DNA of 64,000 nucleotides from Botryllus schlosseri (taxonomy: Eukaryota), in assembly GCA_051294905.1 (NCBI GenBank), contig CM119373.1:1366001-1430000 (forward strand), given 5' to 3'. Made by a program: the position numbers and the translations under genes. Below are positions 1-64,000 of this stretch, in pieces. The notes under the pieces are model-generated. The model worked only from the letters and a program-made list of their open reading frames with translations, was not told the origin of the DNA and did no database searches. How positions within the stretch are numbered: the stretch's first letter is position 1; every line of letters begins with the position of its first letter.

Positions 1-234
1 AGTTATTTCTTTCGAAGCTTAAAGGGCGAACCCATGAACAATATTCACTCGCAACAATATCACTTTCCACTAAATCGACGTATTATGTCAACGCTATATG
101 AATGTGTGCCGAAATTCCAATACTTCGCATTCAAATCAACACTGGCATCGCACACTATTTCCTATAATGTAGGGTTATCATATTTTGGATTCGGGAAAGG
201 AGGACGTTCGCACAAGTACGAACCGTCATACAGG

Positions 235-1028
235 TTGAAAAGCACTTTATTCTGTAGCCGTTTTTCAGAGAAACAGTAATTTCTTATCCACAACACGAAT
301 ACCACCAGTCAGGGTTCCCCATGAACATGACAAAATTCATGACATTCAAAATTGGTGGTTCGGGTACTGTAGGAAAATTCATCATCCCTAACCAAAATCC
401 AACGGCACGCAAACCTAACCTGAGCCCACAACTCCGCAGCTGACCCTAAAACATATATAATATATTCATTATATTGTAATGTTACTAATCCCCAAGCCAT
501 AATTTTAAGATACTCTCAAACCCTCATCTTATGATTCTCCAACCTGAATGCGAAACCAATTATGACCGCTCTGAATTTTGAAATGTTCAGAGGGCACACT
601 GATTGGTGATGGTAATGTTTTATACATAACATAAGAATAGGACATGATCTATTCCTTCCCTCAAGAAATAGAATACACTAGGCCCGATTACTAGAAAAAT
701 CTAGTGACTGAATATCGTCCGTGGAACGCCGTATCTACACCACCTTGGAGTGTTAGACATATTTGCTTCAGAACATCGGCTGACAACTATCTGAAGCTCG
801 TCCTCTGCGTGACTGCGTAATCGCGTCGAGCAAGTGCGACGATGAAGTCATCGTGCCATGTTACGGGTTAAGAGATTATCCGGAGCCGCGACTGCTGCAA
901 CTCTGGAAATTTCAATAAATTGCAGCTCCATTACGGTGGCGTTCTGAAGAAAACGGCTGCGGCCAAAATTTTTTTTTCGTTCTACTCTTCAATTTGAGAC
1001 CACATCATTTTTTGAGCGCAGTGCCCCT
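235..1028 (-). mobile_element. Diverged Kolobok end (inverted relative of the left end of the 52079-55717 element)
   Basis: Ends ...GAGCGCAGTGCCCCT|TTAA (1029-1032), matching the Kolobok TIR. The reverse complements of 727-800 and 240-440 align by eye to about 52160-52240 and 52340-52530. Confidence 0.75.
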
Positions 1029-2769
1029 TTAAGTTTGTCACTGAACTATGTGGGTGGTAATTTCGTTTCCAAAGTCGAGTAAGAGCTGACTCTTCATTTA
1101 TCGCCAACAAATTTACGCAAAAGCCGTTATTGGTCTCTATTGATTTTAACGATGTTCCATACCTAGATCTGTCATGAGCTTTCACACGGTATGTCTTGAT
1201 TTTAGTATCGAACGCGGTGCCAAGTCTTAAAGTTGACACTCAATGATTGAGGCAGTTATTTCGTTTTCGAGGTCGAGTATGGTAGAGATGCGCGCTGATC
1301 TGATACTTAGCCTACCTACGTCATTGCGGATCTCACGCAAAAGCCGGTGTCGGTCTGTGCTAATCTATAGTCTGCGTTCCATAACGAGATCGGTGATGAT
1401 ATTTCCAATGGTATATCTCGATGATCGCATGAAACAGCTAACCAAGATTCTCGGTTTGCATTCAAATATTCACATAATTTTATGTTCGCCAATGTCCATT
1501 TCACTGTGAAATTGTGGCCTTCAAACCATTTGCTTACAATCCCCTGTCAATTGCGATAGCTATTTCATTTTCGATGTCGGCTAACAGCTGATCATTCGAT
1601 CAGCCTATTCCTCGATCTATTTTACTCAAAGTTCGGTGTTCGTCTGTTTGCATTGATTTTGACAGTGTACCATACCGGAATGGGTTATGAGATTGCGTAT
1701 GCTACTTCTCGATGATTTCTTGTAACAGTATACTAAGTTACGGCTTTTATTCATGTATTTATTGATTAATATATTTTCCAACGGCGATTTCGCAGCAGAC
1801 TTATAGACAGTAAGCCGTATGTGTTGTGTCACAGTCTCCAGTTTCAAGGCCAAAATGTCCTACGTTGTTCCGAGACCGAAGTTCCGAGGCTGCTGTCCTT
1901 AGTTCTTCAAAGACCATTCAAATTGATGTTCTGGATTCAATATAACAGGCCCAATCTATGAGATAACAATTGCGTATGTGTCCGAACTCGTTGACCTTTC
2001 CAGTTAGGCTTACGCAATCTCTCGAGTTCTAGTCATTGGAATTAGTCAGGTCAAGTCAAGTGCGAACATGAATCGTATTGAATCTTTATTCCGTACGTAG
2101 TTTACGCAGTTGCCTTTAGAGCGAAAATGAGAGGTCTAGAAGTTGTCCAGTCTATTGATCCAATCGTACGCCGGGTGCCTCCGCTTTGGTTGCCTATTAT
2201 CACGTGGTCGTAACCAGAGTTGGATCAATTACATTATTTCAGTTCAATTACAATTACAATTACAATTACTTTCATGAATGTTTCAATTACATTACAATTA
2301 CAATTACTCCATGCTAAAAATATCAAATTACAATTACAATTACAATTACTCCTTGCATGCATCAATTACATTACAATTACAATTACAATTACTCCTTGCA
2401 TGCATCAATTACATTACAATTACAATTACAATTGCTGCTGTTGAACATGTAATTGAATAGTCATAAATTCAACCGTGGTCCTTGACAACCGTAGCGTCGT
2501 ATTTAACAACAATTCAAGTCTAATTCAGATTGTGTAGTAATAATTGCGTTGATGTGCGTACATAGTATGCTATGTAAGATGTCACTGTGACGTAATGTAA
2601 GCGTGTTTTGTATGCTAGGTAATTATGGCTCACGTAATTGGAAATGTAAAATGTTATTTACCTAATTTCCTATGGGTTAGGATTGAGGATAGGGTGCAGT
2701 ATTTGCAGGATTTGCGTATATAGTATATAATTAAAGAAACAATTAAATAGTATATTCATATTGAAATGA

Positions 2770-2803
2770 ACCCGAATATTTTCGGCTGACACTCGTCAGG
2801 GGT
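2770..2803 (-). ncRNA. Minimal type I hammerhead ribozyme (inverted copy)
   Basis: Exact reverse complement of 2903-2936. Confidence 0.75.
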
Positions 2804-2902
2804 AATCGTCAGCAACTAGTAGAGAATTGGAAAGAACATTGTATATCAACAATCGTATCACATACAATGTTCTTTCCAATTCTCTACTAGTTGCTGACGA
2901 TT

Positions 2903-2936
2903 ACCCCTGACGAGTGTCAGCCGAAAATATTCGGGT
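2903..2936 (+). ncRNA. Minimal type I hammerhead ribozyme (Penelope type)
   Basis: ACCC-CTGACGA-GTGTCAGCC-GAAA-ATATT-C-GGGT: core boxes CUGANGA and GAAA, stem I ACCC/GGGT, palindromic stem III AATATT, UUC cleavage triplet. Confidence 0.75.
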
Positions 2937-5099
2937 TCATTTCAATATGAATATACTATTTAATTGTATATTGAAGTTCTGTACCTCCAAGAAGCTCTTC
3001 AATTAAAGAAACAATATTATTTTTATCGAGGGACGTAGGAATTAGGATGAGGAGTAAAAACAAAACCGTGCTTTGTCAGATAAGACGTTATATAATATCC
3101 AGTGGTCTGGTTAGTTAGCCAGACGAAATAACGATGCATCATCGTGATCTGAAATCGTATTGTAGATTGCCAACCCACGGATAGATGCGCAATATGTGAG
3201 TCACGGATGAATGCACCGACAAACGTACTGAAAAGTCGGCTAAAACCAGCAAACTTTATAGTCCTAGAGCTGGCGATCCATGCGTCCAAATTTGATGCAT
3301 CTGGTCTTCATCGTAAGCTATTGATGTACTAATTCCGAAAATACAAAATAAAATCTCGTCAGGGCAATGTAACTGCTCCAAAATAGCCGTTTAAGGCCGA
3401 CTGTTCTGAAAAGTGAGAGCGCTGCAGTTACGCCCATAGCGATTGTTCAGAACAATGCCGATTCCCAGACTTTCACGACTATTTTGGGATGGTACCATTG
3501 CCTGGAAATATACTTTTATTGCGGAATCAGTGCGACACTAGCTTTCGATTACGACCATACATATCAAATTTAGACTCTTGGATCGCCAGCTATGGGACTA
3601 TCAATTCTGCTGCTTTTAGCCGGCTCAGCAGTTCGCTTTTCGGCGTATTCAATCGTGAGCCACGTGTTGCGAATCCATCGGTTGGTTAGTAATTTAAAAA
3701 TTGTATGGAATGGCAGCCGAGGCCAGCATAGCGGTAAAAATAAAAATAAACTCCGCCCGCAAGGGCGCGGTCAATGGCCTTCGCGAATGGATCCACCAAA
3801 TTCTTTGTCGTTCGTTTAAAGAGAATGCATTATAAGTCAATTGTTTTATGTTGTGCTTGTCAGGTCTCAATAGCAATTTAATGTAATTGAAATTGTAATT
3901 GAGCAAAATTTTTGTCAAATTACAATTACAATTACAATTACACAAAATAAAAATGCTTCAATTACAATTACATTACAATTACATTGAAAAATGTAATTAA
4001 TTACATTCAATTACAATTACAAATTACAATTGATCCAACTCTGGTCGTAACCAGAGATGGCCACAGTCCGGAGCAGGATTTCAATGTTTTTTTACCTGGC
4101 CGGACTGGATCCGGATTTCGAATTTGGGGTGACGGTCGGATTTTAGGGTCTATCGATTTGCGTAATCTATAACTCTACCATGAAATCAAAACGCATGCTA
4201 CTAAGGATGACCTGATACTTGATTCGTGGCATAGGGACGATTCTTAGTTCACGTACATTTTGTAAAATAATCCTTTGATTAAAAATAAATGAAGAAAACA
4301 TTTGTTACCACACTTCAAGTCACGGCTCACCGGCAAACCTCTCGCGGCACCTACGTTAAAATCACTGTTGTCGGAAAATTCATGTGACCATCATAAAGTT
4401 ACTTTTTTACGTTGGAAAACGCCATTGTGACGTCATGTTGATAAAAGTCGCTCGCAGCCCTTGCCCCACCACCCGATATTGTCACGAGCCGCCACTGCAT
4501 GGAAGGTTATGGCTGTTGATGAGAGAATTCTCAAATATGAAACCAGACTATACACAGTGAAATAACTATGAATTGCACCCAGCGCGAACAATTTTTCTGT
4601 TGACTGCAGTTTCGCGCCTCCTTCAGATGCTTTCATGCCTTAGGGGCGCTGCCCCAGTTTGAGAACCACTGCATTCAACAACGAGTAATCAAACGAAACA
4701 GAGACGGTGCGATAAAAGTGTCAAGTATCTAAATTAATTTGTAACAATACTGTGTTAGCAGTACTTGCGTTTATAATGAAAGATGTCGCGGGCCGCAAAA
4801 TAAACGTCTGCGGGCCGCGGGTTGAGAACCCCTGTGCTACACGATACCCTCGTCTGAGGGTATCACGATTCAAAACAATAACAATCTAAACTCGAGCGTA
4901 TATCAAGAATCCAAAACACATCAAAGAATGTGTAATCAAACGAAACAGAGACGGTGCGATAGAGAGCCAAGTAGCTAAATTGATATGTAACAATACCGTG
5001 CCATTAATAATTGGGTTCACGATGACAGATGTCGCGGGCCGCAAAATGAACGTCTGCGGGCCGCATGCGGCCCGCGGGCCGGGGGTTGAGAACCCCTGC

Positions 5100-5760
5100 T
5101 TTAGAGCATAGCCTCTGTCTCCCAGCAAAATCCCATTGTATTTTTTTCTGGTCGAGCTCGTATTTTAATCTGGAGTGTGAAAAAATTCTGGAGTCATGAC
5201 TACTCCCTGGCTATCGCACAACAGCATTAGTCACTATTATCTTGGTATTCCAGTCCATTTGACGGATCAAAGAAAAATATCCTTTCCTGCAACGATAAAC
5301 TTCTGGTGCAAAACCACCAGTGGACTTTATTGGGGTATGGGTACCATCAACTCAGCGATGACATTTGGAACTCCACCTATGTCAAAGAAATCATTCTTTG
5401 TTTGTAACGAATCATCCAATCGTGGGATACATTTTATCTATTCTCTGATAGTGTTCGAGAAATGCAGTGGATGCTTCCGCGAGCGGTTGTCCGACTTACA
5501 CCATTGAAGTCAACATCTGTTTGTTGAAAATGACCGTAGCAAAAAATCGGAGAGCACAGAGCAACTGCATCGTGGGGTGCAAAGCGTGGCACCGTACATC
5601 CAACCGTGGGCTGTCTTTAATCATGTCCAATAGAATTACCGTAGCTCCCTCGGAAAATCTGTAGCGGTAAACGAGTCTGCGAGCGGTCTCCCAAGTAATG
5701 CCTGGGCACAAAAATTGTATTCTCGTCGTCTGAACTGTCAACTACGATGTCCAAAATATC
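5100..5760 (-). pseudogene. PIF/Harbinger (HARBI1-like) transposase remnant
   Basis: Across frameshifts the minus strand reads YRYRFS, QLLCALRFFAT, DGTHTPIKS..EVYRCRKGYFSL and LLGDRGYAL, in the order of the Harbinger DDE motifs. Confidence 0.75.
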
Positions 5761-6487
5761 CAGCACCGTAACTGCCGCACCCCAAACCCCCAATTGGGGG
5801 GGGGGCGAGCTCGAAGGGGGCCCAAAACTATTTCGTGAATTAGCATAAATCATAGAGTATTTTTTGTAAATTTATGCAATTTTTTCAAATTTTTTTTTCG
5901 CGCTGGGCGCGAATTCAAGTAGCCATTTATCTTTATTATTGGGTATTGGGCCGTTATCGCGCCACGACCCACCAAGACATATTATCAGGTTTTAGATCAT
6001 ATAACATGCGACTTCAAGAAGTGTGCCAGAACTATCGGCAGCGAGAAAACCTTGGCCAAAAAAGTTGTTATGCCCTTATGCTGACCGACGACTTCGTTAT
6101 ATATACATAATACATCTGGGTTTAATTGTCCATAGGCGCCTAAATGACTGGCGCCGAATGTTCCTGTCTTTGCAATCTGAACCGCACAAGACAAATACCA
6201 TCCCGCTGGGAAAAAATTTATGCCAGTGAAGAAATACCAATTTGAAATCTTGTGCGTCTCTTAGTTTAGAAGCCTGCGTTTGAGCGATTCTATATTTATT
6301 GTTATAGCCTACGTTTGAGCGATTCTATATTCTTTGATATAGCAGACTGGAAGTCGCGAAATAACGAAGTCATATCAACGGGTCCGCCCGCCCGAAGATG
6401 TTTAATTATTATTTACGGGCCCTCCCGTTTTCAAGACACTTCACTCAGCTCTACCGGTTATTATTATTATTACGTGAGTAGAGAGTT

Positions 6488-6985
6488 TCACTGCGGTCGT
6501 TGCCCCGAATATTTCAATGACTTCTTCACGTCTGAATCAAAAGCGCACAAGTACAACACACGCGCGTCCACGTCGTCCAAATATCATGTGATCGACCGAA
6601 AAGATCATCGCTCTATCGGATATGCCGGACCTGATGTGTGGAACAGTATCCCGCCGGCCATCCGGCAGTCGAAGAGCATGTCCACATTCAAGTCGAAATA
6701 CAAGCAATTACTACTAAATAAATACAGTCCATCCTCAAGATACCGGACCACGACTGACCTATCGGTATCGCTTCCCATGACATGCCGCCCTATTTCTTGT
6801 CGCTTCCTTTTTCTATACGACCTTCTTTACTTTAATTCATTGTGCATGCCTCCTCTTTACATCGCCTAGGCCAAGGTGGGTGTCAGATTCCATAGACAAC
6901 TCCTAGTCGCTTCAACGTCTTCCTTTCTTTTCATTGTATCGCATTTTTTGTGGTGTATTGAACTGATAATGCTAATAAACCAACA
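6488..6985 (+). mobile_element. 5'-truncated CR1/L2-group (Crack/Daphne-like) LINE 3' end
   Basis: ORF2 C-terminal signature PEYFNDFF..HKYNTR..SIGYAGPDVWNSIP..FKSKYKQLLL, followed by a 3' UTR with AATAAA near 6975. Confidence 0.7.
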
Positions 6986-7282
6986 AATTGATAGCATAAT
7001 ATATATGCAATCGCCGATCTGATTGACCGATTTTATCATAAATTATCGAAAATTTTCGCGCCTCGTGCTGGCTCACAATACAGTACAGATAATTTCGTGA
7101 CAAATGCGAACAACGTGATGGAGGGGTCGTTTCATCACCCTATGGGAGCCCAAGACTCACGTTTTTGGGGGGCCTGACGAGGTACTGTTTCGTTCCTGCC
7201 AACGGGTGATGATGTTCAAATATTATTGAGTGGTCCTACCATTTCAAACACACCTCACTCGGCTCTGCCGGCCAATCCGATT

Positions 7283-8434
7283 CAGAGATGGGCACAGTCC
7301 GGTTCAGGAGGCTGAGCAGGATTTTGATCAATTTTACTGCAGCCGGATCGGAGCCGGATTCTGAAACTGCCGTGTGAGCCGGATTTAAACAGGATTTGAT
7401 ATTCATACCAAATATTGGGTGATAAAGGTTCAAGATATCTTATAGTCAATGAAAAAAGCGGCTTCGATATTACTTCCGTAGTTGAATGCATTCATTGCTA
7501 TGGATCAAGCCCAGGCTGGTTCCGACAATAAGTGACAACGTTGAAACCGCTGATACCGGTCATGTCGTTGAAATGCGTAAGCAACATAAGTAAAGTTTCT
7601 GCAGTGATGAGATTACTGCTGGATGAGATGAGGACGAAGACTGGCTCCAGCAAGCGAGCTGCAGAAGTGTTTGTTTTCGAATTCAGTTGTTCCTCAGATA
7701 TTGATTCTTATCCTTCCTGTTCATCAGCCATTAGGGTACTTGATATCAGTTGTCAGGATGACAGAAAAGCGAGGTGTCGGGGTTGTTGCAGAGGTAACTG
7801 GTGGTTCTGATTTCTGATATCATTTGGAATGATTGTGTGGTGTGGTAATGCATGAATATATGCTGGCATGGTCAATCGGTCATGTTTATAATTTCGGAAA
7901 CACACTAGAACTGAAGTACCAGCGGTACTATCTGATTGATTGTGCACATCATGCCACTTCTAGTAAAAATTCAGTTCCATTCTTCAGTAGTAGTATAGGC
8001 CTAGTTGTCTTGGCCAAGTCACAATGCACAATACCGTATCTGATTTTGTTGTTGGCATCCTGGGTTACTATGTTTACCTTCTCCGCAAAGCAATTAATAT
8101 TGCTTTCTCTGTTCTCGAAGTCTTTTTAGCTCATTTCCCCTGCCTAGTTCCTACTACTTGGATTTCTATTCAAGATATATACCGTACCTAACATTGATTT
8201 GAAATATGATATAAATGAACCCTTGTAAGGCATTACTTGATACGGTACTAATTTGTTGATTATAATGTTCACATCTGTTTTGCAGGCTATATTTAATGTG
8301 AAATAGCACTAAAGCAATAGCAGGATTTTTTCGGATCCTAATTTTGTTGCTCAACTGTCGGACTCCGAAAACCTATTTGACTGTCGGATCAGGACGGATA
8401 CGGATTCCCAAAATCTGGAATCCGCCCATCTCTG
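7283..8434. mobile_element. hAT non-autonomous element
   Basis: TIRs CAGAGATGGGC / GCCCATCTCTG; exact TSD ATCCGATT (7275-7282, 8435-8442). A related left end starts at 4052. Confidence 0.85.
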
Positions 8435-9673
8435 ATCCGATTACGTGAGCAGATTGAAGATTAAAATTGATAACAATACAATTCGCGATCATACTGACCG
8501 ATTAAATCATGAATTGCAGAATTTTCCCGCGCTTCGCGCGCTTAGGCGTCAAAACCCTATGGGGGGCCCAATACCAAAGTTTTAGGGGGGGGCCTGTTGA
8601 AGTGCTGTTACGGCCCTGTATCCATCCTACAGAGAGTAATAAATACAGTACCAGTTAGCAACGCCATCTTTAGAACATGAAACATGACCAAAGTCGACGA
8701 CATCTCCAATCAGCATTGCCAAAGCAATATTTACTACGAAGCAACCTTCCACGGATCACTACATTTTGCGTCATTTTGACGCAAAAGCGTCCTACATCCT
8801 GGATTTGTAGATCCACTAATTTTGCACGAAGATCCAATTGTTTGGTGTACGGATCATATACTGGTAAATCTGGAGATCTTGGAACTCCCAGATTAAGCGA
8901 GAATCCAGGATGAATTTACTCAGCTTTTTGGCCTCCACCCTACAGATCAACCAGGCATCCACCCTACAGATCAACCATATCAAATCTGCCTGAAAAAAAA
9001 TTTCACGCTCCAGTCTATGACGAAAAATTACCCTCAACATCTGAAATGTGCATTGTTCAGAACAATCGGATAACCGCGACACAATGGCCATAACAATGAC
9101 CCGTTGCGACTATCCGATTGCTCGAACAATGCCGTCGTTTGCTTGCTATCTGGACTCTCATTATATGTCTCTGATACATATAGTATATTATGCTGATAGC
9201 GCAACGAACTTTGCTAAAACCTTCAAGAGTGACTGTGGCTCACAAGCTAATTTTCGTGTTTTACAATCTGCAATTTCACATTAGTACTCTCCTTGAATAT
9301 TTTTGGATATGGTGATGCTATTTGTATTAATTGGGTTCACGCCATAGTATTTCACTTTGTGTCCTAATGCAGTCCCATACATGGGTTTCTCGAATAGCAG
9401 GTTGACATTCCTTCTCTCTAAGAATTACGTAATAGTGTAAAAAATGAGCATGCGTAATACGTTTCTTAGAATTTCATAATCCAAAGTTCATGTGCTCACC
9501 ATACAATTTATTTTTGGGGTCGGGCAAAAAATATTCGAGAACCTCTGCTTTATAGACGATATACGCTTTGCGACTTATGTTCCATTTTATTGAACAAGAT
9601 AACTGCAACAATACAGCTTGTACCGGTACATCGTTTAATTATCAATGATCAGAGAGGATGAGATTTTGTACCG

Positions 9674-9833
9674 TTTTTTTTTTTTTGGGGGGTATTCATG
9701 GTGTTTCTCGACTGCTATGGTCATTTACACCAGGCCGATATTCTTTTGTATTTTCCGTAACTGCCGACTTATAGCACGGCCCACCTCTAGGCTTTTGTAA
9801 GACACCGCTGACGCGGATGAGGTGGCGAGGAGG
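9674..9833 (-). mobile_element. 5'-truncated tRNA-derived SINE (family A)
   Basis: Matches the 3' part of 57830-58108; flanked by direct repeat ATTTTGTACCGT. Confidence 0.8.
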
Positions 9834-10902
9834 AATTTTGTACCGTATTATTAGTATGATAACTGTAACAATACAACTGGTACATCATTTAATTGTCAAT
9901 CATCATAGAGGATGGGATCTAGTTGGTATTATACATATTTTATTATTCAATTATGCCAACAGCAACAGATAGTGATGAGATTAAAGGATAGGACTCAGGT
10001 ATTGAAATGACATGAAGTCGTTCAACCAGACGACTATTTGGCCAAGGTCATCATATATCTAGTAGGGTTTGTGTCGAATCCAGTCCTGCCTGGTGTAGTA
10101 TTGGCAGCTAAATGGAGAAATTGATAATGATTCAACCATTGCAGTTGATGATAGGATAGAGTCATAATTTCAGCACTTCAATCATAAGGAAGAGACGCCA
10201 AGAAATACCGTCATTTTCGTCGGCTAATAGCTATTTGATATCCATATGGATGATTTATATTGATATGGGTACTTTCACCATCCTCGTTGTACGCCAAGAG
10301 ACGAAATTGGCAGTCCCATAGTAAAGCATATAGCAACAAAACGGATTTGGGTCGAGTTATCTTTATCGCCACCGCGTGTCCAAAATGAAGTGGGTTCAAC
10401 TTCTTCAACAATTCATTTATTTTAAACATTGAGCTAGATGTCACGAAAAGTTGAACGTCAACTTAACTAAAGTTCACTGCCTGAACTTGTCGTGAAAAGT
10501 CACTGATGCATATATTTTGCATTCTTCACACAGTCTTCACTGTCACAGTCTCCGCTGAAAGCATTCCAGAGTGCATCTGCTCCTTGATCTTGTGCGGCAG
10601 GACACTCAACTGATCCACCTTCTTTTATAGTTGTTCAAAGCCATGAAAAACAATGCTGTTTTCGACAGGTGCACAATTGTTGCTTGGGCCATCGTCAGTG
10701 TCATTTTCCGTCTGCATCGTTTTCAAGGTATACATTGGTATTTTAACGTTGACGGTCAGACGAAATCATACAATACAAAAAAGGTGGACCTGACTCGAAA
10801 GAAGAATCCTAATAAATCGATATCCTCACTACCATGATCAACATTACCAATAACTAATAAATCCATATTACGTAAACAAACAACATCAATTTCCATTCCT
10901 TC

Positions 10903-11054
10903 TCGCCATCTCATCCGTGTAAGCAGCGTCTTATAAAAGTCAAGAAGTGGGCAGTGCCAAAAGTCGGCGGCTACGGGATAGAAATGAAGAAATATGGCCT
11001 GGTGTAAATGATCATAGTAGTCGACAAACGCCACGAATACCTCAAACAAACAAA
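10903..11054 (+). mobile_element. Diverged SINE family A fragment
   Basis: GGCCTGGTGTAAATGA..ATAGTAGTCGACAAAC core and (CAAA)n tail. Confidence 0.7.
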
Positions 11055-12600
11055 CCCATTCCACTCTACGCGGCAAGCTGCCTTTGTTGCTGCCTCCCTA
11101 CTAAAGATTATACCTTTGAATCTGCCCAGTTGTTTCTTCGCGAGTCCATCTATGGCACTTTTGACGCTCTTGAAACGAGAAACCCAGTTTATTGAATTGA
11201 AATTGGACATAGCTGAAAAAACTCACTCTCTTTATGGCTGTTGCCACATGTGTGCATTCACTAGTTTTTCGTTTTTGGCGTGCGACATATATCGGCTGCA
11301 TTCACAACTTTTTTCTTTATTGGCGTTCGTGAAGATGTCATCTCGTATTGCGCATCACTTGAAGAAGCATGGATCCGTGTTTCGTGTATATTTTCCGATA
11401 TGTCAGACTGTTTCTCGGGAGAGTCTAAATGCCCACCCTTTTTAGAATCCCTTTGTTCACAGGTTTGATCAGGTGATTGTGATTTTCCATCATCTGCAAC
11501 GAAATAACATAACTTAAGATGAGAAGCTCCGCTATGTTCACTGATTCGTAAGTAGTGTCTAAAATACGTAACTCAAAACACGAATACTCTCGCATTACAT
11601 TCATCATTTATTACCATAATCAGTTTGGGGAAGTGAAGAATTGTAATAATCATATGCATTTATATGCACTATTCAAGTCAGTACCATGCATATTGCCGAC
11701 GTACTTGGCAACCTTCGTAATTTCTCGAATTCCAGGTGGTCGCTGATACACATTTTTGTTCATTTCCGCTGAATGCCCCATATGGCTGTAGAATGCATGT
11801 CGCTGATCTTCAGGTATGTCGAGATTGGCGTAGGGGTCGATGCTCTGTGACGCATTCAAGTCGCTTTTATGTGCGTGTCCAATCCCGCTGCTTTGGCCAC
11901 ACTTTGTACATTATGATATTCACTAGCATGTACGTCAGAGTGGCGTGTACTTGCAAATATAAACATATTTTTTACGCTTATTTGGCATTCTTTGCGTACA
12001 CCTTCGTCTGCTAGGAAATCAAGCCCTTTGACGCAGTTTGGTGGCACCAACACTGGAACCAAATGGTTTATCCCTTTCCCACATTGGTATATAACCTTGA
12101 GATTCTGCCACAGAACCTGTTCATTGGATCACAAGCCTTCGGTTCTCTGTAAATTGATCCCTTTTTCGTTTTTACTATCGATCCAGTCGATCCTTGATGT
12201 GAAGACGACTTGGCTCACCACCTCTCCTGGCATTAAACAAGATTAACCTGGAAATTACCAAGTCCCTGATGAAAATGATTTTTTCTGCATATGAGGCATC
12301 ATACTAGTCAGCAAGTAGTGTCTCAAGTTGTTTCACCGTATAATCCCTTAGTCGTTTAACTTGGCCTTCATTCGGAAGTCTGGTTAGCTTTCTCAAATTT
12401 TCGATTCTACTATGTGCTGCCTGGTACTCTGCGTCTGCGAATATGACAGACCATTGCATCTTCATTACATCTTCAAATTTTATGATATCTTCTGCATCTT
12501 TGTCGATATCCTGTGTTAAATAGTGTGCTTTCAGTCGTTTTACTGTGGTTTTCAGCAAATTTGAAATCATCAGTTGTAGCCCGTATTTCAAGTTTCCTTC
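11055..12600 (-). pseudogene. Decayed eukaryotic tyrosine-recombinase (phage-integrase fold) transposon gene
   Basis: Across stops and frameshifts: RLILFNARRGGEPSRL (box I Arg), YQCGKGINHLVPVLVP (Lys), KAT*MRHRAST (box II), HMGHS and VYQ (catalytic Tyr). A downstream segment reads HRWTREET..KGSLP. Confidence 0.65.
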
Positions 12601-12609
12601 ATTATCGAC

Positions 12610-13386
12610 AGTTATGTTCGTGCATTTTACGTTGGTTTCGTTTGTCTCATATTTGTCTAGGATTAGTAATTACCGCCAATCATTATTTCCTCGTGTGTTG
12701 TGCTTCGTATTTAAGCCCTGTGTTCTGTTGTCTACTGGTCTTTCGTTCAACTGAACTCTGGATCGTGTGACCTGTCTTAAAATTATTTTGATGCACAATA
12801 TACTGATTTCATATTGCAACCTCGTCGTATTGAGTTATTGTTCGAACGAGATCAAGAACGTAACAATTGGTGTCAAAGTCGGATTCATGATTATTTCTGC
12901 GACGAAGATAAAGCATGGATTCAGGTATATTGAAGCTTCTCGAGAAGCAGCAGGCAATGATGGCGAGCTTACATGAAACAATGGCAAATCAAAATGCACA
13001 GCGTAAAGAAGAGATGGCACCGCACAAAGAGGATTTGGCGCAGCAAAAGCAGCATCATCAGCAAGCCATATCGCAATTAGCGCAGAGGTTGAGTCCCGGT
13101 GCGTCAACATCCGAAGCTACCGCCCCCAAATTTGATTCGTTCGTAAAATCAAAGGAGAAATGGGACCAATATCTGCAACGATTCAACCATCACCAAGCAA
13201 TTTACGGCATTTCCAATATGGAGAAAAAAAGCGTGTCTTCTCTCATGGGTCGGACCTGAAACGTACTCGCTCCTACGTAATTTGATTAGTGCTGCTGATG
13301 TCAGTGCACAAGCTTTCGACGCGTTGACTATATACTCCAGGGTCTCAATTCATGTGCAAGCAGCCAGGTAGGAATTTCACAATTGC
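12610..13386 (+). mobile_element. Truncated Ty3/Gypsy copy: LTR (12610-12865), PBS and partial gag
   Basis: LTR homologous to 22843-23100; PBS TGGTGTCA at about 12868; gag ORF 12915-13259 nearly identical in protein to the start of 24657-26036. Confidence 0.85.
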
Positions 13387-13911
13387 CCGCCGATTTCAGC
13401 AAATAATTTTTCGCGGTCGGAGGAGCTCAGAACCGTTTGCGGTATAGTGATATGGAAGCGAACACATCAAGAAATATCCCTGTTAGCAAACCGTACACAT
13501 ATTGTATAGGGATAACGATGAAATATACCATATCATCAATCATCGAAGCATTGCGAAACATTACTCCTCATAAAACTGACTCAATTGATAACGCTACGCA
13601 TAATGATGGATATTTCCTTTTCAAAACTTGGTGTCGGCATTAAAAATATTTCGCGCTCGAATCAACAATTTAGGACTTTTAATCATTGCTCTGCTCTAAT
13701 AGTAAATTAACTGAAATGTTTTATTGGCTGTTAATAGTTGAATAGAGATTATACTTCTAGTTTCAACTTCAACATGGATATACTGTAGGCCTACTTCAAG
13801 CGAAACAACTAATATTATGCTACTCGTATAAGAAGCTATATGAGCATTTATCACTAAACTGATTCATTTTTGAAGATACGAGGAAGAAACATACCAACAA
13901 TATGTATAATT

Positions 13912-14281
13912 TAGGGTTATCATACGTCCTCTCTTGAAAGGATTTGTCCGCTTTTTAGGCCATTCTGAAAATGTCCTCGAAGGACGCCCTTTGTCCTCTT
14001 TTTTTTGGAGGATTTTTGTCATATATATAGCGAAATCCGACTGAGATGCCGTAAATCAGCACCGAAGTGACGCTCTGGTGGATATTTCGGGAGCTGAGCG
14101 GAAAGTTGACATTTTTTTAGTCAACCACACGACAATGTGAGCGAAAAAATGTATTTTGGCATCGGGCGAGAAAGATGACCCACCAAATCGGTAAAATTTA
14201 CCGTTTTTTGAGAATTCTCCTCCGGTTTTGCAAGTCTGAAAAGGTGTCCTCTTTTTAGATCTCCAAAATATGGTAACCCTA
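13912..14281. mobile_element. hAT MITE
   Basis: TIRs TAGGGTTATCATA / TATGGTAACCCTA; exact TSD GTATAATT (13904-13911, 14282-14289). Confidence 0.85.
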
Positions 14282-17200
14282 GTATAATTGTATGTACGCA
14301 TATAAATTACGATGACCGAAACGGATGGCTCTTAGTCCATGTCGCGGAAAGCCCGCAGAACAACCCCCAGCTTAATGTATTGGGCAGATGTAAATTTGCA
14401 ATTATAATTTAATTGAAAGACTACTGTCATCCAATGCCCTAGAGCAGTGATTCTCAAACTTTTTGTCTTCGCGGAACCCTTTTCGACAGTCACTGACCCC
14501 TCGGATTCCCTCAAGTTTTCGTTCAAAATTAGCTCAAATATCGTGCAACCGTCTTCTGTCTTGTGCGAATAATAATTGCAGGCTAATGATAAACAGCCAC
14601 AAAATGACTTTTATAGAAAATAACATTACACTTCATGTGGAAATTGGGTAGATTTTTTTTATTTCGAAGCGTTTTGCAGCTGTATTTATTGTCTTGAAAA
14701 TCCGTATCTTCGATTTGATATGAACGAGTGCCGAAAATCTATTTTCACAAAGAACGTGGTGGCGAATGAAATATTAACGCGTAATGCTTTCGGTGAATGT
14801 TTTTACTGTGAGTTTTCAATGATCTTGTTGTGTTCCTCTTAAACTATTTCTTGATCATATACCGAAGAAGGCTATACCGATGCAGCACAAGTACGACCAC
14901 GTTTATTCACGACCAAACCTTAACAGAACTACGACACACAAACTAACGACGGCAGGAACACAGAAAAACAATCAACGAGCACGAGTCATCATCGGTAAAC
15001 GCAAAGAAATTCCACAACAGATCTTATCACGTCCAGCCTAGTCATCTCTATCTAGCATCTCATCTTGAAGTTATTTAGTGGATGAAACAGGATAAAATGG
15101 ATTTCGTGGCGAGGTTTCAATTCTTTCATTAGGACATATTTGGAAAATCATTCCCGTGTGCCTGTATATATGACGCGATGGATGAGGAAATACCCAACAG
15201 CCAGCAAACAACAAGAAACTTTCGGCAATTTCTTGTTTGCGGTTATTCTAATTAAAGCAGTGGTTTTCAACTGGGGTGCCGATTGGACTGCGGAGGAATG
15301 AAGCAATATGATTAGATAATTATGGTTACCGTCGACATATTAGAAAAGCTAGGGCGTACAAATTCTCAGTAGGTTTGAGAAGTGTTGTTCTTCAGTCAGC
15401 ACCACTAAAATATGGAGCGGAACCAGCTTTCTAAATCTTGCTCTCATGGTACCCCGAAAAGCTGCATTGACGCAGACTATTTTTCGTTCTCAAGAGGTGC
15501 CTGTAGGTAAAAAGGTCAAGGACCCCTGAGCTAAATACATGCAAACAATTTTACCGTGATATCGACATTCAGAGCTCCCTTCCGTGACGCACGACGGGTA
15601 GCAAATTATTACGGACTTGCAGTTCCGAACGATACCGTGGTAACAAACCGTTTGACTCGACTATTTATCCAGAAATAATTTGAATCCCTATCAACGGTAT
15701 ATTTGGTACGTTTAGTTGTCGCTGAGTCATCCAGAAGTGTTTGTTTATCTGTTTGTATAATATTGTATGCGAACTTTTCACTTGTCGCTGAATCGATAAG
15801 ATCGTCCATGGCAGTGCCTTTCAATCTTTTTTAAACTTCATTCGCATTTTTGTTGTAAAATAAATTTCATTCGCACACACTAATCGAAAATTGCAATGCG
15901 AAAAGAAGATGAAGATACTTAACAACATTTTTTCAGGTGTGCAACAAATTGGTTACTATGTAGATTAAGCTATCAAGTGTCTCATTAAAAAGGCGACATT
16001 TTCGCTCGTTTTGATTTCATCTATTCCACTGAAACCCTTCTCGGCCAAACAAGTTGTTGAGTTTATACAACAACGTCTACTAGTGCTTGAATGGCCAGGT
16101 CTTGATATCTGTTCTACACTCCTATCCAAAATAAAGCGTAGCCTACTTTTCGCGATAGAAAAATGCTTACTGGCAGAAATCGTTTTGGGAGCAGACACAA
16201 AGTTCCCGGAGGCTTCAGTTTGTGGATAGGGTGAAAAAAACACATGTTTGTGTTGGGGCTTTTGCCTTCCTTGTCTTGGTAAATAAGGTGCCAAACGATC
16301 AAGGTATAGTATAGGAACATTAGAGCTCGTTACTTTATGATACGTTGCTCCAGCTTTTTGTCTCGCGCGTGTATACGAGAAGAGCAAATAAACCCACGAT
16401 ACTGTGTGTTCTGCTCTTCATCTCAATCAAACTTAACAGTTAAATAACGGTAAAGCAGCTTTAAGACTACCACCAAAATCTGAGTTTTGTGGCATCTCGC
16501 GACCCGAACCTCACACATGAAAACGAATTCATTTTTAATATTTCAGTTGTTTGCTACGATTTCACGGATATGTATGACATACAGAACGCTCACACCATAA
16601 TTTCACCCAACACAGCTCTACAAAACATGTCTGACGCACGCGAATTCAAATTAGGGCAATGAAATTGCTCTGCGTGCCGCTGTTGTAGGCTATTGCTGTC
16701 TACTCAGATTGCAAGAACGGGACTATTCCGTGCCGACAACGGAGCATATCCATATCGGAAGGTGTGACCATCCAGCATCGGTCAATTTTAGACCGATGTT
16801 TTGTCGCCGCTTACGTTTTTCGCACCGCATGTTATCAGCGGTTTGTTTGCCAAAACTTTATATTTTCATGTGCCCTGACGCAGAGGAGGTTGGCCCGAAA
16901 TGAATGAGTCACATAGGCCGGAACTCACTAGTTCATCCCCACGATCTTCGACCATGTTCCCCAGAGAAACTAGACGGACAAATCATATCATGAATTCTCA
17001 TGAGAATGCCATATTTTCTGCGTACTCGCTTATTGGCTACAGTACCCAACACAGTGGATATGTAAAAACTATCACAGGATTTTTGCGATGAATTAAATAA
17101 ATATTGCACACATATTAACTGATAGCTCTGGGACCGTGTCGACCCAAAATTATACCCTTTGCGTCCACACTTTAATAACCCTTGGAGGGGTAAAATTTGC

Positions 17201-17376
17201 GGTACAGGAACTTGCTATTGTGAGTCTGTAATGATGATATCCTCGTGCCTCTCGCTAATCGAACAGTAATTACGAAAATATGATGATTGTTTAGTGAAAA
17301 AAAGCAGGAAGCCAATTCGACGTAATTTTTTCAGCGTGTTGCAGATTCAGACGGACGATTAGTGGTGCGTCGTTGT

Positions 17377-19855
17377 CAGACATGGGGTAATCGTGATTAG
17401 TAATCGTAATCGATTACGACGATTACAGCATTTTCAAGTAATCGTAATCGCAATCGATTACATTCGAAAAAATTCCGAAGTAATCGTAATCGACTACTTC
17501 CCATATCTAATCGATTTCTTTGCCCATGAACGATTACTTTTTATTCGCACAAGGACTATGACATAAACTGAACATTCGTCAACAAGGAGATATTATACCA
17601 GATTTATTGATAGCACAAATGTCTGATTTTTAAATGCCACTGCTCATTCTTACGTCAGAAGTATTAGCTTTGCTCGTCATTGCGTAAGAAGTATCCACAC
17701 TCCAAAGCCACACATATGAAATAGGCATTCGATGTTCATCGTAGTGCGATTGTAAGAACACCTGTCATGCTATTCTGTATATCAGGTTATCAATGCACTC
17801 CAGACGCCACTTCCTTGCAGCAGGATAATAATCACCACTCTGCCTAGTTTCAAATAGTAACTTATAAGTACTGATGTCTGCATGGCTATGCTCAGTTAGA
17901 CCGTTGTTGCTTAGCAGACAGTAGGCCCATGTACGTGCGTACTACGTACACTGGACAAAGATTTGAAATTTTGTACTCGTCAAACGAAAGAAAAATTACG
18001 ATTTCCACAATGAATCTGCTGATATATATCATAAGCGAGCCGTTGTTCGCCGTTTCTCATAACGGCAGCTCGCAGTATCTGTATTAAGTGGAAGACAAAA
18101 TTTCATGTACACCTTATCTTGTTCTCCTATGACTCTACCTGAAACGGTCTCCAATCGTAATTACCCAAGTCTTTTCTCAACATTTAGAGCTGCCGCCATA
18201 TCCACCCGCTAATACACCACGGTAGCTTGAGTTGTAGGTGTAGCTAGAATCAGGACCAAAACAGCAAGTCGCACCATAACTCCAAACGTTATTCATAGGT
18301 CCCATGCGGTATTCAATTTTCAGGTTGATGACTGGATTTCGTCAGAGTATTGGTATTCACAATATATTACTATTCATTTTTAATCCTCTCAACCTCCGAT
18401 GGTCAGATTTACTGGTAGAGCTGGGGGCACGTAATTCATAATTTTAACATGTGATATGTTGGTATAATTGCTTTATTGTATGTTGTTAATTCGTGACCTG
18501 CCATCTGTTATATAATCAAAATATAGTGTAGTCACCCTAGCGTAGCAGACTAAACTTTCGTGAGACGCACATACACATTGTCATGTCTTCATTCCTCTGT
18601 GGGTGCCCCGGTGGCATTTGTATGGTGGGACTGAGATTGAAACGTCAGGACTATTCGTTACGTCCATCCAGCTCGGCTATTGACAATGGACGCATATTCA
18701 AAGCTTCGGCCTAGCCTAGAACTAACTTTGGTAGTACACTTCGCGGAGTCGCATGTTGACCGAATTTCCATATATCTTTGGGTGGGGCGCCGAAATGCCT
18801 ACTCCTATAACTTAGGCATGCTTTTATTCTTGAGGGAGAGACGAATGCATTTCAAAATCAAGTTATTTAGAGACAATAATTTGGAAAGCTCGAAGAACAT
18901 TTTCAAGTTAATTACATCGCTCGAAAATATCCTATATAATTTATGTAACGAAATACTTTGGAGTTCCCTTCGAGCTCGCTCCCCACCAGCGTTTTAACCA
19001 AGTCACAAGGTTCCGAGTCACAAGTCAATCTCAGTTTATAGTTTTGACTCGAGAAAAGTCGAGTAATTTTTAATTCACCAACGAGTCAAATCCGAGCCCA
19101 AATCAGCTAGTACGGGGCCGAGTCCAAGTCAATATATGTTCACTGTTCAGTTTTCAGTTCAATTCGGTTCAACCCACTTTTCAACTCTGCTGAATGATAT
19201 AGATGGCTCGCATTCATAATATAGTAATTTTCCCCAGTGTTAACACTTTCTGGCCTTATTTTTCAAGTATCAGGACAGATAGACGAATTATCAATAATGT
19301 GTTGACTTAACTATTCTTCGAAGTTACAATGAAATGTCTGTCTTGGCCGCCCGAGTCTCGAGTCGTATGACTTGGTTTGAGTCATGCATAATGACTTGAG
19401 TACAAGTCAAGTCAATGCAAAAATTGACTCGAGTCAGCAAAATCGCGACTTGAGTCATTACAACCCTGCTCCCCGCCCTATTAGTGAGTTGGGGGTGCGA
19501 CAGTAACCGACCGGGCAAGAAATCAAATGGGTAGGTGCGATAAATTGTCATCTATAAAGTTGGACATTCGGTAGGCCTATATTATGACGTAACACGCAAA
19601 TGATGTATCAACTATAAAGAAAGTTGTTATCTCATTACGCCTTTTCATCACAATCATTATATTTTCTACCAATATCTTCTAAGATTAGTTCTAAGAAGCA
19701 AAATAAATGTAATCGTGAGTAATCGTGATTACTTTTCGAATGTAATCGTAATCTACTACTTTCTGATTTTGCTGTAATCGTAATCGTAATCGCGTGATTC
19801 AGAAGTAATCGTAATCGCAATCGATTACATTCATGAAGTAATCACCCCATGTCTG
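17377..19855. mobile_element. hAT non-autonomous element with (GTAATC)n subterminal arrays
   Basis: TIRs CAGACATGGGGT / ACCCCATGTCTG; exact TSD GTCGTTGT. Confidence 0.9.
18987..19468. mobile_element. Nested hAT MITE (GACTCGAGTC-rich family)
   Basis: Termini CAGCGTTTTAA / TTACAACCCTG; TSD CTCCCCAC / CTCCCCGC (7 of 8). Same family at 33062-33631 and about 51480-52040. Confidence 0.75.
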
Positions 19856-22842
19856 GTCGTTGTTAGTTGAACAAGTTTTTACAATTGTTTTGCAACTGCA
19901 AAAGTTACACTGACCTTAAATTTCCTATTAGTTTCATTTGAATTATTCCCCGTCAGAAAAATCAATAATTATATTCACTATTCTCATTCGTAGGCTACTT
20001 GATCTGGATTTCCATTCGCCCGATTCGCACCACCTTCGCCATTCGCACTGAATTTTTTTTTCATTCGCACAAGTGCGAACCGTCACACAGGTTGAAGCAC
20101 TGGTCCATGGTAAACGCAATAGGACGAACTAAAATCTGAAATTTACATTACCTGCAGAACTTGTTGCATGCAATCCGTCACTGGGATATTTGTTGTTTGA
20201 TACGAAAACGTCAACTAAAATTAATGACAATTATAATTTATGAATTACAAATCTCTGTGTGGCTTAGCAATAATTACCAGAGACATCCATATATGTTGGA
20301 GTAGGTATTAGACATCATAGGGAAAAACTCATGTCTTTGGAGAGTTGTATTTGCGAATTTGATGGTTCAGATTTTCATGCGGCGTTCTTGTGTCAGCTTG
20401 CCATCCGCCTGTCTTATTTTGCGAGACGAAAAATTCTCGCCTAATAATGTATCTCTGTATAATATTGCGTCACCTAATGTAGATTGCATGCAGCTAGATA
20501 AAATCAGAAATGCCAATCATACTGTACTGAAAGAGATAATGAACTGGTTGGTAAAAGTCCTGAAATATTGTTTCTATGTGCCTTCTGCGATGCGTACTTA
20601 TTGGATGGTTTCAAACGGCAATGGCATTTAGCATTTCTATCGACATATGCAGTATTCCACAAACTTGCTATTGCATCACATGGCACGTGAAAGATATCTT
20701 GCTCTAATATGGTCGACAGCGATCTTTCTTTGGGATAAAAGAAGGGTGTTTGTTTCTGTTCGCGACAACATTAATAAAGTTTGTAATAAAGGAATAAAGT
20801 CGCGCAGCACAAGATTGATATCGTTGGTCGTTGGTATTCTGCTCTGGTCCGAGTCCGACCCGATTTCCAGTTCTTCGTGTTTTTTTGTCTAAAAGAGGTA
20901 CGAGATAAGTAGCAATCTAAATAATTGTTTCATCAGTATTATGAAAGTATAAGTGCACTTTTCATATGAGTACAGAATGGTGTGTATTTATATCAATGCA
21001 TATACGCTATTCCATATCAATATTGAATTTTATTCACTCACCGACATGCCATGTTCTACAGCACACGCTACTAAAAATAACGCTCGATTTCTTTATATCA
21101 GAAGTCTCAAACTCAAATGTGCTCGCGGGCCAATTTCCTACTTATTGATGGCGCCCCGGGCTACAGTAACAATAATAATAGGGGAATTCAATGTATTTCC
21201 AAGTAGGACCTATCTGACGGGACCTTGCAGACTGACATTCCAAACGCACCGTAACAATGTGATTTACTATTGTGAGTTAACGCCTGGCTCGGAAAAATAC
21301 CATTTTCAGATATTTGAATAAAATTGTTGCTGTACTTGGCATAGTTTGTCAAAACAATCACTTGTAGACACTATGCGAGAGTACAAATGCATCAGGACAT
21401 CGTAAAAGCTGTCAACGTTGTAATTTTGCAGCTAGCAGACACTTGACGTGCCACAATTAAAGGTAGAATTTTACAATTTTACAAAGATTGGTCTGATATT
21501 GGAGCAGCACGGCCTTATCGAGATCTCGGGTATACTCCTGATAAGTATAGGCTATTGATCATGTCATTATCAAAGACAGATTGAATCAGCTTTAGATTAT
21601 TGTCGGATATTTGAACAGATCAATAACAACTTTAATATAATGATTACTGTACCATAGTAATGTCCAATCGCCGAAGAATCCGTTGTGTTACAGCTGTGAA
21701 GCGAGGCTACGACTAATTTATACTCGCAAACATTTACTTGGCGATAATAACATTGACAAAGATACCCAAGATGGCACAGGATGTAGTCAATTATACATCA
21801 AGAGGGCAACACAATGGCAATGGTTGCCATTATGACCTGTTTAGATATCTAAATAATCTACGAAAGGCAAGCTACGACCTTTTGATATTGTACTATATTC
21901 CGTACCAGTTTGACAGTTCGCTGCGGCCGTAGCTGTATCAAGTCACGGCGTTCCGCGTCACAAAAGTCCTCCTCTGATTGTATCTTTTGACGCGACTCAA
22001 CTCGAGTCATTTTTATTTAATCACCGATTGAGTCCGCGTTTGAGTAATGCTACAGAAGGTTGCGCACAAGTCCAAATCACAGTTTTCAGTACAAATCAGA
22101 AACGGGTCAGTTTTAACCATCATAAACAAGTATGTCACGTAAAATAGTCAATCTTCCACTGCGCCGTAATTCATGAAAGGGATATAATAGTAGCCTTGAT
22201 TATTAGTTTTTGGCTTCTGGAGTACTTTTATAGCGAATTTTATGTTCTCAAATTTAAAAAATGGTAGTTAAATATTTTCGAATACTTCGAAATCCAAAAT
22301 ACCGTCGCGGGCCGCACAAAATGGTCTAGCGGGCCGCGTGTTTGAGACCTCAGCTGGATCGATGTGGTCATAGGGTCGCGAACCTTGATTCCGGTAATCA
22401 GGTCCTATAACAATAGGGTTATCATATTTGGGAATCCGGAAAAGAGGAAGCCCTTTACAAATCATAAAAGCCAGATTACTGGACTAGAAAACTGCTGATT
22501 CCTAAATTTGTACTAAAAATCGCGTGTTGACTAAAAAAGGCAACTTTTAAATTTGCACTAAATTCGTGTGTTAACTAAGAAAGGTCACTTTTCCCACTTG
22601 ACTCCAGAAATACTTACTTTTTAAGGATATGCTGTTGACTAAAATAAGGCTACCTTACCGATTTCACTCCCAGAAAACCCCCCTTTTACCGGCATTGCGA
22701 CTGATCTCCCAAATATAGGTCATTTAGACGCCCTCGAAGGGCATATTGTAACCTTATATAACAACCGTGTATGAACAGCTCGTGTACACTGTATTGCATA
22801 GGCTTCCAGTGTAACATCTATATAAATTCTAGTGTTTGTTTG

Positions 22843-23100
22843 TGTTATGTTCGTGCATTTACGTTTTAGTGTCGTGCAACTCTTTCTTTCCATAGGATTA
22901 GTAATTACCGCCAATCATTATTTCCTCGTGTGTCGTGCTTGTATTTATATCCTGTGTTCTGTTGTCTCGTGGTCTTTCATTTAACTGAACTCTGGATCGT
23001 GTCGCCTGTCTTAAAGTCATACTGCTGTTAATATATACTGATTACATATTGCAACCTCGTCGTATTGAGTTATTGTTCGAACAAGATCAAGAACATAACA
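22843..23100 (+). repeat. Gypsy LTR (258 bp) followed by a tRNA-Leu-type PBS
   Basis: Terminal inverted repeats TGTTATGTTC...GAACATAACA; TGGTGTCAGAAGT at 23103-23115. Confidence 0.9.
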
Positions 23101-23257
23101 ATTGGTGTCAGAAGTCGGATTCATAGTTATTTCTGCGACAAGCATATATCATGGAAGCAACTCTTTCTTTCCATAGGATTAGTAATTACCGCCAATCATT
23201 ATTTCCTCGAGTGTCGTGCTTGTTGTTGGTCCAAATCTTCTCTGTGCCGGGCATTTC

Positions 23258-26055
23258 GCGTCGCGAATTTCATTGCGAGTTAACGGCAAGCCATCGAATG
23301 CCATATTAATAGCATGAACGATCTCAGCGTTTTCACGAATTTCCAGTTCGTCAAACTCAGGGTCTGGACCCTTTGGTAGGCGAGATAAACCGTCGGCGTT
23401 TCCGTGCTGATTAGTCGGTTTATAGCGAATATCGTATTGCTAAGCCATGAGCGTTAGTGCCCATCGCTGTAAGCGTTGCGCTGTAATCACGGGAATTTTC
23501 TTGTCTGGCGACAAAATAGCTACAAGCGGTTTGTGGTCCGTTACGAGCGTAAATTTTCTACCATACAAGAATTGACGAAATTTAGTGACTCCGTGAATGA
23601 TTGACAGAGCTTCCTTCTCGATTTGAGAGTAGGATTTTTGCGAATCGGAAAGCGTTTTCGATGCGTGCGCGATCGGTCTCTCTTCGCCATTGTGCTCGAT
23701 TGAGAGGACAGCGCCGATTCCGAATTGAGAAGCATCAGTTGACAAAATGACCTGCTTGTTTACATCATAATGAGCTAACTGCGTAGCGTCGATTACGTCG
23801 TTTTTGAGAATGCGAAAAGCTGCATCACAGTCCGCATTCCAAATGAATGTCGCCTCTTTTTGGAGAAGACGGTACAAGGCAGCGGCTTTATTCGTAAAAT
23901 TAGGAATAAACGCGCGATAATAATTGACTTTGCCCAGGAATGCCTGTAGCTGGCGAACATCCTGAGGTTTAGGCAACTGTTTGATTGCTTCAACGGATTT
24001 GTGAGACGGGCGTTTGCCGTCCTTGTCGATTATATGACCATGACCAAGGTACTCGATACTACCTTTGAAAAATTCGCATTTAGCGAAGTTGACAGTGAAA
24101 CCGTATTCGGTGAGGCGCTCAAAGAGTAGCGAAAATTTGTCAAGTTGCGAAAATGATCGCGTTCATCAATGCCAGTAACGATTACGTCATCGATAAAACT
24201 AGCAACACCTTGTAAGCCGGCGATCATGGCATCAATACAGCGTTGAAAATTTGCGGGACTAGATGCGACTCCGAAACACATGCGTCGATAACGGAATAGA
24301 CCGAATTGCGTGTTGATGACACACAAATTCTTCGCATCATCATCTAATTCTAGCTGAAAATAAGCATCGGCAAGATCAATTTTCGTGAAAATACAACCAC
24401 CCTGTAACTTGTGAAGATTTCATCTAAGGAGGGCAGGGCATGTTGATCTATCTGAATTTGTTGATTCAATGCTTTGAAGTCACCACAAATGCGTACTGAT
24501 CCATTTGATTTAGTGACGGCAACAATTGGTGCTGCCCAATCACTGTAATTGATTGGTTCGAGAATACCTTGATTGACTAATATATCCAATTCGGTTTGAA
24601 CAGCGATTTGCCTTGCAAACGGCAAGGGACGTGGCTTGTTAAATACGGGCTTGGCATTAGGTTTCAAGTGAATTGTCACCTTTGTCTTGAATTGTCACCT
24701 TTGTCTTGGTGCATCGTCCTAATACAGAGAAAACGGAGGGAAATTTTGTCTGAAATTTGTTGTTCGAATCAGAAATATCCATAGTATTACATGATTGCGA
24801 TTTGACCATCTGCGAGGAAATTGCATCCAAAGCAGACGTTCCCTTAGCGGTCATGGAGAAAACATCGCTCCAATCGAGACCAAAAATGTTTTGCCCACGG
24901 TGTTCGTCGAGAACTACCAATTTTAAGCCAACTCGAACCTCAGAACCCACCTGCACGGTTACAGTGCAAATACCTTTCACTTTCGGTGGCTTGTCGCCAT
25001 ACGCTACGAAAGAGCAATGGTATGCTGAGAGTTTCGGAGAGCCCAAAGTTTTGTACCCAGTCAATCCCACCATGGCGGAGGGTGCACCAGTGTCCCACTG
25101 TGTCGGCAACGGAATGCCTTTGATGCTGGAGTTGATCCAGAGCTGGTTTCCTACGCGTCGATATAGTTGATCGATGTCGAAGGAGAGGAGCGGCACTGAG
25201 CAGAAATTGACGGATGTGACCTGTTGCGTGATACTAGGTTTGGACATGCACACAGGTTTGATATGGCCTTTACGACCACATTTCAGACATACTGAATGTC
25301 GATATTGACAGTCTTTTCTCTGGTGATCGATGAAACAGCGGCTGCAGGATTTCACTTTGCGGGAAGTTGCCTTAATGGATTTGGAAGGTTTTTTCCCCTT
25401 CTGGTAACTTCCCGTCATTTTGTTGACGACGGAAGTGTCTTTACCGCTACTCTCGCCTTGGATAACCCTACCAGTTTCCAGTGCTCTCACGTATGTTGCG
25501 GCTACTTTGAGAACGTCGTCAAGGGATGGATTGGTTTGTGTTAGACAATGCCGTCTCACATCCGCGTGCGGCGTTTCTTTAATGATGAGATCGCGCATTA
25601 GCTCATCAACGTAGCTCTGATCACAACCATCTCTCGAGCATGTGAAGTTGCAATCTTTGGAGATTCCGCGTAGAGTAGCGATCCAATCGGCGTACGATTG
25701 TCCCGGCTGCATTTTGCAATTGTAAAATTCGTACCTGGCTGCTTGCACATGAATTGAGTCCTTGAAGTGTGTAGACAACTTCTCAGTCAACGCGTCGAAA
25801 GTTTGCGCACTGACATCAGCAGCACCAAACAAATTACGTAGGAGCGAGTACGTTTCAGGTCCAACCCATGAGAGCAGACACGCCCTTTTCTTCTCCATGT
25901 TGGAAATGCCGTAAATTGCAAGGTGATTGTTGAATCGTTGCAGATATTGGTCCCATTTCTCTTTTGACTTTACGAACGAATCAAACTTGGGAGCGGTAGC
26001 TTCAGATGTTGACGCACCGGGATTCAACCTCTGCACTAATTGCGATATGGCTTCC
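23258..26055 (-). pseudogene. Ty3/Gypsy (Mag-like) gag-protease-RT-RNaseH, frameshifted
   Basis: Two CCHC knuckles (CSRCFIDHQRKDC, CLKCGRKGHIKPVC), protease DTGA, RT WAAPIV..VRICGDFK..FIDD, RNase H STDAS..EKEAL..TDHKPL. A 19-bp tandem duplication at 24669-24706 breaks the frame. Confidence 0.92.
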
Positions 26056-26061
26056 TCATGT

Positions 26062-26415
26062 TGCAGCCTCGTCGTATTGAGTTATTGTTCGAACAAGATC
26101 AAGAACATAACATGTCTGGAAGCGAAGCGGAGCGCTTCGCTTCGAGGCAGGGTGAAAAGACAGTGATACGATATGGCTGATTGCCAAATTAGAACAAAAC
26201 GCATCGAATTTATTCGATGTGAATTGCGGCCCGCCATCCGTGACAATTGTTATGTTCGTGCATTTACGTTTTAGTGTCGTGCAACTCTTTCTTTCCATAG
26301 GATTAGTAATTACCGCCAATCATTATTTCCTCGTGTGTCGTGCTTGTTGTTGGTCCAAATCTTCTCTGTGCCGGGCATTTTGCTGCTCCAGCTCTTCTTT
26401 ACGCTGTGTTGAGCA
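26062..26415. mobile_element. Rearranged Gypsy pieces: LTR 3' end, inverted integrase fragment, LTR 5' part, inverted gag fragment
   Basis: LTR end at 26112; minus-strand IVTDGGPQFTS..FC..I.H..FHPAS (integrase core) at about 26140-26247; LTR restarts TGTTATG at 26248. Confidence 0.8.
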
Positions 26416-26419
26416 AGAG

Positions 26420-26691
26420 TTGTTTGTTTTGGGGTATTCATGGTGTTTGTCGACTACTATGGTCATTTACACCAGGCCGATATTCTTTGTATTTTCCGTA
26501 ACTGCCGACTTATACCACGGCCCACCTCCAGGCTTTTTGTAAGACACCGCTGACGCGAATGAGGTGGCGAGGAGGAGCCTAGTTAAACCTCCATCACTTA
26601 GGTGTCCGGATTCTGAAGTCGACCTCGGTCGGACTCGAACCTGCACCCATTGGTGTTGCAGCCACGGATTATACCACTGCGCTCTCTCGTC
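26420..26691 (-). mobile_element. Full-length tRNA-derived SINE (family A)
   Basis: Near-reverse complement of 57830-58108, with A and B boxes. Confidence 0.85.
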
Positions 26692-26915
26692 ATCTAAAGT
26701 CAACTGTAATGTAAAAATACATCAACTATAGGAGCCCTTAGCGCACGATTGTAGTCGCTGGTAATTAGGTAACTGCGATGCGAAAATTGGGAACTGGCGT
26801 CACATGAGAGAGAGCTTGGCTTCATGTCTCTATTTACGGTAGTACATCACAGAACGAATGCGCAATGCGCACTATGAGATTCGCTTCACGTTGACAAGCT
26901 AAAAACAGTCTACGT

Positions 26916-29061
26916 CAGTGGTTCCCAACCTGTGGTACGCGTACCACTAGTGGTACGCGAAGGTCTTTCAGGTGGTACGCGGGTAGATTCTGTTTTTTTT
27001 CAACCGAAGGGAGTTATTAGTTCAGGTGGGATTGATTTTGATTGTTTTGAACTTTTTTGACTAGTGGTGAAAAAACAATTCCATGCATCTCATCAACCCG
27101 GGCTGATAATCCCTAGTTTAATAGAATTTGTTATTACTAGGGTTATTTTTCTATACAAAATTGAGTGTTAAGTCAAAAAATGGTCAAAACTGTTTACAAA
27201 GTAAAAAAAAATTGACCCCTCCATTTCGTTTGTATCGTAGATTTTGATATTTTGCAGCTTGTAGCCCACTTTATACGTCTACCGTTGTAGGCGGCCCATT
27301 GTCTGCTCATCGTGGACCATAAACTATCAAACGAAACAAACATGTTGACAATTGACATGGTGTTATGCTCAACGTAACGCAATATCCTAAGTGAAGCAAG
27401 ACTGCTTGGGCATTGCATGGTTATTTTATCAAGAAGCGCATGATGAATAATTGTGATGTATGACAACATTGTCAGAATGGAGCAACATGTTGCGTCACCA
27501 GCAGTGTACGCACAACTTCAGTGTTGTCAGCCAACAACTGCTGCTGTTAAACGGTATTTCTCCATCCTTGGCAAGCTACATAGTAAGGACAGACACTTTC
27601 TACCCGAGAATGTAGGAAATTATCTTTCGTTGTTGACAAAATTTGTCATTTTTCAGTCAAACTACTTCGCAAGGACAGACAGTCCCAACCAGAAATGAAT
27701 ATAAGTAGCACAATTTTAACATTATGTGCGAAAACACATAATCTGGGTACGTGAAGTCAAAATTTGGTCAAAATTAAGTTTTTTTACGTCAAAATCTTCC
27801 GATTTTTAAGTAAAAAATCGCCCTAGTTATTGCACCTCTCATAGCTCAAATACGTTAGTATGACGTCATAAATGGTGAAAATATTTTTGATCGCCTACGG
27901 CAGTGGTTCCCAACCTTTTTCCACCCACGTACCACTTCGAGGTTTTATGCAGTGCTCGCGTACCACCTGCACAATTTACGCACGCCGTAGGCGATCAAAA
28001 ATATTTTCACCATTTATGACGTCATACTAACGTATTTGAGCTATGAGAGGTGCAATAACTAGGGCGATTTTTTACTTAAAAATCGGAAGATTTTGACGTA
28101 AAAAAACTTAATTTTGACCAAATTTTGACTTCACGTACCCAGATTATGTGTTTTCGCACATAATGTTAAAATTGTGCTACTTATATTCATTTCTGGTTGG
28201 GACTGTCTGTCCTTGCGAAGTAGTTTGACTGAAAAATGACAAATTTTGTCAACAACGAAAGATAATTTCCTACATTCTCGGGTAGAAAGTGTCTGTCCTT
28301 ACTATGTAGCTTGCCAAGGATGGAGAAATACCGTTTAACAGCAGCAGTTGTTGGCTGACAACACTGAAGTTGTGCGTACACTGCTGGTGACGCAACATGT
28401 TGCTCCATTCTGACAATGTTGTCATACATCACAATTATTCATCATGCGCTTCTTGATAAAATAACCATGCAATGCCCAAGCAGTCTTGCTTCACTTAGGA
28501 TATTGCGTTACGTTGAGCATAACACCATGTCAATTGTCAACATGTTTGTTTCGTTTGATAGTTTATGATCCACGATGAGCAGACAATGGGCCGCCTACAA
28601 CGGTAGACGTATAAAGTGGGCTACAAGCTGCAAAATATCAAAATCTACGATACAAACGAAATGGAGGGGTCAATTTTTTTTTACTTTGTAAACAGTTTTG
28701 ACCATTTTTTGACTTAACACTCAATTTTGTATAGAAAAATAACCCTAGTAATAACAAATTCTATTAAACTAGGGATTATCAGCCCGGGTTGATGAGATGC
28801 ATGGAATTGTTTTTTCACCACTAGTCAAAAAAGTTCAAAACAATCAAAATCAATCCCACCTGAACTAATAACTCCCTTCGGTTGAAAAAAAACAGAATCT
28901 ACCCGCGTACCACCTGAAAGACCTTCGCGTACCACTAGTGGTACGCGTACCACAGGTTGGGAACCACTGGCCTACGGCGTGCGTAAATTGTGCAGGTGGT
29001 ACGCGAGCACTGCATAAAACCTCGAAGTGGTACGTGGGTGGAAAAAGGTTGGGAACCACTG
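26916..29061. mobile_element. 1069-bp hAT element (outer copy), interrupted by an inverted copy of itself
   Basis: TIR CAGTGGTTCCCAACC; outer TSD GTCTACGT (26908-26915, 29062-29069); carries a hAT C-terminal dimerisation-domain remnant (QPTTAAVKRYFSILGKL..DRHFLPEN). Confidence 0.93.
27901..28969 (-). mobile_element. Inner, inverted copy of the same 1069-bp hAT element
   Basis: Has its own exact TSD GCCTACGG (27893-27900, 28970-28977). The 81-aa ORF is duplicated on both strands (27453-27698 +, 28187-28432 -). Confidence 0.93.
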
Positions 29062-29945
29062 GTCTACGTAGTTCGGTATGCCGTGCTTGTTGGGTCGCGG
29101 ATATATTCGTGCTGTGAAGACATAATAAATGCGCTGCAAGGTGGACGATAATGGGAATGGACAATGGATATTACGCATTGACGAATGGACATTTCGTAAA
29201 GTCGGTCCAAAACTCATGTCCAGTTTCCAATCGATTATATGTTCGCCGATACTATCGTGTCGATATTAAACTTCGAAGGAAACATCGGTATCGGTCACGA
29301 GATGAAAAATATCGGCAATTTCCATCATATTACGACATGGTAATAGGGAGTCAGAGAATTACAATCTGTGACTGTTACACTTGGAATATTGATCTGATTC
29401 TTGCAGATTACAGACAGAAGTGATATGAGTAGTCATCCCTTATGCACAAGTGAGAGTAGAAGTAACGTCGTGATTTTTTACTCAAGTACAAGTAGAAAAG
29501 GCGATTTCCAAGAAATTACGAAAGTGAGTAGTCAAAGCCTGGACACCGAACAATGTGATGTAGAAGTAGTCTAAAATCATAACCATTTGAGTAATTTCTG
29601 CAATTGAATAGTATATTCATATTGAAATAAATCCGAACCAGATTATATCAAGACCAAGCATAGCAATGGCTCTAAAGCTGTTCATATAAACCCTCTGATG
29701 TTTGGGAAATGTCAATTTATGCTGAATATTATCTGAATATATATAATGGTATCGATATATCTATTTACATTCAGACATTTTGCAGACACACACACACACG
29801 TGTATTTGATTATCATTAATGCCAACCATTTCACCTATAAAGACGCATCTCTGTTCCGCGTAAGCGGCGTCTTACAAAAAGACTTGGGCCGTGCTACAAG
29901 TCTGTAAATACGGAATCAAAAATTGGCCTGGTGTAACATGACCAT

Positions 29946-30539
29946 TAGGGCTGTTCAAAAATAACTTTTTCTTCTGGATTCCAGCCATTCAGGTTACCGT
30001 AAAAAACGCTGGGCACCAAATTTGGTTCAATTCTAACAAGTATAAGGCTCCGCAGATCCAATTAAAATTTTTAATTTATAATAGGAAATTGAAAAAAAAA
30101 GTTCAAATTTTTCCGTCAGCCACATGAAATTGTTCAGCTGTCTTCAGAGACGATGCAAAACAAATTTGACTCAATTCCAACGAGTAGAAGCGGAGTTATA
30201 CGAGTTTTTCGGATTTTCCACGGATTATCCTTGATCGGCGATAATCCGAGGATTATCAACGAATACTCAAATAACTCCACTTGTACGGGTTGGAATCGAG
30301 CCATATTTGTTTTGCATCCTTTTCGAAGACAATTCGATAATTTCATGGGGTTGATCGAAAAATTTGAAATTATTTTAAAAAAATTTTACGTAATAAATTA
30401 AGAAATTTAATTGGCTCTGCGAAAGCTTAGACTTGTTAGAATTGAACCAAATTTGGTATGCAGGCTTTGTCAGGGTAACCTGACAATTTAATCAGTGAAT
30501 GACTGGAATCCGGAAAAAAGTTATTTTTGAACAGCCGTA
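29946..30539. mobile_element. MITE with long imperfect TIRs, inserted into a SINE family A copy
   Basis: TAGGGCTGTTCAAAAATAACTTTTT / AAAAAGTTATTTTTGAACAGCCGTA; exact TSD ATGACCAT; SINE halves at about 29842-29945 and 30540-30592. Confidence 0.85.
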
Positions 30540-32739
30540 ATGACCATTGACCAATGTAGTCGAAACACCATGCTTATCTAAAACAAACAAACGCAGAGTA
30601 ACTCGGATTGTTTGACTAAACAGGCTTCTCCGGAATTCAAACAATCCAACGCACAAATCAAACGACCAATCGGGTGAATCGTGCCTACATAAAGTTACAA
30701 ATTTACAATTACGAATTTACGCAACCGTTACTACGTGGCGGCAAATACGCTATTCTCATAGTTCAGTCAACTGCTCAACATATAGCAACTGCGACATGTA
30801 GCATCTGTATATAGTTTGTAGTTAGTTCGAGATATGATTTAGAAGTCGGTTGTATAAATGTCATTGCGGCCAAGGTCTCAGTCAGTATATGGTTACATTT
30901 GTTTAGTGTTGTGCTTTCAGGCATCTCGGTTTATTTTATGCAATTTACGGCGCTGGTAGGTAATACATCTGGAAACAATCGACAGTCAGACGAGTTTTCA
31001 GAGTTGTTGTCTCATTCCGAAGACGCGTTCATCGTCTCTTGTAGAATTGGAGTAGGCTCAGCTCTTTTAAAGGACAAAACACACAGGCTACTTTGCTACT
31101 TGACCCATAATGGATGGTGAAACTGAATACAATATGCATATGTAGCCTAAGGCTTCCCGGTTCGGCTCTGTCACGAGCCACAATACCATAGCGTGAAATC
31201 TTGGAGATGAATTGGATACAACATCAGGCATTGCCCTACGATACTGCCTGCGACGTTATAATTAGTGATCTCAATAGGTGAATAGATGAAGGCCTGAATT
31301 AGCGTTAGAATAGGCCACATGAATATAAAAATACTCTGACATAGTCAAGGGGAATGCGATGCAAATATCAATTCATGAATGACTGGTGAGGATTCGGAAG
31401 TGACTTCGTTGTCGGCTGCTACGAATACGGATTGATCGTTAACTGACTGCTGTTCAGATTCTCCTAATATATTAATTACGTCGTAGAGGACATACTAGTC
31501 GTTCCTAGTACGTATAGTAATGTAAGTGCGGCACTTTCGTATACATACCATGGCCTATGTGTAAATGTCCTGTCCGTAGCAGTCAAAGGTAGTCTCAGAA
31601 TGTTCCTCACAGAACGCTGTGAGGAATGTGTCACATCGTGTTAAACTGGGTTGTTATTTATGTAAATGTATAAGTCTATAAGAGGTTTGACACGGGGAAA
31701 ATGTAGATAGTATGGAATGCATACGCCTTGTGCGTCGACAGTTTTTGGACCCATAAATCACAACGTTTAAGTACACAGTGTACAGGCTCTCTCTGGCAGA
31801 AAGTAGTGTTTTTAAGGTTGCATATAATCAAAAATCAATTTAAAGCAAACGTGTTTGAAAGATGGCCCCAATTTAAAACATGTTTTTTATTTTTTTCAAG
31901 CCATGACGTCACGGACATTCAATTGTGAAGTCATAGGGGATTGACATTGGCAATTGAAAATATAGGGTAAATATCTTCTTTGACGAAATATATGTAATAT
32001 TGCTAGTGAACCGACTATTTTGAGGGTTCCAACCGTCCCATATTGATATACGTCGGCTACATCGGGTCGTAATTGTCCGTAGGCTCATACAACATGTTTT
32101 TTGTGAAGTATTTACACAATTATGGCGTAATTCTAGAACTTGAAAAAACATGATTTTGTTTATTAAAGGCCGTTTTTGAAAACGCCGTTTGTTTTAAATG
32201 CAAACCTAAGTAATATGGGCAATATTGTCCGGACAGCGAAGTGGCATAACCTCTACAAGTCGACAATCGCACTTATTTGCGATGCTGTTAGTGAATCTGC
32301 ACTTGTTGTGAAGATGCATCTTGCAACTTTCAATGATGTCAACAACGATCGACTGACATAAGATTGTCAAATCTTGTCCCAATCTAATTACCTGAAATAA
32401 ATAGCCCGAGTAATTGCAATACTTCCGTTTCGTACTTCGACTTTCAATAAGTAAATAGGCTTTTATTACACTTTGACATTGACCTGTGTAATCGTACTAT
32501 GATCAACTATGTGCTACTGACCAGATGACTATGTTCAAATGGAAATATGTAGCGGGAAAACAAAATATAATCAGCCTATGCGATTTAATTAGCGAGCAGA
32601 TGGATAAAGGTTAACTATTTTTGTTGTCATTTGAATGTGACCGGCATTAACGAAATGCTTCAATATGACAGGTAACTAGAAAACTAGTTGCTAATCATCA
32701 CGCGAATACTACAATCAGACAAGATATCAAACGGTTTCA

Positions 32740-32794
32740 ATGGCAGAAGGAGGTCACGACCCACGTGGTCAGAAAATCAACCCGTCATCTGAAG
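32740..32794 (+). CDS. Putative first coding exon of the NLR gene (MAEGGHDPRGQKINPSSE)
   Basis: ATG in a typical MAEGG start; GT donor at 32795; phase 1, compatible with the downstream exons. Confidence 0.45.
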
Positions 32795-32904
32795 GTATTG
32801 TCGCTCTTGAGGTCATATTTTCACAATTTAGCCGTAGTAGGAAATATAATTCGCATACGAATGTCCGTATTGCAGTCGCTTCTTTTGTACATATCATTTT
32901 GAAC

Positions 32905-34410
32905 AGTATATTCATATTGAAATGAGCCCGAATATTTTCCGCGGACACTCGTCAGTGGTGGTGGTCGTCAGCAACTAATATGGAATTGGAAAGAGCATTG
33001 CATATTGCAGCAGTATAGGGACTTGACGGCATTCATGTAATAACAAAGTAGCTGACCGATTCAGGGTTGTAATGACTCGAGTCACGATTTTCTGACAACT
33101 CGACTTGACTCGAGTCATTTTCTCAAAATTCTGAAATAACTCGACTCGAGTCAATCTGTGTGTTGACTCGACTTGGACTCGAGTCATTGCGCATGACTCG
33201 AACCAAGTCATATGACTGGAGACCGACATTTCATTGTAATTTCGAGTAATAGTGAAGTAACAGCACTATTGGGATTTCGTCTATTGGTACTGGTACTTGA
33301 AAATGCGACCAGAAACTGCTAAAAATGAGGAAAATTAGTAGCCTATATTATAAAAGCGAACCATTCGATATCATAAAACAGAGTTATAAAAAAGTGGGTT
33401 TAACAAGACTTTGACTGGAAACTGAGCAGTCAACACAGTGACTTAACTCGGACTCGAGTCATAATACCATGACATCGGACTTGACACTGTTATCGAAGAC
33501 TTGGCCTCGGGCTTGACTCGGTGGTGAATTGAAAATGACTCGACTTTACTCGTGTCAAAACTATAAAAGTGAGATTGACTTGTGACTTGGACCCATGTGA
33601 CTTGGAGCCATGTGACTTGGTTACAACCCTGGACCGATATATATTAGGTTACCATTTCTGGCTACATAACCCTGAGGTTTGCGAATTCTTCAATCCCCAG
33701 ATGTTTACTCCAACACGAAGTATATTTGGAGAGAATAAGACGTCCTTGGGGTAGCGGTTATCAATGAGTCTGCGAGTATTTTTCAGTTCACGCGTTAAGT
33801 AGCCTACTCGACAAATGAGAGAATCAGGTCATACTCATGGCATGCATTGCGTAACGATAGCTGGGCTGGACAGTGACATTAAATATCGGGATAATAATCC
33901 TAAGTCCAATTCAAGGTGACACAATCAACTGCAATATCAACAATCGTATCACGAAATATGACGTCACCAGCATGGAATGAAGTCTCAAATAAAAGAGCTT
34001 TCAATGTACAAATTTAAGGTGGTACACGAACTCCTTCTGTAGACGAAGCTTGGGCTGATGTATTTTGATAAAGGTCGACTCCAACACGCACATATGAAAG
34101 CAAGACCGGTCCCTTCCGACGACGCGGAATATGTCGTCTCGATAACGTTTTGCACATACGCGATTATTCAACAGATGTTTGCCAATGGCAGAGTTCATGG
34201 GCTTTGATCGCTCAGCATCGAGCTTGAGCGGATGGGTCAAGGGCGATCTTTTCACCGAGCGTGATGCACGTGATCTGAAAAATCTAGGGGACATGCATGC
34301 TGGTTTATGCAAACGCTGCGACGTTCTATATACGTGGCTACAATCACAATGGCACTACATTACTTCGTTGCAGTGCAGGAAGCACGTCTTTCCGTGTTGA
34401 AGGGAGCTTA
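32905..34410 (-). mobile_element. Penelope-like element 3' remnant (GIY-YIG C-terminus plus pLTR with degenerate hammerhead), split by insertions
   Basis: CHCD..RTSQRL and SAIGKHLLNN..F.VV..LES.FIK..QP.L..QKEF (ORF 34001-34312). The pLTR matches 2750-2861 once 33005-33934 is removed. Confidence 0.8.
33062..33631. mobile_element. hAT MITE (GACTCGAGTC family)
   Basis: TIRs CAGGGTTGTAA / TTACAACCCTG; TSD GACCGATT / GACCGATA. Confidence 0.85.
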
Positions 34411-35592
34411 TCATTTTATTATAATGTACAAAATTGATCAAAAGATAAAGTTGTTGCCATATCAGCAATCTTAGCAAGTGTCAAAGTATCCTACTTATTC
34501 ATGCGATTTTCATACCCTTGCAATTATAATAGCACCAGAGTGCATTTGTTTCGGTTCCTTCGCGCCATGATTCGAATTCCTGCATTCATTCTTACACTGC
34601 ACAGTGCACACCTCATCTGTTGCCTTTGCTATCTACTTATTCAAACACTGGCCTCTCATCAAATCTACATACCTATCATTTTCTTTGTTTGATTTTATGT
34701 CATCTTTCGTTTACCAATGATATATATTGGCCACACACATACAATGTACATCAATACGAAATTGTGCACACATGAGAAAGCCGGTTGGCGATTGATATAA
34801 AGGCTTTGCGGTGAGTGTCTGTCACACCATCGTCAATTAAATTTGCAACTGCACTTTCTTGGTGCAAAGAACAAATATATTTATCTGTTAAGCGACACGA
34901 TGGCTTACAATATTCCTACAAAGTCGATTGCGGGAGTTCTTGCTCAATGTCAGATTAATTATTTCCGTTATTATCTAACAATCCTACATCGAGATGGCAC
35001 TAATCGCGTATTACCAATCTTCTTTCGAAATATGTATCCGCGATCTGAAAATAATGCATGAATACAACGTTGCGTTGAGTTTCCTTATCCAGCTCAATTT
35101 GAACAATAATTTCTGGATTCATATTGCGTTGGTAAGTGACTTCATACCTGATAATTACTAATTTACTAGGGAATATTTTCTGTGCGGAGCCTAATTGTCG
35201 TGGTGACGATAATCGTTGTGATTCAGCCGACAAATAAGTAGCCGAACGCTGTATATAACCTCGAGTTAGACAAGACGTGACGAAGTTGATCATCGATAAA
35301 TAAATTCCGCCAACGATTTTTTTTTCGGCAGGCGTGTTCAACATTATAATCGCGGCGGCATTTCACATACTTTCACACTTTCACAGCCGCCAGTTTCGCT
35401 CGGACGGCACCGTATCGGCGCATCCAAAATCTCGCCCAGCCAGTCCCATATAAACTTTAATGAATTATTGCGGCAAACTCGACTCATCTGCTTTATTGCA
35501 AAATTCCATAGTATTCGTACATTTCGTAAAAATCAGGGCAGCAGCTACCCATGGGCACAAAGGCATTTCGTGACATATTCTAGAATCTAGAG

Positions 35593-36419
35593 CAGTGATT
35601 TCCAAACTGTGTGCTTCGAGAGATTAGTCTGCCGCCAAAGATTATCAGATGTGCCGCGTATCATTTTTTTCATAAATTTTAAAAATGAGGCATTTAGGCT
35701 AGCATATCCGACTTGAACGCGTTCAAATTGCTTCATTGCTGATGAATAACCACACGTCGTGGCCATTACAACGGAACCAATCCAATCACGGCATTGCCGA
35801 TGAGTTGGGTAATTGGCACATCGCAAGTGGACTGTTTCAAAGCAAGTCTTTATTTGTTTCAAACTCCCAATGAATCAACTCATAATCAAAAAATTACTCA
35901 GCATAGCGTTGGCACACGGCCTCGACTTCATCGTACACTGCAATATATATTTTCAGAATTTGTTGTTCACGTTACGTGGGTTGATTGTCTGTCCAGCAAT
36001 ATTTTTTCAGAGCAACAGATGATTGATTTACGAAACTCTACGTTTTTTAAACGGTGTTTGGGTGGGTTTTTGCTGTCTTCTTCCAAATCCTATACCGGTA
36101 CCATGATAGGTACAAAAGCAATCCGAATTTTATTGCGATATTGATCTTCATGACTTGATATGAAGATTGATTTATTGGTTTATTGTTTTGGCTAAAATTA
36201 GGAAAAAAAAACTATTTAAGGATTATGAAAGACTACTTGAAAATGAAATTGACGACGATATGTTTGTCAGAAATGCAAGCTGTTTCTGTCGTATAAAGAA
36301 GAATAGCCATCGCATTACCACGTATAATATTTTAAAAATGCAACTTTCTTGTAACTGTGCCAGGGATGTTTTATAATTTTTCTGGTGTGCCACATACCGA
36401 AAAAGTTTGGAAACCACTG
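35593..36419. mobile_element. Older hAT MITE
   Basis: TIRs CAGTGATTTCCAAACT / AGTTTGGAAACCACTG; TSD only partly conserved (ATCTA). Confidence 0.65.
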
Positions 36420-37260
36420 ATCTAAGTGTGTATTTGTGGGGTCATGTGATCATCACAGTCCTGATTTCATAGAGTTTTCACAGAGGACGCTGTTTCTTAA
36501 TAATTGTCCATTGCTGTCTTCCATGTATACGTAGCTGCTCAGCATTTCTGGTGAATGTTCCCTGAGATCATAGGTCTTTTTGAGTAGCCTAATACCAGTT
36601 CAAAATTACAAGACAGAAATATTAATTTACGGTAGCGACATCTAGATATCCCTGATTTACAGTAGCGAGACCGCTGTTGCCATTTTCACCATAAACAAAC
36701 TACGCTAGTTCTGATGTAGCTATTGTCTGCTGATAAAATACTCGTCCTGAATAGTGGTGATTTATTTTTATTCGTCACCAGTCTAAAATTATGTGTATCT
36801 TAGTACACAGTAGACGGCGCTTATGACTTCATAGATCGGCAATCGGCAAGGAGTTCTACCTGTGGCAAACAATGACTCACGGACGATTAAATTTGCTTTA
36901 TGAACCCGTGACAAACCATACAAATCCAGGAAAGATGGATATAAACTGGACACTCTCTTGGTACAAGTGGGTTTGCTTATGTAGGCTATATCACGCAGAG
37001 TACCATAAATAGGTAAATCGACCGTCCTATGAAAATCCAGAAATTTAAGAACCTAGCCGAACGCAACGAACTACTGAAGTTCTAAGACCGAGAGAGTTCG
37101 GTCTGAGTGACCTCATTACCGCTGCACAGTAAATCCATTTACTTGTTCGTACTACGTTGTCTGCAGTCTGCACACTACTTACATTGAATATGTCACACCA
37201 AGTTCAAAGATAATAGGTCTGAGATTCTGAACAATTCACTATGCAAACTTGCATTTTTAG

Positions 37261-37320
37261 ATAAGCAACGAATAATACGTGCTGGAGGAAGCGGAAGAAG
37301 AGGAGCACCAAACGAAACAG
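37261..37320 (+). CDS. Putative NLR micro-exon (60 nt, phase 1-1)
   Basis: TTTTTAG acceptor and GT donor; open frame KQRIIRAGGSGRRGAPNET. Confidence 0.5.
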
Positions 37321-39314
37321 GTAGCCTAGATTTGTTTTTCCGACCCTCGCGATATTCATCAGCTGATATCAAGTAATGCTAGCGTAGCGTGCATGATACG
37401 TATAAATCTTTATGCTCACAGCATTAGCTGTACCGGCTCGTGGGTGTATCTATCGTTCATCTGCGTAATTCCTTGATTTAACTTGGTCGCAATGTTACCT
37501 CTAAGCCGCGTACGCGCGCAATTGCTCAGTGCTGACACGGTCTCTGCGCACAGAAAATCTAAGCTGCGCACAAAAATCCGAAGTGATGACCTCTTTTTTA
37601 ATCGTTACGCACTGTTGTCCAAGGGACCGAGCAGTGAGTTGATGAGTGTGCGCAGACTCGTGAAAAATTAGAAAAAAAACCTATTTCTTCAATTTGACCG
37701 TTCTTCATTCACAATGATAGGCCAATAAAGTAAGCTACAAGCTGTAAAATGTCATATGATAAGTTCCTCCATTAAGCCTTCATCGACAGTGTAAACAACT
37801 CCGATACAAACGAAACGCAGGCTGCAAATAATTGATTTTGTAAACAAATATTACAATTTTGACAAAATTTTGACTTATTGTGACACGTCAAATTGCCCTA
37901 ATTATCAGTTCTATCGCTTGTGTGTAAATTAGGTACGGCTGCGGTTATTGCAGGTTCACGGTTTGATGTAGGCATCAATTAATCAACTTTGCACTCAACT
38001 GTGTATAAGGTGTTGCACGAGTAAATTATTTTCATACAATATAATCGTAAAAAATCGAACTTTCCATATTTTAGGCATCACTCTCAGATATAGTTAGCAA
38101 CAAAGGGCTACTTATTTTGCAGACTACTCAATTATGTGTTGCCTACTAGTAATAGGCCTACTTCCAAAAATTGGTCATGTTTTTTGAATGCTGAATGCTT
38201 CCACTATTACTCGATAGTAATCCAAAGAAAGTCAACTCACCATTGTACTTTGAATTTTGTTATGTAGAGTGTAGTTTTTGACATGTATTAGAAATCACCT
38301 CTTCTAGTTGTATTTAATAACAAATTTATGGCATCACCTGTATTTGAGTATCCACGCTGAGTAATACAAACTACTTTATACCTTAGTATGAAGTACGTTT
38401 ATATATGTCAAGAGGCGTCATGCAATGTCATAGCATTGCAAACTTGGTCTGCAATTTGCATCCTTATAATACTACCCATCCCAATAAGAGTACCCTCAGA
38501 CATGATTCGTACTTTAAAATATACTTCACACCATGAATACTCTATCAGATTACGGTCCACTCGTGTGATTCGAACGTATCAGTAAGTTAATTTCTTAGCG
38601 TCACGAATTTTTTCTTTCAAATATAGTATTGAACCCCTTTAACACGTGGATTCGGCACGTCCGATGCCATGACATACGATTGAATTTCAATTTCAAGTCT
38701 GGATGATTCGAGACTGAACTCAATAATGGTGAAAATGCAGCCTTTGCGCACTTTATTTTTCGAGACAAATAATTTTAAGCCATCATTCACTCTCAGTGAC
38801 CGCGGGCCATACGTTTGACACCCGCATCTAAAAACTTGTCATGTATAGGAAATCAGAGAGCGCAGATTGCTGTGATATCGATTCAATCTTCGAGGAATAT
38901 CATAATATGGAATACTCACTCGGAGACCAATATTTGCGGTTCCACTATGTCTCAGCATCCCTGCGCTTTTTACACTGGTCTATATTTCAGACCTACGTCA
39001 ATCGAGTTCGGTGCAATGTCTCATCTTTTAAGAACGTTGCGTCTCTTCAATAAAATTATCGACGAGTATACCATATAAAAATCTGACACATAAAACACAG
39101 ACTTATAATAGCCACCAGTGTTGCGAGTTGCGACAGTGTCGATGTAAGCACAACGCGATTCACGTCTGCAGTCTTTGTGATAAGAATACACAATTGATTA
39201 CAATACGTTTCATATATGACTTGAAGATGAATGACTGGTATTTAGTATAGAATTCTCTCGTGCTTCGACGTCACAGTCACGAACGGTGTCTGACTGGTTC
39301 AATTGCTATAACAG

Positions 39315-39368
39315 GACAAGTTCAGCGAGGTCGGGATTCTAAGGAATCACCCATACCTGATGCAGCAA
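39315..39368 (+). CDS. Putative NLR micro-exon (54 nt, phase 1-1)
   Basis: TAACAG acceptor and GTAAGT donor; QVQRGRDSKESPIPDAA; paralogue of 42431-42484. Confidence 0.65.
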
Positions 39369-42300
39369 GTAAGTTGTTACTATTTATAGTCGATATCACG
39401 ACAATGCCGAATGATTCCTTATAGTAATACACTATTGCTATGTAAATACTAGCTCTCGTATCAGCGTTGAGGAGCTCAAACAAGCTTCAAATACTTGAAG
39501 AAATCTTGGGGCCGAGACCTAAACAAGCTCTGGATTGTGTGGTGACTGTTTCACTACCATCACGACCACTCATTTATTCCCTGTTTCTGTGATTGATGGA
39601 ATAAAATCATGATTCATCGAATCTGAAGATGCATTTCCCCCGTAACACGATTCATACAAATGCCCTGAAACTTCAAATTCTCTCATTATCCGTACTTTCT
39701 GAAAATTCCATCCGGTGCAACTCATCAATTTTCCAATAAGCAACTATAAACCACTATTTACCGCTGTATCGTTATTCTGACAGAACTGTTTTCACAATAT
39801 TTTTGTGGTGATTTCATTCACAGATCAAAGTTGATTGAATTTATATCGTTAGAATACATCAAATCTACAGATGAGCGTTTTCTTTTTCTACAGAAGAGGC
39901 GGCATTGGCAGAAGGTGATAAAGTATCACAGAAATTCAAAAATACTACCGTGAGCGTTATTGCGGGAGACCAAAATATCGGAACGGATAACAATGGTAAG
40001 CTATGTGATATTGTGAGTAGCACGAAAAGGAATACCCACAAGAGATATGGAGTTGTAACGCAGCAATAATATACTGGCCTATGTATATTATATATACTTC
40101 TACCATCCAAATAGAAGGATAATATATATTGATCTTGGGAAGTAGGCTCCAAAGTCGATTTACCAACGGTATGATAATGTAAGTATGTCTAGCTAGGCCT
40201 ATACTTAGGTGTGGCCAGTGCCATATCATGATACTGTGACGTCATATTAACTTGTCATCCTCTGTAATAGTAAAAATACGGCTTCAGATTCACCCACCTT
40301 CGCTCACATGCGCGCACAACTCTGGAAGGGTTCCTGTTTCAGCTAGGAATTTATAATCTTTTAAGCGGTAGGAAATTTATGGAAAAATATGGAAGTTGGG
40401 CTTGAGTCCGTGTATGCGCAATTGCACATTGTGCAGTACATGCAGAACAATGCTTTGGATCAGCCAATGCTACATCATTCCAGCTCCGGTGAAAATGCAC
40501 GGCTGCGGGGCTCCGCCTCCAAAGCCCTGACGCAGTAAACTTGCACAGGTTTTGATCAAGCATATTGTGGTTGTGAAAATTATTACATTGGGTTGTTTAT
40601 TTAAATCGGGATTCCATGCAAATCTTATTCAACCTAAAAATCCATAGATTTAATCTCTTGGGGGCATTTGAGGCATAGGCCATCCAAGGTTGAAATCTTG
40701 ACTCACCCACCACAGCAGGCTGGCATGTACGGTACATCATTACCTCAGTTGGTGGAATTCGCAACTATACAATGGCCAATTGAATAATTTTAAAAATACT
40801 GTACCACCTACCGCCATAGTTGCCGGTTATTTAGGATTGATTCGTGGGTAGGATGAAATCACCAGCGGACATATATCTTTGATACCACTGTTATAGGTCT
40901 TATCATTGTGTCCTCTTAAGGACTCGTGGTGATTGCGTATGGGTATCACATTAGGCACAGACTCACAGCCTCATTGCCATTGATCACTTTTAGTAGTTTT
41001 AAAGTGAAAATCAGAATTTGGATTCCTTTAATTTTGGATATATTTCGATCACAGTCCTCTTTCATCTCATTTTGCTGCGGCACAACTGAATAGTCCCTTG
41101 GGCACAAAGGGTACTGCGGCACTCCAATTGAGCTCCAGTGGGATAGAGCATGGGCAAAGTCATACCTGAAATAAACCATTTTATGGCCATAAACAAATGT
41201 GACGGTTAGTTTGAGCTCTGAAACAAAGTTTTCAAAAATGCAAGTGCATGCTCTCCTAACTTTTTCTAGGCAAGTATTTGCCAACAATCATACCCTGTAT
41301 AGCTGTTCGTAACCCACGTAAAACAACCTCAAGCCTCAACTGCCGCATACGAGTTCGATACCTTTGAAAGCGAGAGGCACGAAACCGTCGAACATAGAAT
41401 CAGCCGTTAGGAAATTCAACAATATTGAATGTCTATGTTCAGTCCACTCAAGGATCAATAATCTCGAGTTCTGGCGTAATTACAAAATAAACAGCGCCTG
41501 TAGTTAATATTATTGTTATCAGTATTATTATGGCACCACAGCAATTGCGCTTGTGGCATCTGTAGACCTAATACCCCACTACAATGTATTTTGTAATGCT
41601 CAAATTTTATATTATGGAGGAATAGTCATTCATACGCGTTCACTCACTGAACTTCGTAGCTCTGGTGCGGGCATTAATCGATATCGGTTCGATGTCTATA
41701 CTCTTTAGAACAGGGGCAGGCAACTTCTCCGGTCGGCGGGCCTGATGTGGGGAATTGAAGTTCTTGCGGGCCGGATTACAGAATCAATACGATTATCGCG
41801 TATTTAAATGATATTTAATGTAAACTTTAAGTTTAAAGCATAGCGACTAAAATTGAATTTATAAGCTTAATGTAGCCACTTCAATAGCTATTGAAGTCAA
41901 TCAGACATCTGTGGTCGATCAAAGTCGTGTGGCCTAAAACGTTTTTGAAATCTGGTTGTATGTCGGATGTAGAAACGCTTGGTGAAGCATGCATCTGAAC
42001 ATCATTTATATTGGAACGCAGCCTTGTCTTGTTAAAATCCTGGTAAAAAATGTTTGCCCGGACAGAACAAGTGTAGTTTCATGACTATCTTTCTCATGTT
42101 GGCAGACTTGGGATCATGCTCTGACGCAGAACATTTGTCAATACTTTCAGATTAGAATTTCACTTTCACGGTAGAAACCCTCTTCGGGTTACTCAAAATC
42201 CTGTCCATGTCCACGCGGTAAGAGCAACACTGAGGATTGCAGATACACCAAACTAGCAGTCATTCGCGTCATGAAATTGTATTTTACTACCAGCGGAACC

Positions 42301-42430
42301 ATTCATTTCCCTAGACTTCCTCATCAATCGACATCAATTATTATTCAAAGAAGTGATTTTTTCCTATCTCTAATGTCGTTTCTGGGGCACGGCTGAGAAC
42401 GCTGTCTGACAGATTCAATTTCTATAACAG

Positions 42431-42484
42431 GACAAGGTCAGCGAGGTCAGCTTACCAAAGAATCACCCGAACCAAATGTTGCAA
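42431..42484 (+). CDS. Putative NLR micro-exon (54 nt, duplicated)
   Basis: TAACAG acceptor and GTGAGT donor; QGQRGQLTKESPEPNVA. Confidence 0.65.
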
Positions 42485-43789
42485 GTGAGTTTTTATTTAC
42501 ATAAATTAATCAATATAACGGATGTACCTATTGGTTTTCAATCAATCAATCCATTGATAAGCCATTTCTAAACATACACCAGTTATTGTAGTTTAAAATT
42601 ACTTATATTATTTCAATCCAGAATATCGGAAATTTCTGTGTACATTCTCACATCCTTACTTCACAATATCACTGCAACTGCTATTTAACATCTGTATATG
42701 TCTGTATAGTGTGTGAATAGTATGGATGGTTGTATGCTACGATACTGATCAATATACAAATGTTCAAAATATTCTAATATGGATTTTTTTCGTCATGTCA
42801 AAATGTGGGGAACATGCTGGCCCCTTTCGCCGCCCCTGGCTCAGCCAATGCGTTGTAATTCAAGGTAGAATTTGAAAAACTGTGCAATATTAATAACATT
42901 CAAAAGTCAAGAATCGTTGCGAATGTATCGGGCCACCTTAAGATGAAATCATTATAAGTCATCAACATTCCAAGTGTCACGGCTAGGCTGATCAAAGTTT
43001 TGGTTGATCATGCAAGTTCACAATAAATCAAGTGGTCAATTTATTTTTGATAATAAAAGTAATTTAGAAAATTGCTACGCAGGCCAAACAAAAATTTCTC
43101 GCGCGCCACACGTTGACCACACGTGGTCTAAAATATCACCAACGTTGAGTCAAATTCACGGTCTCGTCAACCTGACCTAACCGCAAGCTATGTCCCTGCT
43201 AAAAACCAAAGTCCTAATCTGAAAATTTTAAATGACCCACTATTATGACGATATTTTTCGTAACATTCTATATCAGTGGTTCCAAACCTTTTTCAACTCA
43301 TCGCTCATCATTCAAGCTTTTCACCGATTATCGCCCCCAAATACTGTGAACCGAAAATGGGCATACGAACTGTTATCACCGGTGGGTAGACTAAAAAATA
43401 GGTCAACTTTTTGGCTTGATCTCGAACTTATACACTTTTACAGCTAAATTTTCTTGAGTTGACTACAAAAAGGTCATTTCTCCGACTCGACTCCAATATA
43501 GCCCTTTTAACGCGTCATCACTCCCGTTCGCACCTTCGTTATTTTCGCCCCCTGTCGCCCCCTTTGTCCGTTTTCGCCCCCCTATCGCCCCTTCATTTCA
43601 TAGTTTCCAAGTTGTTGGTAAGATACTTTTATTACTTACATTTTACAATTATTCGATAACAAATACAACAGTGGACCTATTCCTTATAATATAATAGCCA
43701 TCGCAGTCACAATTTAAAGTCGATGGTATTTACGAATTACTGGAATATTTATTGACAATCAAAGTATGTGGCGTATTTCTTTTCAACAG

Positions 43790-43864
43790 GACATGCAACA
43801 TTGGCCACAGGTGATCATATCATTCAACATTTTACCAATTCCAACATTTACGTTGCTGCTGGAG
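43790..43864 (+). CDS. Putative NLR exon (75 nt, phase 1-1)
   Basis: TTTCTTTTCAACAG acceptor and GTAAGC donor; HATLATGDHIIQHFTNSNIYVAAG. Confidence 0.65.
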
Positions 43865-45982
43865 GTAAGCTTTATAGCGGTTATACATTCAGCACGATAT
43901 TGACCGGCGTTAAACGTAAGTTAAGGTGGATAGGAGAATATAAAGCATATCGTGAGCGAAACTGCAGTTTAGTGTATGTAGTGATCTTCCGAATAAAGCA
44001 AAAATGCTTGTGATAACAGAAATAAGGCTACATTCGACCCCAAGAAAATAAAACAAAGACTTAAAATCAGATATAAGAAACTAAGAATGAAATGAATCGG
44101 CGGAACGAAGATATCGTGATTAGTAATCAGCGCTTCCGCCTAGATGCCGGCGCGATATCACCACGTGCCTACAGCAATCACCACAGTTACATACCAATCC
44201 ATTATTTGTATTCATATATATGGAATACATTTCGTTTCAGGTCTCATGAAACATCGCTAAAACTAAATAAATATATGAGTGGCAAGTGATTTGAAATGGT
44301 ATCGATGAAAAAGGACTAACGGCTATTGAGTCCTCTCATATTAAGTTGGGTTTTTCACGTAAAAGATAACATTGATATGTATGCATATTGAATACATATT
44401 AACATGTAAATCCTCGAGACCTGACTAGACTTGCGGCGAAAAGTGACGTAATTACAAATTGAAGCAAACCACCGAAACCAAGTCTATCTAGGACTCCTGT
44501 ATCCGTCAAAAAGTGCGAAAGTTATTTTCGGATGACCACATTTTGTATTTAATTTTGTACCTTAAAAATACAGATACTTTTAGTTATGCATTTTGGCGGA
44601 AAAGCTTCAGAGCATCTTTTAAGTACCACGGGGTCTCACTCTGAAAAGTGGTACAGTGCCTCTCCGATTTCGACATGCGAAACGCAACATCCACATCGCC
44701 CCCTGTGGAGAGCTGGAGCCCAGGAGAGCCACTGACTTATTGGTAGAAAATCTACTATCCAAAAAACATCTCCAAGACATATTCGTAGCACGAGTGTTCC
44801 TCAGGTACGGCAAGTTACTTCCCACTATAACAGAGTATGCATAAAGCAACTGCTAGTAACTGCAATAAGCAAGAGCTAATAAGGTTTGAAACTCTGTTAG
44901 TTAGAGTATAGGAGCCCATAACGTGTTGAGTAACGTAGGAGTTGAAGCAGACATCGTTGAAGTGAAGGCATAGCATGTTTCCATGACCAAAAAGGAGGTC
45001 CAGATGAGAAAGAAATGCTGGCAATATGGCACGCTATTCAATTTTGCAAAATAATATATTGAAATATTCCTGGAGGGCTTTCTTCAACTCGATTTTTTTG
45101 CGTTTCGCGTGATTCCCCTCCAAAACCCTTTGGTTATAATAAAAAATACCACACAAGTTACATAAATGGGTCTGGACTTTTTTTCGCAATTGTGAGAGAA
45201 TGGCGCCTTGAGGCCGTTAGGTTCCGTTGGTCCAGGGGTTAAAATCTGCGGAGAAGGGACTGCCACACTCTCACATTTCGGCGCTAGCCCCAACGTTCGT
45301 CCAGAACACGCCAATACCTATGAAACCTCGGTGCATCGCCGCCGGCGATTAACATTTGGACCCTAAAATCACAACACATCAGCGAAACCTTCGATATTAA
45401 TATCTTCCGTCATTGGAATGTATCCTGTCCATGAAATCCGCATAAGTTGTGTTGACTACATTATGGGGCCACTGTCAGCCTTTTGAGTGGCTTGAAAAAG
45501 TGCCCAGTGGTAGAATTACACGCTCCTGGGAATTAATTTACATTGGACAGGTTAATGTGTCCCGTGCAGTATATATTTAATCAGTCTTCCGATCAATTTC
45601 GATGTGTCACTTATGAATTCTATTTATGTCATTAATTTAATAATGATCAAAGCCGCACTCCTTTATATTTCAATCATCAATCATATCTGTTGATCTATAT
45701 ATGAACTCAGATAGTCACGCAATTAGACGTTTTTATAAACCATGAAAATATAAAATCAAAAAATACAAAAAATATATCAGAAGATAGTTTCGCATTTGCA
45801 GAGGACGCTCATGAGTCATTACAAACTAGCTTTGGAATGTAGGTTACACATAATGTCACTTACGCTGTTTTAAATGCTGTGCGTAAATCAAATTTTTAAT
45901 CATGCGGTAAAGTGTTTTCTGTTCTGACTATCTTTGCCAATGATTTTACAATCACGTATGAATAGAAGCCAGATGTAACTAA

Positions 45983-46229
45983 TGTTTGTTTGTGGTATTC
46001 ATGGTGTTTGTCGACTACTGTAGTCATTTACACCAGGCCGATATTGATCATTATTTTCCGTATCTGCCGACTCTTTGTAAGACACCGCTTACGCGGATGA
46101 GGTGGCGAGGAAGAGCCTAGGTAAACCTCCAACACTTCCGTATCGGAATTCTGAAGTCGACCTCGGTCGGACGCGAACCCGCACCCATTGGTGTTGCGGC
46201 CGCGGATTATACCACTGCGCTATTTCGCC
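45983..46229 (-). mobile_element. tRNA-derived SINE (family A) with an internal deletion
   Basis: Matches the reverse complement of 57830-58108. Confidence 0.85.
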
Positions 46230-46622
46230 ACATATAGCTAATGTAATGGGGGTATATTTGCGCTCCTCATCGTTGATCCCGCTGTTAACGCAGCGTCTTG
46301 AAAAGATCAGAGAAAGATTAAGCCGAGCTCCAAAGTCGGCAGCAAAGACCCATAAATGGACGCAAGAAATTCGAGGGTGAATGAAAGGGTGGGAGTGCGC
46401 GAGCGTGAAAAGTCGTCCCCAAGAATAAAATCAAAGACAACGAACCTACCAAATGCATTGTCGTGGTGCACAAGACCTGTACAGGCGATAGGCGCCACTG
46501 TCGTTGTTGTGTATATAATATTAATATAATAACTAACATATCTCACAGTCAGGCGCCCTATACTAGCGGTTTTCGCCGTTCATGTTTTTTGACTAATTTA
46601 TTTACTTTAACATTCGTGACAG

Positions 46623-46694
46623 ATATCCATGTTGCGCCTCCATGTCAAAGTACAGAACATAAGTTGAATCAAGAACGACTGAGATTACAAGCGG
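46623..46694 (+). CDS. Putative NLR exon (72 nt, phase 1-1)
   Basis: CAG acceptor and GTAAGT donor; IHVAPPCQSTEHKLNQERLRLQA; splices in frame to 56169. Confidence 0.65.
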
Positions 46695-46970
46695 GTAAGT
46701 TACCAAAGATTGATTTCATATTATTGTGCAATATGGACCGACTATTAGTTACGAGAAATGAATGAGAAACGAAATGCTTGCGCTAAAGCCGTAATTGATC
46801 TAGATGTGAATAACCACGACCATTACACTTTTTCTGTAGCGTAAATGTTGTTATAGCATCCATTTATGCTACTTGTTCGAATTATAGTGGAAAACGCAAA
46901 TCGTTGCGATGAATAGCAATGATCGGAAAGTTCTGACGGACAATAGATTGAGTATAGACGACATGGCACG

Positions 46971-47395
46971 TAGGGTTGTATTAAAACAAACTTTGTTTTA
47001 AAACACTTTGTTTAAAACTGTTTTAAACAGTGCTTAAAAATGCCTTTTAAAAAATCGTGTTTTTTTGAAGTTGTAAAATTATGCCATAATTTTGTATATG
47101 CTTTACCAATAACAATAACAATTACCACACGATGTTGCCGACGTATATCGATATGGGATGGTTGGAACCCTCAAAATAGTCGGTTGAACAGCAATAGTAC
47201 ATATATTTCGTCAAATCTGCTCTTATATACCCTATATTTTACATTGTCAATGTTAATCCCCTATAACGTCACAATAGAATAATCGTGACGTCATGCCTTA
47301 AAAAACATTAAAAACAATAAGAAGCGTGTTTTAAATTAGGGCCTTGTTTGAAACATGTTTGTTTTAAATTGATTTTATTTTTAAATGCAACCCTA
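46971..47395. mobile_element. MITE (inverted, diverged sister copy at about 31813-32208)
   Basis: Termini TAGGGTTGTATTAAAA / TTTAAATGCAACCCTA; both copies translate to the shared peptide RRISIWDGWNPQNSR. Confidence 0.7.
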
Positions 47396-47853
47396 ATTGC
47401 ACGCATTAATGACTGCGCTACTAATTAATGTCAAAACGATAACCAAAACAGCACTACACAGTTCGATAACGGGAAACGAGACTCTTCACGAGTAAGCATT
47501 AAATGAAATACATCTGCATTTACAGCTTATGTAGTAGGTAGCTCAACTTTATTACGCATGACGATCTGAGTAGGCTACATATAACTTGCCCAGTATAACT
47601 ACTAGCACCAGTGTTGTATCAATTAGCAAGGTTCTGGGTCACAAGTCAATTTTATTCTGATAGTTTTGAGCTTGATCACGGCTTTCGTTGTAGATGCAGT
47701 AGTATAGAAGATTATTCTAATAGCAATGTATCGCTGTTTATTAGATAGCTCTGTGCTTACGTTGCACAGCGCCCACCTTTACCAAAACTCTCTGGTATGA
47801 TTGAAATCGAACGATTATAGTTTATGCGTTTAATTTCTCACGAATGTGTAGAT

Positions 47854-49298
47854 CAGGGGTGACCAACCTTTTAGCCCTTCACGGCCGCATTTCGACTACT
47901 CATGTAGCCTACGGCCGCATTCGAGGGCATGGTCGTGATGAATTAGCTGGACGCCAAATGCCCATGTTAAAGTGTGCATGTCCATTGTCCATTTCTGGTG
48001 AACTCCGGACTAATCTATTCAATGATATATAGGCATATTATACCCACCCCAATCGCGAGTGGTGACTGCTCATTATACGGGATCCGCACACAGCCGCGCC
48101 AAGCGCGAATTTTTTTCATATTGACTATTGAATTTTGTCATTAATATTAGTAGTTTTACATATTACTATCAAACATTTATTTTTTCTCAGCCCATGTGAT
48201 CTGATTTAGCGGTATACGGAAGGGGTGTTTCCGAAGATTTAGGGCGGATATGATAAAGTTGGCGGATCCGGGAGAATGCTAATCATATGATTAAAAGCTG
48301 CTAATCGAGACGCATTTTAGGCGGAGATAATAAAATTAGCTGATCTGGAAGAATGCTTATCGTGTGATTAAATACTGCTAATCGCGACGCTTAAAGTTGG
48401 AAAAGGTTACGCGCGATGGTTCGTCGAGGTGTTCCGAATTTTCAATCAAGTGGCGTTATCTGTTACATCATAATGCGAAAACGCGTAATTTGCTGTCAGT
48501 TGTCAATTTGTTGAATGAAACAGCAGCCTGCTGATAACGATACTACCACTGTAAGGTAGAATTATCTTTATCGCGATATGAAAGTCGTCTTCAATTAGTA
48601 CGGTACAGCTAAGTATCGAATTATGGAATATTGATCTCGCTCTGCAATGGTGGTTACATGATTCGTTGATTGTTTAGTGAAGTCATTATCAATCGGCACG
48701 GTCATTATCGGTAATATTTGCGCGTAGGAATGGTACGCAGTGTTCCGGTTTGTTAAATCATGAGAATACCACTGACTTTATGCGCCGGGATCAACCGGTT
48801 TCCTTAATCCTGGGTTGACAAATCCTGACGAACGCGAAAATCGACTTTGTTGCTAATCCAACTTTATCATCTCCGCCCTTAGGGAAAGTCATAAATGATG
48901 ATGCATCTTCGGGTGGGCCAATTGGTATTATTCACTTTGTTGTATGCTATTATTTCTTAACCTCCCATCAGGGATGTCAGTATAGTAGAGGAGCACACGA
49001 TTCCGAGTTGATATTTCTTTATGGAACGCATCATTATCCTCTGCTGTGCGAATCTATGTACTGTGGGCTGTGATTGCAAAGGGCGCTGCTATAATAAAAT
49101 CGTCACGTTGAATCGCGCGCGGCGCGAAGAAAATTTGGTGAATCATTATAATCTCTCGAAAAATCGGTAGTCAATTCGTAAATTCCAAGTGCATGTTGAC
49201 GGCCGCCCACACATACTTATTGAATTACAAGTCCACGGCCGCACAAATTCCCTTCTGCGGCCGCATGCAGCCGTACGGCCGCTGGTTGGCCACCCCTG
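47854..49298. mobile_element. hAT non-autonomous element
   Basis: TIRs CAGGGGTGACCAACC / GGTTGGCCACCCCTG; exact TSD GTGTAGAT; partial sister copy at about 60091-60780. Confidence 0.9.
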
Positions 49299-49637
49299 GT
49301 GTAGATGGTTAAAGTATTATACGATATCAATTCCTTTCAACGTGTCGAGGCTTCGTATTCGATCGTCCAATATTGGCTGATAATAGAAGAATGTGGCATG
49401 TAATTCAGAGTTGTCAAGCTCAACGTCGCAGGCCGGATTCAAGTATTCAGATCACTCGCGGGTCGCACCAGTCAAATGATTCCAAAATATTACCTCAAAA
49501 TCCATCGATTCCATAAAATGAAATATTTATATGCTCCCTTTGTATACTGGTGCCAACCTCGCGTATGTGTTGTGATGCATACAAAATATTTAACTGTAAA
49601 CGAAGGCGTTGGAATTTGGCATCGGATTCCTCTGGAC

Positions 49638-50909
49638 CAGGGGTCACCAACCTGGTGCCCGCGAGGACCAGATGAGTGAGTGGCCCGCGAGCCTGCTCTA
49701 AAAATAGATCGAATAGCAGCATTTGCCAATCTTCGTAAGATATCACCAGTGAGCTTTTAAATATATAAATTGAGTTATTTAACTATTCTTGTTTAAATCA
49801 AACTATAACATGTGACTTAGAAATGACAATATATATATAGAAACACTTAAAATGATGATATAAAATATCCCCAATTAAAATTAGTAATATACCAACATGT
49901 AATAGAATAACAAGAGATCGAAGACGTAGAATACGGCGTAGGCTACTGCCCAATGCCCATACATGCGATATGACGGCATGCCATCCATGGTCTTCTTGAA
50001 ATAGTGGGGGGCTCAGTTCTGGTAGCCCGACGTCCCGGACGATGCGAAAGTAGTAAACAACATTACTATCCGGTAGCAGATAGCGGCGACGTACTAGCAG
50101 ATGCAGTATATGCTCATTACTTATTGCATCTTTTGACACAGCTCTTACACTCAACGCAGTTTATAGTACCAATGTTTCTAAGTTTCTGTAATCGATGCTG
50201 CTGTCAGGTATAATGCAATATGTCATGTCTGGATGCTGAACAGTCTGAGATTGAAATTGTACCACTGCAAAATCACCTCCACCTCAAAGCCCACAAGGCT
50301 TGCAGCAAACTTTTGGTGCCCTGTTGACACGGAAAAGTACAGTGCTGATTGCGCACTTGTGCAACAGCGATGAAGGTTGCAAGCGTGTTTGGTTGAACTT
50401 ATCGTTCTGTATCAGCCTTTGCGGACACGACATTGATCAAAAAACAAACACAGAACACGCCTCACTAATGCACATTGCACATCTGCAACACTCACTCAGA
50501 GTTGCAGTGTAAGTTACATGCCAGATTACAGCGCACTAGTTGATAGCATTCAATGACAGGCCTCTCACTGACTGGTATAGAAACAGATAACACGATGTCC
50601 AGTCTAACGTATGACATGATTTGTTTTAAAATCTGAGCTTACATTTGTTATATACCAATTTATATAAACACGGTGCGAAGTATTTCGTGATTCCTTAAAA
50701 AGTATTTGTGACTAGCTGGTTGTAATGAGATGTTTTGAATTAAAAGAATCTCTTAGAAGTCTTACTGCTATGCGATACCTGCCCAATGCTATGAATATCA
50801 AAGCGGAAATTCCGTCTGACACGGGTAAACGGCGGGAGTAAATGGTAGCCCGTCGCTTCAATCAGTATCCAAAAGTAGCCCTTGGTTGCAAAAAGGTTGG
50901 TGACCCCTG
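49638..50909 (+). mobile_element. hAT (Charlie/SPIN-like) deletion derivative
   Basis: TIRs CAGGGGTCACCAACC / GGTTGGTGACCCCTG; exact TSD CTCTGGAC; decayed transposase C-terminus (HLQHSLRVA..YMPDYSALV..Q..SH*) at about 50450-50570. Confidence 0.88.
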
Positions 50910-52621
50910 CTCTGGACTTTTTGAGTCAGAACTAATACAGCAATGCGACCTGTGTAACTACTATATACTCCATGTTACATGCATGGATATTATAACGGTT
51001 TAGCATTGGCCTTTCCACATCCATGAATAACTAGTTTTTGGTAAATGCTTCCTACCCCTAACTCAATATATGCTCTTTTCCGCCGGGTGTCAATGTCAGC
51101 GACATGCCCCTGTCGATGATCAGAATCACAACTCCACCGTGGTTATAATGCGGCCTGTGAAGACATACTCGACAGTTGCTATATTGATGAAATAATTATT
51201 AGAGGTATTTCTCACTACAAATTCGAGAAATGTGCTTGATAAAATAAACACTTTTTTCAATCTATACTCAGAATTGCTTCGCAGGCCGGATGAAATCATT
51301 ATGCGCGCGTATGTTTTACACTCCTGATTTCGATATACATTTACAGACGTATTTTATTAGCAGTTCTACGTGTGCGTGAGCGATACAACGCCTCCTTGCA
51401 TGTATATTTAACTTAATATTTGTTATTTGATTCAAGATAAATGGCCAATTAATCGGTCTTTACCGCAGATAGCAAAATGTACTGACTTTGAATCATCACC
51501 CATACTTCGAAAATTAAATTTGACTTGAATTGTGAGTCGACTCCACTTGACTTGAGTAAACTCCAAAAAACGAGTGACTTGACTTGAGTCGAGTCATCTT
51601 CAAAAATCAATTGACTTGATTTGACTCGAGTCGAACGAGCAATGACTCGAAATGACTCGTGACACGAAGGTAGTGACTTGATACCCACACGTCGAGTCGA
51701 CTCCGAGTCATGGGTTGAGACGCGAATCCGAGTCCAAGTCATAGAGTTCAAGTGATAGAGTTCACTGTTCATTATTGAGTTTAAGACGGGTTCAACTCAA
51801 TTCTGTAAAACTCTTTGGAGGTATCAAAGGCGCCGCTTTCATAATATACTCATTTTTATACTCGTAACATATTTATTTAAATAGATGACATTGAGTTTCT
51901 GCACCCAATTCCAAGTATAGGTCCTGATACACCAGAATTGAATAAAGTCATATAGTGGGTCTCGAGTAATATGACTGTGTCTAGTCATTCCCAATGATCC
52001 TAGTACAAATGTACTTCGATGTCAAGTCATTACGACCCTGAGTATTACACTATTCACTGACATCAATCTAACACTTAAAGGGGCACTGCGCTCTAAAAAT
52101 GATGTGGTCTTAAATTGAAGAAAAAAAATAAAGAATCATTTTGGCCGCAACCATCTCGCTGAGAACGAACTTTAGATAGTTGTCAGTCAATGTTATGTAA
52201 ATATGTTTACACGCCAAGGCGGTTTAGATACGGCTTTGAACAAACGATGTTGCGATGTTGTTATGAAAAGTTGCGCGTGACGTTGGCCACCAATTCCTCT
52301 CTGGCGATATATACCGGTATGCTTTTTGATTAGGCTGAGTTGTGGGTTCAGGTTGGGTTTGCGTACCGTTGGATTACGGTTAGGGATGATGAATTTTACT
52401 ACAGTACCCGAACCCTGAACACAATTTTGAATGTCATAAATTTTGTCATGTTCATGGGGAACACTGATTGGTGGTATTCGTGTTGTGGATAAGAAATTTC
52501 TGTTATCCTCAAAAAACGTCTACAGTATTGTCTTGCTCCACCCAGAATCTTCATAATAAGTTTGTTCCACTTTTTATTGAGGATACGGTATACCAATGCA
52601 TTGACATTATTGCAAGCTGCA

Positions 52622-52992
52622 ATGACAAGATGTGCCGTTACATCGTGTGAAGTTACAACGAATGACGCAACGCATACTCTTCTGTTTGCTGTGTCCATGA
52701 CATGTCTGCAAGTCAAGGTACTTGGTTGGTTACTTACCATATATTTGTTTAAGCAGGTGTTCTACGATTCAAAAAAATTTACTCTCGGACAGCAAAAGAG
52801 TGGATCTTGAAAAGCATGTATGAAAAGAAGACGAACCACTATGCGAGAGAGTTTTTGAGACGTACTGTTGAGAATCGCACTGACATCAACTTCCGCAGTA
52901 ACATTTCTAGAAATGTGCATCCAGTCAGCATAGCACCAGAACCAGCTCCCTCTACAGAGGAATTACTTTCGAAACGGCGTTCCCTAACATGA
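52622..52992 (+). pseudogene. Internally deleted Kolobok transposase (THAP-like start plus last exon)
   Basis: MTRCAVTSC resembles a THAP N-terminus. After the acceptor at about 52756: RFKKIYSRTAKEWILKSMYEKKTNHY..IAPEPAPSTEELLSKRRS. No DDE core is present. Confidence 0.6.
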
Positions 52993-53289
52993 CTGAGATA
53001 TAATAATCTTTGTAATTCTTTGCCAATAATAATCTTGGTTATTCTTTGCCATTGACTTTGTATTGCAGTGCTACTTAGGCAGCTTACTAGCTCAATTAAT
53101 TTCTTCCACATGTTTCCAGTTACTACTAATTGCCCCGTTGTAATACCCCAGCTATGTTCCAATTGTCTGGTATTTATTAAAAATCAAAGTAGCAATGTAT
53201 GAAACACAGCAGCCACTGTTGGAATATAGAATGCAGTACACCATACGGAACTGATTTCGACTTATATTGCAGAGCCGCAGTGTTTTTAA

Positions 53290-54638
53290 TCACAGTTCGT
53301 TTTCTGTCGGCCATTTGAAACCGACATACAGTCCATCATCACTAGGGTACTTCTGTCTTATAGCAGTGACGATGCAGGCTGGCAAGGGCATCCGGTTTTT
53401 GCTACCCAGAACTTCGCCATCCATAATCCATTCCAGTATGTGACGATAAGACACCAAGCGATATTGTCTGCAATTGGAAAATCTGAAAGTATACTGCAGC
53501 GATAAAAAATGCTGAAATCTAATAGCAGCATAGAGATGACCGAGAATATGATGCTCTCAAATTAAAAAGTGTAGGCATTTTATGGAAAGTATTCGATAAT
53601 AGGTTAAGAATGCAGGAAACTGTAGTCATCTCCAACAACCATGTCACGTCACATATATATAGGTCCAATACTATACACAATACAAAATGTACTAGGACAG
53701 AGGCCTCAACCCAGCGAGATAGTGTAATGGTTATGCTTCTGGCTTCTCGAGCGGTAGGTTGTGGGTTCGATCCCCGGCCGGGTCATACCAAAGACTCGAA
53801 AATTGGTATCCGCAGCTATCCTGCTAGGCGCTCAGCAATCACGAATAGCATGGAGGAGAAAAAAAAACGGGGCCGCAGACTACATTGACCTCATGGGGCC
53901 GTATCGCAACTCCGTCGTCAAATCATCTTGATGGTGCAGGCGAAAAAGAATATCACATCCCTCTCTCTCTCTTAAACACGCGGCCTGCACGCCGCATGCT
54001 GCCCTTGAGACCATTTTGTACGGCCCGCGACAGCATTTTGGATTTGGAAGTATTCGTCAATATTTAACTACCAGCAAAAAGTAGGAAATTGGCCGACGAG
54101 CACATTTGAATTTGAGACATCTGTTCTAGGACCTACTTGTTAGAAAGTCTTCTGCCAGGACCGTGCGGTTGATTGTTGTTATTCCAGTTTTTTCTGTTCA
54201 CTTTGAAAAATGTTTCAAGAATGGAGGGTTGTATATGTAGGATAAAATCGTCATGTTCTGTTATGCAAGGCGACCCTCCATTCCCCAGCAGCTCCATTAT
54301 TTGTTGTATTTCCCTGCAGCAAACACACTCATTCTCGTTTGGCATGCGTGGACATTTCAAGCAGCTGCATCATTCATTGTCAAGTGTCCGAAGTTGACTC
54401 TGGTTTTCTGACGATTCCTTTGACCAATACAAATACATTGATAAATTGCATTTAAGAAACACAGTGCAATACTTACAGAGACATGAGTTTGTGCTTCTTG
54501 AGTTGCAACGAGACGGGCGAATTCCTCCTCTAAATATTGTGGTTCGAATTGATACGGCAGGCTCTCATCAAATATCGTGATATCTTCTACATCTGTGTCT
54601 TCATCAGAAGTTAATTCATCACACAGATCTTCTTCCAT
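53290..54638 (-). pseudogene. KolX / P2X7 C-terminal 'ballast'-like Cys-rich protein, 3 exons (54638-54477, 54417-54137, 53467-53290), one premature stop
   Basis: PYQFEP, *CSCLKC..M..ECVCCRE, CITEHDDF, YRLVSYR..W..LG..NRMPLPACIV..IRQKYP..G.YVGF. GT-AG introns are phase-compatible. TGA at 54372-54370 stands where a Trp is expected. Confidence 0.8.
53711..53866 (+). mobile_element. tRNA-derived SINE, family B (Meta-SINE-like central domain)
   Basis: A box TAGTGTAATGG and B box GGTTCGATCCC, then GGGTCATACCAAAGACT..AAATTGGTA..CTGCTAGGCGCTCAGCA, which I recall as resembling MetaSINE cores. Confidence 0.6.
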
Positions 54639-56168
54639 ACCAGTAATAATTTTAACAAATTATATATTATCTACGTGTCAAAGGAATTGCATAAATGAAC
54701 TGATGGAAACAAAAATTCATTTGTGAAACTGAGAACAACATGATACGATAAAAATATCACACAACAATATTTGTACAAGCCTGTCTGCATCCGTTCTCGA
54801 CTTGCAAGTTGCAACTCAACGGCGCTTCTTCGAAGTACGATCCAAAACAAGCCAATGTCAATCGTGCAACCAATGCTTTCCATGAACACGATAGACAGGT
54901 TGTGTAGAGCAAAACGGAGATGAATACGGCCGTTATAGGACTGCATTCAAGTACAATTTTGTAAACATAGCTATTTTATTACAATATCCAATCACTACAT
55001 GGCCGGTTTCAACTGATAACGCCACAAAAGCTATGAACCGGTGACATGGTCGACATTGCAGATCCAGTAGTAAGGAGAATTGCCTCGTGGACCTTTAGGG
55101 GCTCCGAGGGAAAGGAAGACACACTACACTTTCATTTGAAATTAGCCGAACGAAGTTTCCAGACAATTTTTCAACTATGAACAACCCTTCTGTGCAATCA
55201 GTAATACGCTGTAAAATCACTGCTTAAAATTTACAGCTGTATGAATAGCTTTGCATCAATATATAACTGCAAAGGCATCTCAATTGTCAGCATCAGTCAT
55301 CTGGCAAATATTATAGAGTCATAACAAGCTTCAGACACAAATCCTCCTGACTTAACATTGTACGCTGGTTGAGCGCCGGTACCATACGCATATACGTAAC
55401 GTAACTAAACCGCCCTGGCGTGAGACATAATTCCTCCATAATATCGGCTGACAACTGTCTGAAGTTCGTTCTCTAAGTGACTGCCTTATCGGGTCGAGCA
55501 AGTGCGACAATGAAGATAACAAGCAATAAATTTTGTCAACGGGTTAAGAAACGATGACGCACAGCCGCGACCGCTGGAGCGTTCTGGTCCTGTGGAAATT
55601 TCATTAAATTGAACCTCCTTTACGTTGGCGTTCTAAAGAAAATGGTTGCGGCCAAAATGTTTCTTTATTTTTTTTCTTCAATTTAAGACCACATCATTTT
55701 TAGAGCGCAGTGCCCCTTTAAAGCCAAAAATTCAAAGTAACTTAACTTTAATGGCGTTACATAAACCAGCTAAGAACTCTGCTGATATCCGAAATATAAT
55801 TTTATTACCAGTAAAAATCTAACCAGACACGGAAAAAAAATCCGTGAATTGCCCGTGTGGTGAATTCTCCCTGTCGGTTGTCCAGTCTTTCACATTTAGT
55901 TAACTGATTACCTATCTTCCCTACTATATTGTGTCGCTGCTAAATTGTCCTTTCTTGCTACATTAGTTGCTGTCATACTGTTGTGCTTCGTAGTATAGGC
56001 TATTGCACTTTTCAGCTTACTAATGCATCAGATACTTTGTGTAATAAAGGTCATAGGTCTTAAGCAGAACAAGCAGAAAAAACTGATTGTGTGCCATAAA
56101 AAATAAATTCATCGTTTCCGAGCGATGTTGTCGGGTTTGTGCATTAAAGGACTGAAATCATTTTCCAG

Positions 56169-57298
56169 AGCAGGGATTTGTAGCCAAGACCAAGCGTCAT
56201 CTGCAAAACGAGATGGGTGAAAATCGCACCATCGCAGCTCGACCTACCATGATGGTCATCGACATCAAGGGTACAAGTGCTCAAGGACATGGTGACGAGA
56301 AGTCATTATTCGGCCGTGATCTGGAAGAAATCAGTCTCGATCAAATTCACGATCCACAGGATGAGAAACCTACCAATCATGTCACTATCCTTGGGGAAGC
56401 GGGTGCCGGGAAATCCACCCTGTCCAAAATGTACAGCTTGGCTGTTGCCGATGGCAACGTTAAGACACTCAAAGATATCCAACTCGTTCATTTCATTTCT
56501 GCCGCAACGCTCCAAACTCGCAGCCCCACGACCGCGTTCAATCTATTATTCACGGAACAAATGGCACACGACCCTCAGACTGAATTGAGTCCCAGTGAAC
56601 AAGAAGCTGGTGCAGAATGGTTAAAAAATAACTCGTCTAAAATATTAATAACTATCGACGGTTTGGATCAATGCCTAGAGGAATTCGGCAATGAAAAATA
56701 CCCTAGACTGACCGTGACCACTCTCGCAAAAGCTAATGATATCATCGCTAACATCATGTCCGGCAAAATATGGCGTGGTGCTAGGGTTCTCACCACATCG
56801 CGGTGGAACACCTATTGGAACATAAAAACTGATCAGAAACCTGACAAAGTAGTATGTTTGAGAGGACTAGACGACAAAAACTTGAAAGAAATCGCGGTCT
56901 CCCAATCCATTGATGGGGATTCGATGTTCGCTCAACTCAAAAATACTTCGCCCAAATTGCTAGGTTTGTGTCGAAATCCAATGTTTCTGAACTACACCAC
57001 AAAAATATTTCAAAACAATCGCAATACGTTACCCGATAGCCTTCCTGGTCTCATGTCAGCATTCTTTCGCGAATTTCTTGACTCATCATCCGAAAAATAC
57101 TACGGTCAAATTACAAGGCTAGGTTATGACGCAATGCGAGAAAATAAATTCGTTTTCCCACACAGCTATTTGAGCAGTCGCGGAATCGATCCGAAGCTTC
57201 TGGATGACTTCTTGTCTACCGGAGCTATTCTTGAGGGTGGTCGCGACAACGTGAAGTCGTTCGACAAGTCCTCCGAGTTCTCTCACCAGACGATGCAG
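56169..57298 (+). CDS. NACHT NTPase exon of an NLR-like protein
   Basis: TTTTCCAG acceptor (phase 1); Walker A GEAGAGKST, Walker B ILITIDGLDQ, sensor-1 VLTTSR, LRGL, LCRNPMFL, winged-helix FSHQTMQ; GT donor at 57299. Confidence 0.93.
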
Positions 57299-57829
57299 GT
57301 TAGTGTTTATCTAATGCAGGGGTGTCCAACCGTCTTGCTACTCACTGGCACATGCCGATTACTTCGATGAAGTAGGGCCACATTCCCGTGGACAGTCGTA
57401 ATTTACCACCGGAACGCCAAATATATCCATCCATTATTATTGGCTACAGGAAGATTTGGCACCACCTACAGTTCTCGTGGTTTATTTACCATCACCGTTT
57501 CTTTGTTATATACTTTGCACATGAAATTTTCCAATTGTAGAAACAGAACGCCCCATCCGATAAACAGAGAGGCCCTTTTGGGCGGCACAACAGACACCCA
57601 CGTCCAGTTTTGGCATGGTAATTTGTCAGCATTATCATCAGTCTTCTAGATCGATTTTGCGAGGTTGCGTTTCGGATAATACAAACTTCAGAGAATTCTT
57701 TACGTTTTCATCGGGTATCAAAACGGGCACATTTAGAATAAAGTACAACAACAAATTCACGACTAAACTTGGAAATAAATTTAACTATCCAACCACAAAG
57801 TTTTGGACAATCACACTAAGAAATAATGT

Positions 57830-58108
57830 GGCGAGATAGCGCAGTGGTATCATCCGCGGCTGCAACACCAATGGGTGCGGGTTCGACTCCGACCGAGGTC
57901 GACTTCCGTATTCCGATACCTAAGTGTTGGAGGTTTACCTAGGCTCCTCCTCGCCACCTCATCCGCGTCAGCGGTGTCTTACAAAAAGCCTAGAGGTGGG
58001 CCGTGCTATAAGTCGACAGTTACGGAAAATATGAAGAATATCGGCCTGGTGTAAATGACCATAGTATTCGTAAAACACCATGAATATCCCAAAAACAAGC
58101 AAACAAAC
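57830..58108 (+). mobile_element. Full-length tRNA-derived SINE (family A)
   Basis: A box TAGCGCAGTGG, B box GGTTCGACTCC, (CAAA)n tail, flanking direct repeat ACACTAAGAAATA. Confidence 0.88.
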
Positions 58109-61100
58109 ACTAAGAAATATATAACTAAAAGCCCGTAGTTTAACCATCCACACTTACGGCGATGGTGGTGACCTACAATTAAACCGTAGTTCGTCAGCAC
58201 CCAAGCCCCACAAAAACTTTGGGTTCGGGCCTCCATAGGGGATCACCAGAACTTTTTGTGTCGAAGCAGCCCAGTTATCTACAACAGGTCATTTCAACAG
58301 TTACTTTAGTGCAGTGGTTCTTAACCTTGCCCCCAGCGCCCCCCAGGGGGCGCTGGCGATTTTGAAGGGGGCGGAAGCGCTCAGGGGGCGATATGGGGGG
58401 CGCTGGGCTCAGGGGGGCGCTGGAGAAAAATGGCTTCGCAGTAGATGATGTGGTGATAGGACATATCCTTGATGAGTATTCAGAGCAAACTAACACCGAA
58501 AATATAGCCTTCAAAATACATATAGGTTTAATTGTCCATGGGCGCCTAGATGACTGACACCGAATGTTCCTGTCTTGGCAATCTGAACCCAAGAAGACGA
58601 ATTCCATCTGGCAGGGAAAAATTATATGTCAGTGAAGAAATACCAATCTGAAATCGTGTGCGTCTTTTAGTTTAGTACGATTGGGCGACAGGGATATTCC
58701 TGTTGGGCGATATCCCCGTTGAGCGATTCTATATTTTTTGATATTGCAGACAGGGGGTCACAAAATAACATCATGCAACGAAGTCATACCAACGGGTTCG
58801 CCCGCCCGAATATGTTTAATTATTAGTAACGGGCCTTACAGTTTCCAAGAAACCTCAGAATGTTCGCTTCAAGTTTTGATGAGTCTGCGCACACTCCACA
58901 ACTCACTGCGCTGAACCTTGGACAACAGTGTGTAACGACTAAAAAAAGGTAATAACTTCGTATTTGTTGTGCGCAACGTAGATTTTCTGTGCGCAGAGAC
59001 CGTGTTAGCACTGCGCACGTGCGCAGCTTAGAGGGAACATTGCACCTCACGCAGCTCTACCGGTAAATGTGTTTACGTGAGCAGAGAGAGGATAAAAATT
59101 GATTGCAATTCCCGATGATATTGACCAATTTAATCATTAATTAGTGAAATTTTTCGCGCTTCGCGAGACTAGGCGAGAATAGCTGCCGCAGTAAATGGAC
59201 ACCCAATGTAGATACCTAATAGGCTATCAGCAAATAGCGGACAGCCTAATGGGGGTCTGGTAGGGAAGTTCCCCGGAAGTTTGGTTTATCACCCTCTGGG
59301 GGCCCTGGACCAACGTTTTTTGTTTGGAGGGGGGCTGACCAAGTGCTGTTACGGCCCTGGTAACGAATAATTGTACCTGCGGGCACGCCGAATATGTTTA
59401 ATTATTAATTACGTGCCCTTTATTTTCCTATACAACAGCTCACTCAGTGCTACTGGTAAATATGATTACGTGGGCTGAGAGGATAAAAAGTTTATAGCGT
59501 CTTATTTATGTAATTACCACCTATTCATTCATGCATTATAGAAAATTTTGGTACCTAGGGCGACCAGGCCACACAAACTTTGCTGACCATCAAAATCACG
59601 ATATGGGATTCCTGGGGGTGAAGCCCTCAGAGTTTCAGTTTATCACGCTATGGGTGCGCAAGGCAATCGTTTTAGGGGGGTTGACGAAGTGCTGTTACGA
59701 CCCTCCCTCATACTCAAAAAGATTTCCTCTATAACCTACAAATTTCTCATTAGTGTGTGTTGTCTCGTACGTGTACTGTATAACTGTTTATTTATGAATT
59801 GCGTTGCTACTATAGTACCGTATGTCCGTATACTTCATAGTTTGTTATTGTTGCCATTGGTACAATGCGAATTTCATGGTCTGTGATTTTGATTGTTGCG
59901 TCATACTTTGCCTTTTTGGTTTTGCTTTTAAATCTGTTTAAATCCCTTAGTGCAGTGGTTCTCAACCTTTTTCACCTCGCGGACCGGTAAAATTTCGAAA
60001 CATATTAGACGGACCGGTGAACCTTAAAAAATTGAGATCAACCCCAAATGTAATGTATCCAGTCGTTTTTCTGCAAGTATGGTAGTAGAGCAGGGGTGGC
60101 CAACCTTTTTGCTATTCAGGGCCGCATTTCGATTACTTATACGGCCCACGGCCACATTCCAGGACATAGTCGCAATGAAACAACTGGACACCATACCCCT
60201 GTTAAACTGTGCAGTGTGCATGTCCAAGTCCATGCCCATTTCTGATGAACTCCGGACTAATCTACTTTTTTATATCGTCTTAATATAGTCATCGAAATCG
60301 CTACATCGTGGTAATATTATGAATAACAACTGGGATCGGTTCTGGGCGCACAATGCGCGAATTTTTTTCAGATTTACGACTGAATTTCGTCATTAATATT
60401 CGGATAGTTTCACATATTACTATAAAATATATTTATCCTTTCTCAACCAAAGTGATCAGATCCTTCGGTAGAGTTGAAGGAGGGAGTGTTTTCGAAAATT
60501 TAGAGCAAATGGATGCATCTTCGGGTGAACCAATTGTTAGTATAGACACTTTGGTCCGTGTTGGTGTTTGTTGGCCTCCCAACTGGATTGTCAGTATAGT
60601 GGAAATAGTGGAATCTCCCAAATGTACCAGAAATCAATTTCTTTCGTCAGGAGCGCACGATTTCAGATTGTTATATCTATATGGGGTGCATCATTTTCCT
60701 CCGCTGTTCCCATCTTTACTGTGGGGCTCAGATTGCAACGGGCGCTACGACTACTTCATCAAATAACTTTCAGTTGCGAGGAGAGTATAATTTCATTACC
60801 CGAAAAAATCGTATTTTGCTACTCGACTCGAATCATTAAAATAATTACTCGATTCAGATTCGAGTACTCGAATCATTCTGCCCAGCCCTAGTCATCTCAT
60901 CGCACTCGTTGTCGAAGGCGAATTTGTATTTGAAGTCGTAGTAGAAGCCGCCGCTAATTGGCGTTCGTATGCGTGTATTGTTCATATCAATTCTTTGTAG
61001 TCGTAACTTTATCGTTTATTATGGTTGGTGGATAATTTGGGTGGGTATTGGTGGGGGAGTGATAGAGGCTGGGAAGGGTTGGGATTATGAGATGGGACGG

Positions 61101-61971
61101 GAGGTTAGGATGCTTGGGATAGGTTGTGGGGGAAATGGTTGGGTTATGTGGGTCGATAAATACAATTTATCATGCACTATCGGATAGCTTTCATCATTGT
61201 CGGAGCTTGCGATCCGTCGTATACATTGCGCATGAATTCGTCGAGTTTAGCGTCGATAGCCATTTGCAGGTCTGTATATATTGTTCCAGATCTTGTATTC
61301 GATTTGATAATTCACTTACATTAATCAACGTTAGTTTCCTGGCTTAAGCAGGGACCCTTTATGAAGTTATTACTGTATAGGTCACACTTTACAAAACATT
61401 TGTGTTTACCTTTCGGCATTGTTTGTCAACCCCGTTATATCTAGATATGCAAAAATAATTCTTGGATATGGCGAACAAAAACACGTGCGTTTCAAATAAT
61501 TCAAACGAACGTATTCAACAACAACAACAACAGCAAGATGTTATCGAGCGTTGCCAATGTAAAATAACATGACGTCATATCAAAGTTTTATCAGGTTATT
61601 CTTTATCACATTCTGTTAATCCAAGGACGAACCTTACGCATCGCTATTTATATACAACATTATCAGGGTATTGATTCAGTTATCATTGAGAATTTTTTTA
61701 ATATTCAACGTACCTAAATTTTCATTTTGGTGCAAATTAATTCAGCTTTAATGTATGTTTAAATACAAAGGAGTACTGAAAAACTGTATATCCAATTTCT
61801 TTGAATGGATCGCGGCACAATCGTTACGCGAGAACCGTTCCAAGAAAGCTTAGTGTAACTATCCCCGTGTGGACACTCTAACTATGACGCGAGGAAAAGA
61901 ATTGAAATCAAATATCCTTTTCATGCACAATGTATCGATGAATTTTTAACATGGTCAATTTACATATTAAG

Positions 61972-62134
61972 GAGTTTTGCTGCGCGTTGCACGTCCCGAA
62001 CCTGACGAAAGAAGAAGTGAGGGAATTTGTCGCAACTCAACTGAGCGACAGTAGAATGGAAATGACAAGACAGCTTCTGTACGGGTTGATTTTGGATGAC
62101 AAAGTTACGAAACCCATGACTAATTACCTTGCAG
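61972..62134 (+). CDS. NLR exon following the NACHT exon (HD2 region)
   Basis: Phase-0 join gives FSHQTMQ|EFCCALHV, the conserved NLR FxHxTxQEFxxA motif; then QLLYGL; GTATGT donor at 62135. Confidence 0.85.
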
Positions 62135-62584
62135 GTATGTGTATTAGGGATGGTGTGAACGTGAGGTCCACGTTCGCGTTCTTAGTGTGAACCTCAGAAA
62201 TTTAGAGGATCGCGTTCACAATCGAACCTTGGCACGCTCTGCACTCTGAACCTTATTCATATATTGCAATTTTCATTTTTGCATGGTTACTATAATTAAA
62301 GGTCGGCGCGTCTGCCCAGACTTCCTCGCGGCCAACTTCGTTCAACATCGTCGCGATATCGCGAACCCAAGAATAAAGGCGGAATGCCCCCAGGTTTAGA
62401 ACAACTATCTTTGAATAAGGCATCCAATCGGCCTAAACCGACTCTATGGATATACCGTTATCTTTTAATTGCGATTATAATTAGACTGATTTTGGTAAAT
62501 GAATGTTTTAATTGTTTATTTTTAATCGCAGTTTCCGCGCGGTTGGTAGTTCCCATATTAAAACCAATATAATAATAATAATAA

Positions 62585-63283
62585 TTGGTACGATTACAGC
62601 CCAGCACCAGTGACAGAAAACGAACAAGTAAAAATTCTGTGGGATGTACCAGTTATAACTGACCGCGAAATCAGGAGCAACCGCCCGGATATAATCGTCA
62701 AACTAAAAAAGAAAAGAGAATGCTTATTCATTGAACTGGCTGTCCCAGCTGATCACAACCTACTGCAAAAAGAATCAGAAAAACACTCCAAATACGCAGA
62801 CCTCAAAATGGAATGTGAGAAAATGTGGCGATGCAAAATAAACATTGTACCGATAGTCATTGGTGCTACAGGGGTCGTGAGCAAAAAACTCATGAGGCAT
62901 ATCCAACAAATTCCGGGTAACGTTCGATTCGACATGATCCAGAAGATCACATTATTGGGCACTGTGCACATTCTTCGGAAGGCCTTGAATGCACCACTGG
63001 ACTAAAATTACAGTTGTGAATCACAGCATAATTTCTGTAATTTCGATTCTTCATCTTCAATCATCTCTACCTCTGCTCTGTAACCCTTGCCAATTCTTCA
63101 TCTGCTGCAATTCTGTAATCTGACCTCTCCGTGTATTGCATAGGAATAACAATTTGAATGTATTACTGAAATTTTAAAAATTTACTCCAATCTCGCCATT
63201 TTCCTTTGGGGGCAGGTTGCTCCCCGGATTATGTGTGTATCTACCAGTTTTACTGTGAATAAAGAATATAATAATAATAATAA
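62585..63283 (+). mobile_element. 5'-truncated R4/Dong-like RLE non-LTR retrotransposon in (TAA)n
   Basis: Restriction-like endonuclease KILWD..NRPDIIV..IELAVP..KY..IVPIVIGATG (62610-63005), 3' UTR, and (TAA)n on both sides. Confidence 0.85.
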
Positions 63284-64000
63284 TCCCCAGAAAAAAAGGT
63301 GGTCGAGGACTACAAGAAATTGAACAAACTTTCAAAACAGAAATCATCGGCTTGTCACAGTACATCAACAACAGCGAAAACATTTACTGCATACTCATTG
63401 CACAGGAAGACAAACAGCGCAAAACAAAATCTCTGAGCTATCGTCACGACAAGTACGTCAGAGAAGTCAACATGGAAACAGCTAATCTGTACACTGCTGA
63501 AAACACTGTTGCCAAACCCACAACAATAGCAAAAGCAGCACGAGTTCAGTACAAAAATGCAATGCTCAAAATGAGAGAAACGATATGGGAATCGATGCCT
63601 CTTCATGGACAGCACAAGAAGTTAACTTCACAGCCCCATGTAGACGAGCTTTCATGGACCTGGCTATCCAGCTCAGGCCTGAAACCGGCAAGCGAAGGAT
63701 TCATTTTCGCAGCACAAGACCAATCGCTTCCTACAAAATACTATCGCAAAAGAATTCTGAAGCAAAACACGGACGGCAAATGCAGAATGTGCCACAACCA
63801 AAATGAAACTGTAGCACATCTCATGTCCGGCTGTGGTGCACTTGCAGCTACCGAATACACATTGAGACACAATAGGATTGGTCACTACATTCATCTTGAA
63901 TTATGCAAACATTTTAACATCACCACTTCGACAAAAAATTGGTACGATTACAGCCCAGCACCAGTGACAGAAAACGAACAAGTAAAAATTCTGTGGGATG
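63284..64000 (+). mobile_element. Second, longer R4/Dong-like copy (runs off the window)
   Basis: Stop-free frame PRKKGGRGL..PLHGQ..AAQDQ..CRMC..ETVAHLMSGC..RHN..KILWD; its last ~60 bp are identical to the start of the upstream copy. Confidence 0.88.

Follow-up and report, generated by a model that had tools for sequence, protein, structure and literature searches.

A 64,000-nucleotide stretch of Botryllus schlosseri DNA (the window, to which all positions given here refer) contains a long, almost flawless palindrome with the termini of a hAT transposon, and this raises the question whether such a transposon has inserted into a copy of itself, which elements and which donor took part in the event, and what an element of this form could do.

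Anatomy of the double element and its surroundings

The structure was checked on the assembled sequence, where an inverted 1069-bp element is inserted at positions 978-985 of a copy from which it differs by 1 base. The double element spans 2146 bp in total; its 16-bp TIR is perfect, and the outer as well as the inner 8-bp TSDs match at 8/8 bases and lie flush with the TIR ends (Table 1). The palindrome has arms of 986 bp (26916-27901 pairs with 27984-28969) around a spacer of 82 nt, the match of the arms being far above chance (blastn E = 0.0), and a repeat scan added a further inverted pair of 92 bp (27901-27992 and 28970-29061). Both subterminal GTGGTACG motifs (28996, 29027) have been kept in the displaced right end of the outer copy. 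A preliminary description of this DNA had claimed a near-perfect palindrome made by inverted self-insertion, with 985 + 84 = 1069 bp for the outer copy and 1069 bp for the inner one, and exact comparison reproduced the copies, their lengths and both TSDs. The single mismatch that it had reported between the arms is indeed the only one (1 difference in 1069 bases, at element position 402), and its place at 27317 stands, but the partner position is 28568 rather than 28566.

Table 1 Features of the double element and of the neighbouring retroelement
Feature	Position	Strand	Remarks
Outer TSD, left	26908..26915	+	GTCTACGT, Buster-type nnnTAnnn
Outer composite, positions 1-985 (985 bp), left arm of the palindrome	26916..27900	+	16-bp TIR at 26916-26931
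Left part of the 373-bp carrier MITE	26916..27137	+	Subterminal GTGGTACGC repeats; identity with L051 82% (1-134) and 90% (162-222)
Passenger TSD, left	27130..27137	+	GTTATTAC; found once in L051, at its empty site
Passenger, 688-bp non-autonomous hAT	27138..27825	+	TAGGG-type TIRs 11/13, GTCAAAA subterminal repeats
Open frame of the passenger, remnant of hAT transposase C-terminal dimerisation region, DUF659-type clade	27447..27698	+	PF05699
Passenger TSD, right	27826..27833	+	GTTATTGC, 7/8
Inner TSD, left (element positions 978-985, target of the self-insertion)	27893..27900	+	GCCTACGG
Inner composite, complete 1069 bp, inverted	27901..28969	-	Right end 27901, left end 28969
Spacer, 82 nt, non-palindromic (right terminus of the inner copy)	27902..27983	.	
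Mirror copy of the passenger, 688 bp	28060..28747	-	1 difference from the first passenger
Inner TSD, right	28970..28977	+	GCCTACGG
Displaced right end of the outer copy, 84 bp (positions 986-1069)	28978..29061	+	TIR retained
Outer TSD, right	29062..29069	+	GTCTACGT
Ty3/Gypsy gag-protease	24657-26081	-	
Ty3/Gypsy RT	24033-24419	-	
Ty3/Gypsy RNase H	23440-24162	-	
Ty3/Gypsy integrase piece	26059-26319	-	

On its left side, a broken Ty3/Gypsy-type LTR retroelement (22843-26383, minus strand), which has an LTR-like repeat at either end, stops about 530 bp short of the double element, and 0.9 kb downstream of the latter lies a fold-back repeat of about 600 bp with 75% self-complementarity (29943-30542); another fold-back repeat (2731-2975) has 114-bp arms (97%) and a 17-nt spacer. 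The frames of 62-199 aa up to 37.7 kb (148/264) gave Pfam retroelement domains only and no host gene around the element, and Rfam gave no matches in 24000-34000. A NACHT exon is found at 56156-57370 (PF05729, E 1e-14), and an ATG at 32740, 3.67 kb beyond the element and followed by a possible splice donor, could mark a short first exon; no longer homologues of the NACHT exon appeared at E 1e-20, which is weak evidence, and a joining of 32740 to this exon is hypothetical. Elsewhere in the window there are a duplicated pair of 99-bp exon-like sequences (39281 and 42397) and a 147-aa frame (62562-63005) with a weak Pfam match only (E 0.0028), the start of which is repeated at 63934 and which we take to resemble the terminal portion of a non-LTR retroelement with its restriction-like endonuclease.

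A Buster-type carrier and its hAT passenger

Each 1069-bp unit is a composite, in which a 373-bp MITE of Buster type, here called the carrier, bears a 688-bp hAT, the passenger; the length of the carrier is that of the composite minus the passenger and minus one TSD. The earlier picture of a single simple hAT with four termini has to be given up, as a Buster MITE together with a second, unrelated hAT brings the double element to eight termini. Short TIRs and 8-bp TSDs, which characterise the hAT superfamily, are present in carrier and passenger alike.

Relatives of the carrier were collected by a left-end scan of metagenome contigs, which yielded 92 loci that presumably represent DNA of the host animal; the same left-end pattern had no matches in viral contigs or in prokaryote genomes, and the window flanks had none in the 92 loci. 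Complete MITEs of 311-428 bp with a TSD of at least 7/8 occur at 18 of the 92 loci and correspond to 12 distinct insertions, and a central TA is present in 46/49 of the distinct 8-mers adjoining the left ends of the relatives. One locus, L051, starts with a left end like that of the carrier, which is followed by an interior of about 2.7 kb with four broken transposase frames and by a right part 83-90% like the right part of the carrier; where the window holds the passenger and its TSD, L051 has a lone 8-mer, that is, an empty passenger site. Its frames are FAM200/ZBED5-like (score 0.95) and also match SCAND3-type clusters, and one of the four matches DUF4371 (E 1.1e-4). These names, FAM200/ZBED5/SCAND3-type and DUF4371, are assumed by us to mark the Buster clade. 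From the ends, the transposase frames and the empty site of L051 it follows that the carrier, to judge by its sequence, derives by internal deletion from a Buster transposon about 3 kb long, and that the entry of the passenger preceded both the doubling and the insertion at this locus. Buster hAT MITEs have been described with a TIR starting with CAG and an 8-bp nnnTAnnn TSD, and as arising by internal deletion of full-length Buster elements (PMC3517528, PMC3499496); both TSDs of the composite are of this nnnTAnnn form. Among the window frames of at least 62 aa up to 37.7 kb, and of at least 130 aa beyond, there was no intact transposase or autonomous partner.

L051 itself harbours, at its positions 166-768, a nested CAGTG-type element of about 600 bp that is bordered by a perfect TSD, and such a nested element, 596-604 bp in length and with its own TSD, is common to L051, L052, L072 and L079, the outer flanks of which are different; nested units are thus carried along in Buster relatives. 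In the window, five more CAGTGGTT-type termini were noted, at 43274, 58312 and 59953 (+) and at 36419 and 4671 (-), four of them adjoined by nnnTAnnn, and for the terminus at 36419 (-) a partner end lies at a distance of 827 bp, with a TSD of 5/8.

Contigs from four of 24 sequencing runs (X1, X2, X5 and X6) were compared with 26400-27992 of the window; three of these runs are DNA, or probably DNA, of one organism and one is of another organism, X1 and X2 being one sample. In X6, a carrier-only joint passes from 27136 to 27840 with 7 letters between and thereby skips the passenger. Two contigs of X5 bridge carrier/passenger junctions, and the composite is therefore present in another sample; the first of them, record 19 (depth 3.6), departs from the window by 4 substitutions and a single gap over 352 bases, and the second, record 22 (27590-27901, depth 2.09), shows no differences in 312 bases. 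The left flank is without cover in X5. The end of record 22 falls precisely on 27901, the final base common to both arms, and fits a junction branch or a palindromic molecule counted twice, but it may also be due to chance or to a drop in coverage and is given no weight here.

None of 20000 random sequences of similar composition matches the TIR and TSD pair of the passenger, and at row 27832 about 98% of the contig depth in X1, X2 and X6 is the base that restores its TSD to 8/8. The passenger TSD fits nTnnnnAn, which we take to be the Ac-family consensus. This string was not found in two reports on Buster elements (PMC3517528, PMC3499496). The only coding remnant of the unit sits in the passenger (27447-27698); its match to PF05699 is weak (E 0.041, under the curated cut-off), and phmmer returned 112 matches (best 1.8e-14), and DUF659 is present in 11 of the 14 matches scanned. 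For one DUF659-bearing relative, DUF659 and ZBED1-like clusters lie nearest in the Atlas. The passenger may resemble hAT19 or a CGGBP1-related hAT. PMC9004415 and PMC8097297 yielded no TIR or TSD for comparison. Membership of the passenger in Buster was rejected, since its TSD scores -8.0 bits under the family target model (see below), the remnant has no match to the Buster C-terminus of L051 (E 21), and the clusters of its relative are DUF659/ZBED1-like. The unit as a simple deletion derivative of one hAT was rejected as well, because the passenger is bounded by ends and a TSD of its own and its empty site is known.

Origin of the inner copy

The target preference of the family was described by a positional model made from the 49 distinct 8-mers beside the left ends of the relatives, and all 8-mers of the element were scored on both strands (n=2124). 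The inner target reaches 5.6 bits and rank 8/2124, and the outer TSD 2.6 bits; a rougher model, built on five sites of the window, places the inner target at rank 5/1062. A top-ranked target, the duplication of 8 bases and joins at the TIR ends argue for the action of a transposase over a fold-back, in agreement with the preliminary description, which had drawn the same conclusion from two independent TSDs. Both TSDs are perfect and of the form nnnTAnnn. We hold with high confidence that the transposase-made self-insertion is real. Rank 7/1062 in the window-based model belongs to element positions 470-477 (27385-27392), and in X2 two contigs join 27390 to a carrier-type terminus, with a short side of only 21 letters; other copies of the family may be targets at this site.

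Regarding the donor, both copies share the minority base at 27 of the 29 element variant rows listed for X1, the other two listed rows being 27406, where the base is about even, and 27317, where the copies differ. This sharing makes the two copies closest kin, and the kinship favours a local donor. In our estimation, the double probably formed at its present locus from a local donor, either the sister chromatid or the homologue, and a sister-chromatid donor is plausible. Two observations weigh against this reading. At 27317, the rare base stands in the outer copy and the family base (about 99% of depth) in the inner one; if the outer copy was the template, one would have to invoke a mutation after copying, an error of sequencing or a donor with a slightly different sequence. 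In addition, no left end was located within a family copy at 91 related loci, although these belong to other samples and are mostly short contigs. In the proposed course of events, a 688-bp TAGGG-ended hAT of the DUF659-type clade would have entered a 373-bp Buster MITE, Buster transposase would then have moved the 1069-bp composite into GTCTACGT at the present locus, and a copy of the same composite, likeliest from the sister chromatid or homologue, would finally have been pasted in inverted orientation into the resident copy, at one of the best Buster sites of the latter and 84 bp from its right end, with a 2146-bp double-Ds-like element as the product.

The copies differ by 1/1069 = 0.09% (Poisson 95% range 0.002-0.52%), and versions of the flank on contigs of other samples differ by 4-9%. 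X1, X2 and X6 depart from the window flank at 7/174 to 11/124 bases, which points to other haplotypes or to paralogues. Provided that these contigs represent alleles, the self-insertion would be young relative to the diversity of the flank, which is no sign in itself that the family moves at present.

Alternatively, the double could have been built elsewhere by the same mechanism and have arrived as one 2146-bp unit, which we consider unlikely. Its outer ends are intact, the displaced right end retains both subterminal motifs, and the 596-604-bp nested element travels at the loci of four relatives with different flanks, all of which would suit such an arrival. So would the outer TSD, which is as perfect as the inner one and for this reason does not permit the outer and inner events to be ordered; sequence alone gives no order, and the one assumed in the proposed course is inferred. 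A second double was, however, seen neither among the listed joints nor at the 92 related loci, both being weak tests.

That the inner copy stems from an unlinked, near-identical sibling composite, which reached the resident copy by chance, seems rather improbable to us. The family base of the inner copy and the rare base of the outer one at 27317 speak in its favour, as does X5, in which a sibling composite shows 4 substitutions over 352 bases and another piece agrees with the window over all of its 312 bases. Yet a genome-wide jump would have to find a 1-kb target that happens to be the closest kin of the donor, and alleles common to both copies are rare in X1, X2 and X6; for the allele at 27343, for example, the values are 15.5/10858 (X1), 69/22148 (X2) and 0/11195 (X6), which are summed contig depths and not copy numbers.

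An assembly artefact, in which a fold-back read or the mis-resolution of a repeat would have doubled one copy, finds some backing in the contigs: none among the 32 records (of more than 102,000) and 15 joints (of 273) listed, which are contigs of other haplotypes, bridges the self-insertion or flank junctions. We nevertheless regard an artefact as very improbable, as nothing in a fold-back would lead to an 8-base duplication at a top-ranked site, to joins exactly at both TIR ends and to a resumption at 978, and the arms differ at a site whose two bases both occur in independent runs. Two other routes to an inverted copy were rejected: a template-switch inverted triplication would need both switches exactly at TIR ends together with an 8-bp duplication, and intramolecular autointegration would be expected to leave behind deletions or inversions instead of an additional copy. 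Conversion can take place between inverted arms that lie close together, and at many sites the composite departs from the majority of its family, but a real, older insertion whose arms were made alike by arm-to-arm gene conversion or by read polishing is hardly credible, since the outer TSD copies, which lie outside the arms, still match at 8/8 and the flanks of other samples differ by the percentages given above.

End geometry, folding and known systems

Returning to the self-insertion from a local donor, what such an element could do depends on the arrangement of its ends. It encodes no transposase. The left ends of the carrier, at 26916 and 28969, alternate with its right ends, at 27901 and 29061, with 26916 and 27901 as well as 28969 and 29061 forming directly oriented left/right pairs. 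With Buster transposase supplied in trans, the two normal end pairs could lead to excision of the inner copy or to movement of the whole double, and the two directly oriented pairs would, by their geometry, allow alternative (sister-chromatid) transposition; the two inverted passengers, with a gap of 234 bp, would offer the same end layout to a second transposase. The earlier suggestion that the termini could support alternative transposition is borne out on geometric grounds, as the end arrangement is that of known substrates. For Ac/Ds, direct left/right pairs undergo sister-chromatid transposition, which results in deletions, inverted duplications and breakage (PMC3239180, PMC3429523).

As single-stranded DNA, the central 184 nt of the stem are predicted to fold with -65.1 kcal/mol (z -16.4), and hairpins may form in RNA or in single-stranded DNA. 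In yeast, breaks are down by 80% at a 9-bp spacer (PMC8053094), and recombination is down 300-fold when the spacer grows from 12 to 100 bp, with single-stranded regions removing the protection (PMC10164571). In view of these spacer data and of the 82 nt between the arms, extrusion of a cruciform from the palindrome appears unlikely; strong cruciform fragility was rejected, and the cruciform instability put forward in the preliminary description is weakened. A naturally segregating, still-responsive state-I breaker in an animal, with eight hAT ends and two transposases, or else a read-through hairpin that silences two hAT families, would be the boldest reading of the locus, and we find it doubtful. 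If read through, such a hairpin locus would silence two unrelated hAT families at once and be self-protected from breakage.

Of known structures, the double Ds of maize comes nearest to this architecture; it is said to have been described by Doring et al. in 1984 as an identical Ds copy inserted in inverted orientation. Double-Ds-type elements are thought to have been purged for breaking chromosomes. Chromosome-breaking Ds elements have multiple ends and nested Ds elements gain breaking properties, and no such chromosome breaker was found in maize B73 (PMC3260210). The features of a double Ds are found here in the assembled sequence, namely a near-identical inverted copy inside another, with its own TSD, and directly oriented ends. 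Like the maize double Ds (state I, Ac/Ds), the element consists of a non-autonomous hAT inside a copy of its own kind, with direct left/right pairs; it differs in belonging to Buster and not to Ac, in residing in an animal genome, in being a two-family composite and in the insertion lying 84 bp from the end, whereby the element is almost wholly palindrome, the comparison being one of anatomy alone. We found no natural animal hAT of the double-Ds form in the literature, mostly that outside subscription journals.

Among the other systems, a local hop in rice (OsRLG5-161) put a second Ds 1.1 kb away in inverted orientation, and the two directly oriented end pairs so formed underwent sister-chromatid and single-chromatid transposition (PMC3239180, PMC3429523). 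The rice case is transgenic, with the transposase supplied and the copies adjacent, whereas the copies here are nested; the closest match to its layout is provided by the two passengers. Insertion into the own family or the own copy is known as well from rice MITEs such as Castaway and Gaijin, more than 10% of 6,600 rice MITEs being present as multimers (PMC5172404), and from P{lacW} of Drosophila, for which three self-insertions were mapped (PMC4744444), but these belong to other superfamilies and the fly cases are artificial constructs. The Ac/Ds composite insertions p1-ww-id1 and id4, from which dsRNA can be read and siRNA produced (bioRxiv 10.1101/2020.01.07.897926), likewise are inverted duplications of transposon sequence; these go back to alternative transposition accompanied by re-replication, and they are transcribed. 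With Buster (Charlie) hAT MITEs such as Mar, and with TcBuster, the element described here has in common the CAG TIR, the nnnTAnnn TSD and the origin by internal deletion, and it is distinguished from them by carrying a second hAT and by being doubled.

As an intact, natural Buster example in an animal, the element offers a substrate on which one may ask whether sister-chromatid transposition is among the reactions of Buster transposases, and also whether inverted self-insertion seeds silencing. The structure is very likely real, and this one well-preserved locus represents a known architecture, that of double Ds, in a new host and family setting: a clean example of it rather than a new kind of system.
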